Source: Halarcobacter sp. (GTDB lineage Bacteria > Campylobacterota > Campylobacteria > Campylobacterales > Arcobacteraceae). Taken from it: a DNA stretch of 64,000 bases. The notes beneath the pieces are model-generated. The model saw only the letters and a program-made list of their open reading frames with translations, had not been told where the DNA came from and ran no database searches. Shown one piece after another: positions 1 to 64,000 of the stretch; positions within the stretch are counted from its first letter, which is position 1, and each line of letters opens with the position of its first letter. The DNA lies in the NCBI GenBank assembly GCA_048571215.1, contig CP182352.1, positions 768,001 to 832,000 on the forward strand. The letters run 5' to 3'. The translations under genes and the position numbers were made by a program.

Positions 1-106
1 GAATTAAACTTTAAAAAAGAATGAATCATCACAATACTACCAGTGATAAAGTTGTCACTAGTAACTGTCACAAGAGAAAGTGGATTCAAATTATTTTTGT
101 TTTATT

Positions 107-280
107 TTAAGAATAATCTGCTATTCCATCAGATTGGCGGCTATTATTTGCATATGTTACAGTTTTTGTTATATCTGAAATTGTACCAAGTGATTTGAAC
201 TCAGGTGAATGATATTCTTTTAATAGACTTTTATCATTTTGTTCTTTTTTTGCTTCTGTTATATTTTTATTATCTTTCAT
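107..280 (-). CDS. Lasso peptide precursor, 57 aa (MKDNKNITEAKKEQNDKSLLKEYHSPEFKSLGTISDITKTVTYANNSRQSDGIADYS); not in ORF track
   Basis: Translated by hand. ATG overlaps the PqqD TGA (ATGA), AAGGA upstream. Leader YHSPEFKSLGTISDIT fits YxxPxLxxxGxxxxxT; adjacent RRE and cyclase genes. Confidence 0.85.
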   Translation of the reverse strand: MKDNKNITEAKKEQNDKSLLKEYHSPEFKSLGTISDITKTVTYANNSRQSDGIADYS

Positions 281-552
281 TTTATATCCTTTTTAAGTAA
301 TAAGTTTTTATCATTTAATCTATTTATTAGATTATTAATATCTTCATCTAGTCTTTTTTCTGAAGTATCATAAACCATTAAGAGTTCTTGGATCACTTCT
401 TCTTGATTTAATCCTTTTTGAAAGAGTTCAATAATCTCAGAACCAACTTTATCTAAAGAAAAATACTCTTCTGTTTGAAGATCTAACAAAATTGTGTCTT
501 CGTTTAGTTTTTGTATTATTACATCTTCTTTAAAGCTAAGAATTTCTGACAT
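277..552 (-). CDS. PqqD-family RiPP recognition element (lasso B1)
   Basis: 91 aa; LLDLQTEEYFSLDKVGSEI and L..Y......L..D pattern typical of stand-alone RREs. Confidence 0.9.
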   Translation of the reverse strand: MSEILSFKEDVIIQKLNEDTILLDLQTEEYFSLDKVGSEIIELFQKGLNQEEVIQELLMVYDTSEKRLDEDINNLINRLNDKNLLLKKDIK

Positions 553-648
553 AAAATCCCCTTTTTCTAATAATACTTTTATTTATTTTAAAATTATATT
601 AAATGATATTATATTATAATATATTATTCTAAATATTATGGAAAAAAT

Positions 649-2493
649 ATGAATTCAATTTTTGGAATCTTTACTACTAACTCCAATCTTATAAGAGAAA
701 ATACAAATGGTAAATTTCATAATAATTTTAAATATTCCATTGAGACATATTTAGATGAAAATATCCTATTAAAAAAAACTTTTCGTAATAAAAAATATAC
801 TCAAAAATTAATAGAAAAAAATAATATTATCTTAATAGGCAAAATAAGGGTTTATAATAAAAATGAATTAATTAATCAATTTAATTTAAAAAATCAAGAC
901 TCTTCATCTAATGAATTATTTCTAATAACCCTATATTTAAAACTTGGAAAAGATTTTATAAAGTATCTTAAAGGGCATTGGAGTGTTGCTTTATGGGATA
1001 AAAGTAAAAGAGAATTGTTTTTATCAAGAGATGATTCAATACAAACAAATCTTTATTATTATTGGGATAAAAACTTATTTATTTTTTCAAGTAATCTAAG
1101 AGCTATTTTAGATATTAAGTATATAAATAAAGAATTAAATAAACAGGCGATATATTCTTATAGTGGAATTCCAAATGATAATCAAACTTTATATAAAAAT
1201 ATTTTTGAATTAACTTCATCATCTTTTATTCAAATTGGTTTAAATCAAACTATGAAAATCTCAAATTATGAGTCTTTTAATAAAATAAAAAAAATTGAAT
1301 ATGACACAACTGAACAATATATAAATAAATTTATTAAAGTTTATAACTTTGCAATTGAAAATTGTATTAAAAATTATGATAATATAGCTTCCACCTTAAG
1401 TTCTGGTTTGGATTCAGGTTCAATCACAACATTGGCTTCAAAAATACTTGAAGAGAAACAAAAAAAACTTTACAGTTATAGTTTTGTATCAACTTATGAA
1501 ACAGAAAGTATAAGTAAAAATAGATTTTCTGATGAAACTCAAGGGATAAAAAAAATACTAGCTACTTTAAATAATGTTGAATCAAAAATTTTAAAAAATA
1601 CTAATCTTTCATATGTTGATGCTTTTAATTTAAATTTAGATCTATTAGGACAACCTTTAGGAACTGCTAATATAGATAATTGTCTTAATATGGTATCAGA
1701 ATCAAAAAATGATAACATGGATATTTTGTTGATAGGGCAAAATGGAAATTTCACTATATCTTATCAAGGAGATTATGGATATTATTTAAATAGTTTGTTA
1801 AAAGGTTTTAAGTTTTCTGAGTATTTCAATAATCTTTTTAAAGAAGATAAATATTTAAAGAATTTATATTTACAAATTTCTAATTTAAATTTTATACATC
1901 ATTTAATACATAAAAAACATAAGAAAAAAATTGATAAAACAAGCTTTATAAATAAAAATTATCTTAATTTGAATAAAGTAAGTTCCAATAACCCTGAAAA
2001 AGAGTTTTTAGTTAGGTTAACCATTTTTAAACACCATAAACACTTAATAAAAAATAAATATAAATGGAATGAGTGGGGAGAACTTTTAGGAATTGAAATA
2101 CAAGACCCTACAACCAATATAGACTTAGTAAATTTTTGTTATGGCATACCTGAAAATCAATATATAGACAAATACAATGAAAAACTTTTGATTAAAAATG
2201 CAATGAAAGATTTAATGCCAAAAGAGATTTTATGGGCAAAAAAAAGGGGACAACAATCAGCTGATTTAATTGAAAAATTTAAACAACAAGAGGAACAAAT
2301 AGGGGATAATTTATCTATGATATTTAACTCAACTTTATGTAAAGAGTATCTTGATATTAATGGTTTAGAAAATACTTTTTTAAATTTAAATACTTCTTTA
2401 GATAGGAAAAAACTTTTTGAAAACTGCTATCAATTATTACGTGCATTACATTATGGAATGTTTTTATTAAGACTTGAAAGGAATTGTGTTTGA
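649..2493 (+). CDS. Asparagine synthetase-like lasso cyclase (C protein)
   Basis: LSSGLDS ATP-binding motif, LIGQNGN; N-terminus MNSIFG lacks the catalytic Cys of AsnB. Confidence 0.8.
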   Translation: MNSIFGIFTTNSNLIRENTNGKFHNNFKYSIETYLDENILLKKTFRNKKYTQKLIEKNNIILIGKIRVYNKNELINQFNLKNQDSSSNELFLITLYLKLGKDFIKYLKGHWSVALWDKSKRELFLSRDDSIQTNLYYYWDKNLFIFSSNLRAILDIKYINKELNKQAIYSYSGIPNDNQTLYKNIFELTSSSFIQIGLNQTMKISNYESFNKIKKIEYDTTEQYINKFIKVYNFAIENCIKNYDNIASTLSSGLDSGSITTLASKILEEKQKKLYSYSFVSTYETESISKNRFSDETQGIKKILATLNNVESKILKNTNLSYVDAFNLNLDLLGQPLGTANIDNCLNMVSESKNDNMDILLIGQNGNFTISYQGDYGYYLNSLLKGFKFSEYFNNLFKEDKYLKNLYLQISNLNFIHHLIHKKHKKKIDKTSFINKNYLNLNKVSSNNPEKEFLVRLTIFKHHKHLIKNKYKWNEWGELLGIEIQDPTTNIDLVNFCYGIPENQYIDKYNEKLLIKNAMKDLMPKEILWAKKRGQQSADLIEKFKQQEEQIGDNLSMIFNSTLCKEYLDINGLENTFLNLNTSLDRKKLFENCYQLLRALHYGMFLLRLERNCV

Positions 2494-3380
2494 ATTATTA
2501 TTATGCTTATAATTTTGTTTTTAAATCAGAACTAGAAATACCAGAGTTAGAAGTTTGTGAAAATAAAGATTATGATGTAGAGATTAGGTTTGACTCAATT
2601 AATTATGATTTTGATAAATTTAAGAAAAATAGAATATGGAAAACAAAAGATAATTATTTTGTATTAAAAGTTAAAAATATAGGTATATTTTTAGTAAAAG
2701 ATGCAAATACAATTATTATAGATTGTTTTGAAAATACAAAAGAAGAAGATTTACGCTTTGTGTTATTGGGTTCTGTTTTTGCTGCTTTATTACAGCAAAA
2801 AAAACTTTTAACTTTGCATGCTGGGTGTGTTAAAGTAGATAACAATAATTGTATTTTATTTATAGGACCATCAGGTTATGGTAAATCAACTTTGACAACT
2901 GCATTTTCTAATTTAGACTATGAAATTCTTTCTGATGATGTTGTAGCTTTAGATATAAAAGAGAAACAAATCAGTATTCCACCTTCATTTCCTAAGCTAA
3001 GACTATGGAAAGATTCTGCAAAACAATTAAAGTTAAACTATGAAAGTTTTTCTACGTCAAGAGTTGGTTTAAAAAAGTATATGATTCCAATTCCTAGATT
3101 TTGTAAAACAAAACTAAATTTAAAAAAAATATATCTTTTAAATGTATATAATAAAGATGAAATTATCTTAGAAGAGTTAAACGGTGCACAAAAAATAAAA
3201 GCTTTGATTGACAATACTTATCGTATTAAATTTTTATCTGGAATGAAACTTATAAAGAATCATAATACTCAGATTTTAAAAGTATGTTCACAAATTGATA
3301 TTGTAAAAATTACTAGACCTTTAAATGTTTTTTTAATTGATGAATTGATTGAAAAGATACAAAAAGATTTATTAAAATGA
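2484..3380 (+). CDS. HPr kinase-like RiPP kinase
   Basis: LHAGCV, P-loop GPSGYGKST, LSDD; overlaps cyclase; start uncertain. Confidence 0.8.
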   Translation: MCLNYYYAYNFVFKSELEIPELEVCENKDYDVEIRFDSINYDFDKFKKNRIWKTKDNYFVLKVKNIGIFLVKDANTIIIDCFENTKEEDLRFVLLGSVFAALLQQKKLLTLHAGCVKVDNNNCILFIGPSGYGKSTLTTAFSNLDYEILSDDVVALDIKEKQISIPPSFPKLRLWKDSAKQLKLNYESFSTSRVGLKKYMIPIPRFCKTKLNLKKIYLLNVYNKDEIILEELNGAQKIKALIDNTYRIKFLSGMKLIKNHNTQILKVCSQIDIVKITRPLNVFLIDELIEKIQKDLLK

Positions 3381-4204
3381 AAAAGATTTATTGGTTGGCC
3401 TCTTACCCTAAGTCTGGAAATACTTGGTTAAGAGCACTATTAACATCTTATTTTAGCAATGCTGACTTTAATATAAATCAATTGTTGGGAAATAATTTTA
3501 TATCAAGAAATGAATTTGATGATTGGCTTGGTTTAGAATCATCTGATTTAAAAGAGAGTGAAATTACTATGTATCGGCATTATTACTATTTGGATATTGC
3601 TGCAAATCTAGATAAAATAATATTTATAAAAGTTCATGATTTAAACAGATTAACAATAGAAAATAAAGAGTTATTTCCAAACACAATAACAAAAGGAACT
3701 ATCTATCTAGTTAGAAACCCTTTAGATATTGCAGTATCTTATGCACATCACGAAAATTGTAGTTTAGATGAGATTATAAAAAAGATGAATGATACTAATG
3801 CTTTTCTATTGCCCTATACTGAAAAGTTAAAATTATCATTGCCCCAAAAATTATCATCTTGGAATGAACATGTAAAAAATTGGAAAGAAAAAGATAATAT
3901 TAAAATTGTTAGATATGAAGATATGGTTTTAGATACAAAAAATGTTTTTATGGGGATTCTTACATTTATGGGGTTTGAAATTGATGAAAAGAAGATAGAT
4001 AAGGCAGTAGATTTATCAAGTTTTGAGCATCTTAAAAAACAAGAACAAAATTATGGTTTTGTAGAACGATCTGCAGAAGCTAGTTCTTTTTTTAGATCAG
4101 GAAAAATTGGTGAAGGAAGAAAAATCTTAACTAAACAACAAATAAAAAAGATTATTGATAAAAACTATGAAATGGTAGAATATTTTGGGTATTTAAAAGG
4201 TTAA
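3377..4204 (+). CDS. PAPS-dependent sulfotransferase
   Basis: 5'-PSB ASYPKSGNTW, 3'-PB RNPLDIAVS, C-terminal FFRSGKIG. Confidence 0.92.
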   Translation: MKKIYWLASYPKSGNTWLRALLTSYFSNADFNINQLLGNNFISRNEFDDWLGLESSDLKESEITMYRHYYYLDIAANLDKIIFIKVHDLNRLTIENKELFPNTITKGTIYLVRNPLDIAVSYAHHENCSLDEIIKKMNDTNAFLLPYTEKLKLSLPQKLSSWNEHVKNWKEKDNIKIVRYEDMVLDTKNVFMGILTFMGFEIDEKKIDKAVDLSSFEHLKKQEQNYGFVERSAEASSFFRSGKIGEGRKILTKQQIKKIIDKNYEMVEYFGYLKG

Positions 4205-4206
4205 TA

Positions 4207-5025
4207 TTGGATAATAAAATTGATAAAATAGAATTTGTTAAGCAGCTTAAAAAAAGTGAATCAAAATTTTTTGTTTCTAGTAGGTTTTTAGATGAAGATA
4301 TGGATTTAGATATTTATTTGAAGTTTTTTTATCCATATTTAAGGTTAGAGCAAATAGAGTCAATATATGGGTTTGCATTACAATTAAGTAGTTTATATGG
4401 GGGACGTTCATATAAAAAAGGAACTTTAGCAACAAAGAAACATTTAAATCAATTAAAAAAGTTGAATATAAATTTTTCATTAACTTTAACTAATCATTAC
4501 TTTAGTGATGAAGCTTTTGAAGAAAGTTTTGAGTTGTTAGAGTATTTACATAAACATGGAAATTCAATTACTGTTACAAATAATAAACTTGTAAAAAAGA
4601 TTAAAGAGTTTTTTCCTTTATTTACTTATAAAGCAAGTTTGATTAAACATCTTGATAGTTTAGAAAAAGTTAATAATGCTTTGAAAATATATGATTATAT
4701 AGTGGTTCCAATGGATAAAAATGATGATGATATTTTTTTAAATTCATTGCCATATAAAGAGAGAATAATTCTTTTTATAAATGCAAATTGTGCTTATAAT
4801 TGTCCTTCAAGAATTTGCTATACTTCAATTAGTAAAAGTTTATCAAATAGACAAGATAGTTCAAATTTTGATTGTTCTATTTATAATATTCCACGCAAAA
4901 ATTTGGGACATATATTTTTCAATCTTAAAAAGTTTGAGAATATGGGATTCTCAAACTTTAAATTAGTTCCTCAATATAGTGAAAAGCTTATTGGTATGGT
5001 AAGAAATTTTTCAAAAAAGAATTAA
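4207..5025 (+). CDS. Hypothetical protein, U32-like barrel with Cys motif (possible Fe-S enzyme)
   Basis: YGGR, LTLTN, YDYIVV, NANCAYNCPSRIC, GFSNFKL; 2 nt after sulfotransferase stop. Confidence 0.5.
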   Translation: MDNKIDKIEFVKQLKKSESKFFVSSRFLDEDMDLDIYLKFFYPYLRLEQIESIYGFALQLSSLYGGRSYKKGTLATKKHLNQLKKLNINFSLTLTNHYFSDEAFEESFELLEYLHKHGNSITVTNNKLVKKIKEFFPLFTYKASLIKHLDSLEKVNNALKIYDYIVVPMDKNDDDIFLNSLPYKERIILFINANCAYNCPSRICYTSISKSLSNRQDSSNFDCSIYNIPRKNLGHIFFNLKKFENMGFSNFKLVPQYSEKLIGMVRNFSKKN

Positions 5026-6044
5026 ATCTTATCTGAAAGATTGATATTTATCCCTTGTTTTAAAAGTTCATCTTGTCTTGGACTTAAATAGTCTAAATAT
5101 GTATTATATTTTTTATAATATTTTCCACTTACATATCTAATCATCTCTTTGAAGTGAAAACTGAATAAAAGTGCATCTATTCTTGCTCTTTCTTTTCCTT
5201 CATCAAATAATAAAATTCCAGGTCTATAGTCAAGTTTTATCTCTTTTGCCCAGTCATATGGAGTTGTTGTTTTTCCATCTGGTGTAGTTATTTTCTCTTT
5301 TGACATAGCATCAAATCTCACTACAGTAACTTTTGATAACTCATCTTGCACATCTTTATTTTTTAGTGTTACATTGTGTAAATAATTACATTGGGTACAA
5401 CTACCATCTTCAAATATAACAGCTAGAGGTCCTTTTATTTTAGAAAGGTCTTTTATATCTTTGAACATTTTATTTGGTTTTAGCGTATAAAGTGTTTTAT
5501 TTTTAACCTTATCTAGATATTCACTTAAATCCATATTTTTATACTCTTCATTTTTTACAAAATCAAGTACAAGTTTGAAGGTTTCTTGTGATCTATAACC
5601 ATTTAGTCTTACTACTACTTCATTTTTTTGGTTTAGGAAGATAATAGTTGGGGTATATTGTACCTTTAGAAAATCGGCATACTCTTTTTCGGTCATTGTT
5701 TTATCTTCATTAACAACAATCTCCCTTGAACCTTTTATATTGATACCAATTACATCAAAGTTATCTTCAATATATTTTTGGTTTTTTGCGCCAACTACAA
5801 AATTATCATTTAACATTTTTGTACAATAGGGACAAAAATCTAAAGACATAAACAACATTACATGTTTGTTAGAGTCTTTTGCTTCTTCTACATCTTCTGC
5901 CAAATCAAGAAAACTCTGCTTGAACCAAGCTGGCATCTCATGTGCCGAACCACCTGTAACTTTCCCCGTTTGGGCTTGAGCATTTGTTATAAAAAGCATA
6001 AGTGTAAAAATGCTTACAAATATTGATACAATCTTTTTTGACAT
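5022..6044 (-). CDS. Periplasmic two-domain thioredoxin, SoxW-like
   Basis: Signal peptide; CPYC and CTQC motifs; YTPT cis-Pro loop. Confidence 0.8.
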   Translation of the reverse strand: MSKKIVSIFVSIFTLMLFITNAQAQTGKVTGGSAHEMPAWFKQSFLDLAEDVEEAKDSNKHVMLFMSLDFCPYCTKMLNDNFVVGAKNQKYIEDNFDVIGINIKGSREIVVNEDKTMTEKEYADFLKVQYTPTIIFLNQKNEVVVRLNGYRSQETFKLVLDFVKNEEYKNMDLSEYLDKVKNKTLYTLKPNKMFKDIKDLSKIKGPLAVIFEDGSCTQCNYLHNVTLKNKDVQDELSKVTVVRFDAMSKEKITTPDGKTTTPYDWAKEIKLDYRPGILLFDEGKERARIDALLFSFHFKEMIRYVSGKYYKKYNTYLDYLSPRQDELLKQGININLSDKI

Positions 6045-6304
6045 AAGTTTCCTTTATAAAGTTAATTTATAATTTGTATCTAAATATTCATAAGTTTTTA
6101 TTAAAATAAATAAGAATATATATAATTATAAGTTTTTATAAAGAATAAAATAGTAAAAAAAATTTTACTTTTTAATTAATATTTAAGAATAAAATAATTA
6201 AAATATTAAAATCCAAAATTAAGTAAATTCCAAGGTTTGGAATGACAGTTATACATTTACTTGTCTTATTCTGCTTAAAAGGAAAACTATTATTTAAGGT
6301 TTTC

Positions 6305-6856
6305 ATGCATCGAAGCAAAAAAATTTTAATTTTAACTCACTGTATTTTGAATGTTAATGCAAAAGTTTATGGATTGGCTAACTATGAAGGCACTTTTAAT
6401 AAGTTAGTAGAACCTATAATTAATGGTGGATTTGGTTTATTGCAACTTCCTTGTCCTGAAATGATTACTTGTGGGGCTAGACGCTGGGGACAAGTTAAAG
6501 ATCAATATGAAACTACTTTTTTTAAACAAGAATACAAAAAAATCTTAATGCCTATAATTAATCAATTACTTGATTACAAAAATAATAACTACACTATTAG
6601 TGGTGTAATAGGTATTGATGGTAGCCCATCATGTGGTGTAAATAAAACATGTAGAGGTGATTGGGGTGGAGAAATTGATAACTCTTTTAATTTAGAGGAA
6701 AAACTAAATTCATTAAAAGAGGTTAGTGAACCTGGAGTATTTATGGAAGTATTTATTTCACTTTTAGAAGAAAATAATTTAGAATTGCCATTTTTTGCTT
6801 TAGATGAAGAAAATCCAGCTGCTTCAGTGCAGTATATATTAAAGGAACTTATATGA
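6305..6856 (+). CDS. TudS/DUF523-related putative desulfidase
   Basis: HCILN, QLPCPE, GSPSCGV, GVFME; start reassigned to ATG 6305 (AAGG upstream). Confidence 0.75.
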   Translation: MHRSKKILILTHCILNVNAKVYGLANYEGTFNKLVEPIINGGFGLLQLPCPEMITCGARRWGQVKDQYETTFFKQEYKKILMPIINQLLDYKNNNYTISGVIGIDGSPSCGVNKTCRGDWGGEIDNSFNLEEKLNSLKEVSEPGVFMEVFISLLEENNLELPFFALDEENPAASVQYILKELI

Positions 6857-7578
6857 AAAAATTATTAACAGGTTTGTTATTAATGCTTGGGATTTTGGCT
6901 AATGCACAAGATGATACACTTACTGTTGGTTTGTGTGCTGCTTATCCACCATTTGAGTCAAGAGATGCAAAAAGTGGAGAGATTGTTGGTTTTGATGTTG
7001 ATTTAGCAAAAGAGATAGGTAAAATAATTGGTAAAAAAATTGTTATAAAAGATGCTGAGTGGCAAGCTTTGCTTGGGGGATTGAAAAACAATAATTATAA
7101 TATGATTATAAGTGCAATGAGTCGTCAAGAAGCAGGGGCAAACAATGTTAATTTATCTAATACATATTATCTTTTAAGTGATGTACTTGTTGTAAAAAAA
7201 GATAATAAAGAGATTAAATCTACAAAGGACTTAGTAGACAAAAGAGTTGGTGTTCAATTAGGAAGTGGTAGTGAACAGGTTGTTGATAAGTTAAAAGGAC
7301 TTAAAAAAGTTGCAAGGTATAACTATAACCCTGAGGCATTTTTAGATTTGAAACACAATCGTATTGATGCTGTTGTTGTTGGTTATGCTTATGCATTAAA
7401 TCAAAAAAACTTTAATACAGAATATAAAGTTGTAGGAAAACTTGCACCTTCTGATTTGGTTGTTGTTATGAAAAAAGGTAAAGATAATTTAACTAAACAG
7501 GTAAATAAAGCTTTAGAAACTTTAAAACAAAATGGTACTTATGATAGATTAGTTGAAAAATGGTTGGCAGTCAAATAA
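6853..7578 (+). CDS. Polar amino acid ABC transporter substrate-binding protein
   Basis: Signal peptide, YPPFE, GFDVDL, C-terminal GTYDRLVEKW. Confidence 0.92.
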   Translation: MKKLLTGLLLMLGILANAQDDTLTVGLCAAYPPFESRDAKSGEIVGFDVDLAKEIGKIIGKKIVIKDAEWQALLGGLKNNNYNMIISAMSRQEAGANNVNLSNTYYLLSDVLVVKKDNKEIKSTKDLVDKRVGVQLGSGSEQVVDKLKGLKKVARYNYNPEAFLDLKHNRIDAVVVGYAYALNQKNFNTEYKVVGKLAPSDLVVVMKKGKDNLTKQVNKALETLKQNGTYDRLVEKWLAVK

Positions 7579-8229
7579 GTGAATTTTACTGCTGTTTTTG
7601 ATAATCTTGGATTTTTATTAGAGGCTTCATACCTTACTATATATTTATCTTTTATCTCTTTTCTTATTGCTCTTTTTTTAGGGCTTATTATAGGCACAAT
7701 AAGGAGTTTTAAAACCAATTGGTTTTTAAGCTCACTTATTACTTGTTATATAGAAATTTTTAGGGGTACACCTTTATTAATTCAACTTTTTTTTATCTAT
7801 TATGGATTACCACAAATCGGAATAGCAATGTCAAGTCATCAAGCGGCAATAATTGGTCTATCTTTAAATTTTGCAGCATACATTGCAGAGATAGTTAGAT
7901 CAGGTATTCAAGCTATTGATAAGGGACAATATGAAGCAGCAGAATCATTAGGATTGAGTAAGCTTCAAATGCTTATATTTATAATATATCCCCAAGCATT
8001 AAGGATAGTTTTACCCTCTATTACAAATACCTATGCTTCAATTTTAAAAGATAGTTCTTTAGTATCAGTTCTATCAATTACTGAACTTACAAGGGCAGGA
8101 CAATTAATATATGTAAGAACCTATGAACCCTTTGAAATTTATTTAACTTTAGGAGTTTTTTATTTTATAATGACTTATGTCGTTGCACTTCTTTCAAGAT
8201 ATATTGAAAAAAGAATCCAATTTTTTTAA
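7579..8229 (+). CDS. Polar amino acid ABC permease (HisM/GlnP-type)
   Basis: RGTPLLIQL and EAA loop GQYEAAESLG. Confidence 0.93.
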   Translation: MNFTAVFDNLGFLLEASYLTIYLSFISFLIALFLGLIIGTIRSFKTNWFLSSLITCYIEIFRGTPLLIQLFFIYYGLPQIGIAMSSHQAAIIGLSLNFAAYIAEIVRSGIQAIDKGQYEAAESLGLSKLQMLIFIIYPQALRIVLPSITNTYASILKDSSLVSVLSITELTRAGQLIYVRTYEPFEIYLTLGVFYFIMTYVVALLSRYIEKRIQFF

Positions 8230-8342
8230 ATCTAAATATTTTTTATTTCTTTACAATACTAAGTAAAAAAAAAATTTAGTTTTATATATGGCATTAATCT
8301 GCTATATTTACAATGTTAAAATAGATTTTAAAAGGATGAGAG

Positions 8343-8891
8343 ATGTTATATAAGATTTTATTGATTTTTTCACTTATCTTAACTTCATCATTTGCAAAGG
8401 AGAATAGTGTGAGTATTTATGATTTTAAAGTTAAAAATATAGATGGACAAGAGATCTCTTTGGAAAAGTATAAAGGTAAGGTACTTTTAATTGTAAATGT
8501 TGCAAGCAAATGTGGTTTTACCCCTCAATATGAGGGTTTAGAAAAGCTTTATAAAAAGTATAAAGATAAAGAGTTTATGATATTAGGTTTCCCTTCAAAT
8601 CAGTTTTCAAATCAAGAACCAGGTACAAACAAAGAGATAAAACAGTTTTGTAGTTTAACTTATGGAGTTGACTTTGATATGTTTGCAAAGGTTGATGTAA
8701 ATGGTGAAAATGAGATACCACTTTATACTTATTTAAAAAAAGAGGCAAGTGGTGTATTGGGAACTGAAAGTATTAAATGGAATTTTACTAAGTTTTTAGT
8801 TGATAAAAATGGTAAGGTGATAGATAGATTTGGTTCAATTACAGAGCCAAAAGATATAGAACCAAAGATAGTTGAGCTTTTAGAGCTTTAA
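8343..8891 (+). CDS. Glutathione peroxidase family protein (Cys type) with signal peptide
   Basis: NVASKCGFT, GFPSNQF, KWNFTKF. Confidence 0.95.
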   Translation: MLYKILLIFSLILTSSFAKENSVSIYDFKVKNIDGQEISLEKYKGKVLLIVNVASKCGFTPQYEGLEKLYKKYKDKEFMILGFPSNQFSNQEPGTNKEIKQFCSLTYGVDFDMFAKVDVNGENEIPLYTYLKKEASGVLGTESIKWNFTKFLVDKNGKVIDRFGSITEPKDIEPKIVELLEL

Positions 8892-8943
8892 AGGATAGTT
8901 TATAGAAAGTTTTATAAATGTAATTGTTGAGTCATTAAAGATA

Positions 8944-9513
8944 ATGACAACCTGGGAAGCAATAGCAATGATTTTGGCTATTGCTTATTTGTTATTAGCT
9001 ATTAAGCAAAATCTATGGTGTTGGCTTGCTGCTTTTTTATCTACACTTATTTATACTATTATCTTTTTTGATGTTTCACTACTAATGGATAGTGCTTTAA
9101 ATTTTTATTATCTTATTATGGCAGTATATGGTTGGTATTCTTGGAAATATGGTGGAAAAAATCAGCAAAAAGAGTTAGAAGTTAGCACTTATGGAGTTTT
9201 GAAAAATATAAAGGTGATAATTGTCTTATCAATCATATCTAGTATCTTAGGTTATATAATGGCTAATTATACTAGCGCTGATTTTGCATATATTGATTCT
9301 TTTACAACTGTATTTGCAATATTTGGAACATATATGTTAGCTAAAAAGGTTTTAGAAAATTGGATTTACTGGATTGTTATTGATTTAATATCTATTTATA
9401 TCTATATTCAAAAAGGATTAGATTTAACAGCAATTTTATTTGCAATTTATACTGTATTGGCTTTTGTAGCTTATAAAAACTGGAAAGAAGAATATGCAAA
9501 TTCAAAAGCTTAG
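8944..9513 (+). CDS. pnuC: PnuC-family vitamin transporter
   Basis: Multi-TM; YGWYSW and ENWIYW motifs. Confidence 0.88.
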   Translation: MTTWEAIAMILAIAYLLLAIKQNLWCWLAAFLSTLIYTIIFFDVSLLMDSALNFYYLIMAVYGWYSWKYGGKNQQKELEVSTYGVLKNIKVIIVLSIISSILGYIMANYTSADFAYIDSFTTVFAIFGTYMLAKKVLENWIYWIVIDLISIYIYIQKGLDLTAILFAIYTVLAFVAYKNWKEEYANSKA

Positions 9514-10252
9514 AAGCTTGGATTTTTTTAAAAACAAGAAAATAAAAAGTCTTAAAAAATTGAAAAACCAAGGATATTGCAATATAAACTATAAACTAAA
9601 TACTACAAATAAATCTTATTTAGTGCGTGTCTTTAAAAAGGATACAACAGTAAATATAAGTAGAGAGTTTGAGTATAAAATCCAAAAAAAAGCTTGGAAA
9701 AAATCGATTGCATCCAAACCTTTATATTTGGATAAAGAAAAAACTTTTATGATAACTAGTTTTCTAAAAGGTGTTCATAAATATAAACTAACAAAAAGTG
9801 AACTTAAAAAACTTATTAAAAATATCAAAAAACTTCACAAGATAAAAAGTGAAGTTAAGCCCTATGATATAAAAAAAGATTTCAAAAACTATGCCCTTTG
9901 TCTAAAAGATGAGAGTTCAAAAAAGATTATTAAAGAGTCTTTAAAAGAGTTAAAAAAGATAAAGAGATACAAAAAAACAAAGGTAACTACCCACCATGAT
10001 TTAAATCCTAGAAATATTATTTTTTATAAAAATAGTATAAAATTTATTGACTGGGAATATGTAGGGGTAAATGACTGTTTTTTTGATTTAGCTACAATCT
10101 GTGTTGAGTTTAAACTAAATAAAAAGATGCGAGATTTAGTTTTAAAAAGTTATTTCAATAAGATAAAAAAAGAGTATAAAAACTCTTTAGATAGTTATAT
10201 GAAAATATATGAAAACCTATGCATCCTTTGGTTTAAAACTCTAAAGTTATGA
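9494..10252 (+). CDS. Choline/thiamine kinase-like phosphotransferase
   Basis: HHDLNPRN and FIDWEY motifs; overlaps pnuC. Confidence 0.8.
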   Translation: MQIQKLRSLDFFKNKKIKSLKKLKNQGYCNINYKLNTTNKSYLVRVFKKDTTVNISREFEYKIQKKAWKKSIASKPLYLDKEKTFMITSFLKGVHKYKLTKSELKKLIKNIKKLHKIKSEVKPYDIKKDFKNYALCLKDESSKKIIKESLKELKKIKRYKKTKVTTHHDLNPRNIIFYKNSIKFIDWEYVGVNDCFFDLATICVEFKLNKKMRDLVLKSYFNKIKKEYKNSLDSYMKIYENLCILWFKTLKL

Positions 10253-10365
10253 GTTAAATCGTAGCAAGATTCTAATTCCTAGATAAAATTTATTATTTTG
10301 ATTCTATAAAAGAATAAAAAATGCATCTAATAATTCTAAATATAATTTAAAGCAGAGGGAATTAG

Positions 10366-10968
10366 ATGGTTTTAGATATGAATATAAAACTTGATGGGAT
10401 AGATGAAGATTTTTTAGAGGATTTAGATGAACTTATAGAAGATACTAGAGTTGAGTATTTTATTATAAATCCTAAAACAAAAGAGCAATTAGATAGAACC
10501 TTAGAGATTTGCTCTGAATATGAAAGATTTAGATATACACTTCCAATAGAATTTAAAGAGTTTAAAACAAATAGTTGTGTAGCTTATAGTATATCAAAAC
10601 CAAGCCAAGTAGACTTATTAGAAGATATGCCTTTGGTTATAAGTTCTAAGAGTTTAAGTGATGAGTTTATAGATTTATTAAACGACAAAGAGATAAAAGG
10701 GGTTGTATTAGATGCTAAACAAAGTGATAATAAACTTAAAAACTTTGCCTATGCAGTTTCTCATAACTCTTTTAAACATTGGACAAAAAAAGGGATGACT
10801 GATACAGATTATAATAAACTTGCTCTACAAAGTGATTATCCAAATTTTAGTTATGATGAACTTTTTGATGTTTTGTTAAAAGATATGTCAGATTTGACTT
10901 TTAGAGCAGAGCAATCAATAGCTTCAGGTGGTACAAGAACAGTTCTAAAAACTTTTGGACTTTTATAA
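10366..10968 (+). CDS. Hypothetical protein, possibly degenerate TatD-like
   Basis: Weak N- and C-terminal resemblance to TatD; metal-binding His not evident. Confidence 0.45.
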   Translation: MVLDMNIKLDGIDEDFLEDLDELIEDTRVEYFIINPKTKEQLDRTLEICSEYERFRYTLPIEFKEFKTNSCVAYSISKPSQVDLLEDMPLVISSKSLSDEFIDLLNDKEIKGVVLDAKQSDNKLKNFAYAVSHNSFKHWTKKGMTDTDYNKLALQSDYPNFSYDELFDVLLKDMSDLTFRAEQSIASGGTRTVLKTFGLL

Positions 10969-10988
10969 TTTCCAAAAGTTTTTATCTT

Positions 10989-12374
10989 TTATTTTAAGTT
11001 AGTAAAAATATCATTTATATCTTTTTCAGATAACTTTGATAACAAAGCTTTTTTCCAAATGGGATTTTCTATTTTATTTATAGGAGTAAATTTATAATCC
11101 CCTTTATAAAGGTTTATCTTCGGGCTGTTTGGTTTATAATCAAAGATTATAGGTGGTTTTGTTTTATCGAAATAGTATGCTAAAACTATATTTTCATTTA
11201 TTTTTTTATTTTTTATTTTTAGGGAAGTGTTTTTTTTGATAATTTTAAATTTTGTATTATCAAAACCTAGTTTAGAAAGTATTAGTAGTTTAAGTAAAGC
11301 AAATTCTTCCGTATCTCCAGCTCCTGTACCAATAAATTCTAAAGGAGTAGCCCAATAATTATTTTTATTCCAATGTACCTTATCTTCTAAAAAGTATATT
11401 TTATTTACTAGCAAATTTGTAGCTCGTAATTTATTTGCTGGTTTAGGTAGAGCATTTATTTTATCAAGATATTTGTTTATATAGTTAAATCTAAACAAAG
11501 CTCTATTTCCATATCTTCTAGTATATAAATCCAAGGTTTTTCTAGGAAGTTTTATTGTTGTACCAGTTTTAAGGATATTCTTTTGAATCTTTTTATTATC
11601 TTTTGGTTTTATTCCTTTTGATAATAAATAGTTTCTAATATTTTCTAATTCAGATGAATTTTTCTTAACTATAACTATGGTATTTACACTGTATGTTTTT
11701 ATATCTTTATCTAGAAAAGCATAATCTTTTTTAGAGAGTGTATCTATTTTAATATCAGGATTATCTTTAATTGGAATATTTGATTCAAGAAGTCTAAGGT
11801 TTTTATATTTTGACAAGAGCTTTGATGGTGCTTTTGTTACATAAAATACTGCGTCAATTTTATTCTTAGATAATAAATCTAAACCTTTTTCTATACTTGT
11901 ATTAACAACTTCTCCAAAATTTATTTTATATTGTTCTTCAACAAATGTAGCAGTAACACTACTACCACTTTTTTTACTTCCATAACTTACTTTTTTACCA
12001 TCTAATTGTTTTATTGACTTGATTTTAGAATTTTTATTTACTAATATATGTAGATGTTCAGTATATAAATATCCTACAATATCAACTAAATCGTATTTAT
12101 TTAGATTATCAATTTGATAAATAATATCTAACATTGATAAGGCATCTTCTTGAACTAAGGCTATGTCAGCTTTACCATCTGCAACCAAAAGCATATTTTC
12201 AACGGAACCAGATGTTTTTAAAAGTTTGGCTTTGTTTTTATAAACTTTTGAATTTATCTCTTTGCCTATCTTATAATAGTTACCAGTATCTTCACCAGTT
12301 GCAATAGTTACATCATTTGAGTAAACAATTGAAACAATAAAGATTAGTAGTGTAAGTAAGTGTTTCATTTTCAA
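10989..12374 (-). CDS. TAXI-type solute-binding domain fused to a degenerate BTLCP/LapG-like domain
   Basis: N-term IATG..G.YY, TSGSVEN, LYTEHLHIL; C-term YWATPLEF...GAGDTEEFA. Confidence 0.75.
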   Translation of the reverse strand: MKMKHLLTLLIFIVSIVYSNDVTIATGEDTGNYYKIGKEINSKVYKNKAKLLKTSGSVENMLLVADGKADIALVQEDALSMLDIIYQIDNLNKYDLVDIVGYLYTEHLHILVNKNSKIKSIKQLDGKKVSYGSKKSGSSVTATFVEEQYKINFGEVVNTSIEKGLDLLSKNKIDAVFYVTKAPSKLLSKYKNLRLLESNIPIKDNPDIKIDTLSKKDYAFLDKDIKTYSVNTIVIVKKNSSELENIRNYLLSKGIKPKDNKKIQKNILKTGTTIKLPRKTLDLYTRRYGNRALFRFNYINKYLDKINALPKPANKLRATNLLVNKIYFLEDKVHWNKNNYWATPLEFIGTGAGDTEEFALLKLLILSKLGFDNTKFKIIKKNTSLKIKNKKINENIVLAYYFDKTKPPIIFDYKPNSPKINLYKGDYKFTPINKIENPIWKKALLSKLSEKDINDIFTNLK

Positions 12375-12486
12375 TCCTTTAATTTATAATTATAGTTTAA
12401 TCTATATTAAATAAAAACTTACTTTATTATTTTGTAACATTTATTTTAATATTTTCTAACATTAAAGTTTATTAATAGTAAAATAA

Positions 12487-15400
12487 GTGATGAAAAAAAT
12501 AGTTAGATTTTTATTACTTTTTACCTATTTTAGTAGTTTTTTATGTGCTTCAAGTGTAAATTTTACAGATAAAGAAAAAGAATATATTAAAAACTCTCCA
12601 AAGGTAAAAATAGGTTCAATGGATACTTATATCCCTTTTAGTTTTATTAAAAATGGAAAAAAAGTAGGATTCACCCAAGATTTGATATCTGTTATATCTG
12701 AAAAAAGTGGTTTGAAATTTGAAGTGGTAGACGGAAATTGGACAAAACTTTATAACTTATTTATTGATTCTAAAATAGATGTAATCTCAGAGTTCTCTTA
12801 TAAAAAAAATAGACTTTCCTTTACAAATTATACTGACCCATATTATGAAATACCAATAGGTGTATTTACAAGAAGTGATTTTAAAAGTTATACGGGAATT
12901 GAAAGTTTAAAAAACAAAAAAGTTGGAGTGGTTAAAAACTCATATATAGAAGATATCTTAAAAAAAGAGAATATAAAGGTTGTTGAGTTTAATAGCTCAA
13001 ATGAAAGATTTTATGCCTTAAATGAAAAAAAAGTTGATGTTGTTTTAGCTAATGTGATGACAATTTATAAGCTTGAAAACTTGATGCTTCCAAATATAAA
13101 ACTTGCAGGTAGATTTGTTCATCCAGATGCAAAAAGTGAAGATCTAAGATTTGGTATAAGAAAAGATAAACCAATTTTAGCTTCTATTATAAATAAAACA
13201 TTAAATTCAATACCATTTTCAAAAATCAGTCAAATAAAACAAGATTGGATTTTAAGTTTAAATAATCAAAATATAGAGATTGATTTAAGTAAAAAAGAGA
13301 AAAAGTGGATTAGTGAAAATAAAATAAAAGTTGGAATAGAACAAGCTAAGCCATATATATATTATGACAATAAAAAAGAAAAATATAGTGGTTTATATTT
13401 TGATATTTTACAAAAGGTTTTGGAAAAAACTGGTTTAAAAGTAGAGTATACTCATGCAAAATGGTCTGAACTTCTAAATCAGTTCAAAGAAAAAAAGCTA
13501 GATCTTCTCCCTGCAACTTTTTATTCAAAACAGCGGGAAAAATTTGGACTTTTTAGTGATGAATATTATAAAGTAAGAGAATATATTTATATATCACAAG
13601 ATAATAATGAAATAAATAATTTTAAAGATTTAGAGGGTAAAAAAGTTGCCATAATTAAAGGATATGCAACAATAGACAAAATAAAAAAGAGATTTCCAAA
13701 TATCAATATAATAGAAACTTCAGGTTTAGATGAGTCCACTAGTAAAGTTTTAAATAAAGAGGTTGATGCTTTGATAGATTATCATTTGGTTGTAGATAAT
13801 TATATTAGAGATAATTCAATTGTTGGTTTAAAAGATATTGCACAAAATGATTTAGATGCAGTATCTGTACATTTCCTTTCAAATATAGATAAACCTATAC
13901 TTCAATCAATTTTGCAAAAGGGTTTAAATAGTATATCAAGACAAGAGATGAATGAGGTACTAAAAAAGTGGGTACAAACTCCATATAATAGTGAAGATAA
14001 AAAAGATTTACTTACTGAAAATGAAAAAGAGTTTATTATAAGACATCAAAAAATTAGATTTGGAATCACTTCAGATCGTCCACCTTTTGAGTTTGAACAA
14101 AATGGAAAAGCAGTTGGTATTGCTATTGATTATATTAAAATAAGTGCAAAAAATGTTGGTCTTGATATAGAATTTATTATTAATAAAATGCCTATAAGTA
14201 AAGCTTATGATAGTATTGAAAACAATTTAAATAATTTTGATACTATCCCTTTTAGTGTAAAAAGCAAAAAAAGAATAAGTAGGTTTTCTTATGGTAAATC
14301 TTATCTTTCTTATCCTATGATGATTATAAAACATAAAGATTCTTCATATATTGGTTCTTTGAAAGATTTAGAAAATAAAACTATTGTTTTAGAAGATAAA
14401 TATCTAACAAATAAATGGATAAAAAGAGATTATCCAAATATTAAAATTGTAAATGTAAAAAATACAAAAGAGGCTTTAATTTATTTAAATGAAGGTAAAG
14501 TTGATGCATATGTTGGAAATTTAGCAGTTGCAAATTATATGAGTATTTTTGGTGGTTTAGAAAATATAAAAGTCGCTGCTCCTTCAGGTTATGGAAATAT
14601 TAAATACAATTTTGTTGCACCAAAAGAGTGGCCTGAACTTGCTAGTATTCTTTCAAAAGGATTTGATCAAATCTCCCAATCAGAACATAGTGCAATTCAA
14701 CAAAAATGGTTCTCTTTACAAACTGTTGAAAAGATAGACTATTCACTTATTTGGAAAATTGTATTTATTTCATTGTTTATAATCATATGGATTTTATGGT
14801 GGAATAGAAAAATAACAATAGAAAAAAATAGAACAAAAGATGCCTTAGATCAATTGCAACTAGCAAAATCTAAATTAGAACAAAAAAATATTGAGGTTCA
14901 AGAGTCTAAAGATTTTCTTTCATCTGTTATAGATGAAAGTCCAGACCTTATAGTTTTAAAAAATATAGAAGGGAAGTTTTTATTGGTAAATAAAGCTTTT
15001 GCAAAACTTTTTAATTGTTCAACTTTAGAGATAATAGGAAAATATGATAGTGATTTTGATGATAAAAGAGAGTTAATAGATTTTTTCAATAAAGAGATTA
15101 ATGAAACTTTTGCCAAACAAGAAACAAAAGTTAAAAATGAAGTGTTTAAAGATAATCTTAATGGTGAGCTAAAACATTATATTACTACAAAAAAACCTTT
15201 TATCAGTGAAAATGGTGAAAATTTAATTCTAATTATTGTTCATGATATAACTATTATAAAAAAATTAGAAGATGAGCAATTAAAACAGCAAGAGTTATTG
15301 TTAAATCAGTCAAAAATTGCAGCAATGGGAGAGATGTTAGGCAATATATCCCATCAGTGGAGACAGCCACTATCTGTTATAACAACACAGGTATCATCTA

Positions 15401-16035
15401 TAAATGTTTGGATAGATTTAGGGATGGATGTAAGTTTAGAAAAAATTAAAGAATACAATAAAAATGTAATCAAACAAGCAAACTATTTATCTAAAACAAT
15501 TGATGATTTTAGAAATTTTTTTATATCTGATTCTACAACAAAACAAATATATAATTTGAAAGAAGTATTTATAAAAGTTGAAGATTTGATTAGTATCCCT
15601 TTTGAAAACAATTTTATTGAAACTTTTATAGATGTTGATGATGATATTGAGGTTGAGTTAAATGAAAATATACTTATTCAAGCATTGATTAATATTTACA
15701 ATAATACAAAAGATGCTTTTGTAGAAAAAAATATTGATACTGATGATAGATTCTTTTTTGTAACAATAAAAAAAGAAAATAATGAATCAGTTATCACTTT
15801 TAAAGATAGTGCAGGGGGAATAAAAGAGGATAGTATCGATAAAATTTTTGAACCATATTTTACAACAAAACACCAATCTATTGGAACAGGAATTGGTTTG
15901 TATATGACTAATCAAATTGTTGTAAAACATTTAAAAGGAACTATTGAAGCTATTAATGAAGTATATGAATTCAATAATAAAAGTTACAAAGGAGCAAAAT
16001 TTATAATGAGATTGCCTCTAGCAAATAGTTTTTAA
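12487..16035 (+). CDS. Sensor histidine kinase with three PBP domains and PAS
   Basis: Three repeated PBP domains, TM, PAS, H-box ISHQWRQPL, DSAGG, GTGIGLY. Confidence 0.93.
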   Translation: MMKKIVRFLLLFTYFSSFLCASSVNFTDKEKEYIKNSPKVKIGSMDTYIPFSFIKNGKKVGFTQDLISVISEKSGLKFEVVDGNWTKLYNLFIDSKIDVISEFSYKKNRLSFTNYTDPYYEIPIGVFTRSDFKSYTGIESLKNKKVGVVKNSYIEDILKKENIKVVEFNSSNERFYALNEKKVDVVLANVMTIYKLENLMLPNIKLAGRFVHPDAKSEDLRFGIRKDKPILASIINKTLNSIPFSKISQIKQDWILSLNNQNIEIDLSKKEKKWISENKIKVGIEQAKPYIYYDNKKEKYSGLYFDILQKVLEKTGLKVEYTHAKWSELLNQFKEKKLDLLPATFYSKQREKFGLFSDEYYKVREYIYISQDNNEINNFKDLEGKKVAIIKGYATIDKIKKRFPNINIIETSGLDESTSKVLNKEVDALIDYHLVVDNYIRDNSIVGLKDIAQNDLDAVSVHFLSNIDKPILQSILQKGLNSISRQEMNEVLKKWVQTPYNSEDKKDLLTENEKEFIIRHQKIRFGITSDRPPFEFEQNGKAVGIAIDYIKISAKNVGLDIEFIINKMPISKAYDSIENNLNNFDTIPFSVKSKKRISRFSYGKSYLSYPMMIIKHKDSSYIGSLKDLENKTIVLEDKYLTNKWIKRDYPNIKIVNVKNTKEALIYLNEGKVDAYVGNLAVANYMSIFGGLENIKVAAPSGYGNIKYNFVAPKEWPELASILSKGFDQISQSEHSAIQQKWFSLQTVEKIDYSLIWKIVFISLFIIIWILWWNRKITIEKNRTKDALDQLQLAKSKLEQKNIEVQESKDFLSSVIDESPDLIVLKNIEGKFLLVNKAFAKLFNCSTLEIIGKYDSDFDDKRELIDFFNKEINETFAKQETKVKNEVFKDNLNGELKHYITTKKPFISENGENLILIIVHDITIIKKLEDEQLKQQELLLNQSKIAAMGEMLGNISHQWRQPLSVITTQVSSINVWIDLGMDVSLEKIKEYNKNVIKQANYLSKTIDDFRNFFISDSTTKQIYNLKEVFIKVEDLISIPFENNFIETFIDVDDDIEVELNENILIQALINIYNNTKDAFVEKNIDTDDRFFFVTIKKENNESVITFKDSAGGIKEDSIDKIFEPYFTTKHQSIGTGIGLYMTNQIVVKHLKGTIEAINEVYEFNNKSYKGAKFIMRLPLANSF

Positions 16036-16604
16036 ATTTTTTTCACACAAATAGCTTGCTTTTTCATCTTATATATCTCATAGCTTTCATTGAAAAACTC
16101 ATCATATTCTAGTATTTTAAAACTATTATCAAAAAAGTTTTTAAGTTCATCTTTTTTTAATAAATAATCTGGATTTGATGGTGGTTTTTCATTTTCTTTA
16201 TCTTCCATATATGTTTCTATTAATAAAAGTCCATCTTTTTTTAAAGCCTTTGCTAGATGGGGAATAATTTTTCTATCTAAGTAGTTGGTTTTTACTATCA
16301 AATCATAGTTGTTCTCTTTTGGGATATATCCTTCTAAATCAACTAGCTTTGTGGTGATATTTTTATAGTTTTTTTCATCAAGGGATTTTAAAGCTACTTC
16401 TGAGATATCTAAAGCTTCAACTTCAAAACCATTTTGTGCAAGATATATTGAGTTTCTACCACTTCCACAAGCTATCTCTAAAGCTTTTTTACCTTTACAT
16501 TCTTTAATCATCTCTACAAGTTTTGGGCTTGGGTCTCTTTGTTTTAATAGTTTTGGAATATCTTTATATTTTTTATTCCATTTTATTTTATCTTCAATTG
16601 CCAT
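16032..16604 (-). CDS. Class I SAM methyltransferase, TehB-like
   Basis: ALEIACGSGRNSIYLA motif I. Confidence 0.85.
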   Translation of the reverse strand: MAIEDKIKWNKKYKDIPKLLKQRDPSPKLVEMIKECKGKKALEIACGSGRNSIYLAQNGFEVEALDISEVALKSLDEKNYKNITTKLVDLEGYIPKENNYDLIVKTNYLDRKIIPHLAKALKKDGLLLIETYMEDKENEKPPSNPDYLLKKDELKNFFDNSFKILEYDEFFNESYEIYKMKKQAICVKKI

Positions 16605-16750
16605 TTTTACTCTTTGATTTTTTTAAATTATATTATATGTAAACTCAAATTTTTATGATACAAGAAAAACTGAAATAAAATAATTACTTTTAAATTTTCT
16701 AAACTATTAAGATTTAATGGATTAGAATTAAAATAAAAAGGGGCTATATT

Positions 16751-17083
16751 ATGGAACTTCATGGTATAACATTAGATTTTTCTGATAAGAGAACTTGTGG
16801 ATTGTTGCCTGATTTATGCCTTCAATGGGATGTTAGATATGATGATCTTGAGGATAATGAAGAGCTTTTAGAGTATTGGGAAAAACGTATTGAAAATATA
16901 TTAAAACAAACAAAAAATATTGTTTATGTGAATAACAACAATGGGAGGTCTTTAATCTATTCAGCAGATAATGATGCCATTGATATAATCTCCAAGGAGT
17001 TCAAAGATTTACAACTACAAAAAATAAAATATGAAGAGATTATTTCTTGTGAAACTTGCGTAACACATGATTATTTAGCTTAG
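16751..17083 (+). CDS. Hypothetical protein
   Basis: 110-aa ORF with SD in an intergenic gap. Confidence 0.7.
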   Translation: MELHGITLDFSDKRTCGLLPDLCLQWDVRYDDLEDNEELLEYWEKRIENILKQTKNIVYVNNNNGRSLIYSADNDAIDIISKEFKDLQLQKIKYEEIISCETCVTHDYLA

Positions 17084-17094
17084 AATTTTTTTGA

Positions 17095-18339
17095 TTAGAT
17101 AGAGATAGTTTTATTTCTTCCAGCAGTTTTAGCTTTATATAAAGCTTCATCTGCTACTTTTAACATCTCTTCTAAGCTATTTTTGTACTCAGTTGTTAGA
17201 CCAATTGAGATCGTATAATTAAAGCTTATATTATCAATTTCCATAACTTGTTTTTCTATAGTTGTTCTAAACATCTCTAAAGCTTTTTTTGATACATCTT
17301 TTTTTATATTTGGAATCAATACACAAAATTCTTCCCCTCCAAGTCTAGCAATAAGTGAGTCTTTTGGCATATACTTTTGTAAATTTTTTGATAGTTCTTT
17401 AATAACTAAATCACCTATATCATGTCCATAAGTATCATTTATTTTTTTAAAATAATCTATATCTAATACTGCTGTAGTCAGGATATTTTTATTTTTTTTG
17501 TTTTTCTTATATAAATCAAAGCCTTCATCAAAAAGATATCTTCTATTATATAAACCTGTTAAAAAATCTTTGTTTGCTTTTTCTTTTGCCTCTTCAAAAA
17601 GTTCAATTGTATTTAGGTTTACCATCAACCTAGCTACAATCTCCTCTATAGATGAACTTTTATCTATATAATCATTAGCACCAAATTTTAAAAATTTTGG
17701 AATAGTTTCTTTATCATTTGAAGCAGATAAAGCTATAATAGCAATCTCATCAGATGAATATTTTTTTCTTAATTGGCTTGTTAATTCTAAGCCATTCATT
17801 TTTGGCATATAATAATCTACAAAGATAAGTTTTATTTTTTGGTTGTTTTTAACTATATCTAAAGCATCTTCTGAATTATTTACTACAATTGTATTTAAAT
17901 TATATTTTTTGCAGGTATCTTCAATTTTTAAAGAGTAAGTTTTTGAATCATCTACAATCATTATAGTGTGGTTTTTATTATTTAAAAATCTCTTTGTCAT
18001 GTTTACAGCTTGTTCTATAGCGTAACTTCGGTCTTTTATTATGTAATCAATTACATTTTTATTTTCTAAGATATTGTTATTTATATTTGATTCATCACCT
18101 GATAAAACTATTATGGGAATATTATACTTTGAAACTAAATCTACAATCTCATTACCTTGAGCATCTGGTAGGTTTAAATCTAGTAAAGCTATATCAAATT
18201 TTTTATATTTTAATAGTCTTTCATGACATCTTTGTTTACTCTCTGCTTGAATAACTTCAACATTAAGTTTCTCTTGGATTGAATAAGCAAGTCTGGTGAT
18301 AATTGTTCTACTGTCATCTACTATTAAAACTTTTTTCAT
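17095..18339 (-). CDS. REC-REC-GGDEF response-regulator diguanylate cyclase
   Basis: Two receiver domains; DIDYFK.IND.YGH and RLGGEEF. Confidence 0.93.
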   Translation of the reverse strand: MKKVLIVDDSRTIITRLAYSIQEKLNVEVIQAESKQRCHERLLKYKKFDIALLDLNLPDAQGNEIVDLVSKYNIPIIVLSGDESNINNNILENKNVIDYIIKDRSYAIEQAVNMTKRFLNNKNHTIMIVDDSKTYSLKIEDTCKKYNLNTIVVNNSEDALDIVKNNQKIKLIFVDYYMPKMNGLELTSQLRKKYSSDEIAIIALSASNDKETIPKFLKFGANDYIDKSSSIEEIVARLMVNLNTIELFEEAKEKANKDFLTGLYNRRYLFDEGFDLYKKNKKNKNILTTAVLDIDYFKKINDTYGHDIGDLVIKELSKNLQKYMPKDSLIARLGGEEFCVLIPNIKKDVSKKALEMFRTTIEKQVMEIDNISFNYTISIGLTTEYKNSLEEMLKVADEALYKAKTAGRNKTISI

Positions 18340-18422
18340 CTATAACCTTTTGTGTATATAGTTTTATAAAAAATATAATAATATATTAAAATTATTAAAT
18401 TTTAAATGAATAATAGAAAAGT

Positions 18423-18755
18423 TTATTTATTTTTCTTGTTTTTAGTTTTAGCTATACTGCAACCTGTGGTTATTTCTAAGTTTATTGTTGTTTCATCATT
18501 AGAGATTTCAAAATGTTCATCAGAGAGAATTTTTTTAGTTATATTTTTTTTTATTATGATAAAAAAAGGGCATTTAGCAAATTCTATTAGGCACTTTTTT
18601 TCTATATTTTCATTAGAAACATATAAATCTATAAATCCTTTATTAGTATTTAATAGATATTTGCTACTACTATTTATAAAAGAAGAATCCTTTTTTAAAC
18701 TATAAACTTTTATTTTATACATCTTGCCTCTTTTCAAATTAATAGATTTTAGCAA
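18423..18755 (-). CDS. Hypothetical protein (start probably downstream)
   Basis: Co-oriented with neighbours; no recognisable motif. Confidence 0.45.
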   Translation of the reverse strand: MLKSINLKRGKMYKIKVYSLKKDSSFINSSSKYLLNTNKGFIDLYVSNENIEKKCLIEFAKCPFFIIIKKNITKKILSDEHFEISNDETTINLEITTGCSIAKTKNKKNK

Positions 18756-18794
18756 GTTTATTATTAATAAATTAAATAATTATATATTATTATA

Positions 18795-19004
18795 TTATGT
18801 ATTATTATTTCTAATATTACTAATAGTTTTTCCCCCTATGCCATAGTTATCTGTTGGAACTTCTTCTATTAAAACAACAGTTGAAGATTCACCTCTATTA
18901 AAGATTTTAACAAAACTATTAGTTATCTCTTTTATTAGTTGTTCCTTTTGCTCTTTTGTAGCACCACCATCTTCATGGGTCATTTTTACGTTTATAAAAG
19001 GCAT
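18795..19004 (-). CDS. 4-oxalocrotonate tautomerase family protein
   Basis: Pro2 start MPFINVK, EQKEQL, NYGIGG. Confidence 0.9.
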   Translation of the reverse strand: MPFINVKMTHEDGGATKEQKEQLIKEITNSFVKIFNRGESSTVVLIEEVPTDNYGIGGKTISNIRNNNT

Positions 19005-19006
19005 TT

Positions 19007-20191
19007 TTACTCCTTATTTATTCCTATAATTTTTGAAAATGTAAGTAACATAGCTCCTAAAAAAACAATAAAAGCTGTAAGATATAAAGCATAAGTGTAG
19101 TCACCAAACTTTTCAATTAAAGATACACTATATAATGGTGCCATAACTTGACCTATCCCATAAGCAGTTGTTATTGCACCCATTAGTACAACTGGATTAT
19201 TTCCTGCTAGTTTTCCTCCAAGATTCATAAATAGTGCAACTAAGCCCACAAAAGTTCCACCATATAAAACCCCTGAGAAGATGTTTAGGTATACATTATT
19301 TGTAAGTGCTGAGATTAAGATACCAACAACTTGTAAAAGCATAGCAATAACAATTATATTTACACTTCCATATCTTGAGGCTAGGGTCATCCAAATAATA
19401 CATGAAGGGATACCAGCAAGTCCGACAACTGTCCAAGTTAAACTCCCATATCCTTGTAAGCCCTCTAATGAGTTGATAATATCTGGTAGAAATGTTCCTT
19501 GAACAACAAAGCCAATACCCTCACAAAAATATGCAATTATAAGAATAATAACAAATGGAGAGAATATTTTTATATCAAATTTGTGTTTTACAACTTGAGG
19601 TTTCTCTTTTTTATCAAATGAAAGGATATAGATACTATAAAAAGATGCAAAAAGTGCAAAAATTGTTAATACTATCCAAGCTGTTTCCCAAGTGCCATTT
19701 AGATAATCAACTCCTCTAACTAATAAGTCAGTTGTAAAAATAGCAAAACCAATACCTGAAAAATGTATCCCCATAGCTTTAGTTTTACTATCTAGTTTAA
19801 GTCTACTCATAACAATTGCAGAACCAACAACAACACACATAGCTGTACCAAAACCTGCTATTATTCTTGATATAATCCAGATTGTTTCATTTTGAGTTAT
19901 TCCTAATATTAGTGTTGTTAGTACTGATAAAATCATCCCAATTTTAAAAAACTTAATCTTTGCATGCATATTATTTATAAATACTGCAAAAATTGAACCT
20001 GAAAGGTAGCCCACATAATTAATAGAGGCTAAAATACCAGCAAATTTAACACTTAAAAAATCGTTTAACATAGCTGGAAGTTGCGAGGTGAAACTAAATC
20101 TGGCAACACCAATTCCAATAATTAAAGCTGTAATTCCTGCTAATATAATGGCTGCATTTGAATTTTTATCCAATAAATTAATTTTATTCAT
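19007..20191 (-). CDS. YbfB/YjiJ-family MFS transporter
   Basis: GIGVARFSFT and ASINYVGYLSG; start at ATG 20191 with GGAG. Confidence 0.87.
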   Translation of the reverse strand: MNKINLLDKNSNAAIILAGITALIIGIGVARFSFTSQLPAMLNDFLSVKFAGILASINYVGYLSGSIFAVFINNMHAKIKFFKIGMILSVLTTLILGITQNETIWIISRIIAGFGTAMCVVVGSAIVMSRLKLDSKTKAMGIHFSGIGFAIFTTDLLVRGVDYLNGTWETAWIVLTIFALFASFYSIYILSFDKKEKPQVVKHKFDIKIFSPFVIILIIAYFCEGIGFVVQGTFLPDIINSLEGLQGYGSLTWTVVGLAGIPSCIIWMTLASRYGSVNIIVIAMLLQVVGILISALTNNVYLNIFSGVLYGGTFVGLVALFMNLGGKLAGNNPVVLMGAITTAYGIGQVMAPLYSVSLIEKFGDYTYALYLTAFIVFLGAMLLTFSKIIGINKE

Positions 20192-20221
20192 AACTACTCC
20201 AAGTTTTATATTTTGACATTC

Positions 20222-20269
20222 TATCACTAAAGATGATATAATGTCAAATATCTAATCATGATTAGTGAT
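20222..20269. promoter_or_regulatory. Two LysR-type T-N11-A boxes
   Basis: ATCA-N7-TGAT at 20223-20237 and 20255-20269 between divergent MFS and LysR genes. Confidence 0.65.
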
Positions 20270-20284
20270 ATAAGGAAAAGTGAT

Positions 20285-21112
20285 ATGGATTCTAATTTAT
20301 TAAAAGTATTTGTAACAGTTGCCAATAAAAAATCAATCTCAAAAGCAGCAAACAGTTTAAATTTTGCTCAGTCAAATGTAACTTCAAGAATAAAACAGCT
20401 AGAAAAAAATTTAGATTGTAAACTATTTCACAGGGTGCCACAAGGGGTGGTTTTAACCCATGAGGGGGAAAGATTATATCCCCATGCAATTGAGATTATA
20501 AAAAAGATTGAAGAGGCTGTTTTAGATATGAAAAATATGTTAAAACAGGAGCAGTTAGTGATAGCTTCAACAGAATCAAATGCTGTTACAAGAATCGTAA
20601 ACTTTTTATTAAAACTTCATGATGATTATCCATCCTTACAATTAGAACTTATTACGAATACAACTACTGATATAAAAAAGATGATTTTAGATTATAAAGT
20701 AGATATAGCTTTTATAAGTGGAATACCAAAAGAGGAAGAGTTGGTAGTTTTAAATAAAATAGATGAAGAGTTGGTTTTAGTTGAACCTTTTGAGGAACAA
20801 GCTCCAAGTATATTTTTAAGTTTTAAAAAAGGGTGTGCATATAGTGGATTTGCCCAAGACTACCTATTTGAAACTACGCAAATTGAACACAAAAAATTAG
20901 AGTTTGGAAGTTATGAAACAATTTTAGGTTGTGTTAAAGCTGGAATGGGAAAATCTATATTGCCAATAAGTATTGTAAAAAAGTTAAAATTTGATAATGA
21001 GATAAAAGTTTCAAAATTAAAAGAAAAGGCTTGGGGTATGCCAACTTGTTTAGTTTGTAGAAAAGACAATATCCCTAAGATTGGTGAATATTTAAAAAAT
21101 ATAGAGTTGTAA
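20285..21112 (+). CDS. LysR-family transcriptional regulator
   Basis: HTH SISKAANSLNFAQSNVTSRIKQLE. Confidence 0.95.
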   Translation: MDSNLLKVFVTVANKKSISKAANSLNFAQSNVTSRIKQLEKNLDCKLFHRVPQGVVLTHEGERLYPHAIEIIKKIEEAVLDMKNMLKQEQLVIASTESNAVTRIVNFLLKLHDDYPSLQLELITNTTTDIKKMILDYKVDIAFISGIPKEEELVVLNKIDEELVLVEPFEEQAPSIFLSFKKGCAYSGFAQDYLFETTQIEHKKLEFGSYETILGCVKAGMGKSILPISIVKKLKFDNEIKVSKLKEKAWGMPTCLVCRKDNIPKIGEYLKNIEL

Positions 21113-21128
21113 AGGTTTTAACCTTTAC
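21109..21128. terminator. Hairpin between convergent genes
   Basis: GTAAAGGTT-TT-AACCTTTAC. Confidence 0.55.
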
Positions 21129-22354
21129 TCCTCTTCTGTTCTTGGGTCAAGTACTGGTAATTCTAAACCTGAAGCAACAGGCATATTAACATAAGTTGAT
21201 AAGTCATCATCAGCTATTCTTTTTCTAGATAAAGAATAGAAAGCTAAATATATTGCTATTACAATAAATATTAGAAAGATTACTTCACTATAGTAATTAA
21301 ATAAAAACCCAATAAATATAGGGGCACAAAATGAACCAATTCCATATGTGAATAAAAGTGTTCTACTAATTTCAACTAAATCTTTATTTTCATCTACAAC
21401 ATCATTTGCTCTAGCTACCCCTAGAGGATAGAGTGAAAAGATAGTAAGACCCAATAAAAATCCACAAATATATAAAAACTGCTCATTTATACCAATAATG
21501 ATAAACAAACCTGATATAAGTGCAGTGAAAAATGAAACAACAGATATAACTTTTCTTCTTCCATATTTATCTGAGATAAGACCTATTGGCCATTGAGAAG
21601 TTAGTCCTCCTAGAAGTGTGATTAACATAAAATATGAAACAACTTCAACAGAATTATATTTTGTTAAGATATATACAGGAAACATGGTAAAAAATGCCCC
21701 AACAAAAAAACCTCCAATCAAACTTGATGTGGTTGCAAGAGGTACGACAGAGTATATTTTTGGTAGACTGTATTGCTCAAATGGTTTAAGTATAGGCTCT
21801 TTTATTTTTGTAAGTGAGATAAATACTACAGAAAATAAAATCAAAACAGAGCCTATGGTAAAGATATATTTTTTATAATTATCATCTATATTTAAAAACA
21901 ATTGTCCTAGAGCAGTTGATAGATAAAATATAATTGTATAGATAGCTAATACTTTCCCTCTATTTTCATGGGAACTTTTTTCATTTAACCAACTTTCTAA
22001 AATAATCAATAATCCATAAAAAGAGAAACCAGATATTAGTCTTAATATAGCCCAGATAATCTCATTGAAGAAAATAGAGTGTATCAAAAATGAAACTACC
22101 ATTATTGAAGCAAATGTTGCAAAACTTCTAATATGTCCCACTGATGAGATAATTTTTTGACTAAAGATTGATGAAGCGATTGCTCCCATAAAGAATGCAG
22201 AGTTAATTAGACCAATTACAGTATTACTAACCCCTTGTTCTTTTAAATAGATTCCAACAAAAGTTAATATCATACCGTAACCAATTGCTAGAAATGTGAT
22301 AGCAAAAAATAGTGACGATATGGTCATTATAGAAAATCTATCTTGTCTAGTCAT
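21125..22354 (-). CDS. MFS transporter, YcaD-like
   Basis: VGHIRSF, ESWLN, SDKYGRR. Confidence 0.88.
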   Translation of the reverse strand: MTRQDRFSIMTISSLFFAITFLAIGYGMILTFVGIYLKEQGVSNTVIGLINSAFFMGAIASSIFSQKIISSVGHIRSFATFASIMVVSFLIHSIFFNEIIWAILRLISGFSFYGLLIILESWLNEKSSHENRGKVLAIYTIIFYLSTALGQLFLNIDDNYKKYIFTIGSVLILFSVVFISLTKIKEPILKPFEQYSLPKIYSVVPLATTSSLIGGFFVGAFFTMFPVYILTKYNSVEVVSYFMLITLLGGLTSQWPIGLISDKYGRRKVISVVSFFTALISGLFIIIGINEQFLYICGFLLGLTIFSLYPLGVARANDVVDENKDLVEISRTLLFTYGIGSFCAPIFIGFLFNYYSEVIFLIFIVIAIYLAFYSLSRKRIADDDLSTYVNMPVASGLELPVLDPRTEEE

Positions 22355-22494
22355 AAATATCCTTTAAGTTTTTTCGTATTATACAAAGTTTTACAAAAAA
22401 AACAATTATATAAACAAGGTTTTTATTAGAATATTTTAAAAGTGATGAATCAGTTGTTTTATTATAAAAATATGATTTATTATATTAGTTAGTT

Positions 22495-23352
22495 TTATCC
22501 TCTTTTTAAAACAATTTTTCCTAGTTTTTGTGATACTTTTTTAGCTACAACTTCACATTTTACTTTAAATAAAAAGAAAACTCTTTTATCTTTATATCCT
22601 TCTAAACACTCAAAATTTCCCATACCTTTAGAGAGTACCAATGGCGTATTTTCAAAACTTTGCAAAAACTCACTACTTGCTTGCTCTTTTTCAAGTCCTG
22701 GGGTGTCAACTCCTGTGCTTACAACCTTACAATATTTATCAATACCAACTTGTAAAGCCTCTTTTGTAGTGATATCATTTATGATTGCTTTTCCTCTTGT
22801 TGCATATATGATTTCAATATTAGGGTAAAGTTGATTGATTGTTTTTACTAGTACCTTATCAAATACATTTTCCCCTGCATTATCTGCTAATATTATAAGT
22901 TGTGAAGTTTTTTCTAACTCATTTTTAAATATATTATAATCATTTATTGCAAAATCTGTTTCAAAGATAGTATTTATCTCTTCATCCAAACAAAACTCTT
23001 TTGTGGTGGCAAAATCTATTACATTTCCAGCAACTGCAGTTTTTATTGCAGTAAATAGTTTATCTTCACTATCTTTTATCTTTTTTTCAACTTGTGGCAA
23101 ATAAGATGTGGCTTTTTTTATTGATTCTTGTTTTAAACTCTCTAAGGGATCATCTAAATTTGTTTTTTTAGCTAAAAGTTCATAAACCTCTTTTGCTACA
23201 AAAGGAGGGGTGTCGCTAAAGGAAAAGTTTAAGGCTCTTTTATTTACCTCTTCCATAATCTCTTTAGATAAAGACTCATCTAGCTCTAAAAGTTTTGTAG
23301 CCTTATCTATTTGTCCAATTATACATTTTACACATTCATTAGTAATATTCAT
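22495..23352 (-). CDS. ARMT1/DUF89 damage-control phosphatase
   Basis: N-term CxxC, AGNVIDF, DNAGE, KGMGNFE. Confidence 0.9.
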   Translation of the reverse strand: MNITNECVKCIIGQIDKATKLLELDESLSKEIMEEVNKRALNFSFSDTPPFVAKEVYELLAKKTNLDDPLESLKQESIKKATSYLPQVEKKIKDSEDKLFTAIKTAVAGNVIDFATTKEFCLDEEINTIFETDFAINDYNIFKNELEKTSQLIILADNAGENVFDKVLVKTINQLYPNIEIIYATRGKAIINDITTKEALQVGIDKYCKVVSTGVDTPGLEKEQASSEFLQSFENTPLVLSKGMGNFECLEGYKDKRVFFLFKVKCEVVAKKVSQKLGKIVLKRG

Positions 23353-23478
23353 AAAAACTCTTTAAAAAATTTGCCTATTATTGTCATTTATCACTTGTTT
23401 TTAACTTAAGAGTCATTTAATTTATTTAATTTTTTCTTTATTAAAGTTATAATTGCATCTTCTATAATAAGGATTTTC

Positions 23479-24765
23479 ATGTTTAAATTAAAAGAACATA
23501 ATACTAATGTTTCAACAGAGCTTTCTGCTGGGTTTACAACATTTTTAACAATGATGTATATAGTTCCTGTAAATGGATTCATTTTAGCAGATGCTGGACT
23601 ACCTATGGATGCAGTTGTAACTGCTACTGCACTTATAACAATCTTGGCTACACTTTTTAGTGGTTTATGGTCAAATACTCCAATAGCAATGTCTGTAGGA
23701 ATGGGACTTAATGCTTACTTTTCATATGGTTTAGTTTTAGGTATGGGATTGGCTTGGCAAACTGCCTTAGGTATCGTCTTTTTATCTGGTATTTTATTTG
23801 TTATTTTATCATTTACAAATTTTAGGATTTGGATTATGACCTCTATTCCTATGAATTTAAGACGTGCTATTAGTGCAGGTATTGGAACCTTTATCGCTTT
23901 TATTGGTTTAAAACAGATGCAGATGATAGTTGACAACAAAGCTACCTTAGTTGGTCTTGGTGATTTTTCAGACTCAAATGTATTACTTGGAGTTTTAGGA
24001 CTTGTATTATCCTTTTCTTTTTATGCCTATAAAATAAGAGGGGCATTTATTTTATCTATTGCAATTACTTCTATTGTTGCTTGGAGTTTTGGTGTTGGTT
24101 CTTTCCCAACTAGTCTATTCTCAGCTCCTAGTTCTATTGCACCAATTGCTTTAAAACTTGATATTGCTAGTGCTTTAACCTTATCACTTTTACCAGTAAT
24201 AATTACATTTTTAATAACAGATATGTTTGATACATTAGGTACTTTAACGGGTGTTGGTACAAGGGCAAAACTATTCCAAGAGAATAATAAAGATGATAAA
24301 TCTTTACAAAAAACTCTAGAAGCTGATGCCATAGCTACAACAGCCGGAAGTTTACTTGGAGTATCTACAACAACCTCTTTTATAGAGAGTGCAAGTGGAG
24401 TAGAAGAGGGTGGAAGAACAGGACTTACAGCAGTTTTTACGGCTATGTTTTTTATATGTACACTTTTTATGTTACCACTTTTTAAATCTATTCCTGGAAA
24501 TGCAATTTATCCAGTATTAGTAGTAGTTGGGGTATTGATGTTTACAGAACTTGGTAAAATAAATTTTGAACAAACAGATTTAGCTACAACAGCAGCAGCA
24601 TTTTTTATAGTGATACTTATGCCTTTAACCTTTTCTATTACTAATGGAATAGCAGCAGGATTTTTAGTATATACAATGCTTAAGTTTGTAAAAAAAGAGT
24701 ACAAAGATTTAAATCTGGGAATTTTAACAATCACCTTTATAAGTCTTCTATCATTTATATTATAA
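23479..24765 (+). CDS. NCS2 (AzgA/PbuG-type) purine permease
   Basis: GMGLNAYF, FDTLGT, ESASGVEEGGRTG. Confidence 0.92.
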   Translation: MFKLKEHNTNVSTELSAGFTTFLTMMYIVPVNGFILADAGLPMDAVVTATALITILATLFSGLWSNTPIAMSVGMGLNAYFSYGLVLGMGLAWQTALGIVFLSGILFVILSFTNFRIWIMTSIPMNLRRAISAGIGTFIAFIGLKQMQMIVDNKATLVGLGDFSDSNVLLGVLGLVLSFSFYAYKIRGAFILSIAITSIVAWSFGVGSFPTSLFSAPSSIAPIALKLDIASALTLSLLPVIITFLITDMFDTLGTLTGVGTRAKLFQENNKDDKSLQKTLEADAIATTAGSLLGVSTTTSFIESASGVEEGGRTGLTAVFTAMFFICTLFMLPLFKSIPGNAIYPVLVVVGVLMFTELGKINFEQTDLATTAAAFFIVILMPLTFSITNGIAAGFLVYTMLKFVKKEYKDLNLGILTITFISLLSFIL

Positions 24766-24774
24766 GGAAATTAT

Positions 24775-25221
24775 TTGGAAAAATATTATTACGGTTATGA
24801 CGAATTTAAAAAGGATGCACAAGTTTTAGTAAACAAGTGTAAAGATTATGAGCCAGAGATACTTTTGGCTGTTGCAAGAGGTGGTTTAACATTAGCTCAC
24901 TTAATGTCACAAGCTATGAATATGAGAAATCTATTTACGATAAATTCTATCCATTATGAGGGGGAGTTAAAATTAAATAGTTTTAATATTTTTAATATTC
25001 CTGATATGTCTCATGCAAAAAAAGTTTTAATTATTGATGATATTGTTGATTCTGGTGAAACTATGGAAGAAATTTTAAAAATATTAAATAAAAAATTTCC
25101 AAAAGTGGAATTTAAACTTGCAACACTATTTTATAAGAGTGAAGCCCTAATAAAGCCTGATTACAGTGTAAGAGAGGCAAACGAATGGATAGATTTTTTC
25201 TGGGAAGTTGACTTAGTTTAG
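24775..25221 (+). CDS. Purine phosphoribosyltransferase (Gpt-like)
   Basis: ARGGL, VLIIDDIVDSGET, WIDFFWE. Confidence 0.88.
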   Translation: MEKYYYGYDEFKKDAQVLVNKCKDYEPEILLAVARGGLTLAHLMSQAMNMRNLFTINSIHYEGELKLNSFNIFNIPDMSHAKKVLIIDDIVDSGETMEEILKILNKKFPKVEFKLATLFYKSEALIKPDYSVREANEWIDFFWEVDLV

Positions 25222-25324
25222 TAATAATATATGTAGTTTATATATATTTATAGTGATTCTTTTCTATTTTTCAAACTAACTTGTGTTATAATTTTCTAGA
25301 AAAAAAATTATTTATGGAAAATAC

Positions 25325-25579
25325 ATGACATTTATTGACTTTAAAAAATTACTTTTAGATGCCGAACTTACAATTCCTAAGTTTACAGCACTTATAAAAG
25401 TAAGTGAGAAAAATATTCAAGCTTACAAGAAAAAAGAGGAAGTTCCAAATGCTATTGCAGTTGTTGCCGCTTGTTTTGCAAAGATGAATCAAGAGGGTAT
25501 GGACTATAAAAGTTTAATAGAAGAGTTAGACTTGAAGAAAAAAGAGAAAAAAGGTGCAGGCTTCTCTTCAAAGAAATAA
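25325..25579 (+). CDS. Hypothetical small protein, possible HTH
   Basis: 84-aa ORF with SD; HTH-like N-terminus. Confidence 0.6.
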   Translation: MTFIDFKKLLLDAELTIPKFTALIKVSEKNIQAYKKKEEVPNAIAVVAACFAKMNQEGMDYKSLIEELDLKKKEKKGAGFSSKK

Positions 25580-25653
25580 TTAAGAATAAACTCTTAAATA
25601 ATCATTAACATTTTTTAGGTATACTTCCCAAAAAAATCAAGGAAGTATATTCT

Positions 25654-26040
25654 ATGACACTTAATAAAAATGTGAAACTATTTTTAACTATAGCCTCTAT
25701 TATGATGGGCTTAGCTGTTGCTATTGGAGCTTTTGGAGCACATGGATTAAAATCATTAGTTGATGAATCTATGCTTAAAGTATATCAAACAGGTGTGCAA
25801 TATCAATTCTACAATACTCTAGGACTATTTGCAGCTTCATTTATAATCTATTTGAAACCTGATTCTAAAAAAATTGTTATAGCCTCTTGGCTTATTTTAT
25901 TAGGTATGCTAATTTTCTCTTTTTCATTATACTTATTAGTTATTTTAAGTATGCCAGTTTTAGGTGCTATAACACCTATTGGTGGAACTTTGATGATAAT
26001 TGGTTGGATTTTATTAGCTTATGGTATTTATAAGGAATAA
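25654..26040 (+). CDS. DUF423 membrane protein
   Basis: GAFGAHGL and GAITPIGG. Confidence 0.9.
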   Translation: MTLNKNVKLFLTIASIMMGLAVAIGAFGAHGLKSLVDESMLKVYQTGVQYQFYNTLGLFAASFIIYLKPDSKKIVIASWLILLGMLIFSFSLYLLVILSMPVLGAITPIGGTLMIIGWILLAYGIYKE

Positions 26041-26041
26041 G

Positions 26042-26848
26042 ATGACAGCTATTGAAAAAATACAAGAGGTTCGAGATTCAAGATGGTTCTCTAATCTTAC
26101 AACCTCTATTATCATAGCATATGCTTCAATTTTAGGATTTAAAACCTTAGATCAAGTGGAAAATGAATATGATATTTTTTTAAGATTTGCAGATTATTTC
26201 GTAACAATATATTTTGTTTTTGAGTTAGCAATAAAAATGGTAGCGGAGAAAAAGTTTTTAAACTTTTTTAAGTCGGGTTGGAATTTGTTTGATTTTATAA
26301 TTGTTACAATAACACTTCTTCCTTTAGAATCATCAAATCTTGCTGCAATTGCTAGACTTATGAGGGTATTTAGGGTCTTAAGACTTTTTACAGCACGTCC
26401 AGAGTTAAAAGCAATTATCGATATGTTGATTCGTGCAATACCTTCTATTATTGATATTGTTATCTTAATGTTTATAATCTTTTATATATATGCAATTATA
26501 GGAAGCTTTTTCTTTGTTGATTTACCATCAGGTTTATGGGATAACTTCTTGGTTTCAATGTTAACATTATTTAGAGTTTTAACATTTGAAGATTGGACAG
26601 ATGTTATGTATGAAGCTATGGAAGTATATCCTTGGGCATGGATATATTTTGTATCTTTTGTAATCATTGCTGCTTTTGTATTTTTTAATCTTTTTGTTGC
26701 AGTTATTATTGGAGAGATGCAAAAACTTCAAGAGGTAGATATGAAAGAAGAGATACATGAAGATCATTTAAAACTTGATATTATGTTAGAAGAGATTAAA
26801 GCTTTACGATCTGAGCTAAGAGATTTAAAAGAGGATAGAAAAGAGTAG
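26042..26848 (+). CDS. Bacterial voltage-gated cation (BacNav-type) channel
   Basis: 6 TM; S4 RLMRVFRVLR; filter TFEDWTD; start ATG 26042 after AAGGA. Confidence 0.92.
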   Translation: MTAIEKIQEVRDSRWFSNLTTSIIIAYASILGFKTLDQVENEYDIFLRFADYFVTIYFVFELAIKMVAEKKFLNFFKSGWNLFDFIIVTITLLPLESSNLAAIARLMRVFRVLRLFTARPELKAIIDMLIRAIPSIIDIVILMFIIFYIYAIIGSFFFVDLPSGLWDNFLVSMLTLFRVLTFEDWTDVMYEAMEVYPWAWIYFVSFVIIAAFVFFNLFVAVIIGEMQKLQEVDMKEEIHEDHLKLDIMLEEIKALRSELRDLKEDRKE

Positions 26849-26864
26849 ACTTTAAAGTCTACTC
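26843..26864. terminator. Perfect 22-bp palindrome containing both convergent stop codons
   Basis: GAGTAGACTTTAAAGTCTACTC. Confidence 0.6.
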
Positions 26865-27482
26865 ATTTGTATTGAAAGCTCGATCTCCAGCATCACCAAG
26901 ACCTGGTCTGATATATTTATTGTCATCTAATCTTTCATCAACTTGAGCGATATAAATATCAACATCTGGATGAGCTTCTTGTACTGCTTTTACCCCCTCA
27001 GGTGCTCCTAATATATTTAAAGAGATAATTCTTTTTGCACCTTTATTCTTTAAATACTCTATCCCATCTATTAAAGATCCACCAGTAGCAACCATTGGAT
27101 CAAGTAGTAATACTGTTTTATCCTTTATTTCAGGAATATTCTCATAAAAAAGTTTTGATTGGGCAGTTTGCTCATCTCTTTTCATGGCTAAAAAACCACT
27201 TCTTGCGTATGGTAGAGTTCTTAAAATACCAGTTAACATAGGTTCACCAGCTCTTAAAATTGGAACTAAAACAAGTTTTTGTACCTCTATCATTTGAACA
27301 TCTAAAGGTCCTTGCCAAGTGTTGATATTTTGTGTTACTGTTTCAAAGTCTGCTAAGGCTTCAGAGGCAATTATTCTAGATATCTCTTCAATAGTTAGTC
27401 TAAATTCATTTGAAGCAGTTCTAACATCTCTTAATCTATTAACAAGATGTTTTACTACTATGTTTGTACTTTCTTTATACAT
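26859..27482 (-). CDS. upp: Uracil phosphoribosyltransferase
   Basis: PILRAG, DPMVATGGS, PGLGDAGDR. Confidence 0.97.
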   Translation of the reverse strand: MYKESTNIVVKHLVNRLRDVRTASNEFRLTIEEISRIIASEALADFETVTQNINTWQGPLDVQMIEVQKLVLVPILRAGEPMLTGILRTLPYARSGFLAMKRDEQTAQSKLFYENIPEIKDKTVLLLDPMVATGGSLIDGIEYLKNKGAKRIISLNILGAPEGVKAVQEAHPDVDIYIAQVDERLDDNKYIRPGLGDAGDRAFNTNE

Positions 27483-27601
27483 TTGTATTCCTATAAAATT
27501 TTAATAAACTATAACAAAAAATTGCTTATTAATCGTACAATAATTTACAATAAGTTAATCCTAAATTGGGTAATATTTTAAAAATTATAAAAAGAGTTAA
27601 A

Positions 27602-28852
27602 ATGAAACCTACAGATTACAACTTCCGATTAAAAGACTCAATTTTAGGAATTCAGTTTTTATTTGTTGCCTTTGGTGCTTTGGTATTAGTTCCTATATTA
27701 ACAGGTCTTGATCCAAATGTGGCACTTTTTACCGCAGGTATAGGAACCTTAGTTTTCCAAATAGTAAATAAAGGCACTATCCCTCCAATATTTCTAGCCT
27801 CATCTTTTGCATTTATTGCTCCTATTTCTAATGGAGTTAAGACTTGGGGTATTGCTGCAACTATGTCAGGCTTAGTTGCCGCAGGACTTTTTTATGTTTT
27901 ACTTAGTTTTCTTATAAGATTAAAAGGGGATAATTTTTTACATAAATTATTACCTGCTGTTGTTGTGGGACCTGTAATTATGTCAATTGGACTTATTTTA
28001 TCTCCTGTTGCTGTATTTATGGCTATGGGAAAAACAGGTGATGGTTCAATACAACTTATCCCTTTTGAACAAGCTATAGTTATCTCTATGGTTTCACTTT
28101 TTACTATGATATTTATTTCATTATTAGGCAAGGGTGTTTTTAAACTTATTCCAATACTTGCTGCAATTATTATGGGATATATTGTTTCACTTTTTTTTGG
28201 AGTAGTAGATTTTAGCTTAATACAAAAAGCAACTTGGTTTGCAATACCTAATTTTACAACACCAGAGTTTAATTGGCAAGCAATTATTTTTATTATGCCT
28301 ATTGCAATTGCACCAGCAATTGAACATATTGGAGATATGTTAGCTATTTCAAATGTTACAAAACAAGATTATTTGAAAAAACCAGGTTTAAAAAACACTC
28401 TTTTAGGTGATGGTTTAGCAACTTCAGTTGCTGCACTTTTTGGTGGACCACCAAATACCACATACTCAGAAGTTACAGGAGCAGTTACAGTAACAAAAGC
28501 ATACAATCCTGCAATTATGACTTGGGCTGCACTATCTGCAATTGTATTAGCATTTATAGGAAAATTAGGAGGTGTTTTAGCTTCTATTCCAGTACCAGTT
28601 ATGGGTGGAGTTATGTTACTTCTATTTGGAATCATTGCTAGTATTGGTATCTCAACACTTGTAAGAGGAAAAGTTGATTTTAACTGTCCTAGAAATTTGA
28701 TTATTGTTTCAATGATTTTAGTTTTTTCAATTGGAGGAATGACTTTTAACTTTTTTGGAGTACCATTTTCTGGTATTGGTTTAGGTGCCTTAACTGGAAT
28801 ATTTTTAAATCTAATTTTACCACAAGCAAGAAAAGAGGATCATATTATTTAA
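27602..28852 (+). CDS. uraA: Uracil permease (NCS2/NAT family)
   Basis: EHIGD, GGPPNTTYSE; divergent from upp. Confidence 0.92.
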   Translation: MKPTDYNFRLKDSILGIQFLFVAFGALVLVPILTGLDPNVALFTAGIGTLVFQIVNKGTIPPIFLASSFAFIAPISNGVKTWGIAATMSGLVAAGLFYVLLSFLIRLKGDNFLHKLLPAVVVGPVIMSIGLILSPVAVFMAMGKTGDGSIQLIPFEQAIVISMVSLFTMIFISLLGKGVFKLIPILAAIIMGYIVSLFFGVVDFSLIQKATWFAIPNFTTPEFNWQAIIFIMPIAIAPAIEHIGDMLAISNVTKQDYLKKPGLKNTLLGDGLATSVAALFGGPPNTTYSEVTGAVTVTKAYNPAIMTWAALSAIVLAFIGKLGGVLASIPVPVMGGVMLLLFGIIASIGISTLVRGKVDFNCPRNLIIVSMILVFSIGGMTFNFFGVPFSGIGLGALTGIFLNLILPQARKEDHII

Positions 28853-28853
28853 A

Positions 28854-28877
28854 AAAGAACTATTTTTATAGTTCTTT
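28854..28877 (+). terminator. Rho-independent terminator of uraA
   Basis: AAAGAACTAT-TTTT-ATAGTTCTTT followed by T-rich tract. Confidence 0.65.
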
Positions 28878-28907
28878 CTTCTTTTATTTTAATTTTAGGA
28901 ATATTTC

Positions 28908-29693
28908 ATGGAACTTTTTATTATAAAGTCAATTTCCGTGGTAACTTTGGTTTTAGCTTTAAGTTTTATAGCGGAGAAATTGAGTCCAAAAGTTTCAGGT
29001 ATATTGTCTGGACTTCCTGTAGGAAGTTCTATAACTTTACTTTTTTTTGCTATTGAAAATGGTGTTGATTATGTAACTCATGTTGCATTGTATAATATTC
29101 ATGGTCTTTTTGCTGCATTATCTTTTTGTATAGGTTATTATATTAGTACCTTTTACAAAGGCAAATTTGAAATATTTTTAAGTCTTATGATTTCATTTTT
29201 TTCATATTTGATTATAGCTTTTATAATCTCTTTTATTCCACCACATATTGTTTTTACCCCTTTAGTTGTAATTGCTTTAATGTATATTGTATCTATATAC
29301 TTTGCAAAAAAAGAGAACTTTCCAACTGTAAAAAAAGATAAAATTACCATAAGTGATTTACTCTTTAGGTCAATATTAACCATATTTATTTTTTTAATTG
29401 TTTCTAATCTTCCAAAAGTTGTAAGTCCAAATTTAGCAGGTATTTTTTCTGCTTTTCCTACAATTCTTTTGCCTTTATTATTAATAATTCATTTTAGGCA
29501 TAGTAATTTACAAGCAAGAACTATAATAAAAAACACACCCTTTGGATTAAGTTCTGTAGTTATATACTCTTTGGTGATTTATTTGACATATTCTAAAATT
29601 GGTATTTTATATGGAACCCTTATAGCTTTGTTATCTTCAATGTTATATATGGTAATTCAAACAAAAATTTTTAGAATTTTGAAATGGATTTAA
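28908..29693 (+). CDS. Integral membrane protein with two internal repeats
   Basis: Repeated P..(S/A)GI.S..P motif; about 10 TM. Confidence 0.7.
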   Translation: MELFIIKSISVVTLVLALSFIAEKLSPKVSGILSGLPVGSSITLLFFAIENGVDYVTHVALYNIHGLFAALSFCIGYYISTFYKGKFEIFLSLMISFFSYLIIAFIISFIPPHIVFTPLVVIALMYIVSIYFAKKENFPTVKKDKITISDLLFRSILTIFIFLIVSNLPKVVSPNLAGIFSAFPTILLPLLLIIHFRHSNLQARTIIKNTPFGLSSVVIYSLVIYLTYSKIGILYGTLIALLSSMLYMVIQTKIFRILKWI

Positions 29694-29747
29694 TAGTTAT
29701 TACATATTAAATTCCTTATAATAAAATAAAAAATTATAGGATAAATA

Positions 29748-30248
29748 ATGGCAGCAAAAGAACACAGTTTTGATATTTCAGCAAAGTTAGATATGAGTGA
29801 GATGAAAAATGCAGTTATACAAGCACAAAAAGAGATAGATAATAGATATGATTTTAAGGGTTTAAAAGCTGAGATTGACTTCAATCAAGGTGCAAAAACA
29901 TTAACTTTGATCTCTTCAAGTGATAATAAAGTTGATGCTATATATGATATTTTAATCTCTAAAATGAATAAAAGAGGTATCTCAATAAACTCTTTAGATG
30001 AAGCAAAAAAAGAGGATAGTTCAGGGGGAAATAGAAAATATGTATATGCAATTGTTGACTCTATAAAACAAGATGAAGCAAAAAAAATCCAAATAGAGAT
30101 TAAAGGTCTAAAACTAAAAGTTAAAGCTGCAAATCAAGGTGATGAGATTAGAGTTACAGCTAAAAATATTGATGACTTACAAAAAATAATGAAACATCTA
30201 AAATCTTTAGAATTTAAATCACCGTTAGTTTTTGATAATTTTAAATAA
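29748..30248 (+). CDS. yajQ: YajQ family nucleotide/c-di-GMP-binding protein
   Basis: SFDISAK, NRYDFKG, QGDEIRV, FDNFK. Confidence 0.95.
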   Translation: MAAKEHSFDISAKLDMSEMKNAVIQAQKEIDNRYDFKGLKAEIDFNQGAKTLTLISSSDNKVDAIYDILISKMNKRGISINSLDEAKKEDSSGGNRKYVYAIVDSIKQDEAKKIQIEIKGLKLKVKAANQGDEIRVTAKNIDDLQKIMKHLKSLEFKSPLVFDNFK

Positions 30249-30371
30249 AAAAGTAAAGTGTTAATTAGTTACAATAAGTGAAGCTTAAAATTGCTTTAAA
30301 ATATAAATTAAAATAAATATTTATATTTTATGTTATAATAAATAATAAAAATATCAAGGAAAAGTTGTAGC

Positions 30372-32171
30372 TTGAATAACTTAAACTACTTAAAAAATAT
30401 TAATATTTTATATGCAGAGGATGATTTATTTATACAAAAAGAATTTTCTTCTTTTTTGAAAAGTTTTATAAATGATTTATATATTGCAGAAGATGGTTTA
30501 GAGGCATTAGAGTTATTCGAAAAACATTCTCCTGATATTGTTATCTCTGATATTACCATGCCTAAGATGAATGGTATAGAACTTTCAAGAGAGATAAAAA
30601 GTATTAATCCTGATGTTCCTATCATAATAATAAGTGCACATAACAATAGTGATTTTTTAATTGAAGCTATTGAAATAGGTGTAAGTAGATTTATATTAAA
30701 ACCCATTGATATGAGTGAAGTTATGAAAATACTTCTTGAGTTTTCAAAAAATATTGTTATCTCAAGAGAGAATAAGAATATTAATAATATTTTAGAACAA
30801 TATAAAGAAGTAGTTGATTTAAGTTCTATTGTTTCAAAAGCTGATAAATTAGGATTTATTACTTATGTAAATCAACCGTTTATTGAAATCTCTGGTTACA
30901 CAAGAGAGGAACTAATTGGTTCAAACCATAATATAATAAGACATCCTGATACACCCGTTGAAACATTTGAAAAGATGTGGAATACAATAAAAGAAGAAAA
31001 AAAAGTTTGGAAGGGTATTGTAAAAAACAAATCAAAAAATGGTAAGTCTTATTATGTAAGCAGTACTATAAAACCTATATTAGATATAGATGGTAATATT
31101 ATTGAGTATATTGCTATGAGACATGATATAACAGCTTTAGAAAATACAAAACATTTTTTACAAAGACAAAACTTTCAAAAAATATCAAATTTAAATGATG
31201 CTCTAAAAAGTATAGAACAGTATGAAAATGTTATGAATGCAATTAATATTGTTTCAAGAATTAATACAAATGGAAAAATAACTTATGTAAATGAACAGTT
31301 TTTAAAGCTTACGGGATATTCAAAAGATGAACTTATTGGTCAAACATATGATTTGATAAGACATGAAGATAATGATAAAAATACTTCAAAAGAGATGTGG
31401 AAAATTATCAATAGTGGTAAACTATGGACAGGAATAATCAAAAACAAATCAAAGGATGGCAAAACATATCATATAAATGCCGTTATTTCTCCTATATTCA
31501 ATCAAGATAATGAGATTATAGAGTATATCTCTATTTGTCATGATATTTCACCAATTATTGAGTTACATCAAGAGTTAGAAAGTACCCAAAGAGAGATTAT
31601 TTATAGAATGGGTGAGATAGGTGAAACTAGAAGTAAAGAAACAGGGAACCATGTAAAAAGAGTTGCTGAGTATTCAAAACTTTTGGGAGAACTTTATAAA
31701 CTTGATAAAAAACAGCTTGAAAATCTATTTATGGCATCACCTATGCATGATATTGGCAAAGTTGGAATACCTGATGAGATTTTAAATAAACCTGGGAAAT
31801 TAACATCTGAGGAATGGCTTATTATGAAAACTCACAGTGAACTAGGTTATAAGATTTTAAAAGATTCAAATAGAGATATTTTAAAAGCTGCTGCAATTAT
31901 CTCTTATCATCATCATGAAAAATGGGATGGTTCAGGTTATCCTAGAGGTTTAAAAGAAGACTCTATTCATATTTTTGGAAGAATCACTGCTATTGCAGAT
32001 GTATTTGATGCTTTAGGAAGTGATAGATGTTATAAAAAAGCTTGGCCATTGGATAAAATACTTCAGTTTTTTAAAGATCAAAAAGGTAAACATTTTGATC
32101 CAGAATTAGTTGACCTTTTTATGAATAACTTAGATTCTTTTTTAGAAATAAGAAATAAATATATAGATTAA
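30372..32171 (+). CDS. REC-PAS-PAS-HD-GYP phosphodiesterase
   Basis: Receiver, two PAS, MHDIGK, HHEKWDGSGYP. Confidence 0.93.
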   Translation: MNNLNYLKNINILYAEDDLFIQKEFSSFLKSFINDLYIAEDGLEALELFEKHSPDIVISDITMPKMNGIELSREIKSINPDVPIIIISAHNNSDFLIEAIEIGVSRFILKPIDMSEVMKILLEFSKNIVISRENKNINNILEQYKEVVDLSSIVSKADKLGFITYVNQPFIEISGYTREELIGSNHNIIRHPDTPVETFEKMWNTIKEEKKVWKGIVKNKSKNGKSYYVSSTIKPILDIDGNIIEYIAMRHDITALENTKHFLQRQNFQKISNLNDALKSIEQYENVMNAINIVSRINTNGKITYVNEQFLKLTGYSKDELIGQTYDLIRHEDNDKNTSKEMWKIINSGKLWTGIIKNKSKDGKTYHINAVISPIFNQDNEIIEYISICHDISPIIELHQELESTQREIIYRMGEIGETRSKETGNHVKRVAEYSKLLGELYKLDKKQLENLFMASPMHDIGKVGIPDEILNKPGKLTSEEWLIMKTHSELGYKILKDSNRDILKAAAIISYHHHEKWDGSGYPRGLKEDSIHIFGRITAIADVFDALGSDRCYKKAWPLDKILQFFKDQKGKHFDPELVDLFMNNLDSFLEIRNKYID

Positions 32172-32205
32172 TAAACCATAACCAAGCATTTTAATTAGAT
32201 TATTT

Positions 32206-33534
32206 GAGACCGTTCAAAAATCTGTGTCAAGTCACCTAAAGTAACAAATCCATACTTGTTACAACTCTAAATAATTATCCAATCTCCCTTCGAAAAATAT
32301 AGCAAGTTGGGAGATTGTTAAACTCCAATTATGCACTGGCTGAGTCCATTTTACTTTTGCATTTAATATTCCCATATACAACAATTTTAAAAGTGAATTC
32401 TCATTAGGGAAAGCTCCTTTTGTTTTGGTTAATTTTCTAAATTGCCTATGTACAGATTCAATAATATTTGTAGTGTACATAATCTTTCTTATCTCTTTTG
32501 GATATTTAAAATAATAAGATAAATTCTCCCATTTATTTTGCCAAGATTGAAGTACTATGGGATATCTTTTCCCCATTTTTCATCTAGTTTTAAAAGCTCA
32601 TCTTCTGCAAGTTCTTTTGTTGTTGCTTGATAAACAAGTTTTAAATCTCTCATAAACTCTTTTTGGTCTTTAGAAGCTACATACTTCAATGAATTACGAA
32701 TTTGATGTACAACACAAAGTTGTACTTCGGTATTTGGATATATTGTTTTAATAGCTTCAGGAAAGCCTTTAAGACCATCTACTGATGCAATTAGTATATC
32801 TTCTAATCCTCTATTATTTAAATCAGTAAGAACACTAAGCCAGAAGTTTGCTCCTTCACTTTGGGATAAATATAATCCTAATATATCTTTTTTACCATCA
32901 ATTCCCATCCCTAAAACTGTGTAAACTGCTTTACTCACATACTTCCCACCATCTTTTATTTTATAATGTATCGCATCAAGCCATACAAATGGATAAATAG
33001 CTTCTAAAGGTCTACTTTGCCAAGCTTTTACCTTATCTATAATTTTATCTGTAATAGTGCTTATTGTTGCACTTGATAATTGTATTTGATATATCTCTTC
33101 AATATGTTTTATAATATCTCTATAGCTTAATCCTAAGCCATACATAGATAATATCTTTTCTTCTATTTCATTAGACATTGTTGTTTGGTTTTTCTTTACA
33201 AGTTGTGGTTCAAAAGAACCTGTTCTATCTCTTGGAGTATTCAATTCAAAGGAACCACTTGTTGATTTTATTGTTTTAGAGCTTTTACCATTCTTTCTAT
33301 TTTTATTTCCTGCAAATACATCTTGAGTTATATGAGAATCTAATTCTGCTTCTAAAGCAGCTTCAACTAATTGTTTTACTAATGGAGCAAGTACTCCATC
33401 TTTACCATTGATATTTTTACCTGCAAGTAAATCTTGTACAGCTTCATTAAAATCAAATTGTTTTTTCTTTTCCATCTATATCAATCCTTATAATATTTAT
33501 TATATCAGACTGACACAGATTTTCTAACACTCCC
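32206..33534 (-). mobile_element. IS256-family element, copy 1 (1329 bp), 8-bp target duplication GATTATTT
   Basis: Same ends as copy 2; GATTATTT at 32198-32205 and 33535-33542. Confidence 0.95.
32259..33475 (-). pseudogene. IS256 transposase, frameshifted
   Basis: Split into 306- and 105-aa ORFs; G4 near 32571 versus G5 in the intact copy. Confidence 0.85.
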
Positions 33535-34032
33535 GATTATTTCATTTTTAATATTATTGCACCAAATTGAAATTCTTTCATCAGTCAATTCCTCTTGGTT
33601 GTCTTCATCTAAAGCAAGTCCAACAAAACTGCCATCTTTTATGGCTAAAGATTCCTCTTGAAAGTATTCTTCTGTGATATCCCAATTTCCTATAATATTT
33701 GCACCATTTTCAACAACCTTTTCATAAATCTGTCCCATAGCATCAAGGTAGTTATCTGCATATCCATCTTGATCCCCCAATCCAAACAAGGCAACAGTTT
33801 TTCCTGTGAAATCTATTTTACAAAACTCATCCCAAAGTTCATCCCAATCATCTTGCAAGTCTCCTTCTCCCCAAGTAGAAGTACCTAAAATCACCTTATC
33901 ATAAGTTGATATTTTTTTTACTCCACTTGATGCTATATTAAAATATTCTACTCCACCAAGTGTTTTAGCTATCTCTTTTGCAACATTTGAAGTATTTCCA
34001 GTACTACTTGCATAAAATATTGCTGTTGCCAT
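33505..34032 (-). CDS. fldA: Long-chain flavodoxin with IS-derived 9-aa tail
   Basis: YASSTGNT, TSTWGEG, FGLGDQ, GLALDEDNQ. Confidence 0.93.
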   Translation of the reverse strand: MATAIFYASSTGNTSNVAKEIAKTLGGVEYFNIASSGVKKISTYDKVILGTSTWGEGDLQDDWDELWDEFCKIDFTGKTVALFGLGDQDGYADNYLDAMGQIYEKVVENGANIIGNWDITEEYFQEESLAIKDGSFVGLALDEDNQEELTDERISIWCNNIKNEIIGSVRKSVSV

Positions 34033-34450
34033 TGCATCTCCTTTTTTTTCTTAATATTGATTTAAGTGAATAGGGTATTACTTTTATAATATACTCTTCA
34101 CTACATGCATCAAGCTCTTTAACTTTTACTTGTATATGTTTTGTAAAATTATCATGTTTTGGGTAAACAAGGTAAATTTGAGAAAAGTTATCATTTAATA
34201 TAATATCTTTTGCTTTTTCAATCTCTTTTGAAATATTAAGGTTTTTTATATCTATCTCTTTATTTACTGGGATAACTCTAACGGGAAGACTATCAAAAGG
34301 TGCTATATCAATACTATCAAAGTTATTTATTACATCTCTATTTTTTGTATCTCGTGATATCTTTTCATAAACAAAATCGAAAAAACTTTGTTGATAATCT
34401 TTAGTAGAACTATAGATACCTAGCAATTTATTGCAATCATTTATACTCAT
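34004..34450 (-). CDS. Hypothetical protein in flavodoxin operon
   Basis: 148 aa, SD AAGGA, overlaps fldA start. Confidence 0.7.
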   Translation of the reverse strand: MSINDCNKLLGIYSSTKDYQQSFFDFVYEKISRDTKNRDVINNFDSIDIAPFDSLPVRVIPVNKEIDIKNLNISKEIEKAKDIILNDNFSQIYLVYPKHDNFTKHIQVKVKELDACSEEYIIKVIPYSLKSILRKKRRCNGNSNILCK

Positions 34451-34486
34451 CTTTTTTCCTTTTTTTCTAGTGTTTTTATTTTTTAA

Positions 34487-34657
34487 TTAACTATGTTCAA
34501 GAACAAATTTTGTTACTCTTAGAGCTTGATTCTTATCTACATCTTTATGTCTCATTTGAACTATTTTCATAACTGAACATAAGATTTTCTCTTTTTTAGA
34601 AAAACCTGATTGTTCTACTATACGATTTATTTTGCTTTGTAAAATTCTATCTGACAT
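34487..34657 (-). CDS. Small protein, 56 aa (MSDRILQSKINRIVEQSGFSKKEKILCSVMKIVQMRHKDVDKNQALRVTKFVLEHS); not in ORF track
   Basis: Hand translation; strong AAGGAG SD; first gene after Fur boxes. Confidence 0.7.
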   Translation of the reverse strand: MSDRILQSKINRIVEQSGFSKKEKILCSVMKIVQMRHKDVDKNQALRVTKFVLEHS

Positions 34658-34665
34658 ACCTTCTC

Positions 34666-34743
34666 CTTATTGATAATCATTATTAAGATGTAATCATAAA
34701 ATAAACTAACTTAAACAATTCTTATATTAATAATGATTATCAA
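34666..34743. promoter_or_regulatory. Two Fur-like boxes forming a 17-bp inverted repeat
   Basis: TTGATAATCATTATTAA (34670-34686) and TTAATAATGATTATCAA (34727-34743); 34666-34684 matches GATAATGATAATCATTATC at 15/19. Confidence 0.8.
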
Positions 34744-34757
34744 AATATTTTAAAAAC

Positions 34758-34792
34758 TAATACACAAGTAATAAACAAAGATTAAGTATAAT
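34758..34792 (+). promoter_or_regulatory. 11-bp-period direct repeat and -10 box upstream of two-component operon
   Basis: TAATACACAA-G-TAATAAACAA then TATAAT; possible OmpR-family autoregulatory site. Confidence 0.4.
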
Positions 34793-34818
34793 AATAAAAT
34801 TTTGCAAAAGGAAAAAAT

Positions 34819-35478
34819 TTGAAAGTTTTATTATTGGAAGATGATCCTGCTTTAAATGACCTACTTAATGAGCACTTATGTGATAAAGGTTATGCTGTAA
34901 CACTATGTACTAATGGTCAAGAGGCTTTAGAGTATTTAGTTGATGAAATCTATGATCTAGCACTTTTAGATATAAATACACCACTTATGAGTGGAATAGA
35001 GGTTTTAAAAACTTTACGAACTGAGTATAAAAATCAAACACCAATTATAATTCTTACAGCTTACCAAGATACAAAACATCTAAAAGAGTCATTTGAAAGT
35101 GGTGTTGATGATTATATAAAAAAGCCTTTTGACTTAGAAGAGTTAGACCAAAGATTATTAAAACTTTGTAAACAATTTATGATAGAACAAAACGATATGA
35201 TACAAATAGACAATGATATTTTTTTTGACCAAGAATCTTGCCAGTTAAATATTAAGGGTAATATAAAACATCTAGCTCAAAAAGAAAGAGATATTTTAAA
35301 ATATTTTTGTAAACATAAAAATAGAGTTATTTCATCAGATGAACTTTTACAAAATATTTGGGCTTATGAAGAGATGCCTACAGATGCAACTATTAGGGTT
35401 TATATAAAAAATCTCAGGGAATACTTAGGGAAAGAGAAAATTCAAACCATAAGAGGAATAGGGTATAAATTTGAATAA
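34819..35478 (+). CDS. OmpR-family response regulator
   Basis: LLEDD, LLDIN, KPF, C-term TIRGIGY. Confidence 0.95.
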   Translation: MKVLLLEDDPALNDLLNEHLCDKGYAVTLCTNGQEALEYLVDEIYDLALLDINTPLMSGIEVLKTLRTEYKNQTPIIILTAYQDTKHLKESFESGVDDYIKKPFDLEELDQRLLKLCKQFMIEQNDMIQIDNDIFFDQESCQLNIKGNIKHLAQKERDILKYFCKHKNRVISSDELLQNIWAYEEMPTDATIRVYIKNLREYLGKEKIQTIRGIGYKFE

Positions 35479-36640
35479 AAATGAAATAAAAGCACTTATT
35501 AGTTTTTTATCTATATATGTAGGTTCAGCTTTATTTTTAATAAGTATATTGCTTTATATTTATTATGAAGATGAGATAAAAAGTTTAGAAAACACTTGTA
35601 GTATGCAGCTTAGCAATTTCTCTATGAAAATAAAAGGTGATATACTAAACTCTTATATGCATCATAAAAAGTTTATTCCAAAAAAACTTAAAAACAATGA
35701 GATAAAATATGCACTTTTTGATAAAAATAAAAAGTTGATTTATTCATATTTAGATGGAAAAGAGTTGATTGATTTTCAAAAAAAGTTTTATGAAAGTGGT
35801 CTTTTTCATTTTTATGTGGAGGAGTTAAATGAAGCAAATATCCCAATAAAATATATTGTGATGCAAACCTGCCAAGGGGTTGAAGATAGAGATAGATTAA
35901 AAATTTATGTGGCAATTGCTTTAGTTTTAAGTGCTGTATTTGTTGGTTTTATTGCATATTTTCTTGCAAAGATTTTGTTAAAACCCGTTAGGGAAAAAGT
36001 CATAGATATGGATAACTTTATAAAAGATTCTGCCCATGAGTTAAATACTCCTGTTGCAGTATTGATGACCTCTGTTTCTATGCTAAAAAAAGGCAAAAAT
36101 CCAAGTAAGATGATGAAATATATCTTAAGTAGTTCAAAACAAATATCCCAAATCTATAACGATATCCATTTTTCAGCCTTTGAAAATATGAATGAGCAGA
36201 TAGAAGATAAATTTAATCTAAAAGAGTTAGTGCAAGATAGTGTAGAATATTTTAATGATATCTCCATAACAAAAAATATAAAAATAGATTCTAAACTTGA
36301 TGATTGTTTTATCAAAATGGATAAAACCAAGACTCAAAAAGTGGTAAATAATTTAATTTCAAATGCGATTAAATACAGTAATAAAGATTCTAATATCTTA
36401 GTTAAGCTTGAAGATTCTAATTTTAGTGTGCAAGATTTTGGAATAGGTATCTCAAAACAGCAACAAGATGAGATTTTCAAAAGATATAAAAGGGGAAATA
36501 CTATTGAGGGTGGTTTTGGAATAGGTTTAGATATAGTAAAAAGAGTTTGTAAAAGTTATAATCTCAAACTCTCTTTAGAATCTATACCAAATAAAGGTTC
36601 TACTTTTAATGTAGATTTTTCAAATCTTACTTACCAATAG
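35471..36640 (+). CDS. Sensor histidine kinase
   Basis: 2 TM, SAHELNTP, NAIKYS, DFGIG, GFGIGL. Confidence 0.95.
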   Translation: MNKNEIKALISFLSIYVGSALFLISILLYIYYEDEIKSLENTCSMQLSNFSMKIKGDILNSYMHHKKFIPKKLKNNEIKYALFDKNKKLIYSYLDGKELIDFQKKFYESGLFHFYVEELNEANIPIKYIVMQTCQGVEDRDRLKIYVAIALVLSAVFVGFIAYFLAKILLKPVREKVIDMDNFIKDSAHELNTPVAVLMTSVSMLKKGKNPSKMMKYILSSSKQISQIYNDIHFSAFENMNEQIEDKFNLKELVQDSVEYFNDISITKNIKIDSKLDDCFIKMDKTKTQKVVNNLISNAIKYSNKDSNILVKLEDSNFSVQDFGIGISKQQQDEIFKRYKRGNTIEGGFGIGLDIVKRVCKSYNLKLSLESIPNKGSTFNVDFSNLTYQ

Positions 36641-37232
36641 AGTTTATTTTTAAAGAGATAATAAAAGGCTCTTTATGTTCTATATCTAAATTTGAACCAA
36701 TCGATCTTTTATGATGGTTTGATAACTCACCTTGGATAGTTTGAAATACATGCCAGAATTTTTCATTGAATGGGGCACTTATATTTTTTAGTTGGTGTAT
36801 TATTATATCATCAACTATAATCTCTATTAGATGGTTATATATTATTTTATTGGTTTCCCTTTGTAGTCTATATTTTTTCATTATAATTAGATTGTTTTTT
36901 AAAATTCTTTGTTCCTCTTTTGTTAAACCCTTATAACCATCAACCTCTTTAATCTCCTCATCTAATTGAATTTCCAATTGAGTAATCTCTCTATCACAAG
37001 TTGGTTTTAAGTTTGGTTTTAACTTTAAAATTTTATTTAAAATCTCATCATCACTAATTCTTATTTTTTCTATGAGATGTGTATAAACTGTATCTTTTTC
37101 ATAATCATGGTGGATTGCATTATAAATTTCTATAGCTGGATTTATATAAACATATTTATCATCTTTCCCACTTTTAAAACTAATACCATGAACAGATATC
37201 ATCTCTTTGGGTCCTACATACTTAAGTTCCAT
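36627..37232 (-). CDS. Hypothetical protein
   Basis: 201-aa ORF with SD; MELKYVGPK start. Confidence 0.7.
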   Translation of the reverse strand: MELKYVGPKEMISVHGISFKSGKDDKYVYINPAIEIYNAIHHDYEKDTVYTHLIEKIRISDDEILNKILKLKPNLKPTCDREITQLEIQLDEEIKEVDGYKGLTKEEQRILKNNLIIMKKYRLQRETNKIIYNHLIEIIVDDIIIHQLKNISAPFNEKFWHVFQTIQGELSNHHKRSIGSNLDIEHKEPFIISLKINSIGK

Positions 37233-37305
37233 ATAAATAACCTTTAGTTTTAATAATTTACTTCTATTTTATTCAAATGTTAATAAAATATAGCAAAGGT
37301 AAATA

Positions 37306-37878
37306 ATGAATAATGTAATCAAAATGTTTAAAACTCATGAATTAACTGATACAAAGTTTGTTCACCCTGTGAAAATCACTTATAATCAAAATGGAAAAGA
37401 TAAGGTTTGGGAAGCTGTAAAGAGCTTTGATTCTGTTGCAGTTTTACTTTTTCATGAAGAAAAAAATTCTTTTTTATTAGTAAAGCAGTTTCGTCCACCT
37501 GTATATTTAAATGATTCTAAAAAATTATGCACATATGAACTTTGTGCAGGTATTGTTGATAAAGACAAGTCTTTAGAATATATAGCAAAAGAGGAGATAG
37601 ATGAAGAGTGTGGTTTTGATGTTCCTTTAGAGAATATTGAAAAAATCACCTCTTTTTATACAAATGTAGGGGTTAGTGGAGGTTGCCAAACTCTTTATTA
37701 TGCCAAGATTGATGATTCTATGAAGATTCACGATGGTGGAGGGATAAATGATGAAGAGATTGAGATAATGTATTTGCCAATAGATGATTATGAAGAGTTT
37801 ATCTATGATGAATCAAAGGCAAAAACACCAGGACTTATATTTTCATTTATGTGGTTTATGAAAAATAAGAAAATTTAA
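37306..37878 (+). CDS. NUDIX hydrolase (NudK/NudF-like)
   Basis: QFRPP, ELCAG...AKEEIDEECG. Confidence 0.9.
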   Translation: MNNVIKMFKTHELTDTKFVHPVKITYNQNGKDKVWEAVKSFDSVAVLLFHEEKNSFLLVKQFRPPVYLNDSKKLCTYELCAGIVDKDKSLEYIAKEEIDEECGFDVPLENIEKITSFYTNVGVSGGCQTLYYAKIDDSMKIHDGGGINDEEIEIMYLPIDDYEEFIYDESKAKTPGLIFSFMWFMKNKKI

Positions 37879-37930
37879 GGCACTGAGGGCATTGGGAAAT
37901 AGGGGGGGTAGCAACTGAGTCCTAATTTTT

Positions 37931-37955
37931 AAATAAGTAAGTAGTTTACTTATTT
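37931..37955. terminator. Hairpin after NUDIX gene, abutting IS target site
   Basis: AAATAAGTAA-GTAGT-TTACTTATTT. Confidence 0.45.
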
Positions 37956-37962
37956 TACGAAG

Positions 37963-39292
37963 GGGAGTGTTAGAAAATCTGTGTCAGTCTGATATAATAA
38001 ATATTATAAGGATTGATATAGATGGAAAAGAAAAAACAATTTGATTTTAATGAAGCTGTACAAGATTTACTTGCAGGTAAAAATATCAATGGTAAAGATG
38101 GAGTACTTGCTCCATTAGTAAAACAATTAGTTGAAGCTGCTTTAGAAGCAGAATTAGATTCTCATATAACTCAAGATGTATTTGCAGGAAATAAAAATAG
38201 AAAGAATGGTAAAAGCTCTAAAACAATAAAATCAACAAGTGGTTCCTTTGAATTGAATACTCCAAGAGATAGAACAGGTTCTTTTGAACCACAACTTGTA
38301 AAGAAAAACCAAACAACAATGTCTAATGAAATAGAAGAAAAGATATTATCTATGTATGGCTTAGGATTAAGCTATAGAGATATTATAAAACATATTGAAG
38401 AGATATATCAAATACAATTATCAAGTGCAACAATAAGCACTATTACAGATAAAATTATAGATAAGGTAAAAGCTTGGCAAAGTAGACCTTTAGAAGCTAT
38501 TTATCCATTTGTATGGCTTGATGCGATACATTATAAAATAAAAGATGGTGGGAAGTATGTGAGTAAAGCAGTTTACACAGTTTTAGGGATGGGAATTGAT
38601 GGTAAAAAAGATATATTAGGATTATATTTATCCCAAAGTGAAGGAGCAAACTTCTGGCTTAGTGTTCTTACTGATTTAAATAATAGAGGATTAGAAGATA
38701 TACTAATTGCATCAGTAGATGGTCTTAAAGGCTTTCCTGAAGCTATTAAAACAATATATCCAAATACCGAAGTACAACTTTGTGTTGTACATCAAATTCG
38801 TAATTCATTGAAGTATGTAGCTTCTAAAGACCAAAAAGAGTTTATGAGAGATTTAAAACTTGTTTATCAAGCAACAACAAAAGAACTTGCAGAAGATGAG
38901 CTTTTAAAACTAGATGAAAAATGGGGGAAAAGATATCCCATAGTACTTCAATCTTGGCAAAATAAATGGGAGAATTTATCTTATTATTTTAAATATCCAA
39001 AAGAGATAAGAAAGATTATGTACACTACAAATATTATTGAATCTGTACATAGGCAATTTAGAAAATTAACCAAAACAAAAGGAGCTTTCCCTAATGAGAA
39101 TTCACTTTTAAAATTGTTGTATATGGGAATATTAAATGCAAAAGTAAAATGGACTCAGCCAGTGCATAATTGGAGTTTAACAATCTCCCAACTTGCTATA
39201 TTTTTCGAAGGGAGATTGGATAATTATTTAGAGTTGTAACAAGTATGGATTTGTTACTTTAGGTGACTTGACACAGATTTTTGAACGGTCTC
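37963..39292 (+). mobile_element. IS256-family element, copy 2 (1330 bp), 8-bp target duplication TTACGAAG
   Basis: IRL GGGAGTGTTAGAAAATCTGTGTCA; IRR (rc) GAGACCGTTCAAAAATCTGTGTCA; TSD 37955-37962 and 39293-39300. Confidence 0.96.
38022..39239 (+). CDS. IS256 (Mutator-like) transposase, intact
   Basis: PRDR.GSFEP, WLDA, DGLKG, CVVHQIRN, TTNIIES. Confidence 0.97.
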   Translation: MEKKKQFDFNEAVQDLLAGKNINGKDGVLAPLVKQLVEAALEAELDSHITQDVFAGNKNRKNGKSSKTIKSTSGSFELNTPRDRTGSFEPQLVKKNQTTMSNEIEEKILSMYGLGLSYRDIIKHIEEIYQIQLSSATISTITDKIIDKVKAWQSRPLEAIYPFVWLDAIHYKIKDGGKYVSKAVYTVLGMGIDGKKDILGLYLSQSEGANFWLSVLTDLNNRGLEDILIASVDGLKGFPEAIKTIYPNTEVQLCVVHQIRNSLKYVASKDQKEFMRDLKLVYQATTKELAEDELLKLDEKWGKRYPIVLQSWQNKWENLSYYFKYPKEIRKIMYTTNIIESVHRQFRKLTKTKGAFPNENSLLKLLYMGILNAKVKWTQPVHNWSLTISQLAIFFEGRLDNYLEL

Positions 39293-39500
39293 TTACGAAG
39301 TTCACATATACTCTTCCATACAAAGCTAAAAAAGATACATTTAGTATCTTTTCTTAACTTCTTCTATGTATTAAATTAAACTTATCAATATAAAAAAAGT
39401 TATCGTTATCTATTGAGCCCTATTTTATGCTAATCTCTAAATCATAGGGCTTGTGGGCTTAACTTAATGGCATTGCAACTGTCCCCTTTTATTTTTTATT

Positions 39501-39857
39501 TTAATCTAGTTCTTCCCATATCTCTTTTTTGTCATCTTTATTATAATATTTTTCCAAATCTATCGTTTTAATATTACATTTAGGACATATACCATCTTTT
39601 AAATTAGGGTAATTATATGTTTCTTTACATTTTGGACATTTTGAATACTTTATAGATTGAAATTTTCTTTTTCTTTTAATTGCGTAAATTATTATGATTA
39701 TTCCAATCACGATTTCAATAGTTCCAATGAAAAAACCATCATCCAGTTTTTCATAGTATATTGGACTTAAACCACCTAAGCCAGGTATATTTTCAAGATT
39801 AAAAAAAAAGCTTAATAAACCTTTTGTTAAAATTATTATTCCAAAAATTAAAATCAT
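39501..39857 (-). CDS. Putative immunity protein (2 TM + CxxC...CxxC)
   Basis: Overlaps stop of upstream tip fragment; CPKC twice. Confidence 0.55.
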   Translation of the reverse strand: MILIFGIIILTKGLLSFFFNLENIPGLGGLSPIYYEKLDDGFFIGTIEIVIGIIIIIYAIKRKRKFQSIKYSKCPKCKETYNYPNLKDGICPKCNIKTIDLEKYYNKDDKKEIWEELD

Positions 39858-40087
39858 TTTGGTACACTTTTGTCATTAGGGTCATAACCTGAAGGTTTAG
39901 GATAAAAATAGTTTTTAACTTTTTGATAAATAATCTCTGCCATACCTTCTCCTCCAACAAAATATCCTGTCTGACTTGATGAAGGTATTCCTAAAGGATA
40001 ACTTTCAATAGCATCTACAAGTAGCTGATTATTTGTATTTGTATTCCTTAACTGGAAATTCCAAGCATCACGGACAGCAATTTTTAA
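39854..40087 (-). pseudogene. Truncated putative toxin C-terminal fragment
   Basis: Plausible coding begins right after motif at 40088-40107; upstream part of ORF is REP-derived. Confidence 0.45.
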
Positions 40088-40133
40088 AAAGGTGCCTGTC
40101 ACCTTTATTTTTTTATTGTTATTTATATATACA

Positions 40134-40159
40134 TTCCCAAGCTGGAGCTTGGGAACGAG
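40134..40159. repeat. REP-like palindrome
   Basis: TTCCCAAGCT-GG-AGCTTGGGAA followed by CGAG; GC-rich in AT-rich context. Confidence 0.7.
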
Positions 40160-40363
40160 GAAATGAGGAATAAAAGTTATCGTTATCACTTGACCCCTAA
40201 TTTCCTAATTTGCTAATTTCTGTACATTGAGTATATGAATATACATTTGTTATACTTAGCGCGAAAACAATACTTGTTATAAACTTTTTCATAAATTTAC
40301 TTTGTATAATATATTTATCAATCAAATAGTTATCCTTATCACTTGACCCCTAATTCTCTAATT

Positions 40364-40732
40364 CTAATTTTTTTTATTCTTTATTTTATTATTTAAAAGA
40401 AAAAAAATATACACTATTAATATTATCTCAAAAAAATATACATAAACTATATTTATAGTATTTGGTAAAAAAATATAGTACATGTTATGTATAATTAACA
40501 TTAATAAAAAATAAAAGTAAATTTTTAAATTTTTATCAAATAATATTATTAACAAATTTTTAAATATAAATGGTATTAAAATAATGCATATTTCAATAAT
40601 TACTATTATGATAAATATTATTAAAGTTCCTTTATTACCAATATCATTTATCATTTTTTCTGAGTTAAATATGTATAAAAATAAAATTCGTAACAAGAAA
40701 TAAATAGCTAATATAAGAAATATTTTTTTCAT
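40364..40732 (-). CDS. Putative membrane immunity protein
   Basis: Very hydrophobic, starts 4 nt after tip ORF stop. Confidence 0.55.
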   Translation of the reverse strand: MKKIFLILAIYFLLRILFLYIFNSEKMINDIGNKGTLIIFIIIVIIEICIILIPFIFKNLLIILFDKNLKIYFYFLLMLIIHNMYYIFLPNTINIVYVYFFEIILIVYIFFLLNNKIKNKKN

Positions 40733-40736
40733 AAAT

Positions 40737-41216
40737 TTACTTTCTATTTAATCTGCGATAATTTCTGTCTACTCTAGATGCCCAATCTTGACAATTATTG
40801 TAAACAAAATCATATTTTCTTATATAAGTTACTCCTATGGCTTCTAATAAAATATCATCATCGTAATATTTCAATTGAGAATAATCATTTATAGTAAATC
40901 CTTTATCTACCCTTACTCCATCAGGGAAAAATCCTATTACTGTACCATCTTTTAGAATAAATCCTTCATGAGCCACTAAAATATTTTTATAATCAGCAAT
41001 AGAACCCCTTCTCCCAAAAAGTAATTTATCACCAAGTTTTCTAAATCCACCTTCCTCATTAAACAAATGCACAAAAGCCCCAGTAACAACTCCATTTGCA
41101 AACTTGCCAGCACTTATTTCTGAAACAGTACATGATACTAAAGATGTAAACATAGTTCCCTTTCCTACTCCCAACCTTTTGGTGCTGTAAATCCACTCCA
41201 AAAACTTGCACTCCAT
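40737..41216 (-). CDS. Orphan polymorphic toxin tip with papain-like (H...NNC) domain
   Basis: Shared block GKFANGVVTGAFVHLFN, then AHEG and YDFVYNNCQDWA. Confidence 0.65.
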   Translation of the reverse strand: MECKFLEWIYSTKRLGVGKGTMFTSLVSCTVSEISAGKFANGVVTGAFVHLFNEEGGFRKLGDKLLFGRRGSIADYKNILVAHEGFILKDGTVIGFFPDGVRVDKGFTINDYSQLKYYDDDILLEAIGVTYIRKYDFVYNNCQDWASRVDRNYRRLNRK

Positions 41217-41249
41217 TGATAAAGGTGCCTGTCCCCTTTACTCTAGTCT

Positions 41250-41316
41250 TTGTGCTTATATATAATTATATATATTACTTAGTTAAAAGCTATTGAAAGT
41301 GGAGATTCATCCTCAG
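41250..41316. repeat. 67-bp direct repeat, copy 1
   Basis: Identical to 42081-42147. Confidence 0.9.
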
Positions 41317-41323
41317 GGGGGTG

Positions 41324-41599
41324 TTAGTCCTTAAATATGTTCATACAATTCATACAGCGGTGAAAACCTTTTTTATAAAAAATAATATAAATTAAAGGAA
41401 TTGATAAAAGAATATAATTAAGTATAATTTCTAATAAAGAAAAATCACCAAATATTAGAAAGAAAACTACATATATACATATTAGTGTAATAGGTAAAAT
41501 TCTAAATAACAATGTTTTTGAAATATATATATAGTAATTTTTTTTTATATCATTACTATTACATTTCGGACAAGTGTTTTTTAATTCTTCTTTTTTCAT
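41324..41599 (-). CDS. Putative immunity protein (CxxC-TM-TM-CxxC)
   Basis: CPKC ... CMNC flanking two TM; overlaps tip ORF. Confidence 0.6.
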   Translation of the reverse strand: MKKEELKNTCPKCNSNDIKKNYYIYISKTLLFRILPITLICIYVVFFLIFGDFSLLEIILNYILLSIPLIYIIFYKKGFHRCMNCMNIFKD

Positions 41600-41993
41600 A
41601 TTCTATATATCCTTCTGTTGTTCCTTTTATAATTTTAAAACCTTCTGACCTATTTAATCTATTAGTCATATACCCTGCAAATAATCCTGAGGCTAAACCA
41701 TAAGTTCCTCCAGCAACTCCACCAATTAACATACCTAAAGGCCCCATAACTGATAAAGCAGTTGCACCTATATATACACCACCTACAATTCCTCCTACAA
41801 ATCCACCAATAGAAGTTCTAATAATTGTTTTACTTTCCTCATTCAAGTTTTCTATTTTTGAATCAGCACTTTTTTTCGCTCCAAAACTTGCTGCTTTTCC
41901 TGCCCAATTATTAAACAAATGCACAAAAGCCCCAGTAACAGCCCCATTAGCAAACTTTTCACCACTTATTTCTGATACTAAAGATGTAAACAT
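41559..41993 (-). CDS. Orphan toxin tip with glycine-zipper helices
   Basis: Shared block then GGFVGGIVGG, GMLIGGVAGG. Confidence 0.65.
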   Translation of the reverse strand: MFTSLVSEISGEKFANGAVTGAFVHLFNNWAGKAASFGAKKSADSKIENLNEESKTIIRTSIGGFVGGIVGGVYIGATALSVMGPLGMLIGGVAGGTYGLASGLFAGYMTNRLNRSEGFKIIKGTTEGYIEYEKRRIKKHLSEM

Positions 41994-42080
41994 TGTTCCT
42001 TTCTCTACTCCCCAACTATTTGGTGCTGCAAATCCAGAAGCTGCAAATCCAGACCAAAATCCAGAACTCCATCTTCAACC

Positions 42081-42147
42081 TTGTGCTTATATATAATTAT
42101 ATATATTACTTAGTTAAAAGCTATTGAAAGTGGAGATTCATCCTCAG
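42081..42147. repeat. 67-bp direct repeat, copy 2
   Basis: Identical to 41250-41316. Confidence 0.9.
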
Positions 42148-42217
42148 AGGTGTTAGTCTGTGGTTTTTTTAAGGTGGCAACTGACCCCAAATTTTTTCCT
42201 TTATTTTATTTTTTCCT

Positions 42218-42529
42218 TTATTTTCTTAAATTATCATAACAAGATACTTCTTCCATAGGAAGAAAGACTATTATAAAAACTTCAATAAAAAGTAAAACTA
42301 TTATTGATTCAATTATCTTAAAAATAAAATCGTTATAATTAAAAAAAGAATTATTTAGAAAATATAATAAAGGAACTATAAATAAACCTCCATAATAAAA
42401 TCTGTAAAAAACTCTAAATATCATATTTGTACGATAACATTTGCCTTTAAATTCAAATACTTTTCCTGTTTTTATCAGAAAAATATCGAATGGATTAGTA
42501 ATTAACTTTATTTTTTCAATTATTCGCAT
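42218..42529 (-). CDS. Putative membrane immunity protein
   Basis: 2 TM, directly after tip ORF. Confidence 0.55.
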   Translation of the reverse strand: MRIIEKIKLITNPFDIFLIKTGKVFEFKGKCYRTNMIFRVFYRFYYGGLFIVPLLYFLNNSFFNYNDFIFKIIESIIVLLFIEVFIIVFLPMEEVSCYDNLRK

Positions 42530-42544
42530 ACTCTAACTTTAATT

Positions 42545-43138
42545 TTAATGAAATGGATTCACTTTTGTATGAACAGTGTCACTGACACTTCCTGTCTTAT
42601 GTATAATAAATACACCTACACTTGTCGCACCACTACCAGATAATGCTGCGGCAGAACCACCTAAATAATAATAAGGCCTAGACTTAACATCGTTCCATAT
42701 ATAGTCTGCCACTTCTTCAGGATGATTTTTTACTGCATAAACCGTTAACTTATATTCTATTTCTGCTTCCCATTTATTTGCTGGCAATATATTCCCTTCC
42801 TGCCAATCTCTGAAACCAGAAAGCCTACCTAAATAATCTCCATAAGCATAAGCCATTTTTGGAATAGACATAACTCCATCAAATAAATCAACAAAGTTTT
42901 TTACTGTCTTTTTTATAATAGTTCCTCCCTCAGCATTAAACAAATGCACAAAAGCCCCAGTAACAGCACCATTAGCAAATTTACCACCACTTATTTCTGA
43001 AACAGTACCTGATACTAAAGATGTAAACATTGTTCCTTTCTCTACTCCCCAACTACTTGGTGCTGCAAATCCAGAAGCTGCAAATCCAGACCAAAATCCT
43101 GCACTCCATCGATAAAGGTGCCTGTCCCCTTTACTCAT
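42545..43138 (-). CDS. Orphan toxin tip with the most complete shared block
   Basis: WSAGFWSGFAASGFAAPSSWGVEKGTMFTSLVSGTVSEISGGKFANGAVTGAFVHLFN then unique C-terminus. Confidence 0.7.
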   Translation of the reverse strand: MSKGDRHLYRWSAGFWSGFAASGFAAPSSWGVEKGTMFTSLVSGTVSEISGGKFANGAVTGAFVHLFNAEGGTIIKKTVKNFVDLFDGVMSIPKMAYAYGDYLGRLSGFRDWQEGNILPANKWEAEIEYKLTVYAVKNHPEEVADYIWNDVKSRPYYYLGGSAAALSGSGATSVGVFIIHKTGSVSDTVHTKVNPFH

Positions 43139-43412
43139 TTTTTATTTCCTTTTCAACTTTTAATTCCCAACTACAATTTTTACATATATAGTGATATCTT
43201 TTTTTAGCTAATATTAATGATATATCAATTACTAAAGAAACTAATAAAGATATTACCATTGCATATATATCTAGAAATATATAAACCAGTATACTAAGTA
43301 GTGGGGTAAGAACAAATAAGAATAAAAACCCTCTTTTCTTTTGGTTAAACTTATTTATATTAGAACTACATTGGGGACATTGAACTATAGCACTTTTATT
43401 TTTTAAGTTCAT
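43131..43412 (-). CDS. Putative immunity protein (CxxC-TM-TM-CxxC)
   Basis: CPQC ... CKNC flanking two TM; overlaps tip ORF. Confidence 0.6.
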   Translation of the reverse strand: MNLKNKSAIVQCPQCSSNINKFNQKKRGFLFLFVLTPLLSILVYIFLDIYAMVISLLVSLVIDISLILAKKRYHYICKNCSWELKVEKEIKNE

Positions 43413-43803
43413 AGTACCCCTTTCCAGTATTAATCATTATTTCAAGACCTTCTTCTATTGGTCTACCCCAGCCAGACACTTCTAATTCAATTGTAAATCC
43501 AACAGTTCCACCAACAAATGCTTCAACAATGGTACCTGCACCAGGAACAATACTTGCTGAAAGAGCACCTTTTACTGCTCCAGCAGCCATTCCAGCTAAT
43601 GAAGAAGTAATAATACGTCTACCACCATCATGAATATTATTAAGTTGTTCATTTACTTCTGATTTTGTTTTCATTTTTGTCCCTTGTGATAAAACAGCAC
43701 CCCAATTATTAAATAAATGCACAAAAGCCCCAGTAACTGCACCATTAGCAAACTTTCCACCACTTATTTCCGAAACTGTACCTGATACTAAAGATGTAAA
43801 CAT
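43396..43803 (-). CDS. Orphan toxin tip with Gly/Ala-rich helices
   Basis: Shared block then AGMAAGAVKG..VPGAGT; resembles 41559-41993. Confidence 0.65.
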   Translation of the reverse strand: MFTSLVSGTVSEISGGKFANGAVTGAFVHLFNNWGAVLSQGTKMKTKSEVNEQLNNIHDGGRRIITSSLAGMAAGAVKGALSASIVPGAGTIVEAFVGGTVGFTIELEVSGWGRPIEEGLEIMINTGKGYYELKK

Positions 43804-43944
43804 TGTTCCTTTCTCTACTCCCCAACTATTTGGTGCTACAAATCCAGACCAAAATCCTGCACTCCATCAATAAAGGTGCCTGTTCCCTTTATTTTTGACC
43901 CTAATTTTTAATTATATAAACTGTCCCGGAATTTTCGAAATTTT

Positions 43945-44151
43945 TTAAAGCGTAATTCCAATTTTTTCAAGTAAATCTTTAAAATCCATAGGTTTTAATT
44001 TGTGATAAATTGTACCGCTAAGAATTATTATAAATAATAAACTTCCTTTCATTTCTATATAATCAAAAAAACTTAAAAAAGTTAATAATATACATATCCA
44101 TAATATAACTAATGAAAAATAAGCAATAATATATTGCAAAAATTTAAACAT
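43945..44151 (-). CDS. Small membrane protein (orphan immunity-like)
   Basis: 68 aa, 2 TM, AGGA SD. Confidence 0.5.
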   Translation of the reverse strand: MFKFLQYIIAYFSLVILWICILLTFLSFFDYIEMKGSLLFIIILSGTIYHKLKPMDFKDLLEKIGITL

Positions 44152-44558
44152 ATTAATTTCCTAATATTTATTTTAAAGGTGTTATCTGTGCCCAAAAAGG
44201 AGCATATATATTATAAACTTCATAGGGTTCATAACACTTTGAATCTACTAAGATCATTGATGTATTACTAACAAGGGAAATACTATCTCATTTACCAATT
44301 GTTTTGATTTACTATCCTCTTTTGATAGAGGTACAAAAAAAATAATTGCAATAAAAATTAAAGCAATTGAACCAAAAAGATACTTTTTATCCATAAAATT
44401 CCTTTAAAAAAATGAGTAAATAATTATTCTAAAAAAACGTCACATTCTCGTCACAATGAGTTGTTTTTTTCCATAAATTTTGAAATTTCTCTAGGATTGT
44501 TGTTTTTACTTGATATAAATAGTACAATTTAGCTATTTAGAATAAGAAAAGAGTTTAA

Positions 44559-45050
44559 ATGTATAATTTAGTAGTTTATGGAAGTTTAATGAACAAAAAA
44601 GAGCTTCAAAAAGAGGGTATATCTTTAGATGATGTTGTTTTAGTAAAAGTGTTTGGTTATAAAAGAGTTTTTAATCAAGAACCATCTTATCGAATGGTAA
44701 ATTCAGTTAACAGAGCTGTATTAACTATTGGGGAAGATAATGAAAGTTGGTTTAACGCAATAGTGATTAAGAATATAAGTGCAGAGTATCTTAGTATTTT
44801 AGATAAAAGAGAAATAGGGTATGACCAATACTCTTTTAGAGAAGGTGAGGTTATAAGTTATGACAATGAACCTTTGACAAACTGTATTGTTTATAAGGGT
44901 AAAATTGAGAAGATGAGTTTTAATATCCAGCCCAATATGGAGTATTTGGATATTTGTAAAGAGACAGCTAAAAGTTTTGGTGATGAGTTTTATGAAGATT
45001 TTATTAACACTACTTTTAAAAATAGTGATGGGGGATTATCTCTTATCTAG
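44559..45050 (+). CDS. Gamma-glutamylcyclotransferase/AIG2-like protein
   Basis: VYGSLMN, GYKRVF, LDKREIGY. Confidence 0.8.
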   Translation: MYNLVVYGSLMNKKELQKEGISLDDVVLVKVFGYKRVFNQEPSYRMVNSVNRAVLTIGEDNESWFNAIVIKNISAEYLSILDKREIGYDQYSFREGEVISYDNEPLTNCIVYKGKIEKMSFNIQPNMEYLDICKETAKSFGDEFYEDFINTTFKNSDGGLSLI

Positions 45051-46035
45051 ATAAGGAAATCCCAAAACTAATTCTATTTATCTCTTTGTTATAGTCAATT
45101 AAACTATCTCCATATCCACTTGAAAGTTGTAAATATCCAAAGGTATTTTTAGAGTTAAAAAATGGAAAAGTCCAATCAAATTGAGCATAGCCTTTGTTGT
45201 TATCATTAAATCTAAGATTATTTCTTAGTAAAAGTTTAAAAGTTTGCGATTTGTATGGATAGACTAGGGTAAAGTCTCCATATCCAAGATATTTTTCTAT
45301 ATCTGGATTGTCATCTGTTTTTGCATCTTCTGGCAATCTATACCATATATTTGGTATTAAAAATAGATTTCCTATTTGGAAATAACTTTCTAAATAGAGT
45401 CTATTCCATGATCTAGATTTTGGTTTGCCTTGACCATTTGATTCATGTAAAAAACCAAATTTAAACCCTTTTAAGGAGGTTTTATCTTTTTTTCCATAGG
45501 GGATTGTAACAAAAACTTCTGGACGATAGTTTGTTTCTCTAAAAGGTGCAGAATCATCATATAACTGCCACCATGAAGTTTGAGTATATCCAAAGTAGAT
45601 GGTTTCTTTAAGATTGAATAGATTTTGAAATAAAGGTTTTTTTACACTGATTTGGAATTTAGTTTCATTTTGACTTCTATCACTTCTTTTTTTAGTATCG
45701 TAAGAAATAGGTAAAAAATAGTTTTCTTTGTATGGAAAAAGATTAAAAGTAGATGCTAATATTTGTTCTACTGTACTGTAGGTTTCTTTATCATCAATTT
45801 TATTTAGGGTTTTTCCTATAGTTTTTGCTTCAACAGAGATATTGTTATCTTCTATATCTTTTTGAATAGTTTCTTCTAAAGAGACATCTTTTGTTGCTAA
45901 TTTTTTATATAGCAACATCGCTTCCTTATATTTACCTTGATTTTCTAAATCTTTTGCCTTTTTTAAAATATCATTTGTATCCTGTGCCATAAGGTTTATG
46001 ATAAAAAGAGTAATTAAAATAGTTATTCGTAACAT
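45043..46035 (-). CDS. pldA: Outer membrane phospholipase A
   Basis: KFQIS, PFRETNYRPE, HESNG...SRSWNR; start uncertain (46035 or 46050). Confidence 0.95.
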   Translation of the reverse strand: MLRITILITLFIINLMAQDTNDILKKAKDLENQGKYKEAMLLYKKLATKDVSLEETIQKDIEDNNISVEAKTIGKTLNKIDDKETYSTVEQILASTFNLFPYKENYFLPISYDTKKRSDRSQNETKFQISVKKPLFQNLFNLKETIYFGYTQTSWWQLYDDSAPFRETNYRPEVFVTIPYGKKDKTSLKGFKFGFLHESNGQGKPKSRSWNRLYLESYFQIGNLFLIPNIWYRLPEDAKTDDNPDIEKYLGYGDFTLVYPYKSQTFKLLLRNNLRFNDNNKGYAQFDWTFPFFNSKNTFGYLQLSSGYGDSLIDYNKEINRISFGISLSR

Positions 46036-46136
46036 TTTTTGTAAATCCAATAATTGAGATTTGAAATTTTATCACAAAAAGTAAAATAAACCTATAAAAT
46101 GATATAATCCCACCAATTTAAAAGAAAGGTTTTTTT

Positions 46137-46778
46137 ATGCTTGTAGCCCCTTCCATTTTATCAGCAGATTTTGGAAAACTAAATGAAGAGATTAAAGCAA
46201 TATGTGATGGTGGATGTGATTTGATTCATGTAGACGTGATGGATGGTCACTTTGTACCAAATATGACTTTAGGACCAGTTGTGGTAAATCCTGTTGCTAA
46301 GGTAGCAACTAAGCCACTAGATGTACACTTAATGGTTGAAAATAATACATTTTTTGTTGAGCTTTTTGCTCCACTTAAACCAGAGTATATCTCTTTTCAT
46401 ATTGAGAGTGAAAAACATCCCCATAGACTTATTCAAAAAATTAGATCATATGGAATAAAACCAGCAATTGTTTTAAATCCCCACTCTACACCTGAGTCTA
46501 TAGAGTATTTACTTGAAGATTTAGATATGGTTCTACTTATGTCTGTAAATCCTGGTTTTGGTGGACAAAAATTTATCTCATCAGTTATTGAAAAAACTAA
46601 AAAGTTAAAAGAGTTAATAAACAAAAGAAACCCAAATTGTTTAATACAAGTTGATGGTGGAGTAAATGACAAAAATATTCACCAGCTAAAAGAGGTTGGG
46701 GTTGATGTAGTAGTAGCAGGTTCATATGTTTTTGGAAACGAAGACTATAGTAAAGCGATAAAATCTCTACAGGTATAA
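46137..46778 (+). CDS. rpe: Ribulose-phosphate 3-epimerase
   Basis: APSILSADF, HVDVMDGHFVPN, MSVNPGFGGQ. Confidence 0.98.
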   Translation: MLVAPSILSADFGKLNEEIKAICDGGCDLIHVDVMDGHFVPNMTLGPVVVNPVAKVATKPLDVHLMVENNTFFVELFAPLKPEYISFHIESEKHPHRLIQKIRSYGIKPAIVLNPHSTPESIEYLLEDLDMVLLMSVNPGFGGQKFISSVIEKTKKLKELINKRNPNCLIQVDGGVNDKNIHQLKEVGVDVVVAGSYVFGNEDYSKAIKSLQV

Positions 46779-46779
46779 T

Positions 46780-47376
46780 ATGAAAACAAAAATCTGTGGA
46801 ATTACAAACCTAGAAGATGCAAAAGCAGCAATAAAAGCTGGTGCAGATGCCTTGGGCTTTGTATTTTATGAAAAGAGTTCTAGATATATCGAACCATTTA
46901 AAGCAAGAGAGATAGTAAAAGAGCTTCCCCCTTTTGTTCAAGTTGTTGGTTTATTTGTAAATGAAAACAGTGCCTTTATAAATCAAGTTTGTACAAATGC
47001 ACGGATGCAATTAGCACAAATCATTGATGATGATAATTATACTGATTTTAATTCACTAAATTATAAGTATATAGAAGTTGTAAGAGCAAAATCACAACAA
47101 GATATTTTAGAAAAACTTGATAGATATGTGCTTGTAGATGCTCATGTTGAAGAGTTTGGTGGTAGTGGAAAAAGAGTTGCTTTAGAATGGTTTAAAGGCT
47201 TAGATTGCTCAAAGATTATTTTAGCTGGAGGTTTGACTTCAGATAATCTAAAAGAGTTAAAAGGTTTTAATTTTTATGGAGTAGATGTAAGTTCAGGTGT
47301 TGAACTTACAAAAGGTAAGAAAGATAAAACCAAAATGGAAAATTTTGTAAAAGCTGTAAATGAAATCCAACAATAA
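46780..47376 (+). CDS. trpF: Phosphoribosylanthranilate isomerase
   Basis: KICGIT, LAGGL, DVSSGVE. Confidence 0.96.
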   Translation: MKTKICGITNLEDAKAAIKAGADALGFVFYEKSSRYIEPFKAREIVKELPPFVQVVGLFVNENSAFINQVCTNARMQLAQIIDDDNYTDFNSLNYKYIEVVRAKSQQDILEKLDRYVLVDAHVEEFGGSGKRVALEWFKGLDCSKIILAGGLTSDNLKELKGFNFYGVDVSSGVELTKGKKDKTKMENFVKAVNEIQQ

Positions 47377-48178
47377 TTTTATCTTAAAACTAACGGAAAA
47401 ACTAAAAAAAACTCCTCTTGCTTATGAGGAGTTCTTAGATGAGTTATCAAAAAATAAAAATAAGTTTTTTAATGATCCAGAATTGGAGTTTGAACTACTT
47501 CTATCAAATGGTTTTCCTTTAGAGTTTATAGATGATAAAATTGTTTTGAAAACTACCCATTGTCCAATAAATGAACAAACTTTCTGTATAGTTGATATAG
47601 AAACAAATGGGGGACATGTAAATAAAGGGCATCAAATTATTGAATTAGGTGCTGTGAAATATAGAGCAGGGGAAGTAATAGATAAGTTTGAGTCTTTGGT
47701 TTATGCTAAAGAAATCCCTCAATATATCCAAGAGGTTACAAATATAAAACCAGTTATGTTAGAAGATGCTCCTCCTATTAAAAAAGTATTGGAAGAGTTT
47801 AAAATTTTTTTAGAAGATGATGTTTTTGTAGCTCATGATATAAAGTTTGATTATAATTTTATCTCAAATTCATTTCAAAAATATGATTTGGGAAAACTAG
47901 AAAATAGAAAACTTTGTACCATAGATTTGGCAAGACGAACTATAAAAGCACAGCGATATGGCTTAAAGTTTTTAAAAGAGCAATTAAATATCAATATAGA
48001 TGACCATCATAGAGCTTATAGTGATGCAATTAGCACAACATATATTTTGGAAGAGTCAATAAAAGTATTGGATGATAGTATTAAAACAACAGAAGACTTA
48101 ATCTATTTTTCAAAACATGGACAAACACTTATGCCAAAACATCAAACTAATCATAAAAATGCACAGGAGGATAAATAA
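47360..48178 (+). CDS. DnaQ-like DEDDh 3'-5' exonuclease
   Basis: VDIETNG, AHDIKFD, HRAYSDA. Confidence 0.92.
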   Translation: MKSNNNFILKLTEKLKKTPLAYEEFLDELSKNKNKFFNDPELEFELLLSNGFPLEFIDDKIVLKTTHCPINEQTFCIVDIETNGGHVNKGHQIIELGAVKYRAGEVIDKFESLVYAKEIPQYIQEVTNIKPVMLEDAPPIKKVLEEFKIFLEDDVFVAHDIKFDYNFISNSFQKYDLGKLENRKLCTIDLARRTIKAQRYGLKFLKEQLNINIDDHHRAYSDAISTTYILEESIKVLDDSIKTTEDLIYFSKHGQTLMPKHQTNHKNAQEDK

Positions 48179-48717
48179 TGTTTTCACAAGATAAATATTT
48201 AAAGGCACTAAATTTTGCAGCATTAGCTCATGGTGAGCAAAAAACTCCTTATGGACTCCCTTATTTAGCCCATATAACTTTAGTTGCAATGGAAGTGATT
48301 CATGCCTGTGAAGAGGGAAATATTGAATTAGAAAAAGCCAATAAGGCTATAAGTATAGCATTGTTGCATGATACTATTGAAGATACAAGTATAACTTATG
48401 ATGATATTTTTAATGAATTTGGATTAGAAATAGCTGAGGGTGTAGAGGCTTTAACAAAAGATAAAAATCTACCTAAAAAGCAACAGATTGCAGATAGTGT
48501 AAATAGATTATTATCTCAACCATATGAAGTGCAAATGGTTAAATTAGCTGATAGAATTTCAAATATGCAAAAACCACCTCAATCTTGGGATAATCAAAAG
48601 ATATTAAATTATCAAAAAGATGCAAAGTTTATTTTATCTTGTTTAAAAAATTCAAATATGTATTTGTCAAAAAGATTAGAAGAGAAAATTAGTAACTATA
48701 TAGTCTATATGAAGTAA
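48178..48717 (+). CDS. Stand-alone HD hydrolase, Mesh1/small alarmone hydrolase-like
   Basis: AH..Q....PY..H, LLHDTIEDT, KLADRISN. Confidence 0.82.
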   Translation: MFSQDKYLKALNFAALAHGEQKTPYGLPYLAHITLVAMEVIHACEEGNIELEKANKAISIALLHDTIEDTSITYDDIFNEFGLEIAEGVEALTKDKNLPKKQQIADSVNRLLSQPYEVQMVKLADRISNMQKPPQSWDNQKILNYQKDAKFILSCLKNSNMYLSKRLEEKISNYIVYMK

Positions 48718-48762
48718 AAACTCATATTTTGGGATTTAATATACTTTTTATTAAGAGATAAC

Positions 48763-48783
48763 TAGAAGCTCAAAGAGCTTCTA
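48763..48783 (-). terminator. Terminator hairpin after oorC
   Basis: TAGAAGCTC-AAA-GAGCTTCTA. Confidence 0.65.
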
Positions 48784-48789
48784 AGTTAA

Positions 48790-49347
48790 TTAAGCAACTG
48801 CTTCTTTTGCATATTTAAGACCTAAGTCAAATGCTTTTTCATTGATATCGTGAACTTTTGCAGGTACTTTGCTAAGCATTGTACTTTTTAAAATTGCGTT
48901 ATCAACTGTTTCACCAGTCATGTAGTTTGCAATAGATAAAGCAAGAACTGATTGAGTAATCACATTTCCAATCTCTTCTTTTGCAATTGTAATAATTGGT
49001 ATTTCAAAAATTTTCCATTTTTTCTTATCTTCTTCAGTTGGAGTTACTAGGTTAGGTTCAATAACAATTATTCCACCTTCTTTAACTCCACCTTTGAACT
49101 GATCATAAGATACTTGCGCAACTGATAACATGAAATCAATTTCACCATCATTTGCATATGGATATAAAATTTCATTATCTTCTAAAGTGATATCAACAAC
49201 TGTTGCTCCACCTCTAACTTGTGAAGTATATGTAGATGTTTTTAAACCATTTCCACCTGAATTGATTTTTGCAGCTGCAAAAATTGAACCAGCAAGAAGT
49301 ACACCTTGTCCACCAACACCTGTAAATCTCATTAATGTTCTAGCCAT
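48790..49347 (-). CDS. oorC: 2-oxoglutarate:acceptor oxidoreductase gamma subunit
   Basis: GVGGQGV, YTSQVRGG. Confidence 0.95.
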   Translation of the reverse strand: MARTLMRFTGVGGQGVLLAGSIFAAAKINSGGNGLKTSTYTSQVRGGATVVDITLEDNEILYPYANDGEIDFMLSVAQVSYDQFKGGVKEGGIIVIEPNLVTPTEEDKKKWKIFEIPIITIAKEEIGNVITQSVLALSIANYMTGETVDNAILKSTMLSKVPAKVHDINEKAFDLGLKYAKEAVA

Positions 49348-49357
49348 GATGTTCTCC

Positions 49358-50191
49358 TTATAATTGTACCATTGTTTTATTTTGATGAGCTTCTTGAACT
49401 TTTTTATAAGAATCAGTATACTCTGCTTTTGTAGTATCTTGTTTTAAAATACCAGTAGGGAATAAACCTTCTTTTTCCTCATCACTCATTTTGTCATATT
49501 TAGTTTTAGCAACAGTTATAGAATCAATCCACTCTAAGTTAGCCATTGCAGAGTTCATTTTATTTTTTCTACCAAGGTTTACATGGCAGTTTGAAAAAAT
49601 GTCAAAGAATGAGTAACCATTGTGTTCAAAACCTTTTACAAAAACTCTTTCAAGTTTTTTTGGATCTAACATAGTTTCTCTTGCAACAAAAGATGCTCCA
49701 GCTCCAATTGCTAAATCACAAGCATTAAAAGTTGGGTCGATATTTCCTCTTTTCATCGTAACTGTCCACATACCTTGTGGAGTAGTTGGAGATGTTTGAG
49801 AGTTAGTTAATCCATAAATAAAGTTATTTACAACGATATGGTTAATATCGATATTTCTTCTACATCCGTGAATTGTATGGTTACCACCAATTGCAAGTCC
49901 ATCCCCATCCCCTGATACACAAATTACATGTTTGTCAGGATTTGCTAATTTAATACCTGTTGCATATGCGATAGTTCTACCATGAGTTGTATGAACAGTG
50001 TTACAATTGATATATGAAGAGAATCTTCCAGAACAACCGATACCTGAAACGACACAAACATCATCCATTTTCCATCCAAGTTTATCGATAGCTCTAATAA
50101 CAGCTTTTAAAATAACTCCATCACCACATCCCCAACACCATAGTGTTGGCATTTTGTTAGTTCTTAAATATTCATCATAATTAAATGCCAT
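49358..50191 (-). CDS. oorB: 2-oxoglutarate:acceptor oxidoreductase beta subunit
   Basis: WCWGCG, SGIGCSGR, GDGD TPP motif. Confidence 0.96.
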   Translation of the reverse strand: MAFNYDEYLRTNKMPTLWCWGCGDGVILKAVIRAIDKLGWKMDDVCVVSGIGCSGRFSSYINCNTVHTTHGRTIAYATGIKLANPDKHVICVSGDGDGLAIGGNHTIHGCRRNIDINHIVVNNFIYGLTNSQTSPTTPQGMWTVTMKRGNIDPTFNACDLAIGAGASFVARETMLDPKKLERVFVKGFEHNGYSFFDIFSNCHVNLGRKNKMNSAMANLEWIDSITVAKTKYDKMSDEEKEGLFPTGILKQDTTKAEYTDSYKKVQEAHQNKTMVQL

Positions 50192-50192
50192 A

Positions 50193-51323
50193 TTACATTC
50201 CTTTCACTTTTTCTACTATTTCAAGAGGAGCAATTGGTCTACCATTTGCTTTAAATAAAGTATCAAAATCTCTTCTTCCACTTACTCTTTCAATCTCTTC
50301 TAAGTATTGTCCTAAGTTTAACTCAGTAACAAGTATCTTTTTCACACTATCAGTAATCTCTTTGATTCTTTTTGCTGGGCTTGGCCATAATGTAAGTGGT
50401 CTAAACATACCAACTTTGATCCCTTCAGCTCTTAATCTATTAACTGCTTCTTTTACAGATAAAGCCATAGAACCATATGCAATAATTACGATTTCAGCAT
50501 CATCAAGCATATACTCTTCGTTTGATTCAATCTCTTCAGTATAGTTTTCAACTTTTCTAAATAATCTTTTAATTAAATCATCACATGTTTGTTCATCTTC
50601 AGTTGGATGACCATTTGCATCATGATGAAGACCTGTATAGTGGTATCTATACCCATTAAACATAGGGTTAAGAACTGCTGGTTGGTCATTTTCACACTCA
50701 TATGGTTTATATTCAGATGCAGGTCCATCATAAGTTTTTCTTGGAATAATCCCAGCTTTTACCTCTTCTAATGTTGGTAAAATTGCTTTACCACTCATAT
50801 GACCAATTGTTTCATCTAAAAGTACAAATACAGGTTGCATAAATCTATCAGCTAAGTTAAAAGCTCTAACAGTTTCAGTATAACATTCACTTAATGTACC
50901 TGCACATAATGTGATTGATTTATAATCACCATGTGTTGGTGTTTTAGCTTGTAAAACATCACCTTGTGCTACACGAGTTGGAAGACCAGTTGATGGACCA
51001 CCTCTCATTACATTTACTATTACTAATGGTACTTCTGCAATATATGCAAGACCAATATTTTCTGATTTTAATGATATCCCAGGACCTGAAGTTGCAGTTA
51101 ATGATCTTTTTCCAGACATTGCCCCACCTATTGCAGCACAAACACCAGCAATCTCATCTTCCATTTGAATTGCTGCTCCACCACATGCAGGTAATAAATC
51201 TGAGATAGTATGCATCACTTCACTTGAAGGAGTAATAGGATATCCACCAAAAAACTCACATCCAGCATCTACTGCCGCAATCGCTGCTAAATCATTACCA
51301 GTTGAAATTATTTCTCTAGCCAT
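50193..51323 (-). CDS. oorA: 2-oxoglutarate:acceptor oxidoreductase alpha subunit
   Basis: GYPITPS, QMEDE, TSGPG, RGGPSTG. Confidence 0.96.
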   Translation of the reverse strand: MAREIISTGNDLAAIAAVDAGCEFFGGYPITPSSEVMHTISDLLPACGGAAIQMEDEIAGVCAAIGGAMSGKRSLTATSGPGISLKSENIGLAYIAEVPLVIVNVMRGGPSTGLPTRVAQGDVLQAKTPTHGDYKSITLCAGTLSECYTETVRAFNLADRFMQPVFVLLDETIGHMSGKAILPTLEEVKAGIIPRKTYDGPASEYKPYECENDQPAVLNPMFNGYRYHYTGLHHDANGHPTEDEQTCDDLIKRLFRKVENYTEEIESNEEYMLDDAEIVIIAYGSMALSVKEAVNRLRAEGIKVGMFRPLTLWPSPAKRIKEITDSVKKILVTELNLGQYLEEIERVSGRRDFDTLFKANGRPIAPLEIVEKVKGM

Positions 51324-51332
51324 CTATTCTCC

Positions 51333-51650
51333 TTAAGCGTCTAGTGCTCTATAGTTATTTTTCTTAATCGCTTCGCCTCTTTCTTTTGCTTCATCAGTAA
51401 GCTTAGCGAATTTGAATTCTTTTTTATCTGCAACATAAATTGCGAAATCAGGACATGATAATTCACAGTCGTTACAACCAATACATGAATCTTTTGCTAC
51501 AATTGAAATCATTGCACCTAAAGTTGAAGTTGGTTCTGGTTTCATTGCAAGTACACCAGCAGGACATACAGATACACATACATCACACGCTTTACATCTA
51601 GCAGTATCAACCCATACTGGAGTATTTGCAGGAGCTTCCATAATTGCCAT
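51333..51650 (-). CDS. oorD: 2-oxoglutarate:acceptor oxidoreductase ferredoxin subunit
   Basis: Two CxxCxxCxxxCP motifs. Confidence 0.95.
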   Translation of the reverse strand: MAIMEAPANTPVWVDTARCKACDVCVSVCPAGVLAMKPEPTSTLGAMISIVAKDSCIGCNDCELSCPDFAIYVADKKEFKFAKLTDEAKERGEAIKKNNYRALDA

Positions 51651-51943
51651 TTTTTCCCCTTAAAAAATTTGATCAATAATTGAGTGAATTCTCAAATATT
51701 CTTGAAACATAATAACTAATTAAACAAATAAAGAAAGTTTAAAAGAGTTATTTATATATGTCTAATTTTTGTTTTGTTACTATATGCAACAATAAAAAGA
51801 CTAAAAAAAAACTATGTTACAAATTGAACTAATAGTAATATAATATATACAAATATTAAAATTTGTATTTTCTTATAAATTTGCCATTTCACTCTTTTTA
51901 AATCTACTTTTTGATATAATTCACAAAAAAATTAAAGGTTTTT

Positions 51944-52654
51944 ATGGTTTTATATCAACCAAACAATGGTTACTGTTACAACAGTGATACACATTTTTTA
52001 TATAGCTTTATTGTACAAAATTTATACAAATTTAAAAATATTAGTGGTGAAGTATTAGACATCGGAAGTGGAAGTGGAATCTTGGGACTTTTAGTTTCTA
52101 GAGAATATAAAAAGCTAAAATTAAACCAATGTGAGATTCAAAATAGTTTTCAGGAACTATCTGAAATAAATGCAAGGTGTAATAAAATTGAAGCAAATTT
52201 ATTTAAGGGTTCATTTTTAGAAATTGATTTTGAAAAACAGTTTGATATGTGTATTTCAAATCCACCTTTTTATCATACTAATGTAATTAAAAGTGAAAAT
52301 GAAAATTTAAAAATAGCTAGATATAATGATAGCTTACCATTGAAAAGTTTTATTCAAAAAGTTTCAATAATATTAAAAAATAGTGGTAAATTTTTTTTCT
52401 GTTATGATGTAAAGCAGATAAATGAGATAATGACTTTGTTAAATGAATATAAACTAAATATAGAGTCTTTGCAGTTTGTACACCCTAACAAGAGTAAAAA
52501 TGCTACACTAGTTTTGGTATATGCAAGAAAAAATTCTAAGTCTTTATTAAATATTTTACCACCTTTAGTTGTTTTTGAGGAAAAGGATTTTTCAGATGAA
52601 GTTAAAGAGATTTATAAAAAATCTTCAACCCACAGTATAAAAGTAGAGATATGA
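51944..52654 (+). CDS. tRNA1(Val) A37 N6-methyltransferase-like (TrmN6/YfiC)
   Basis: LDIGSGSG, SNPPF. Confidence 0.85.
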   Translation: MVLYQPNNGYCYNSDTHFLYSFIVQNLYKFKNISGEVLDIGSGSGILGLLVSREYKKLKLNQCEIQNSFQELSEINARCNKIEANLFKGSFLEIDFEKQFDMCISNPPFYHTNVIKSENENLKIARYNDSLPLKSFIQKVSIILKNSGKFFFCYDVKQINEIMTLLNEYKLNIESLQFVHPNKSKNATLVLVYARKNSKSLLNILPPLVVFEEKDFSDEVKEIYKKSSTHSIKVEI

Positions 52655-53031
52655 GTTTAATAACAAAAGAGGGTTTTGATTTTGCTTTTGAAACCTCAGG
52701 ATGTGATAGTTGTTTAGGTAACTGTTGTATTGGTGAAAGTGGAAATATTTGGATAAATAATATTGAGATAGATAACTTAGTCAAGCATCTAGGTATTAGT
52801 TTAGAGCAATTGAAAAATAGTTATATAGAAAAAAGAGGCTATAAATATAGCATTAAAGAGATACAATTAGCAAAAGATAATTTTGCATGTGTTTTCTTTG
52901 ATTTAGAAAAAAGAGGCTGTAGTATATATGAAGTTAGACCACTTCAATGTAGAACATTTCCCTTTTGGGAATATTTTAAAAAAAATGTAGACGAGGTAAA
53001 ACAAGAGTGTCCAGCTATAAAAGAGTTATAA
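52651..53031 (+). CDS. YkgJ-family cysteine cluster protein
   Basis: CxxCxGxCC, CSIYEVRPLQCRTFPFW. Confidence 0.9.
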   Translation: MSLITKEGFDFAFETSGCDSCLGNCCIGESGNIWINNIEIDNLVKHLGISLEQLKNSYIEKRGYKYSIKEIQLAKDNFACVFFDLEKRGCSIYEVRPLQCRTFPFWEYFKKNVDEVKQECPAIKEL

Positions 53032-54293
53032 TATTTTTATTTTCATTAGTTTTTTTATTGGGATGCTCCCCTTCTCAAAGTAATATAATAAACTACAATG
53101 ATAAAACTTTTCAAAATGAAGATAGAGATATACTTTTTGCCTTAGAGTATGATAGTTTAGGTCAAAAAGATAAAGCTAGAGATTTATATCTATCTTTATA
53201 TAATAGAACATCAAAAGATGAGTACCTTTTAGAGTATTTAAAATTATCTTTTGCTTTACAAAAATATGATGAAATTGTAAGTTTAGTTAAAAAAAGCAAA
53301 CAAAAAATAGTTAAACATAAAAATAAAATTTTAAGAGTTTATATCTTGGCTTTAATACAACAAGAAAAATATGATGAAGCTTTAAAGGTTAGTCATGAGT
53401 TGATAAAAGAAAATAATACAAATCTTAATCATGAGTTGTTAGGAAATATTTTTTTACAAAAAAATGATTATAAAAATGCAAAAAAAGAGTTTGAGTATAT
53501 TTATAAAAATGGTTTTAATGAAAATGCTTTGATTGAATTAATCAATATTATGTATATATATTTAAATGAAAAAGATGAAGCAATAAATCTTTTAGAATCA
53601 CATATCAAACTTAATGGTTGTACTAATCTTACTTGTTCAAAACTTTTAAACATTTATCAAGAAGAGAACAACTTAGATGGGGTTATTTCAGTTCTTGAAA
53701 AAAGTTATTATCAATATAAAGATACTGCTAATCATGTAACAATGGATAATATCTATAAACTTTTGATGTATTATTTAGAAAAAAAAGGCATAGGTGATGC
53801 CATAGCCTTTTTAGAAAAAAGTAAAGCAAATGATGAAAAACTTTTAGATTTATATAGAAATAGCGGAGATTATCAAAAAGCTTATGCTTTGGCAAAAGAG
53901 TTATATGCAAAAACTGCAAATATTGATTATCTTGCACAAATAGCAATGTTGGAATTTGAGAGTGCCAAAAATAAAAAAGATGTTTTAAAAAGTGTTATTA
54001 AAAAATTTAATGATGTTTTGACTGTTTTAGATAATCATATTTACCAAAATTATTTGGGTTATCTTTTAATAGATTTTGATGTAGATATTAAAAGGGGAGT
54101 CTCTTTAGTAAAAAAAGCTTTAGAAAAAGCACCAAATAATTTTGCATATATAGATTCTCTTGCTTGGGGACAATATAAACAAAAAAATTGTAAAGAAGCA
54201 TATAAAAATATGAAAAAAGTTGTTGATAATGTTGGCTTGAAAGATGAGGAGATTAAATCACATTGGAAAAAAATCAAGGAGTGTACTAAGTGA
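53007..54293 (+). CDS. TPR-repeat lipoprotein
   Basis: Lipobox LLGC; NYLGY.LID, DSLAWG TPR end. Confidence 0.8.
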
Positions 54294-55078
54294 TATTAGA
54301 TGAGATAAATAGAATAACAAGAGAAGATGTAGAAAAAAGAAAAAAAGAGTATTCTCTTGATTGGTTAGGAAGAAGCTTAAGTGCAAACCCTTTCCCACCT
54401 AGGGATGTTAAGCCATATTTGACCTCTACAAAAGAAGAACCCATAAGAATAATTGCCGAGGTTAAAAAAGCAAGTCCTAGTAAAGGTGTTATCAAAGAAG
54501 ATTTTGACCCATTAAAAATTGCACAAGAGTATAGTGCAAATGGAGCAAATGCTATATCAGTTCTAACAGAACCTCATTATTTTCAAGGAGATTTAGAGTA
54601 TCTAACACAAATTAGAAGATATGTACCTACACCACTTCTTAGAAAAGATTTTATACTTGATAAATACCAAATAGTTGAAGCTTTAGTTTATGGAGCAGAT
54701 TTTATTTTGCTTATTGCAAAAAGTTTGAGTACTAAAGAGCTAAAAGAGTTATACGATTATGCCTTACATTTAGGATTAGAAGTTTTAGTTGAAGTGCATG
54801 ATAAAGAGGATTTAACAAAAGCTATGAGGTGTGGAGCACATATTGTAGGAATCAATCATAGAAATTTAGAGACTATGGAAATGGATATGACTCTTTGTGA
54901 AAAACTAATCCCAATGATTCCAAATGGGAAAATCATAGTTGCCGAAAGTGGCGTTTCAAATGTGGAAACAATACAGAACTTAAGCTCTATTGGTGCTGAT
55001 GCTTTTTTAATTGGAGAACATTTTATGAGAGTGCCATCTATTAAAGATGAACTTAAAAAATTTAAAAATTGCATTTAG
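54290..55078 (+). CDS. trpC: Indole-3-glycerol phosphate synthase
   Basis: [28 protein letters not shown]. Confidence 0.98.
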
Positions 55079-55085
55079 GGTTTAG

Positions 55086-55793
55086 ATGCTAATAAAAGTT
55101 GTTATATTCTCCTTGCTTGCTGGATCAACAGTATTTTTAGGAGCATATACAGCATATTTCTTTGAAAATAGAGTTCATGATAAAAAACTTAAAGAAACAG
55201 TAATCAAATACCTTGTAGCTTTTGCTACAGGTATAATGTTGTCTGCAATCTCTTTTGTTCTTGTCCCTGAAGGGATGAATAATATTTCAATAATTTTAAG
55301 TGTTTTTCTTTTTTTATCTGGTGGGATAAGTTTTTATTTTTTGGACAAGTTTATTCAACATCATAAAACAAATATTCCTCAAATCCTTGCAATGCTTTTA
55401 GACTTTATCCCTGAATCAATTGCCTTAGGTGCAGTTTTTGCATATGATAATAAAATGGGTTTATTACTCTCTTTGTTTATTGCCTTTCAAAACTTTCCAG
55501 AATCATTTAACTCTTATGTTGAAATGGATAAAAATGGTTTTAAAGCCAAAAACTCTTTAATAATCTTTTTTGTATTAAGTTTTGTGGGTTTGATATTTTC
55601 TCTATTTGGATTCTTCTTTTTAGTGGAAAAACCTCAAATAACTTCATCCTTGATGGTTTTTGCTGCTGGTGGAATTATGTATCTTATATTTCAAGATATT
55701 GCACCTTTATTAAATAAAAAAGAGAAAAAACCTGTATCTATTGGAGTGAATATAGGATTTGTTATTGGTATGTTAGGTGATGCTTTATTATAA
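55086..55793 (+). CDS. ZIP-family metal transporter-like protein
   Basis: DFIPESIALG, QNFPE, FAAGG. Confidence 0.82.
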   Translation: MLIKVVIFSLLAGSTVFLGAYTAYFFENRVHDKKLKETVIKYLVAFATGIMLSAISFVLVPEGMNNISIILSVFLFLSGGISFYFLDKFIQHHKTNIPQILAMLLDFIPESIALGAVFAYDNKMGLLLSLFIAFQNFPESFNSYVEMDKNGFKAKNSLIIFFVLSFVGLIFSLFGFFFLVEKPQITSSLMVFAAGGIMYLIFQDIAPLLNKKEKKPVSIGVNIGFVIGMLGDALL

Positions 55794-55805
55794 AATTTCA
55801 GTTTA

Positions 55806-56045
55806 TTATTTATAGGTTAAGCTAAGATTGTTGTTATATTGAAGTACATCTGGGTTAAAAATAGGGTATTTTATGTTTGGATCATTATACTCTTTACTTT
55901 GTCTAGCTCTTGTACTAATAGTTATATAAAAAGCATCTAGGAGTTTTCTTACATTGTTTGTTGGTTGGGTAGTTCTTGCTCTATTGATATTAGGATTGTT
56001 ATCTATAGCTGAATCATATCTATTATAGCTATTTCTTATTTCCAT
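55806..56045 (-). CDS. Hypothetical protein
   Basis: 79 aa, AAGG SD, follows repeat protein. Confidence 0.55.
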   Translation of the reverse strand: MEIRNSYNRYDSAIDNNPNINRARTTQPTNNVRKLLDAFYITISTRARQSKEYNDPNIKYPIFNPDVLQYNNNLSLTYK

Positions 56046-56054
56046 ATTACAACC

Positions 56055-57554
56055 TTATATCTCTTTTTTGAATACTGATTCTAAAATCTCATCTTCTGAA
56101 AGTTCTTTTTTAAGTTTTACCTCTTTTGGTTCTCTTAAAGCTAGAACTCTTTTTTTCAAATTTATTAAATTGTATTTAGCTAAATTCTTAAGTAGTGTAT
56201 CATTTATCATATCAACTTTCAAGGTTTTTTCATCTAGAAGTTTTGTAACTACTCTTTTTAAATTTTCTCTAGTTTTTCTAAATATCTCTTCCTCTTCCGT
56301 CAAAGTGATATAATCTTTTTCTAAATAATCAATAATTTCAATACCAGTATATTTATATGTCATTAAAGAATGGTATGAAAACTCTTTAAATTTTAATGTT
56401 GATATACAAACACTTGTAAAAATATTCCCTCCCACATGGATAAGACCTTCAAGATTATTTAGAGGATTGTGGGAACAAATATAATCTTCATTTACAATAG
56501 AAGGGGAGTGTTCGAGGGATTTAATATTGTTTTTTAAAACAATAAAGTTTTTTCCAACAACTTTTGGCGCACCTTTTAGTGAAGTTAATTCATTTTTGTA
56601 TGCAAGAAAATCTCCTCCAACTTTTTTTGGAGAACCTTCTAGGGACACTAATTCATTGTCACTAATATCGAAGTCACCTTTAACTTCATTGAAGCTAATA
56701 GGAAGTTTTTTGTATGTTTCAAGGGCATTTGAGAGTCTTACATCACCATTTACATCAACTGTATTATCATCTAGGATTTTAAAATCATGGATTCTATTTT
56801 TCTTTAGCCACTTCTCTATATCTTTTTTATTTGATATGGCAACTATAGGTTTATATATATGTTCAATTACCTCTTTACCTTGATATTTCCAAAATTTATT
56901 TTCTTCATCAAAGATACTTGTTTTCATATGATTTAAATTTATATCAGTTGTAATATCCCAACCAATCTCTTCTGCAATATCTTCTAAATCTTTTAGTTCA
57001 TTTGTATGACAGATATAATCTTTCCCAACAGTTATAGGACCTTCTCTTAAGCTATCAATTTTATTATTTGAACAATCAAAATAATCTTTAATATATTTAG
57101 GTCCACCTTTTAAAGAGATTATTTGATTATATGAACATTTAAAATAGCCTTTTATTGTTCTTGGAGTTCCTTCAATTGAAGTCAGTTGATTTTTAGAACA
57201 GTCGAAGTATCCTTCAATCTCTTTAGGAGAGTAAGATAAGTTTTTTAGTAGATTGTCAGAACAGTTAAAATCACCAACACTATAGGGTGCTCCAAAAAGG
57301 GTCTCTATTCTATTTGAGGAACAATCAAAGTCTTTATCAACCTCTTTAGGGCAACCCTCTAGTGAAATCAAATCATTATTACTTATATCAAAATAACCAT
57401 TTATATTTTCAAAAGTAATAGGTAAAATATTTTCAGAAATTTTTCCTCTAAGGTTTACATTTCCATTAACATTGACATTTAAGTTACTAGAAACAGTATA
57501 TCTTGTTATCTCATGTTTATCTAGCCATCTTTCAACATCTTTAATAGTTTTCAA
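56055..57554 (-). CDS. LRR-like repeat protein
   Basis: ~22-aa F.CS.N.L.SL.G.P repeats in two blocks, each with a similar cap domain. Confidence 0.75.
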   Translation of the reverse strand: MKTIKDVERWLDKHEITRYTVSSNLNVNVNGNVNLRGKISENILPITFENINGYFDISNNDLISLEGCPKEVDKDFDCSSNRIETLFGAPYSVGDFNCSDNLLKNLSYSPKEIEGYFDCSKNQLTSIEGTPRTIKGYFKCSYNQIISLKGGPKYIKDYFDCSNNKIDSLREGPITVGKDYICHTNELKDLEDIAEEIGWDITTDINLNHMKTSIFDEENKFWKYQGKEVIEHIYKPIVAISNKKDIEKWLKKNRIHDFKILDDNTVDVNGDVRLSNALETYKKLPISFNEVKGDFDISDNELVSLEGSPKKVGGDFLAYKNELTSLKGAPKVVGKNFIVLKNNIKSLEHSPSIVNEDYICSHNPLNNLEGLIHVGGNIFTSVCISTLKFKEFSYHSLMTYKYTGIEIIDYLEKDYITLTEEEEIFRKTRENLKRVVTKLLDEKTLKVDMINDTLLKNLAKYNLINLKKRVLALREPKEVKLKKELSEDEILESVFKKEI

Positions 57555-57661
57555 AGCCTATCCCTTAATAAATTTCTAAATGGAATATTATTTAAACATT
57601 ATAACATAAATACAATAAGTTATTTTTAAATAAAAACACCTAATATTCTATTATATAAGAA

Positions 57662-58345
57662 TTATTTAAATAATATTGAACCTACTCTTATCATATTTGA
57701 ACCACAAGTTATTGCTAGCTCAAAATCATTACTCATTCCCATTGAACAATATTTTGCTCCAAATGGTACTACTTGATCATAAATCTCTTTTGTTGTTTTA
57801 AAAGAGTTTTTTATAATCTCATTATCTTCAACATGAGCCCCAATACTCATCACACCTTTTAATTTAATATTTGGGCAAGTATTTAAAATCTCTTTATAAA
57901 TATCAATAGCATCTTGGGGCATTACACCTGCTTTAGTATCCTCTTTTGCAGAGTTTATTTGAAGTAAGCAAGACATAGTTTTCTTTTTTGCTTCAAGTTT
58001 TTTATTTAATTCTTGTGCTAAATCTAATGAGTCTAAAGAGTGCATTAAAGTAGGGTTTAAATCAATAAGATTATTGATCTTATTTTTTTGAAGTCTTCCT
58101 ACAAAATGCCATTCTAAAGGTAACTCTTCTAAATCTTCACTTTTTTGTTTTAAATCTTGAACTTTATTTTCTCCAAATGCTCTTTGTCCCACCTTATAAA
58201 GCATAGATATATCTTCACTTTGTGAGTATTTTGATATACCTATGATTTTTACAATATGATGGTCTGAAACTCTAAGTCTAGCACCTTCAACTTTTGAAAT
58301 AACTTTATCTAAGTTTTCTACTGCTTTTTCTTTTGTAATACCCAT
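57662..58345 (-). CDS. yggS: PLP homeostasis protein
   Basis: FGENKVQ, WHFVG.LQ.NK, SMGMSND, RVGS. Confidence 0.96.
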   Translation of the reverse strand: MGITKEKAVENLDKVISKVEGARLRVSDHHIVKIIGISKYSQSEDISMLYKVGQRAFGENKVQDLKQKSEDLEELPLEWHFVGRLQKNKINNLIDLNPTLMHSLDSLDLAQELNKKLEAKKKTMSCLLQINSAKEDTKAGVMPQDAIDIYKEILNTCPNIKLKGVMSIGAHVEDNEIIKNSFKTTKEIYDQVVPFGAKYCSMGMSNDFELAITCGSNMIRVGSILFK

Positions 58346-58353
58346 AAATTATC

Positions 58354-59406
58354 CTATCCAAAAATTCTATTTATATCGTTGTAAATTCCAAGTAACATAA
58401 GTGAAGCTAATATTGCCCAACCAGCAATAGTTAGATACATAAAAACCTTATCACTTGGCTTTCTTCTTGCAATTATTTCATAAAGATTAAACATAATATG
58501 TCCACCATCAAGTGCAGGAATTGGTAAAAGGTTTAAAACCCCTAGGTTTACAGATATAAGTGCAGTAATCACAAGTACAGCTATAAATGAAGATTCACTA
58601 GCATCAGATACCACTTTACCTATTGTAAGTATTCCACCAACTTCTGAACTAGGTACAACCCCTTGTATTAGCTTTTGGACACCTAAAAATATCATTTTTG
58701 AGGATTCTATTGTTTTATCCCAAGAGTAAGAAATAGCTTCTAAAGGATTGTGGTAAATAGTGATTATTTTTGGTGCAGGCATTATCCCAATCATTCTTTT
58801 TTTGATATTTTCTTTAAAAACATTTTGTGCATCAGAAATATACGGGTTTATAGTTTTAACTATATTTTTGCCATCTCTTTTTATGAAAAACTTTAAAGAG
58901 CCTTGACTTTCTCTAATTGTTTTACCAAGTTGATCCCAGGTTTGTATCTTTTTATCATTTATTTGATATATTTGATCACCCTCAAGTATGCCTGCTTTTT
59001 GTGCAGGTGAGTTTTCTTGAATTTTTCCTATTGTAGGGCTTAGTGCATTTGCACCAGCTATAGCAATAATAAAGTATAAAATAGCTGCAAGTAAAAAATT
59101 TGCAAAAGGACCTGCAAAAAGTATAACTATTCTTTGCCAAGGTTTTTTTGTATTGTATGAGTCATTACCATCTTCTACTAAACTAGGTTTAGTATCATCT
59201 TGACCCTTCATTTTTACATAACCACCAAGAGGGACTAGGGCAATTTGCCACTGTGTTCCTCTCCAATATTTTGAATAAATTTGTTTTCCAAATCCTATTG
59301 AAAATACATGTACAGTTACACCAAAATAACGAGCAGCTATAAAATGTCCCAATTCATGAAAAAAAACTAAAAAAGATAATACAATTAAAAATGTAATAGT
59401 TCCCAA
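58354..59406 (-). CDS. rseP: RIP metalloprotease RseP
   Basis: HELGH, PDZ, NLLPIPALDGG. Confidence 0.96.
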   Translation of the reverse strand: MGTITFLIVLSFLVFFHELGHFIAARYFGVTVHVFSIGFGKQIYSKYWRGTQWQIALVPLGGYVKMKGQDDTKPSLVEDGNDSYNTKKPWQRIVILFAGPFANFLLAAILYFIIAIAGANALSPTIGKIQENSPAQKAGILEGDQIYQINDKKIQTWDQLGKTIRESQGSLKFFIKRDGKNIVKTINPYISDAQNVFKENIKKRMIGIMPAPKIITIYHNPLEAISYSWDKTIESSKMIFLGVQKLIQGVVPSSEVGGILTIGKVVSDASESSFIAVLVITALISVNLGVLNLLPIPALDGGHIMFNLYEIIARRKPSDKVFMYLTIAGWAILASLMLLGIYNDINRIFG

Positions 59407-59417
59407 AAAAACTCCAA

Positions 59418-59960
59418 TTAATCTATAAAATAATCACGGGTATATTCATATCCTGAATATAGTGTTAAAGCAACTGCAATCCATAATAAAATTGTTGCCA
59501 TTGGCCAGTTCATAATTAGAAATCCTATTGCAATCATCTGAAAAACTGTTTTTATTTTTCCAGCCATTGTTGAAGCAACACTTTTGTTTTCTGCAACAGC
59601 AACTACACGAAGTCCAGTTATGAAAAACTCCCTTGATAGGATTAGAAAAACAGCCCATGCACTTGCTCTATCTATTACCATAAGTCCAAGAAATCCTGCA
59701 AGCATAAGCATTTTATCTGCCAAAGGATCTAAGATAGCACCCAATTTTGTCATTTGGTTCCAAGCCCTTGCTATATATCCATCAAAAAAATCTGTAACAG
59801 AGGCTATAACAAAAATAAGTCCTGCAAAATAGTCAAACCAACTTGGATGCCATGAAGAGAAAATTGCACTATCTCTTTGAACTAAGAAAAATAGCATTAG
59901 GGGAGCTAATGCTATTCTAAATAGCGCCAAGGTATTTGGTAAATTTAGTGATTTTGACAT
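59418..59960 (-). CDS. pgsA: CDP-diacylglycerol--glycerol-3-phosphate phosphatidyltransferase
   Basis: NLPN, DFFDGYIAR...G..LDPLADK. Confidence 0.96.
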   Translation of the reverse strand: MSKSLNLPNTLALFRIALAPLMLFFLVQRDSAIFSSWHPSWFDYFAGLIFVIASVTDFFDGYIARAWNQMTKLGAILDPLADKMLMLAGFLGLMVIDRASAWAVFLILSREFFITGLRVVAVAENKSVASTMAGKIKTVFQMIAIGFLIMNWPMATILLWIAVALTLYSGYEYTRDYFID

Positions 59961-60739
59961 TATCTAAAAGTTGTCCCACCATCAACAATAAGTGTATGAC
60001 CTGTAATCCAAGAGGCATCTTTAGTACAAAGAAAATAACAAGATTGTGCTAGGTCTTGAGGTTGTCCAATTCTATTTAATGCAGAAAGTTCAGCTGTTTT
60101 AGCTTTAACCTCTTCATAGTTTGTAAATGCCTTAAGTGCATCTGTATCAATTGGTCCACCTGAAACTGCATTTACTCTAATACCCATTGCTCCAAGTTCA
60201 GTTGAAGCATATCTAACCATAGCCTCAACTGCTGCTTTATTTGTACCATGACCTGCATAGTTTTCAATATATACTAAGTTTCCTGTAGAACTTAAACTTA
60301 CAATTGCTCCACCACCAACTTTTTCCATTCTTTTTGCAGCTTGTTGTGAACCACATACAAATGCATTTACAGTAGCAGTATAGATATTGTTTAATCCTCT
60401 TGGTTTTAGTTTCATAAATTTTCCATAACCACCAACAACAGCTCTTCCATAAATCATAGCATTTGAGATAAAGAAATCAACTCTGTCAAAATCTTTATCT
60501 ATTTCTAAAAAAAGCTCTTTATATTGTTCTGGTTCTAAGATATTAAAAGGGTAACATCTACATTTTATACCAAATTTTTCTTCAACATCTTTGCAAATAT
60601 CAAGAGCAATTTGCTCATTTGAATTATATGTAAATGCTACATTTACACCATTACTTGCAAATTTATATACACACTCTTTACCTATTCCCTTAGTACCACC
60701 ACTAATTACTAATGTTTTACCCTTCATATCACTACTCAT
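59960..60739 (-). CDS. SDR oxidoreductase (FabL-like enoyl-ACP reductase / 7-alpha-HSDH-like)
   Basis: SGGTKGIG, YAGHGTNK, VNAVSGGPIDT. Confidence 0.88.
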   Translation of the reverse strand: MSSDMKGKTLVISGGTKGIGKECVYKFASNGVNVAFTYNSNEQIALDICKDVEEKFGIKCRCYPFNILEPEQYKELFLEIDKDFDRVDFFISNAMIYGRAVVGGYGKFMKLKPRGLNNIYTATVNAFVCGSQQAAKRMEKVGGGAIVSLSSTGNLVYIENYAGHGTNKAAVEAMVRYASTELGAMGIRVNAVSGGPIDTDALKAFTNYEEVKAKTAELSALNRIGQPQDLAQSCYFLCTKDASWITGHTLIVDGGTTFR

Positions 60740-61626
60740 TATTTTATTACCTCATAATTTTTTAATACATCTTCAAGTTTTTTCATTGTTTTTGCACTAG
60801 GTGCAGTTAATGGAAGTCTATACTCTAAAGTATCCAATAATCCTGCAATATACATTGCTGCTTTAATAGGAATAGGATTTGCTTCAACAAATAGAGTTTT
60901 ATTTAATGCGTATAAATCATTGTTAATAGCTCTAGCAGTATCATAATCTCCATCAAAAACTGAGTGAACAATCTTACTTTTGTAGTTTGGTAATAGATTT
61001 GATGTTACTGATATAATACCTTTTGCACCACTTGCAAGCATTGGAAAATCTATTGCATCATCACCTGAAACTACACAAAGTTCAGGTCTTCTTGATAAAA
61101 GTTCAACAGCTCTTTCTAAACTTCCAGTTGCTTCTTTGATAGCATAGATATTTTTTACATCATCAAATAATCTAATAGCAGTATCTGCTTTTATATCTAC
61201 ACCTGTTCTTCCTGGTACATTATAAACCATAAAAGGAATTTCAACAGACTCGGCAATTGCTTTATAGTGTTGATAAAGTCCCTCTTGTGTTGGTTTGTTA
61301 TAATATGGAGCAACAGATAGTAATCCATCTGCACCTACAGATTGTGCATGTTTAGCTATATCGCAAGCTTCATGTGTAGCATTAGAACCAGCACCAGCAA
61401 TAACTTTTACATCTGTTCCTTTACATGTTGCAACTGCAATCTCTATACACTCTTTATGCTCTGCATGACTTAGCGTAGCACTTTCACCTGTAGTTCCCAC
61501 AGGAACAACAGCATTCATCCCTTGGGCAATTTGTCTTTTTATCAGTTCTTCATATTTGTTTGTATCAACTTTTCCATTTTTGAATGGGGTAATAAGTGCA
61601 GTCATCGCACCGGTAATAATTTCCAT
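60739..61626 (-). CDS. dapA: 4-hydroxy-tetrahydrodipicolinate synthase
   Basis: GTTGES, YNVPGRTG, IKEA. Confidence 0.98.
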   Translation of the reverse strand: MEIITGAMTALITPFKNGKVDTNKYEELIKRQIAQGMNAVVPVGTTGESATLSHAEHKECIEIAVATCKGTDVKVIAGAGSNATHEACDIAKHAQSVGADGLLSVAPYYNKPTQEGLYQHYKAIAESVEIPFMVYNVPGRTGVDIKADTAIRLFDDVKNIYAIKEATGSLERAVELLSRRPELCVVSGDDAIDFPMLASGAKGIISVTSNLLPNYKSKIVHSVFDGDYDTARAINNDLYALNKTLFVEANPIPIKAAMYIAGLLDTLEYRLPLTAPSAKTMKKLEDVLKNYEVIK

Positions 61627-61635
61627 ATACTTCCT

Positions 61636-62103
61636 TTATATTTTTACATTTTCTTCTGGTAGTTTTAAACCAGTATCTACATTAACTGTATGTTTAGAGA
61701 AACTCTCTAAATAGCTCCAAAAACTTTCTTTAGCTTCATCTGAAATCTCTGTTTTTTTTAAAACTTCTTCCATACAACCAAGCCACTCTGTTCTTGCTTT
61801 TTCAGTGATAGAAAAAGGTTCGTGCGCTTTTATCATATCAAAGTGTCCTACTGTTTGGCTGTAGTATTTGGGACCACCACAAGCTTCAATAAAAAACTTA
61901 ACATTATGAGATTTTACTTTTGCTAACTCTTCCTCTTCTTGGGGAAAAAAGTTTGATATATCACTATCAACTAAGAGATCATAAAACTCATTAAATAGTT
62001 TAACTAAGCCTTTTTCACCTAATTCTTCATAAAAAAGTGGCTTGGGAAGTTCAAAATCAGGTTTTTCTCCAAATTTTGTTTTACTTACCTTATACTGCAT
62101 CAT
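61636..62103 (-). CDS. Truncated haemoglobin (2/2 globin)
   Basis: LG..G...L...FY, GGP..Y, proximal H (AHEPF), WL..M. Confidence 0.82.
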   Translation of the reverse strand: MMQYKVSKTKFGEKPDFELPKPLFYEELGEKGLVKLFNEFYDLLVDSDISNFFPQEEEELAKVKSHNVKFFIEACGGPKYYSQTVGHFDMIKAHEPFSITEKARTEWLGCMEEVLKKTEISDEAKESFWSYLESFSKHTVNVDTGLKLPEENVKI

Positions 62104-63419
62104 TACTTTTCTTCCTTTTTTAGTATTAATGTAGTTGAATTTTTCTTCGTTAAATATCTCTTTGCTACATTAATAATATCATCTTTTTTTAGTTTTTGAA
62201 CACTATTTTCATACTCAAGTAAAGGTTCAATATTACCTCTTACAAAATAACTTCCATATAAAGAAGCTACTGAACTTGAACTCTCTAATGAGAATACAAA
62301 ATCAGCTTTTGTATTTAGTTTTATCTTTTCTATCTCTTCTTTTTTTATTTTACCAGCTTTTATATCTTCAACTATTTTCAAAATCTCTTTTTTTACATCT
62401 TTTGCATCTACATTTTCATTACAAACAGCCATAAATATGAAAACACCTGGGTCTTTTAGTTCCATATTGTATGCATAAATAGAGTTTACTAATCTTTTTT
62501 TATCAACTAACTCTTTTTGTAAATATGAACTTTTACCAGAACTTAGTAGTTCACTAAGAGCTGATAGGGCAACTTGATCTTTATGCTCATAATTTGGAAT
62601 ATGATAAGCAATTGCAATCATTTGTACTTGTGTATCTTTATAAACTACAATATTTTTTTCACCATCTTGTTTTGGCTCTATAGTATGAAGTTTATTTATT
62701 ATCTCTTTTTTATTCTCTATTTTATCAAAATATTTTTTTGTTGATTCAAAAACTTGCTCTTTTTTAATATCTCCTGCAACTACAACTATTGCATTTTTTG
62801 GTTGATAATAAGTTGAGTGAAAATCTCTAATATCTTCTATTGTCCAGCTTTTAATATCATCCATAAAACCAATAGGTGTCCAGTGGTATGGGTGGTAAAT
62901 ATAGGTATTATTAAAAAGTCTATATTGTAAATAACCCATTGGGTTATTGTCTGTTCTCCAACGTCTTTCTTCAGCAACAACATCTCTTTCTGGTTGAAAC
63001 TCTTCATCTTTTAGTTTTAAATTCTTCATTAGTTCTGCAAAGAGTTCTAAAGATTTGTCTAAGTTTTTAGAGCTTGATTTTATATAATATTTTGTATAGT
63101 CAAAAGAAGTTGAAGCATTGTTTACTCCACCAAAACCTTTAACTATCTCATCAAACTCTCCTGCTTTTAGGTTTTTTGTTGATTTGAAGTTTAGATGCTC
63201 TAACATATGGGCAATACCAGATTTTCCCATTATTTCATTTCTACTTCCAACATTATAAAAAATATTAGTTGATACTACATTTGAACCGTTGTCCATAGGT
63301 ATTGCAACAATTTGCAATCCATTATCTAAAGTTTGCGTATAATATTTTGGTAAACTCTGACTCATTAAATCTCCCGCTAATAAAATGAAAAATGAAAAAT
63401 GAAAAATGAAAAATTTCAT
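62103..63419 (-). CDS. M16 family zinc peptidase
   Basis: HxxEH (HMLEH), NAST; start at 63419 (signal-like) or 63365. Confidence 0.93.
   Translation of the reverse strand: MKFFIFHFSFFILLAGDLMSQSLPKYYTQTLDNGLQIVAIPMDNGSNVVSTNIFYNVGSRNEIMGKSGIAHMLEHLNFKSTKNLKAGEFDEIVKGFGGVNNASTSFDYTKYYIKSSSKNLDKSLELFAELMKNLKLKDEEFQPERDVVAEERRWRTDNNPMGYLQYRLFNNTYIYHPYHWTPIGFMDDIKSWTIEDIRDFHSTYYQPKNAIVVVAGDIKKEQVFESTKKYFDKIENKKEIINKLHTIEPKQDGEKNIVVYKDTQVQMIAIAYHIPNYEHKDQVALSALSELLSSGKSSYLQKELVDKKRLVNSIYAYNMELKDPGVFIFMAVCNENVDAKDVKKEILKIVEDIKAGKIKKEEIEKIKLNTKADFVFSLESSSSVASLYGSYFVRGNIEPLLEYENSVQKLKKDDIINVAKRYLTKKNSTTLILKKEEK
63386..63413. repeat. Heptanucleotide tandem repeat (TGAAAAA)x4
   Basis: Read directly; lies in the N-terminal extension of the M16 gene. 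Confidence 0.85.
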
Positions 63420-63460
63420 TTTATTTATATCTTTTCTATAATTCATATTGTAATTCTTTT

Positions 63461-64000
63461 TTATTTTAAATCTGAACCTATTACTTCTAAGATGTTATTA
63501 TATCCATCTTCTTTCATAAGTTCTAATATACCTTCATTGATTTTTCTAACCATAGAAGGACCTTCAAATATCATTCCCGAATAAACTTGCACAAGGGATG
63601 CTCCAGCTTTAAGCCTTTTGTATGCTTCTTTCGCATCTAAAATACCACCAACAGAGATTAAAGTTGTTTTTCCATAAAGCTCTTTTGCTATTTGTTTAAA
63701 TAGTTCATAAGATTTATTTGTCAAACAAGCTCCACTTAAACCACCAAAATCTTGACAGTTTTCAACAAGTGAATAATCAATTGTTGTATTTGTTGCAATT
63801 ATTCCAGCTGCTCCTGCATTAACTGCTGTATTACAAAGTTCTATTGCCACATCAACTTCCATATCAGGAGCTATTTTTAGAAAAATTGGTTTAGACGTTA
63901 ACTCTTTTGCCATAGTAAAAAGTTCAGTAATAAACTTTTCATTTTGCAAATCTCTTAAATTAGGTGTATTTGGACTTGAGATATTTATAACTAAATAATC
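63461..64000 (-). CDS. pyrD: Quinone-dependent dihydroorotate dehydrogenase (5' part outside window)
   Basis: NISSPNTP at window edge, KIAPD, NTT, GGLSG, GASLVQVYS. Confidence 0.96.
   Translation of the reverse strand, partial: DYLVINISSPNTPNLRDLQNEKFITELFTMAKELTSKPIFLKIAPDMEVDVAIELCNTAVNAGAAGIIATNTTIDYSLVENCQDFGGLSGACLTNKSYELFKQIAKELYGKTTLISVGGILDAKEAYKRLKAGASLVQVYSGMIFEGPSMVRKINEGILELMKEDGYNNILEVIGSDLK

What the first reader, a model, noticed from the sequence alone, without database searches (positions are those of the whole stretch)
107..4204. Kinase plus sulfotransferase and a C-terminal Asp-Tyr-Ser: candidate phospho/sulfo double modification
Seen: precursor ends GIADYS; operon encodes both an HPr-like kinase and a PAPS sulfotransferase. 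Established: the paeninodin kinase phosphorylates the C-terminal Ser of a core ending HYDS, and Tyr next to acidic residues is a typical sulfation context. Inference: Ser57 is phosphorylated and Tyr56 (or another hydroxyl) is sulfated.
Basis: partly seen in the sequence, partly recalled or inferred. Interest (0 to 1): 0.75.

Follow-up and report, generated by a model that had tools for sequence, protein, structure and literature searches.

The report
Kinase-sulfotransferase lasso peptide satellite cluster
A bacterial gene cluster for a small knotted peptide carries a serine kinase and a sulfate-adding enzyme that travel together across many bacteria; phosphate on the last serine is likely, but the sulfate target is unsolved and is more probably that phosphorylated end than the neighbouring tyrosine.

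Summary
In detail: the precursor ends GIADYS, and an intact HPr-type kinase overlaps an intact PAPS sulfotransferase (ST1). PAPS supply is present. Corrections: the precursor lies on the opposite strand, probably co-transcribed with a glycosyltransferase and two more sulfotransferases outside the window. The locus lacks B2 and an exporter; the genome's only intact B2 lies in a second lasso cluster 1.37 Mb away. Ser57 phosphorylation is likely (about 0.85). Tyr56 sulfation is not the module's conserved job: among 32 loci with kinase-coupled ST1 and a called precursor, 29 end in Ser, 4 in Tyr-Ser, and 18 have no Tyr in the last 14 residues. ST1 resembles Teg12 and cytosolic SULTs, not the tyrosylprotein sulfotransferases that prefer Asp-Tyr. 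Against my reading, all 3 precursors known from ST1's own subclade carry Tyr within the last four residues. Best reading (0.42): ST1 acts on the phosphorylated Ser terminus, capping the phosphate or a sugar on it. Tyr56 sulfation: 0.28. The gene pairing was noted in 2014 and 2021, and this scan met it earlier on other DNA. My paper searches found no sulfated lasso peptide.

The parts
1..89 (-). 5' end of a GT8 glycosyltransferase that starts 17 nt after the precursor's stop and runs off the window (G000:C1:767214-768089); followed by overlapping ST3 (766408-767217) and ST2 (765645-766424) sulfotransferases
   Evidence: PF01501 E 1e-20; PF13469; PF03567
107..280 (-). Lasso-type precursor, 57 aa; leader motif YHSPEFKSLG; most likely core Ala44-Ser57 with Asp51 at ring position 8
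110..112 (-). Ser57 codon, predicted phosphorylation site
   Evidence: Ser-terminal in 29 of 32 related loci
113..115 (-). Tyr56 codon: proposed sulfation site; equally the only bulky tail residue able to act as a lasso plug (inference)
   Evidence: Tyr at -1 in 4 of 32 loci
277..552 (-). B1 / RRE (PqqD-like) leader-binding protein, overlapping the precursor start by 4 nt
   Evidence: PF05402 above cut-off; best hits are lasso PqqD models, below cut-off
649..2493 (+). Lasso macrolactam synthetase C (asparagine-synthetase-like, SSGLDS motif, no N-terminal Cys)
   Evidence: (NF033535 best hit, E 1e-54, below its cut-off)
2484..3380 (+). HPr-kinase-like lasso peptide kinase (H112, P-loop, D151-D152)
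3377..4204 (+). ST1, PAPS-dependent sulfotransferase of the kinase-coupled clade; overlaps the kinase stop by 4 nt
4207..5025 (+). 272-aa protein with a U32-like predicted fold; its 52%-identical paralogue in cluster B is fused to a sulfotransferase
   Evidence: (no Pfam hit)

Best explanation
This is a satellite lasso-peptide cluster. (1) The kinase phosphorylates the side chain of Ser57 on the linear precursor, possibly more than once (inferred from characterised homologues, about 0.85). (2) B1 binds the leader, and the genome's only intact B2 (cluster B, 1.37 Mb away) cleaves before Ala44 (inferred). (3) C closes an Ala44-Asp51 ring of eight residues, leaving a six-residue tail in which Tyr56 can serve as plug (inferred). 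(4) ST1 uses PAPS to sulfate the modified Ser terminus rather than a side chain elsewhere. Most simply it transfers SO3 to the phosphate, giving a Ser-O-phosphosulfate cap (about 0.27), a parallel to the hexose cap that PsmN places on the same phosphate in pseudomycoidin. Alternatively it sulfates a sugar first added there by cluster B's nucleotidyltransferase or by GT8 (about 0.15). (5) Cluster B's ABC transporter exports the product (inferred). Shown here: gene content, intact catalytic motifs, PAPS supply, kinase-ST1 coupling and conservation of the terminal Ser. No reaction is shown.
For: ST1 starts within 26 nt of the kinase stop in 39 of 42 measured pairs, 26 of them overlapping. All 43 kinase-coupled ST1 sequences fall in one clade of 57 that excludes 53 of the 55 ST1 homologues with no lasso gene in view (SH-aLRT 100). 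The terminal Ser is the only near-invariant core residue: 29 of 32 loci, with 13 different residues at -1 among the first 37 precursors. 18 of 32 loci have no Tyr in the last 14 residues, including ST1's close relatives L010 (43.6% identical) and L026 (41%); L026 has an APS kinase beside its Tyr-free precursor. R44 is kept in 46 of 49 kinase-clade enzymes against 5 of 53 others, and D48 and D88 likewise, so the clade has its own conserved residues. Capping of the Ser phosphate has precedent in PsmN. B2, nucleotidyltransferase and ABC transporter are intact in cluster B; B2 and the nucleotidyltransferase occur elsewhere only as remnants in cluster C.
Against: I found no precedent for a SULT-fold enzyme sulfating a phosphate (listings only). 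ST1's nearest solved relatives act mostly on phenols. In ST1's own nine-member subclade (SH-aLRT 94.7) all 3 known precursors have Tyr in the last four residues. Tyr in the last five residues (9 of 32) is above a crude background (p about 0.015). 3 of 32 loci keep kinase and ST1 though their precursors do not end in Ser (L028, L053, L072). A nucleotidyltransferase was seen in only 15 of the first 30 loci (many contigs are short), which weakens the sugar branch. B1 of this cluster is only 26% identical to cluster B's B1, so B2 working in trans is unproven. The leader is four residues longer than the usual spacing. R44 may be merely structural; I could not read pocket geometry from the model.
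Confidence: 0.42

Rival explanations
1. One reading: Ser57 is phosphorylated and Tyr56 is O-sulfated, by ST1 or by the co-transcribed ST3. The wider family would then have mixed acceptors, with this subclade specialised on a tail Tyr.
For: The best solved relatives are Teg12, Teg14, StaL and phenol SULTs. 3 of 3 precursors in ST1's subclade have Tyr at -1, -2 or -3. All 4 ST1 loci with an Asp/Asn hydroxylase have Tyr in the last five residues, against 5 of 28 others (p 0.004, but post hoc and not independent). Within the genome, clusters A and B (with ST1) end in Tyr-Ser and decayed cluster C (no ST1) ends in Leu-Ser. 0 of 8 kinase loci without ST1 have Tyr in the last five residues. An Atlas cluster auto-named protein-tyrosine sulfotransferase matches ST3 at TM 0.70.
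Against: Tyr-Ser in 4 of 32 loci; no Tyr in the last 14 residues in 18 of 32. The difference from the controls is not significant (p 0.16). The Tyr label does not cluster on the ST1 tree (7 changes against 8.0 shuffled, 26% of shuffles as low). The Tyr position varies within the subclade. No TPST among ST1's matches; Asp-Tyr is a TPST preference. A plug role explains tail aromatics.
Confidence: 0.28
2. ST1 or its neighbours sulfate another hydroxyl of the peptide: Ser47 or Ser50, or a beta-hydroxy-Asn/Asp first made by the cluster's Asp/Asn hydroxylase or by the U32-like ORF272 (hydroxylate, then sulfate).
For: The hydroxylase gene is in the cluster. ORF272 follows ST1 directly, and its paralogue is fused to a sulfotransferase in cluster B and in a 63-member Atlas cluster; another Atlas cluster carries PqqD in 35% of members. 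Hydroxylase-sulfotransferase fusions exist. Cores average three Ser/Thr besides the terminal one.
Against: The hydroxylase was found in only 4 of 32 ST1 loci and ORF272 only in this genome's two clusters. No internal hydroxyl position is conserved, and this model does not explain why ST1 is tied to the kinase.
Confidence: 0.15
3. No doubly modified lasso peptide is made here: cluster A is an orphaned or decaying satellite that B2 cannot process, or ST1 acts on a non-peptide acceptor such as a surface glycan or a tail-collar protein.
For: No B2 or exporter in the cluster; cluster C in the same genome has already decayed. The leader-to-core spacing is atypical. The ST1 family also holds many standalone members with no lasso genes, including 78 of 79 loci from viral contigs. 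Related clusters often sit among glycosyltransferase genes.
Against: All nine tailoring ORFs and the precursor are full length. ST1 belongs to the lasso-linked clade. Lasso genes are also scattered over several places in Tistrella mobilis plasmids. One RNA contig from another study covers the precursor and B1 genes (146-479, 3 differences; weak, DNA carry-over not excluded).
Confidence: 0.15

Closest known systems
Paeninodin-type phosphorylated lasso peptides (PadeK, ThcoK, proteobacterial SyanK; as summarised in PMC8498205)
   Same: A, B1, C and an HPr-type kinase; C-terminal Ser; kinase catalytic motifs intact
   Different: No B2 or exporter in the locus; ST1 coupled to the kinase plus two more sulfotransferases, GT8, a hydroxylase, a U32-like protein, a GNAT and three tail-collar genes; divergent two-operon layout
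Pseudomycoidin (PsmK, PsmN; PMC6993621)
   Same: Ser-terminal phosphorylation followed by a second enzyme that caps the phosphate; the kinase DD pair matches D151-D152; a PsmN-type NTP_transf_5 gene is in cluster B of this genome
   Different: The cap is hexose, not sulfate; no sulfotransferase is named for the psm cluster in the passages read
Teg12, Teg14, StaL (glycopeptide aryl sulfotransferases; PDB 3MGB, 3NIB, 4EEC)
   Same: Best solved match by profile (E 7e-28) and by fold (TM 0.68); PAPS motifs and catalytic His kept; act on a finished peptide scaffold
   Different: About 21% identity; non-ribosomal substrate; no kinase partner
RaxX / RaxST (Tyr-sulfated RiPP of Xanthomonas; PMC9372746)
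   Same: Bacterial ribosomal peptide with an Asp-Tyr context and a dedicated sulfotransferase
   Different: RaxST is TPST-like, whereas ST1 matched no TPST structure; RaxX is not a lasso peptide (recalled); Tyr is not conserved in the ST1 family

Membership tests
Lasso peptide (class II) | Precursor with a YxxP-type leader and Thr at -2 | tested here: met
   Y23-x-x-P26; Thr38, Thr40 and Thr42 are all candidates for -2
Lasso peptide (class II) | Asp or Glu at core position 7-9 | tested here: inconclusive
   Met only if cleavage follows Thr42-Tyr43 (Asp51 = position 8, as in several relatives); canonical spacing from Thr38 would put it at 12
Lasso peptide (class II) | B1/RRE and macrolactam synthetase C | tested here: met
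   PF05402 above cut-off; C's best NCBIfam hit is the lasso cyclase model, below cut-off
Lasso peptide (class II) | B2 leader peptidase | tested here: inconclusive
   Absent from the locus; one intact copy at C1:2138547-2139005 above the NF033537 cut-off, and a broken remnant in cluster C
Lasso peptide (class II) | Threaded topology of the product | not testable with these tools
   Needs NMR or heat/carboxypeptidase tests
Paeninodin-type lasso kinase | HPr-kinase fold with catalytic His, P-loop and Asp-Asp | tested here: met
Paeninodin-type lasso kinase | Cognate precursor ends in Ser | tested here: met
   Ser57; 29 of 32 related loci
Paeninodin-type lasso kinase | Phosphorylates the terminal Ser | not testable with these tools
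   Inferred from PMC8498205 and PMC6993621
PAPS-dependent sulfotransferase (PF00685) | 5'-PSB loop, 3'-PB motif, catalytic His, and PAPS supply | tested here: met
Tyrosylprotein sulfotransferase (TPST / RaxST type) | Closest similarity to TPST rather than to cytosolic SULTs | tested here: not met
   No TPST among 49 phmmer hits, 32 profile hits, or the fold matches shown down to rank 50
Tyrosylprotein sulfotransferase (TPST / RaxST type) | Conserved acceptor Tyr in the cognate peptides | tested here: not met
   Tyr at -1 in 4 of 32 loci; none in the last 14 residues in 18 of 32; met only in the three-member subclade sample

The most novel reading that the evidence does not exclude
The kinase-ST1 pair, widespread in lasso clusters of many bacteria, builds a Ser-O-phosphosulfate (a PAPS-like mixed anhydride) at the peptide's C-terminus. 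That would be a peptide modification for which I found no report, and a SULT-fold enzyme using a phosphate as acceptor. The cap could lock the lasso tail, shield the phosphate from phosphatases, or activate the terminus for further chemistry.
Probability: 0.27. Interest if true: 0.85.

Novelty: new variant of a known kind. Interest (0 to 1): 0.5.

Why it matters
Sulfation has not been shown for a lasso peptide in the papers I could search, although sulfotransferase genes in kinase-containing lasso clusters were flagged in 2014 and 2021. The comparison here turns a vague prediction into a sharp test. The kinase-coupled sulfotransferases form their own clade, and the only thing their substrates share is the terminal Ser, so the order of action (kinase first) and the S57A / Y56F pair decide the chemistry. 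This genome is a convenient test case: three related clusters, one complete, one satellite and one decayed without ST1. Either outcome gives a new peptide-sulfating enzyme; the phosphosulfate outcome would be new chemistry.

Tried and rejected
Looking for close relatives in kin: the kinase was not found with this single-protein query in 150 genomes of the family or in 400 sampled from the phylum, so no vertical series of this cluster could be studied. A single-protein scan of genome contigs gave 1 locus. The kinase alignment was too diverse for a pattern scan. The precursor has no useful database homologue (itself and one chance repeat protein). The loci of ST1's closest orthologues (P0011, P0012; 52-54% identical) could not be fetched, so their precursors are unknown; shared longest-contig lengths, and accession numbers eight apart in one case, suggest they sit with kinase and ST3 orthologues. 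Viral contigs hold ST1 and ST3 homologues but almost no lasso genes. The promoter scan found no more sites than shuffles (79 against 82.8). Complex prediction for kinase plus ST1 was not available, so binding is untested. The first FastTree tree, without the database orthologues, did not place ST1 with L018 and L041, and support values printed after midpoint rooting were partly shifted; only the values are used. P0010 (96% identical) is not an independent homologue: its contig length equals that of an error-bearing contig from a run that may be the source sample. RNA coverage elsewhere in the locus was patchy contigs only and was not used. Rejected: ST1 as a TPST/RaxST-type enzyme; C as an ordinary asparagine synthetase (no N-terminal Cys, lasso model best); high-resolution mass alone as the deciding test, since phospho-Ser plus sulfo-Tyr and phosphosulfo-Ser are isobaric. 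The original paeninodin paper (PMC4919450) is not held, so its statements come second-hand; no supplementary files were read, and tables of lasso clusters there could hold further notes on these sulfotransferases.
Full report
Observation. The window begins inside a lasso-peptide cluster. A 57-residue ORF at 107-280 (-) ends ...QSDGIADYS and overlaps a B1/RRE gene at 277-552 (-). On the other strand lie a lasso cyclase (649-2493), an HPr-type kinase (2484-3380), a sulfotransferase, here ST1 (3377-4204), and a 272-residue ORF (4207-5025). The kinase keeps H112, the P-loop and D151-D152; the equivalent Asp pair is essential in PsmK (passages). ST1 keeps both PAPS-binding motifs and K85/H87 and folds with pLDDT 94.

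The cluster is larger than the window. Reading left in the genome, the precursor is followed on its own strand, with short gaps or overlaps, by a GT8 glycosyltransferase and two more sulfotransferases (ST3, PF13469; ST2, PF03567). Facing them are an Asp/Asn beta-hydroxylase, a GNAT and three tail-collar genes. There is no B2 peptidase and no exporter. The genome has two more lasso clusters. Cluster B (C1:2138300-2149616) is complete: B1, B2, ABC transporter, DUF218, nucleotidyltransferase, a fusion of the ORF272 paralogue with a sulfotransferase, kinase, ST1, a precursor ending Pro-Tyr-Ser and a cyclase. Cluster C (604522-610107) is a decayed relative of B with remnants of B2 and the nucleotidyltransferase, no ST1, and a precursor ending Leu-Leu-Ser. 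B's B2 is the only intact one. The kinase was not found with this query in 150 family or 400 phylum genomes, so the system is patchy in this lineage.

Core and ring. Three threonines could be the -2 residue. Only Thr42 puts an acid in ring range: core Ala44-Ser57, Asp51 at position 8, which matches the Asp-Gly at position 8 in several relatives. This needs a leader four residues longer than usual, so the cleavage site is an inference. With that ring, Tyr56 is the only bulky residue in the six-residue tail and could be the plug.

The comparative test. Adding viral, plasmid and genome loci, 43 ST1 genes have a kinase directly upstream; in 39 of 42 measured pairs the gap is at most 26 nt. In a tree of 110 sequences, all 43, five others beside lasso genes, six database orthologues and three without lasso genes in view form one clade of 57 (SH-aLRT 100), apart from 53 standalone or contig-edge homologues. 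Precursors were called with a leader pattern and then a profile; two low-scoring ones were accepted by eye, one duplicate locus was dropped, and 18 of the first 48 clade loci gave none, many being short. Of 32 loci with a precursor (30, two), 29 end in Ser, 4 end in Tyr-Ser, 9 have Tyr in the last five residues and 18 have none in the last 14. Genome G528, an assembly of unstated completeness, has three kinases, two ST1 genes and three precursors, none with a core Tyr. L026 has an APS kinase beside a Tyr-free precursor. Undetected extra precursors beyond a fetched stretch cannot be excluded. Tyr is therefore not what this enzyme clade requires; the terminal Ser, the kinase's site, is what the substrates share.

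Enzyme class. ST1's solved relatives are Teg12, Teg14, StaL and cytosolic SULTs; no TPST appears. The Asp-before-Tyr preference is described for TPST (passages), so that argument does not carry over to ST1. The same fold also serves alcohols, amines and glucosinolate precursors, so it does not fix the acceptor. R44, D48 and D88 mark the kinase-coupled clade; whether R44 binds a phosphate I could not test.

Results against my reading. ST1's own subclade of nine (SH-aLRT 94.7) contains three loci with known precursors, and all have Tyr at -1, -2 or -3; the other six are database proteins whose loci I could not fetch. All four ST1 loci with the hydroxylase have a tail Tyr, a post hoc pattern among related loci. 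Tail Tyr is above a crude background (p about 0.015) though not significantly above eight kinase loci without ST1 (0 of 8, p 0.16). Those controls are imperfect: two share a replicon with an ST1 elsewhere, and two have another sulfotransferase-like gene nearby. The Tyr label does not cluster on the tree overall, and the next clade out (15 members, SH-aLRT 92.3) already includes Tyr-free L010 and L026. Three loci keep both enzymes without a terminal Ser.

Mechanism. I commit to: kinase first, on Ser57 of the linear precursor (about 0.85); B2 and export borrowed from cluster B; and ST1 acting on the phosphorylated terminus (0.42 overall: directly on the phosphate about 0.27, on a sugar attached to it about 0.15). 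Tyr56 sulfation by ST1 or ST3 is the main rival (0.28). Sulfation of another or newly made hydroxyl (0.15) and a non-productive or non-peptide role (0.15) follow. None of these reactions is shown.

What is known. A 2014 survey noted HPr kinase and sulfotransferase genes in lasso clusters with unclear roles (PMC4289311, passages). A 2021 review repeats the putative sulfotransferase and describes the kinases (PMC8498205, passages). The 2026 review's list of lasso modifications names no sulfation (PMC13352647, term search). PMC13381572 (passages) shows a related kinase polyphosphorylating a Ser in a non-lasso family. Searches for lasso peptide + sulfotransferase (18 papers), lasso peptide + sulfat since 2019 (237, 25 listed), lasso + HPr kinase + sulfotransferase (2), lasso + PAPS + RiPP (4), 'sulfated lasso' (0) and tail collar + lasso (0) showed no characterised case; apart from the papers named I saw listings only, and subscription journals are largely missing. 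This scan has noted kinase-sulfotransferase lasso clusters on other genomes, one favouring a tail Tyr and two reporting kinase-ST fusions; these are unchecked notes, and my counts were made independently.

Verdict. A real and intact satellite member of a known but chemically unsolved family. The phosphorylation claim is ordinary and likely. The sulfation claim would be new if shown, but the proposed site is the less likely one. Interest 0.5; new variant of a known kind.

Noticed in passing
window 4207-5025 (+); G000:C1:2144198-2145817 (-): The 272-aa ORF has no Pfam hit but a U32-like predicted fold. Its 52%-identical paralogue is fused to a sulfotransferase, and Atlas clusters show it joined to a sulfotransferase or to PqqD: a candidate new peptide-modifying enzyme.
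   Followed up: partly
L001:8038-9648; also L017, L064, L082, L086, L180, L181: Triplets of phage tail-collar genes, often with a GNAT or DUF6916, recur beside lasso clusters in distant bacteria, with or without ST1; a paper search for the pairing found nothing.
   Followed up: partly
G000:C1:604522-610107 (L011): A third lasso cluster is a decayed relative of cluster B: broken B2, a nucleotidyltransferase remnant, no ST1, one intact precursor and a second leader-like ORF at L011:4257-4454 that lacks the usual tail.
   Followed up: partly
L053:3042-3523: Three tandem precursors do not end in Ser but share Tyr-x(2-3)-Thr-Ser followed by exactly four residues; removal of a follower peptide would expose a terminal Ser.
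   Followed up: no
L013:12995-13222: The predicted core of the Thalassobaculum precursor has no Asp or Glu, so it cannot form the usual macrolactam although a cyclase, B2, two kinases and ST1 surround it.
   Followed up: no
L014, L015, L182, L184, L185 (Tistrella mobilis plasmids): Kinase, kinase-ST1, cyclase, B1 and precursor modules are scattered over at least five places on three plasmids, a second case of split lasso machinery.
   Followed up: partly
G000:C1:2142874-2144091: A transposase gene sits inside cluster B between the nucleotidyltransferase and the ORF272-sulfotransferase fusion; a split copy lies at 71113-72329.
   Followed up: no
G000:C1:1147050-1147280: A third APS kinase match covers only the C-terminal half and holds a stop codon, within a polysaccharide locus.
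   Followed up: no
L055, L062, L063 and L097-L174: The sister ST1 homologues without a kinase occur in tandem arrays of up to four and, singly, on many viral contigs.
   Followed up: no

Follow-up and report, generated by a model that had tools for sequence, protein, structure and literature searches.

What would a lasso-type gene cluster make when it encodes a precursor, a recognition element, a cyclase and several tailoring enzymes, and no leader peptidase? The question is raised by a locus at the left end of the window, the stretch of 64,000 nucleotides from a Halarcobacter sp. contig analysed here. This locus (locus A) is one of three lasso loci (A, B and C) in the genome, and the FabI encoded in the window clusters at 90% with Arcobacter/Halarcobacter proteins, in keeping with the Campylobacterota lineage named in the initial annotation. 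Our main explanation, to which we give about an even chance, is that locus A is a B2-less, likely horizontally acquired paeninodin-type locus yielding a macrolactam whose tail Ser is likely phosphorylated and whose Tyr may be hydroxylated and/or sulfated.

Organization of the locus

On the minus strand, the gene for a 57-amino acid precursor peptide (positions 107–280, with an AAGGA box upstream) is coupled to that of a stand-alone RRE (B1, PqqD family; 277–552; PF05402, E 9e-12), the precursor start overlapping the RRE stop as ATGA, just as first described. On the plus strand lie an AsnB-like lasso cyclase that has no Cys1 and starts MNS (649–2493; best NCBIfam match NF033535, E 1e-54) and the three tailoring-type genes recognized at the outset. 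These encode an HprK-like kinase (2484–3380) with the His, P-loop Lys and Asp-Asp of the PadeK-type motif, a PAPS-dependent sulfotransferase of a kinase-linked family (3377–4204; PF00685, E 2e-27) and a 272-amino acid orphan (4207–5025), assigned as a U32-fold TIM-barrel protein by its fold and by C195, C199, C204 and C223. The orphan gene is co-directional with those of the cyclase, kinase and sulfotransferase and begins 2 bp beyond the sulfotransferase stop. The limits initially drawn, 107 to 5025, were too narrow, as the cluster runs on leftward past the window. A minus-strand GT8 glycosyltransferase gene, only the 5′ end of which falls within the window (1–89), starts 18 bp past the precursor stop; left of the window edge are two minus-strand sulfotransferase genes and then convergent plus-strand genes (L001 9871–15089) for an Asp/Asn beta-hydroxylase, a GNAT protein and three tail-collar proteins. 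A promoter scan stayed at chance level (77 vs 81.8).

The precursor has a YxxP leader (Y23, P26, G32, T38), whereas loci B and C have WxxP, and its core ends in Asp-Tyr-Ser. It is not a chance ORF, because a fixed leader/core rule singled out just 3 of 6,408 short ORFs in the genome, one precursor for each lasso locus, and because its frame reads as coding with a score of 0.33, the other five frames scoring −0.19 to −1.56. The ESM Atlas lists a predicted protein with exactly this sequence, and look-alikes of the precursor there were all below 0.9. The idea that ORF calling missed the gene therefore finds no support.

Membership of the lasso family

The assignment of locus A to lasso-family biosynthesis is supported. 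The cyclase carries the motifs SSGLDS and GQNGNFTIS found in its closest relatives, and in our trees (FastTree and quick trees), the deep nodes of which are unsure because branches are long, it falls in a clade with precursor-linked cyclases (SH 98) and outside the MCG-AsnB clade (SH 100), confirming that this Cys-less protein groups apart from true AsnB. Homologous cyclases are also adjoined by leader-bearing precursors, a conservation that the initial annotation had made a point to check. It is barely conceivable that the locus is one for polysaccharide synthesis in which this gene encodes a standard amidotransferase and the short ORF is incidental. The NF033535 score of 186 bits against a curated cut-off of 525 bits and the nearby GT8 and sulfotransferase genes would suit such a role, but the protein lacks Cys1 and lies outside the MCG clade, the genome has a separate MCG AsnB, the precursor is coupled to an RRE gene, and each of the three ORFs that fit the leader/core rule sits beside a gene of this kind; the tree and precursor conservation already contradict it. 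As a phylum-wide marker NF033535 was rejected, since it did not separate cyclases from AsnB (161/401). Ten family matches to the cyclase were set aside as AsnB; nine of the ten were examined, all with MCG.

The nearest cyclase relative (P0068) is 37% identical and the nearest U32 relative (P0002) 54% identical; both lie on ENA contigs of equal length and probably represent one sister cluster. Scanning a genome collection with the cyclase turned up no relative, and a search of plasmids gave a single, distant protein annotated as lasso cyclase. No closely orthologous locus was available as DNA, the best cyclase relative being at 37%, which counts against our main explanation. So does the RRE, which is 26–28% identical to those of the other two lasso loci and only 26% identical to the B2-partnered one. 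The three RREs could not be told apart by a residue rule meant to distinguish Y-specific from W-specific ones: all have, by eye, an Asp equivalent to LppB D70.

Lasso genes were found in none of 183 family relatives, nor were B2 and U32 (0/183); B2, cyclase and kinase genes occur in 7 of 400 other Campylobacterota genomes. The novelty claimed for this lineage is thus partial. The GC content of the locus (23.1%) is in the lowest 0.4% of the genome's 5-kb windows, and the locus was likely acquired horizontally. It belongs to a known kind, the paeninodin-type (kinase-class) lasso loci; lasso clusters with both kinase and sulfotransferase are already in print, as the available portions of PMC4289311 and PMC8498205 record.

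Leader cleavage and ring size

Thr38 stands in the canonical −2 register (Y−17, P−14, G−8), which puts the ring Asp51 at core position 12 (cut at K39) and counts against the main explanation; two later Thr residues give position 10 (cut at V41) or 8 (cut at Y43), so that an 8-residue ring requires a cut four residues past the canonical site. With the canonical cut, position 12 is the most extreme among 68 precursors. By the Thr rule the first acceptor is at 7–9 in 60 of the 68, a share biased upward because the rule favoured a Thr giving 7–9, at 10 in six and at 11 in one; the other Campylobacterota YxxP precursors, read in canonical register, have it at 8, 8, 9 and 10 (L206, L216, L205 and L218). 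Natural lasso rings have 7–9 residues, the text available from bioRxiv 2020.11.25.399105 reporting only an engineered 10-mer beyond these.

A B2 cut at the canonical Thr38-Lys39 site could be followed by closure of a 12- (or 10-) residue ring, either unthreaded and branched-cyclic or an unusually wide lasso that the modified tail would lock, or else the product could be a linear phosphorylated core like LPP. We see this as a slim prospect. It would follow the leader register, wider spacing does recur among the precursors (7 of 68, at 10 or 11), PMC6993621 describes pseudomycoidin that lacks its tail modifications as unthreaded, and LPP offers a precedent for the linear form (PMC13381572). However, the natural range of 7–9 and its fit to most precursors, upward bias included, speak against a wide ring, and the intact-looking cyclase argues against a linear core.

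No B2 leader peptidase and no ABC transporter or exporter was found in locus A, and the locus genes scanned gave no signal-peptidase match. Genome-wide, PF13471 (B2) has one match above cut-off; it lies at C1:2138727, 1.37 Mb from locus A, and the only intact B2 belongs to the second lasso cluster (locus C). Locus C is itself complete, with a U32 protein fused to a sulfotransferase and a precursor whose canonical register gives an 8-residue ring. A protease acting in trans has parallels: B2 lies within the fetched stretch at only 18 of 32 U32-linked loci, genome G563 has two lasso loci and a single B2 on a third contig, and pseudomycoidin forms without B1/B2, according to the accessible part of PMC6993621. 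The trio of leader, RRE and cyclase, first taken to define a lasso pathway, is an incomplete definition: clade and precursors support family membership, but B2 is absent from the locus and the Thr(−2) rule gives Asp12, so that threading is not assured.

The same gaps would suit an orphaned, decaying import from which no mature peptide comes. Locus B seems to be going that way: a deletion there has left a remnant of B2/nucleotidyltransferase, and its second precursor-like ORF lacks a proper core. The low GC, the out-of-register acceptor and the lack of B2 and U32 among family relatives point the same way, as do one- or two-base deletions at 12 places listed in plus-strand genes in sequencing run X4, which is identical over region 1–662 and possibly derives from the same sample. 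We nevertheless think decay rather improbable: all six ORFs of locus A are full length, with catalytic motifs in place, and can be aligned with relatives over their whole length, and an RNA-library contig from another study covers the RRE and precursor (146–479, depth 7, three letters differing), which is weak support because contigs cannot show transcription. Runs X1 and X2 gave matches to the locus only 20–30 bases long.

The tailoring enzymes and the tail tyrosine

By analogy, the kinase is predicted to phosphorylate the C-terminal Ser, a residue present in 61 of 68 precursors. Among solved structures, the sulfotransferase is nearest to phenol SULTs and to the glycopeptide sulfotransferases Teg12/StaL; the two left-hand sulfotransferases had no match to neighbourhood profiles. 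Homologues of cysC, cysD and cysN are present in the genome.

The orphan had no Pfam or NCBIfam match at E 1 and its profile no PDB sequence match, and PF01136 appeared on 12–26% of the members of its ESM Atlas neighbours. Its structure model (pLDDT 94) had 5d88 as top Foldseek match (E 5.8e-7, TM 0.58), and VIA gave Z 16.8 (rmsd 3.5, 220 aligned; next Z 10.7). The four Cys are invariant in 41/41 aligned sequences, and the protein is likely a 4Fe-4S enzyme. Elsewhere it is often fused to a sulfotransferase. Clade II of these U32 proteins adjoins kinase, cyclase or B2 genes in 39 of 52 dereplicated rows, compared with 0 of 24 for clade I.

A Tyr among the last six precursor residues accompanied 30 of 32 cyclases with U32 and 3 of 22 without, and F, W, H, P, T, G, A and N came nowhere near this contrast. 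Concordance of U32 and Tyr was 49/54, whereas the highest value reached when the cyclase tree was simulated 20,000 times was 43; an independent-pairs test was not significant (p about 0.125; 8 pairs, 5.5 same, 1 opposite and 1.5 tied). This genome follows the pattern, with Tyr at loci A and C, where U32 is present, and no Tyr at locus B, which has no U32. That tail Tyr tracks U32 suggests O2-independent Tyr hydroxylation and/or sulfation, and fold, fusions and co-variation make the U32-fold protein a candidate O2-independent Tyr hydroxylase. The Tyr could also be a sulfation site only, because U32 nearly always has its own sulfotransferase, fused or adjacent. U32 proteins have been linked to prephenate-dependent hydroxylation of aromatic rings; in the available text of that source, direct activity of RlhA and TrhP is described as not shown and in vitro U32 assays as awaited (PMC10990095).

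The window U32 itself is nearest (SH 82) to five Campylobacterota-type U32–sulfotransferase fusions without lasso genes, four of them adjoining DUF4915 and three with a giant adhesin, a grouping that counts against the main explanation. Conceivably the peptide is only cyclised and phosphorylated, and U32, the sulfotransferases and GT8 form a cell-surface decoration module that travels with lasso genes and also takes in the collar triplet, GNAT, Asp hydroxylase, DUF4915 and adhesins. Lasso-less fusions beside DUF4915, giant Ig-repeat proteins or cysDNC (L038, L105, L106 and L111) fit such a module, as do collar pairs or triplets in family genomes without B2 (G059, G084 and G093), DUF4915 and an adhesin in this genome (C1:2283104), the frequent siting of paeninodin-like clusters within polysaccharide loci (PMC13381572) and the failure of the kinase-linked sulfotransferase alone to predict tail Tyr (2/7 vs 1/15, p 0.23). 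We consider it unlikely, though it deserves a hearing: tail Tyr follows U32 across several cyclase clades, and the U32 gene shares one co-directional run with those of the cyclase, kinase and sulfotransferase.

Proposed pathway

Gene content, intact motifs, fold, phylogeny and co-occurrence are the basis of the pathway that we propose. By family precedent, the RRE would bind the YxxP leader. The kinase would then phosphorylate Ser57 on the linear precursor, as shown for PadeK, ThcoK and SyanK. At Tyr56, the U32-fold protein may carry out O2-independent hydroxylation of the ring, and one of the three locus sulfotransferases may sulfate the resulting catechol, or the phenol, with PAPS. Leader removal would take place in trans, through either the second cluster's B2 (C1:2138547–2139005) or host proteases, the latter as for pseudomycoidin. 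Ala44 would most likely be the end that is competent for ring formation, and from it the cyclase would close an Ala44–Asp51 8-residue ring with a 6-residue tail, its modified end serving as plug, and a transporter encoded elsewhere would export the product.

The multiply modified peptide foreseen in the initial annotation remains plausible, with phosphorylation likely, on kinase precedent, and hydroxylation and sulfation, through putative U32 and sulfotransferase roles, modifications that it may carry. The latter mode had no match in the literature searched, which yielded neither a sulfated lasso peptide nor a U32 enzyme with a ribosomal peptide as substrate; in a review of lasso modifications from 2022, no word begins with 'sulf'. 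A bolder joint reading, which we hold only tentatively and rate well short of even, is that the lasso-linked clade of U32-fold Fe-S proteins is an O2-independent peptidyl-Tyr hydroxylase of anaerobes and microaerophiles which, with its sulfotransferase, would place sulfated DOPA beside phosphoserine in the tails of lasso peptides in several phyla; here the bulky tail would lock a ring formed in the absence of a cognate protease, and that ring may have 10–12 residues and so be wider than in any described natural lasso.

A short, synthesisable peptide with a tail Tyr as target would make U32 chemistry directly testable and, if the proposal is true, long-noted cluster sulfotransferases would gain an assigned job. 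Locus A also bears on whether one B2 serves several clusters in trans and on natural exceptions to the 7–9 ring rule.

Comparison with known systems

The paeninodin (PadeK), ThcoK, SyanK and pseudomycoidin clusters likewise have a split RRE, a Cys-less cyclase and an H-K-D-D HprK-like kinase, and precursors of paeninodin type end, as here, in Ser after a small-residue tail. Locus A differs in its Arcobacteraceae host, in lacking B2, exporter and nucleotidyltransferase, in having YxxP where Bacillota members have a WxxP leader, in its acceptor at 12 by the Thr rule, and in the added U32-fold gene, GT8 and two more sulfotransferases. The B-less pseudomycoidin and Stanieria cyanosphaera clusters, as far as the accessible text of PMC6993621 describes them, resemble it in having cyclase, kinase and precursor, no local protease and a glycosyltransferase nearby, whereas locus A keeps its RRE and has an intact B2 in another cluster of the genome. 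The orphan has the TIM-barrel fold (Z 16.8) and four conserved Cys in common with UbiU/UbiV, RlhA, TrhP and Mk0906 (5d88), but it is 10–12% identical to them, has no PF01136 match and, unlike known U32 proteins, is tied to sulfotransferases and lasso genes; its proposed substrate is a peptide Tyr, whereas theirs are a quinone precursor or an RNA base. LPP loci (PMC13381572) have the YxxP leader, stand-alone RRE and HprK kinase of locus A and also co-exist with WxxP lasso clusters in one genome, but they have a signal-peptidase-like protease and no cyclase, whereas locus A has a cyclase and no such peptidase was seen.

A lasso-type locus that extends beyond its first limits

The cluster proposed at 107–5025 is real and consists of two divergently oriented gene runs. 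On the reverse strand, an RRE gene (B1, PqqD family; 277–552, PF05402, E 9e-12) is coupled, as first described, through an ATGA overlap to a 57-amino-acid precursor ORF (107–280) with a YxxP...G...T leader and Asp-Tyr-Ser at the end of its core. The forward run comprises an AsnB-like cyclase gene indeed lacking Cys1 (649–2493), whose top NCBIfam match is the lasso cyclase family NF033535 (186 bits, below the cut-off of 525), an HprK-like kinase (2484–3380), a sulfotransferase (3377–4204) and a 272-amino-acid ORF matching no family (4207–5025). A fixed leader/core rule passed 3 of 6,408 short ORFs genome-wide, the precursors of the three lasso loci; codon use in the precursor frame is of the coding type. 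The initial annotation held that ORF calling had missed this gene; the ESM Atlas contains it as a predicted protein, so it was not overlooked by all gene callers. FabI from the window clusters with Arcobacter/Halarcobacter proteins, identifying the host as a member of the Arcobacteraceae.

The original limits were too narrow, as the locus runs on to the left of the precursor. A GT8 gene starts 18 bases past the precursor stop, followed by two sulfotransferases, and this run converges on an Asp/Asn beta-hydroxylase, a GNAT and three short tail-collar-only genes (L001:9871–12648, left of the window). We read all of these as a candidate companion surface module. Among 152 loci around U32 relatives, including the window's, GT8 occurred in 22, collar genes in 15, the hydroxylase in 13 and GNAT in 12; collar sets were also present in family genomes without B2, the transglutaminase-like leader peptidase (PF13471). 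The hydroxylase/GNAT/collar set recurs in many loci with DUF6916, sulfotransferases and adhesins, and no description of it was found in the literature searched. Elsewhere in the window, a TudS-related putative desulfidase gene (NF045597; 6242–6856) heads an amino-acid ABC transporter run.

In a 63-row FastTree phylogeny with long branches, the window's cyclase shared a clade (SH support 98) with both other cyclases of the genome and with cyclases linked to precursors at other loci, and AsnB proteins with the true-AsnB signature MCG formed a separate clade (SH 100); the grouping with true AsnB that might have undermined the assignment was thus not seen. The cyclase shares two variant motifs, SSGLDS and G-x-x-GN-x-TIS, with its nearest relatives (37% and 34% identity), so they do not reflect decay. 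By these comparisons, the AsnB-like protein is a lasso-type cyclase.

The orphan gene encodes a predicted U32-fold protein

One search returned 43 relatives of the 272-amino-acid orphan (37–54% identity), and C195, C199, C204 and C223 were unchanged across 41 aligned sequences. Its predicted model (pLDDT 94) best matched the U32 protein Mk0906, both by Foldseek (E 5.8e-7, TM 0.58) and by VIA (Z 16.8, rmsd 3.5, 220 aligned; next 10.7). PMC10990095 describes U32 members as Fe-S proteins linked to prephenate-dependent, O2-independent aromatic-ring hydroxylation. A U32 tree was built from 150 fetched loci (70 genomic and the best 80 of 128 metagenomic) plus the genome's own two copies, giving 140 domains of sufficient length and 76 rows after collapsing. 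It split into clades of 24 and 52 rows (both SH 99), with the window's protein in the latter; by row labels, a kinase, cyclase or B2 lay nearby in 39 of the 52 rows and in none of the 24. Eight of the 13 remaining rows were contigs under 10 kb, and the other five form a Campylobacterota-type subgroup of U32–sulfotransferase fusions, to which the window's protein is weakly nearest (SH 82); DUF4915 adjoins four of these fusions, and giant adhesins are visible at three. By its modelled fold and this distribution, the orphan is a predicted U32-fold protein tied to lasso clusters.

DUF4915 and a giant Ig-repeat adhesin partner such fusions in L038, L106 and L111, and a DUF4915 gene lies beside a homologous adhesin at G000:C1:2283104–2290340 in the source genome. 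ATP-grasp (PF14397), radical SAM/SPASM and GT41-TPR genes recur within the U32-linked lasso loci L032, L037 and L117.

A tail tyrosine accompanies the U32 gene

An independent comparison set held 51 loci picked by B2 from 227 genomes of one phylum (that of G561) and 227 of one order (that of G562), together with 7 Campylobacterota loci; no U32 gene was found in their fetched stretches or in 20 added flanks. Tyrosine occurred among the last six residues for 30 of 32 cyclases with a U32 gene and 3 of 22 without, counts that include kin and are not independent, and none of eight other residues gave so large a contrast. When the trait was simulated on the cyclase tree, 20,000 runs yielded at most 43 of 54 matches, against 49 observed; an independent-pairs test (8 pairs: 5.5 same, 1 opposite, 1.5 tied) was not significant (p about 0.125). 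Together, one kin-aware test in favour and one short of significance suggest that tail tyrosine tracks the U32 gene. A kinase-linked sulfotransferase by itself was not supported as a predictor (2/7 versus 1/15). Because a fused or adjacent sulfotransferase nearly always accompanies U32, co-occurrence does not separate tyrosine hydroxylation from sulfation; the window's sulfotransferase is similar to phenol SULTs and Teg12/StaL, and the genome carries PAPS genes.

A missing peptidase and an out-of-register acceptor

Neither B2 nor an exporter was found at the window's locus, and the PF13471 profile gave one match above cut-off in the whole genome (C1:2138727), belonging to locus C. That locus (G000:C1:2138300–2149616, L005) carries RRE, B2, ABC transporter, DUF218, nucleotidyltransferase, IS256, U32–sulfotransferase fusion, kinase, sulfotransferase, WxxP precursor (acceptor Asp8) and cyclase genes; it is a complete lasso cluster and the better experimental target. 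Locus B (G000:C1:604522–610107) is in decay: alongside RRE, kinase, cyclase and a WxxP precursor with Asp8 and no Tyr, it retains a remnant in which a deletion joins the N-terminal part of B2 to the nucleotidyltransferase end, and a second precursor-like ORF (607766) lacks a proper core. The B2-less state has parallels. B2 lay within the fetched stretch at 18 of 32 U32-linked cyclase loci (some contigs being short), and in genome G563 two lasso loci are accompanied by a single B2, on a third contig. PMC6993621 reports that host proteases suffice for pseudomycoidin, B1/B2 not being needed, and records a cyanobacterial cluster without B proteins; PMC13381572 allows for promiscuity of RREs outside Bacillota. 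Two IS256/Mutator transposase copies, one shortened, lie in the window (32555–33475 and 38022–39239), and the same family interrupts locus C. A PQQ biosynthesis operon (G000:C1:65983–69330), with a quinoprotein dehydrogenase upstream, explains a fourth PqqD match.

The canonical register (Y-17, P-14, G-8, T-2) places the cut after Thr38, leaving an 18-residue core whose first acidic residue is Asp12, whereas natural lasso rings span 7–9 residues, the one 10-mer being engineered (bioRxiv 2020.11.25.399105). The proposed lasso cluster holds for RRE, precursor and cyclase, has no local B2, and may have its acceptor outside the 7–9 range, depending on the cut. Across 68 precursors, called at 54 cyclases by one rule that preferred a Thr giving 7–9 (two further rows, one without an acceptor and one spurious, were left out), the first acceptor, counting from position 7, fell at 7 in 8, 8 in 19, 9 in 33, 10 in 6, 11 in 1 and 12 in 1, the last being the window's. 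Asp51 is the likely acceptor, since its Asp-Gly and 5–6-residue tail agree with clade relatives. Cuts at Thr40 or Thr42 would give rings of 10 or 8; we favour the 8-ring, because cutting without a cognate B2 need not obey the leader register. The combination of no local protease and an out-of-register acceptor is a genuine oddity. By the Thr rule, late acceptors also occur in L094 (11562–11816, Asp10) and L239 (1699–1902, Glu11), and the L241 precursor (13144–13374) has Glu7 and Asp12-Gly; these three are a possible wide-ring subgroup. Arrays of 3–6 precursor genes per locus occur at L135:1839–2842, L052, L254, L245 and L246; in the last two the cores are very short, and neither a cyclase nor a B2 profile matched in the fetched stretch.

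Distribution and sequence integrity

None of 183 other family genomes yielded B2 or the U32 gene, and the 9 examined of 10 family matches to the cyclase were AsnB. Of 400 other genomes of the phylum, 7 had B2, in every case together with cyclase and kinase genes. The suggested novelty for the lineage is partial, extending to the family relatives searched and not to the phylum. The GC content of the locus (23.1% versus 28.5%) fits horizontal gain. Sequencing run X4, possibly from the source sample, matches 1–662 exactly and beyond that is short of one or two bases at each of 12 listed sites (A/T runs where checked); because the full length of the window's frames aligns with relatives, we take these deletions as probable, unproven run errors. 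An RNA-library contig from another study spans 146–479 at depth 7. It departs from the window's sequence three times, two of these changes swapping residues 7 and 8 of the precursor, and as a contig does not demonstrate transcription.

Relation to known lasso systems

Among the papers listed, our literature search, mostly open-access, found no mention of U32 in RiPP or lasso work, no paper on U32 with peptide tyrosine hydroxylation or on a lasso peptide with tail collar, and no sulfated lasso peptide; outside supplementary RODEO tables, it found no Arcobacter or Campylobacterota lasso study. The cluster type is already known, kinase and sulfotransferase lasso clusters in anaerobes having been noted in 2014 (PMC4289311), and the lineage claim is modest. 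The putative tyrosine modification implied by the U32 link is undescribed in the literature searched, and the link offers a specific, cheap test of it. The locus fits a classical lasso cluster incompletely, with no local B2 and an acceptor at 12, 10 or 8 depending on the cut, and a threaded product is no more than possible; its predicted workings are like those of the paeninodin-type cluster, as described in PMC8498205 and PMC9266682.
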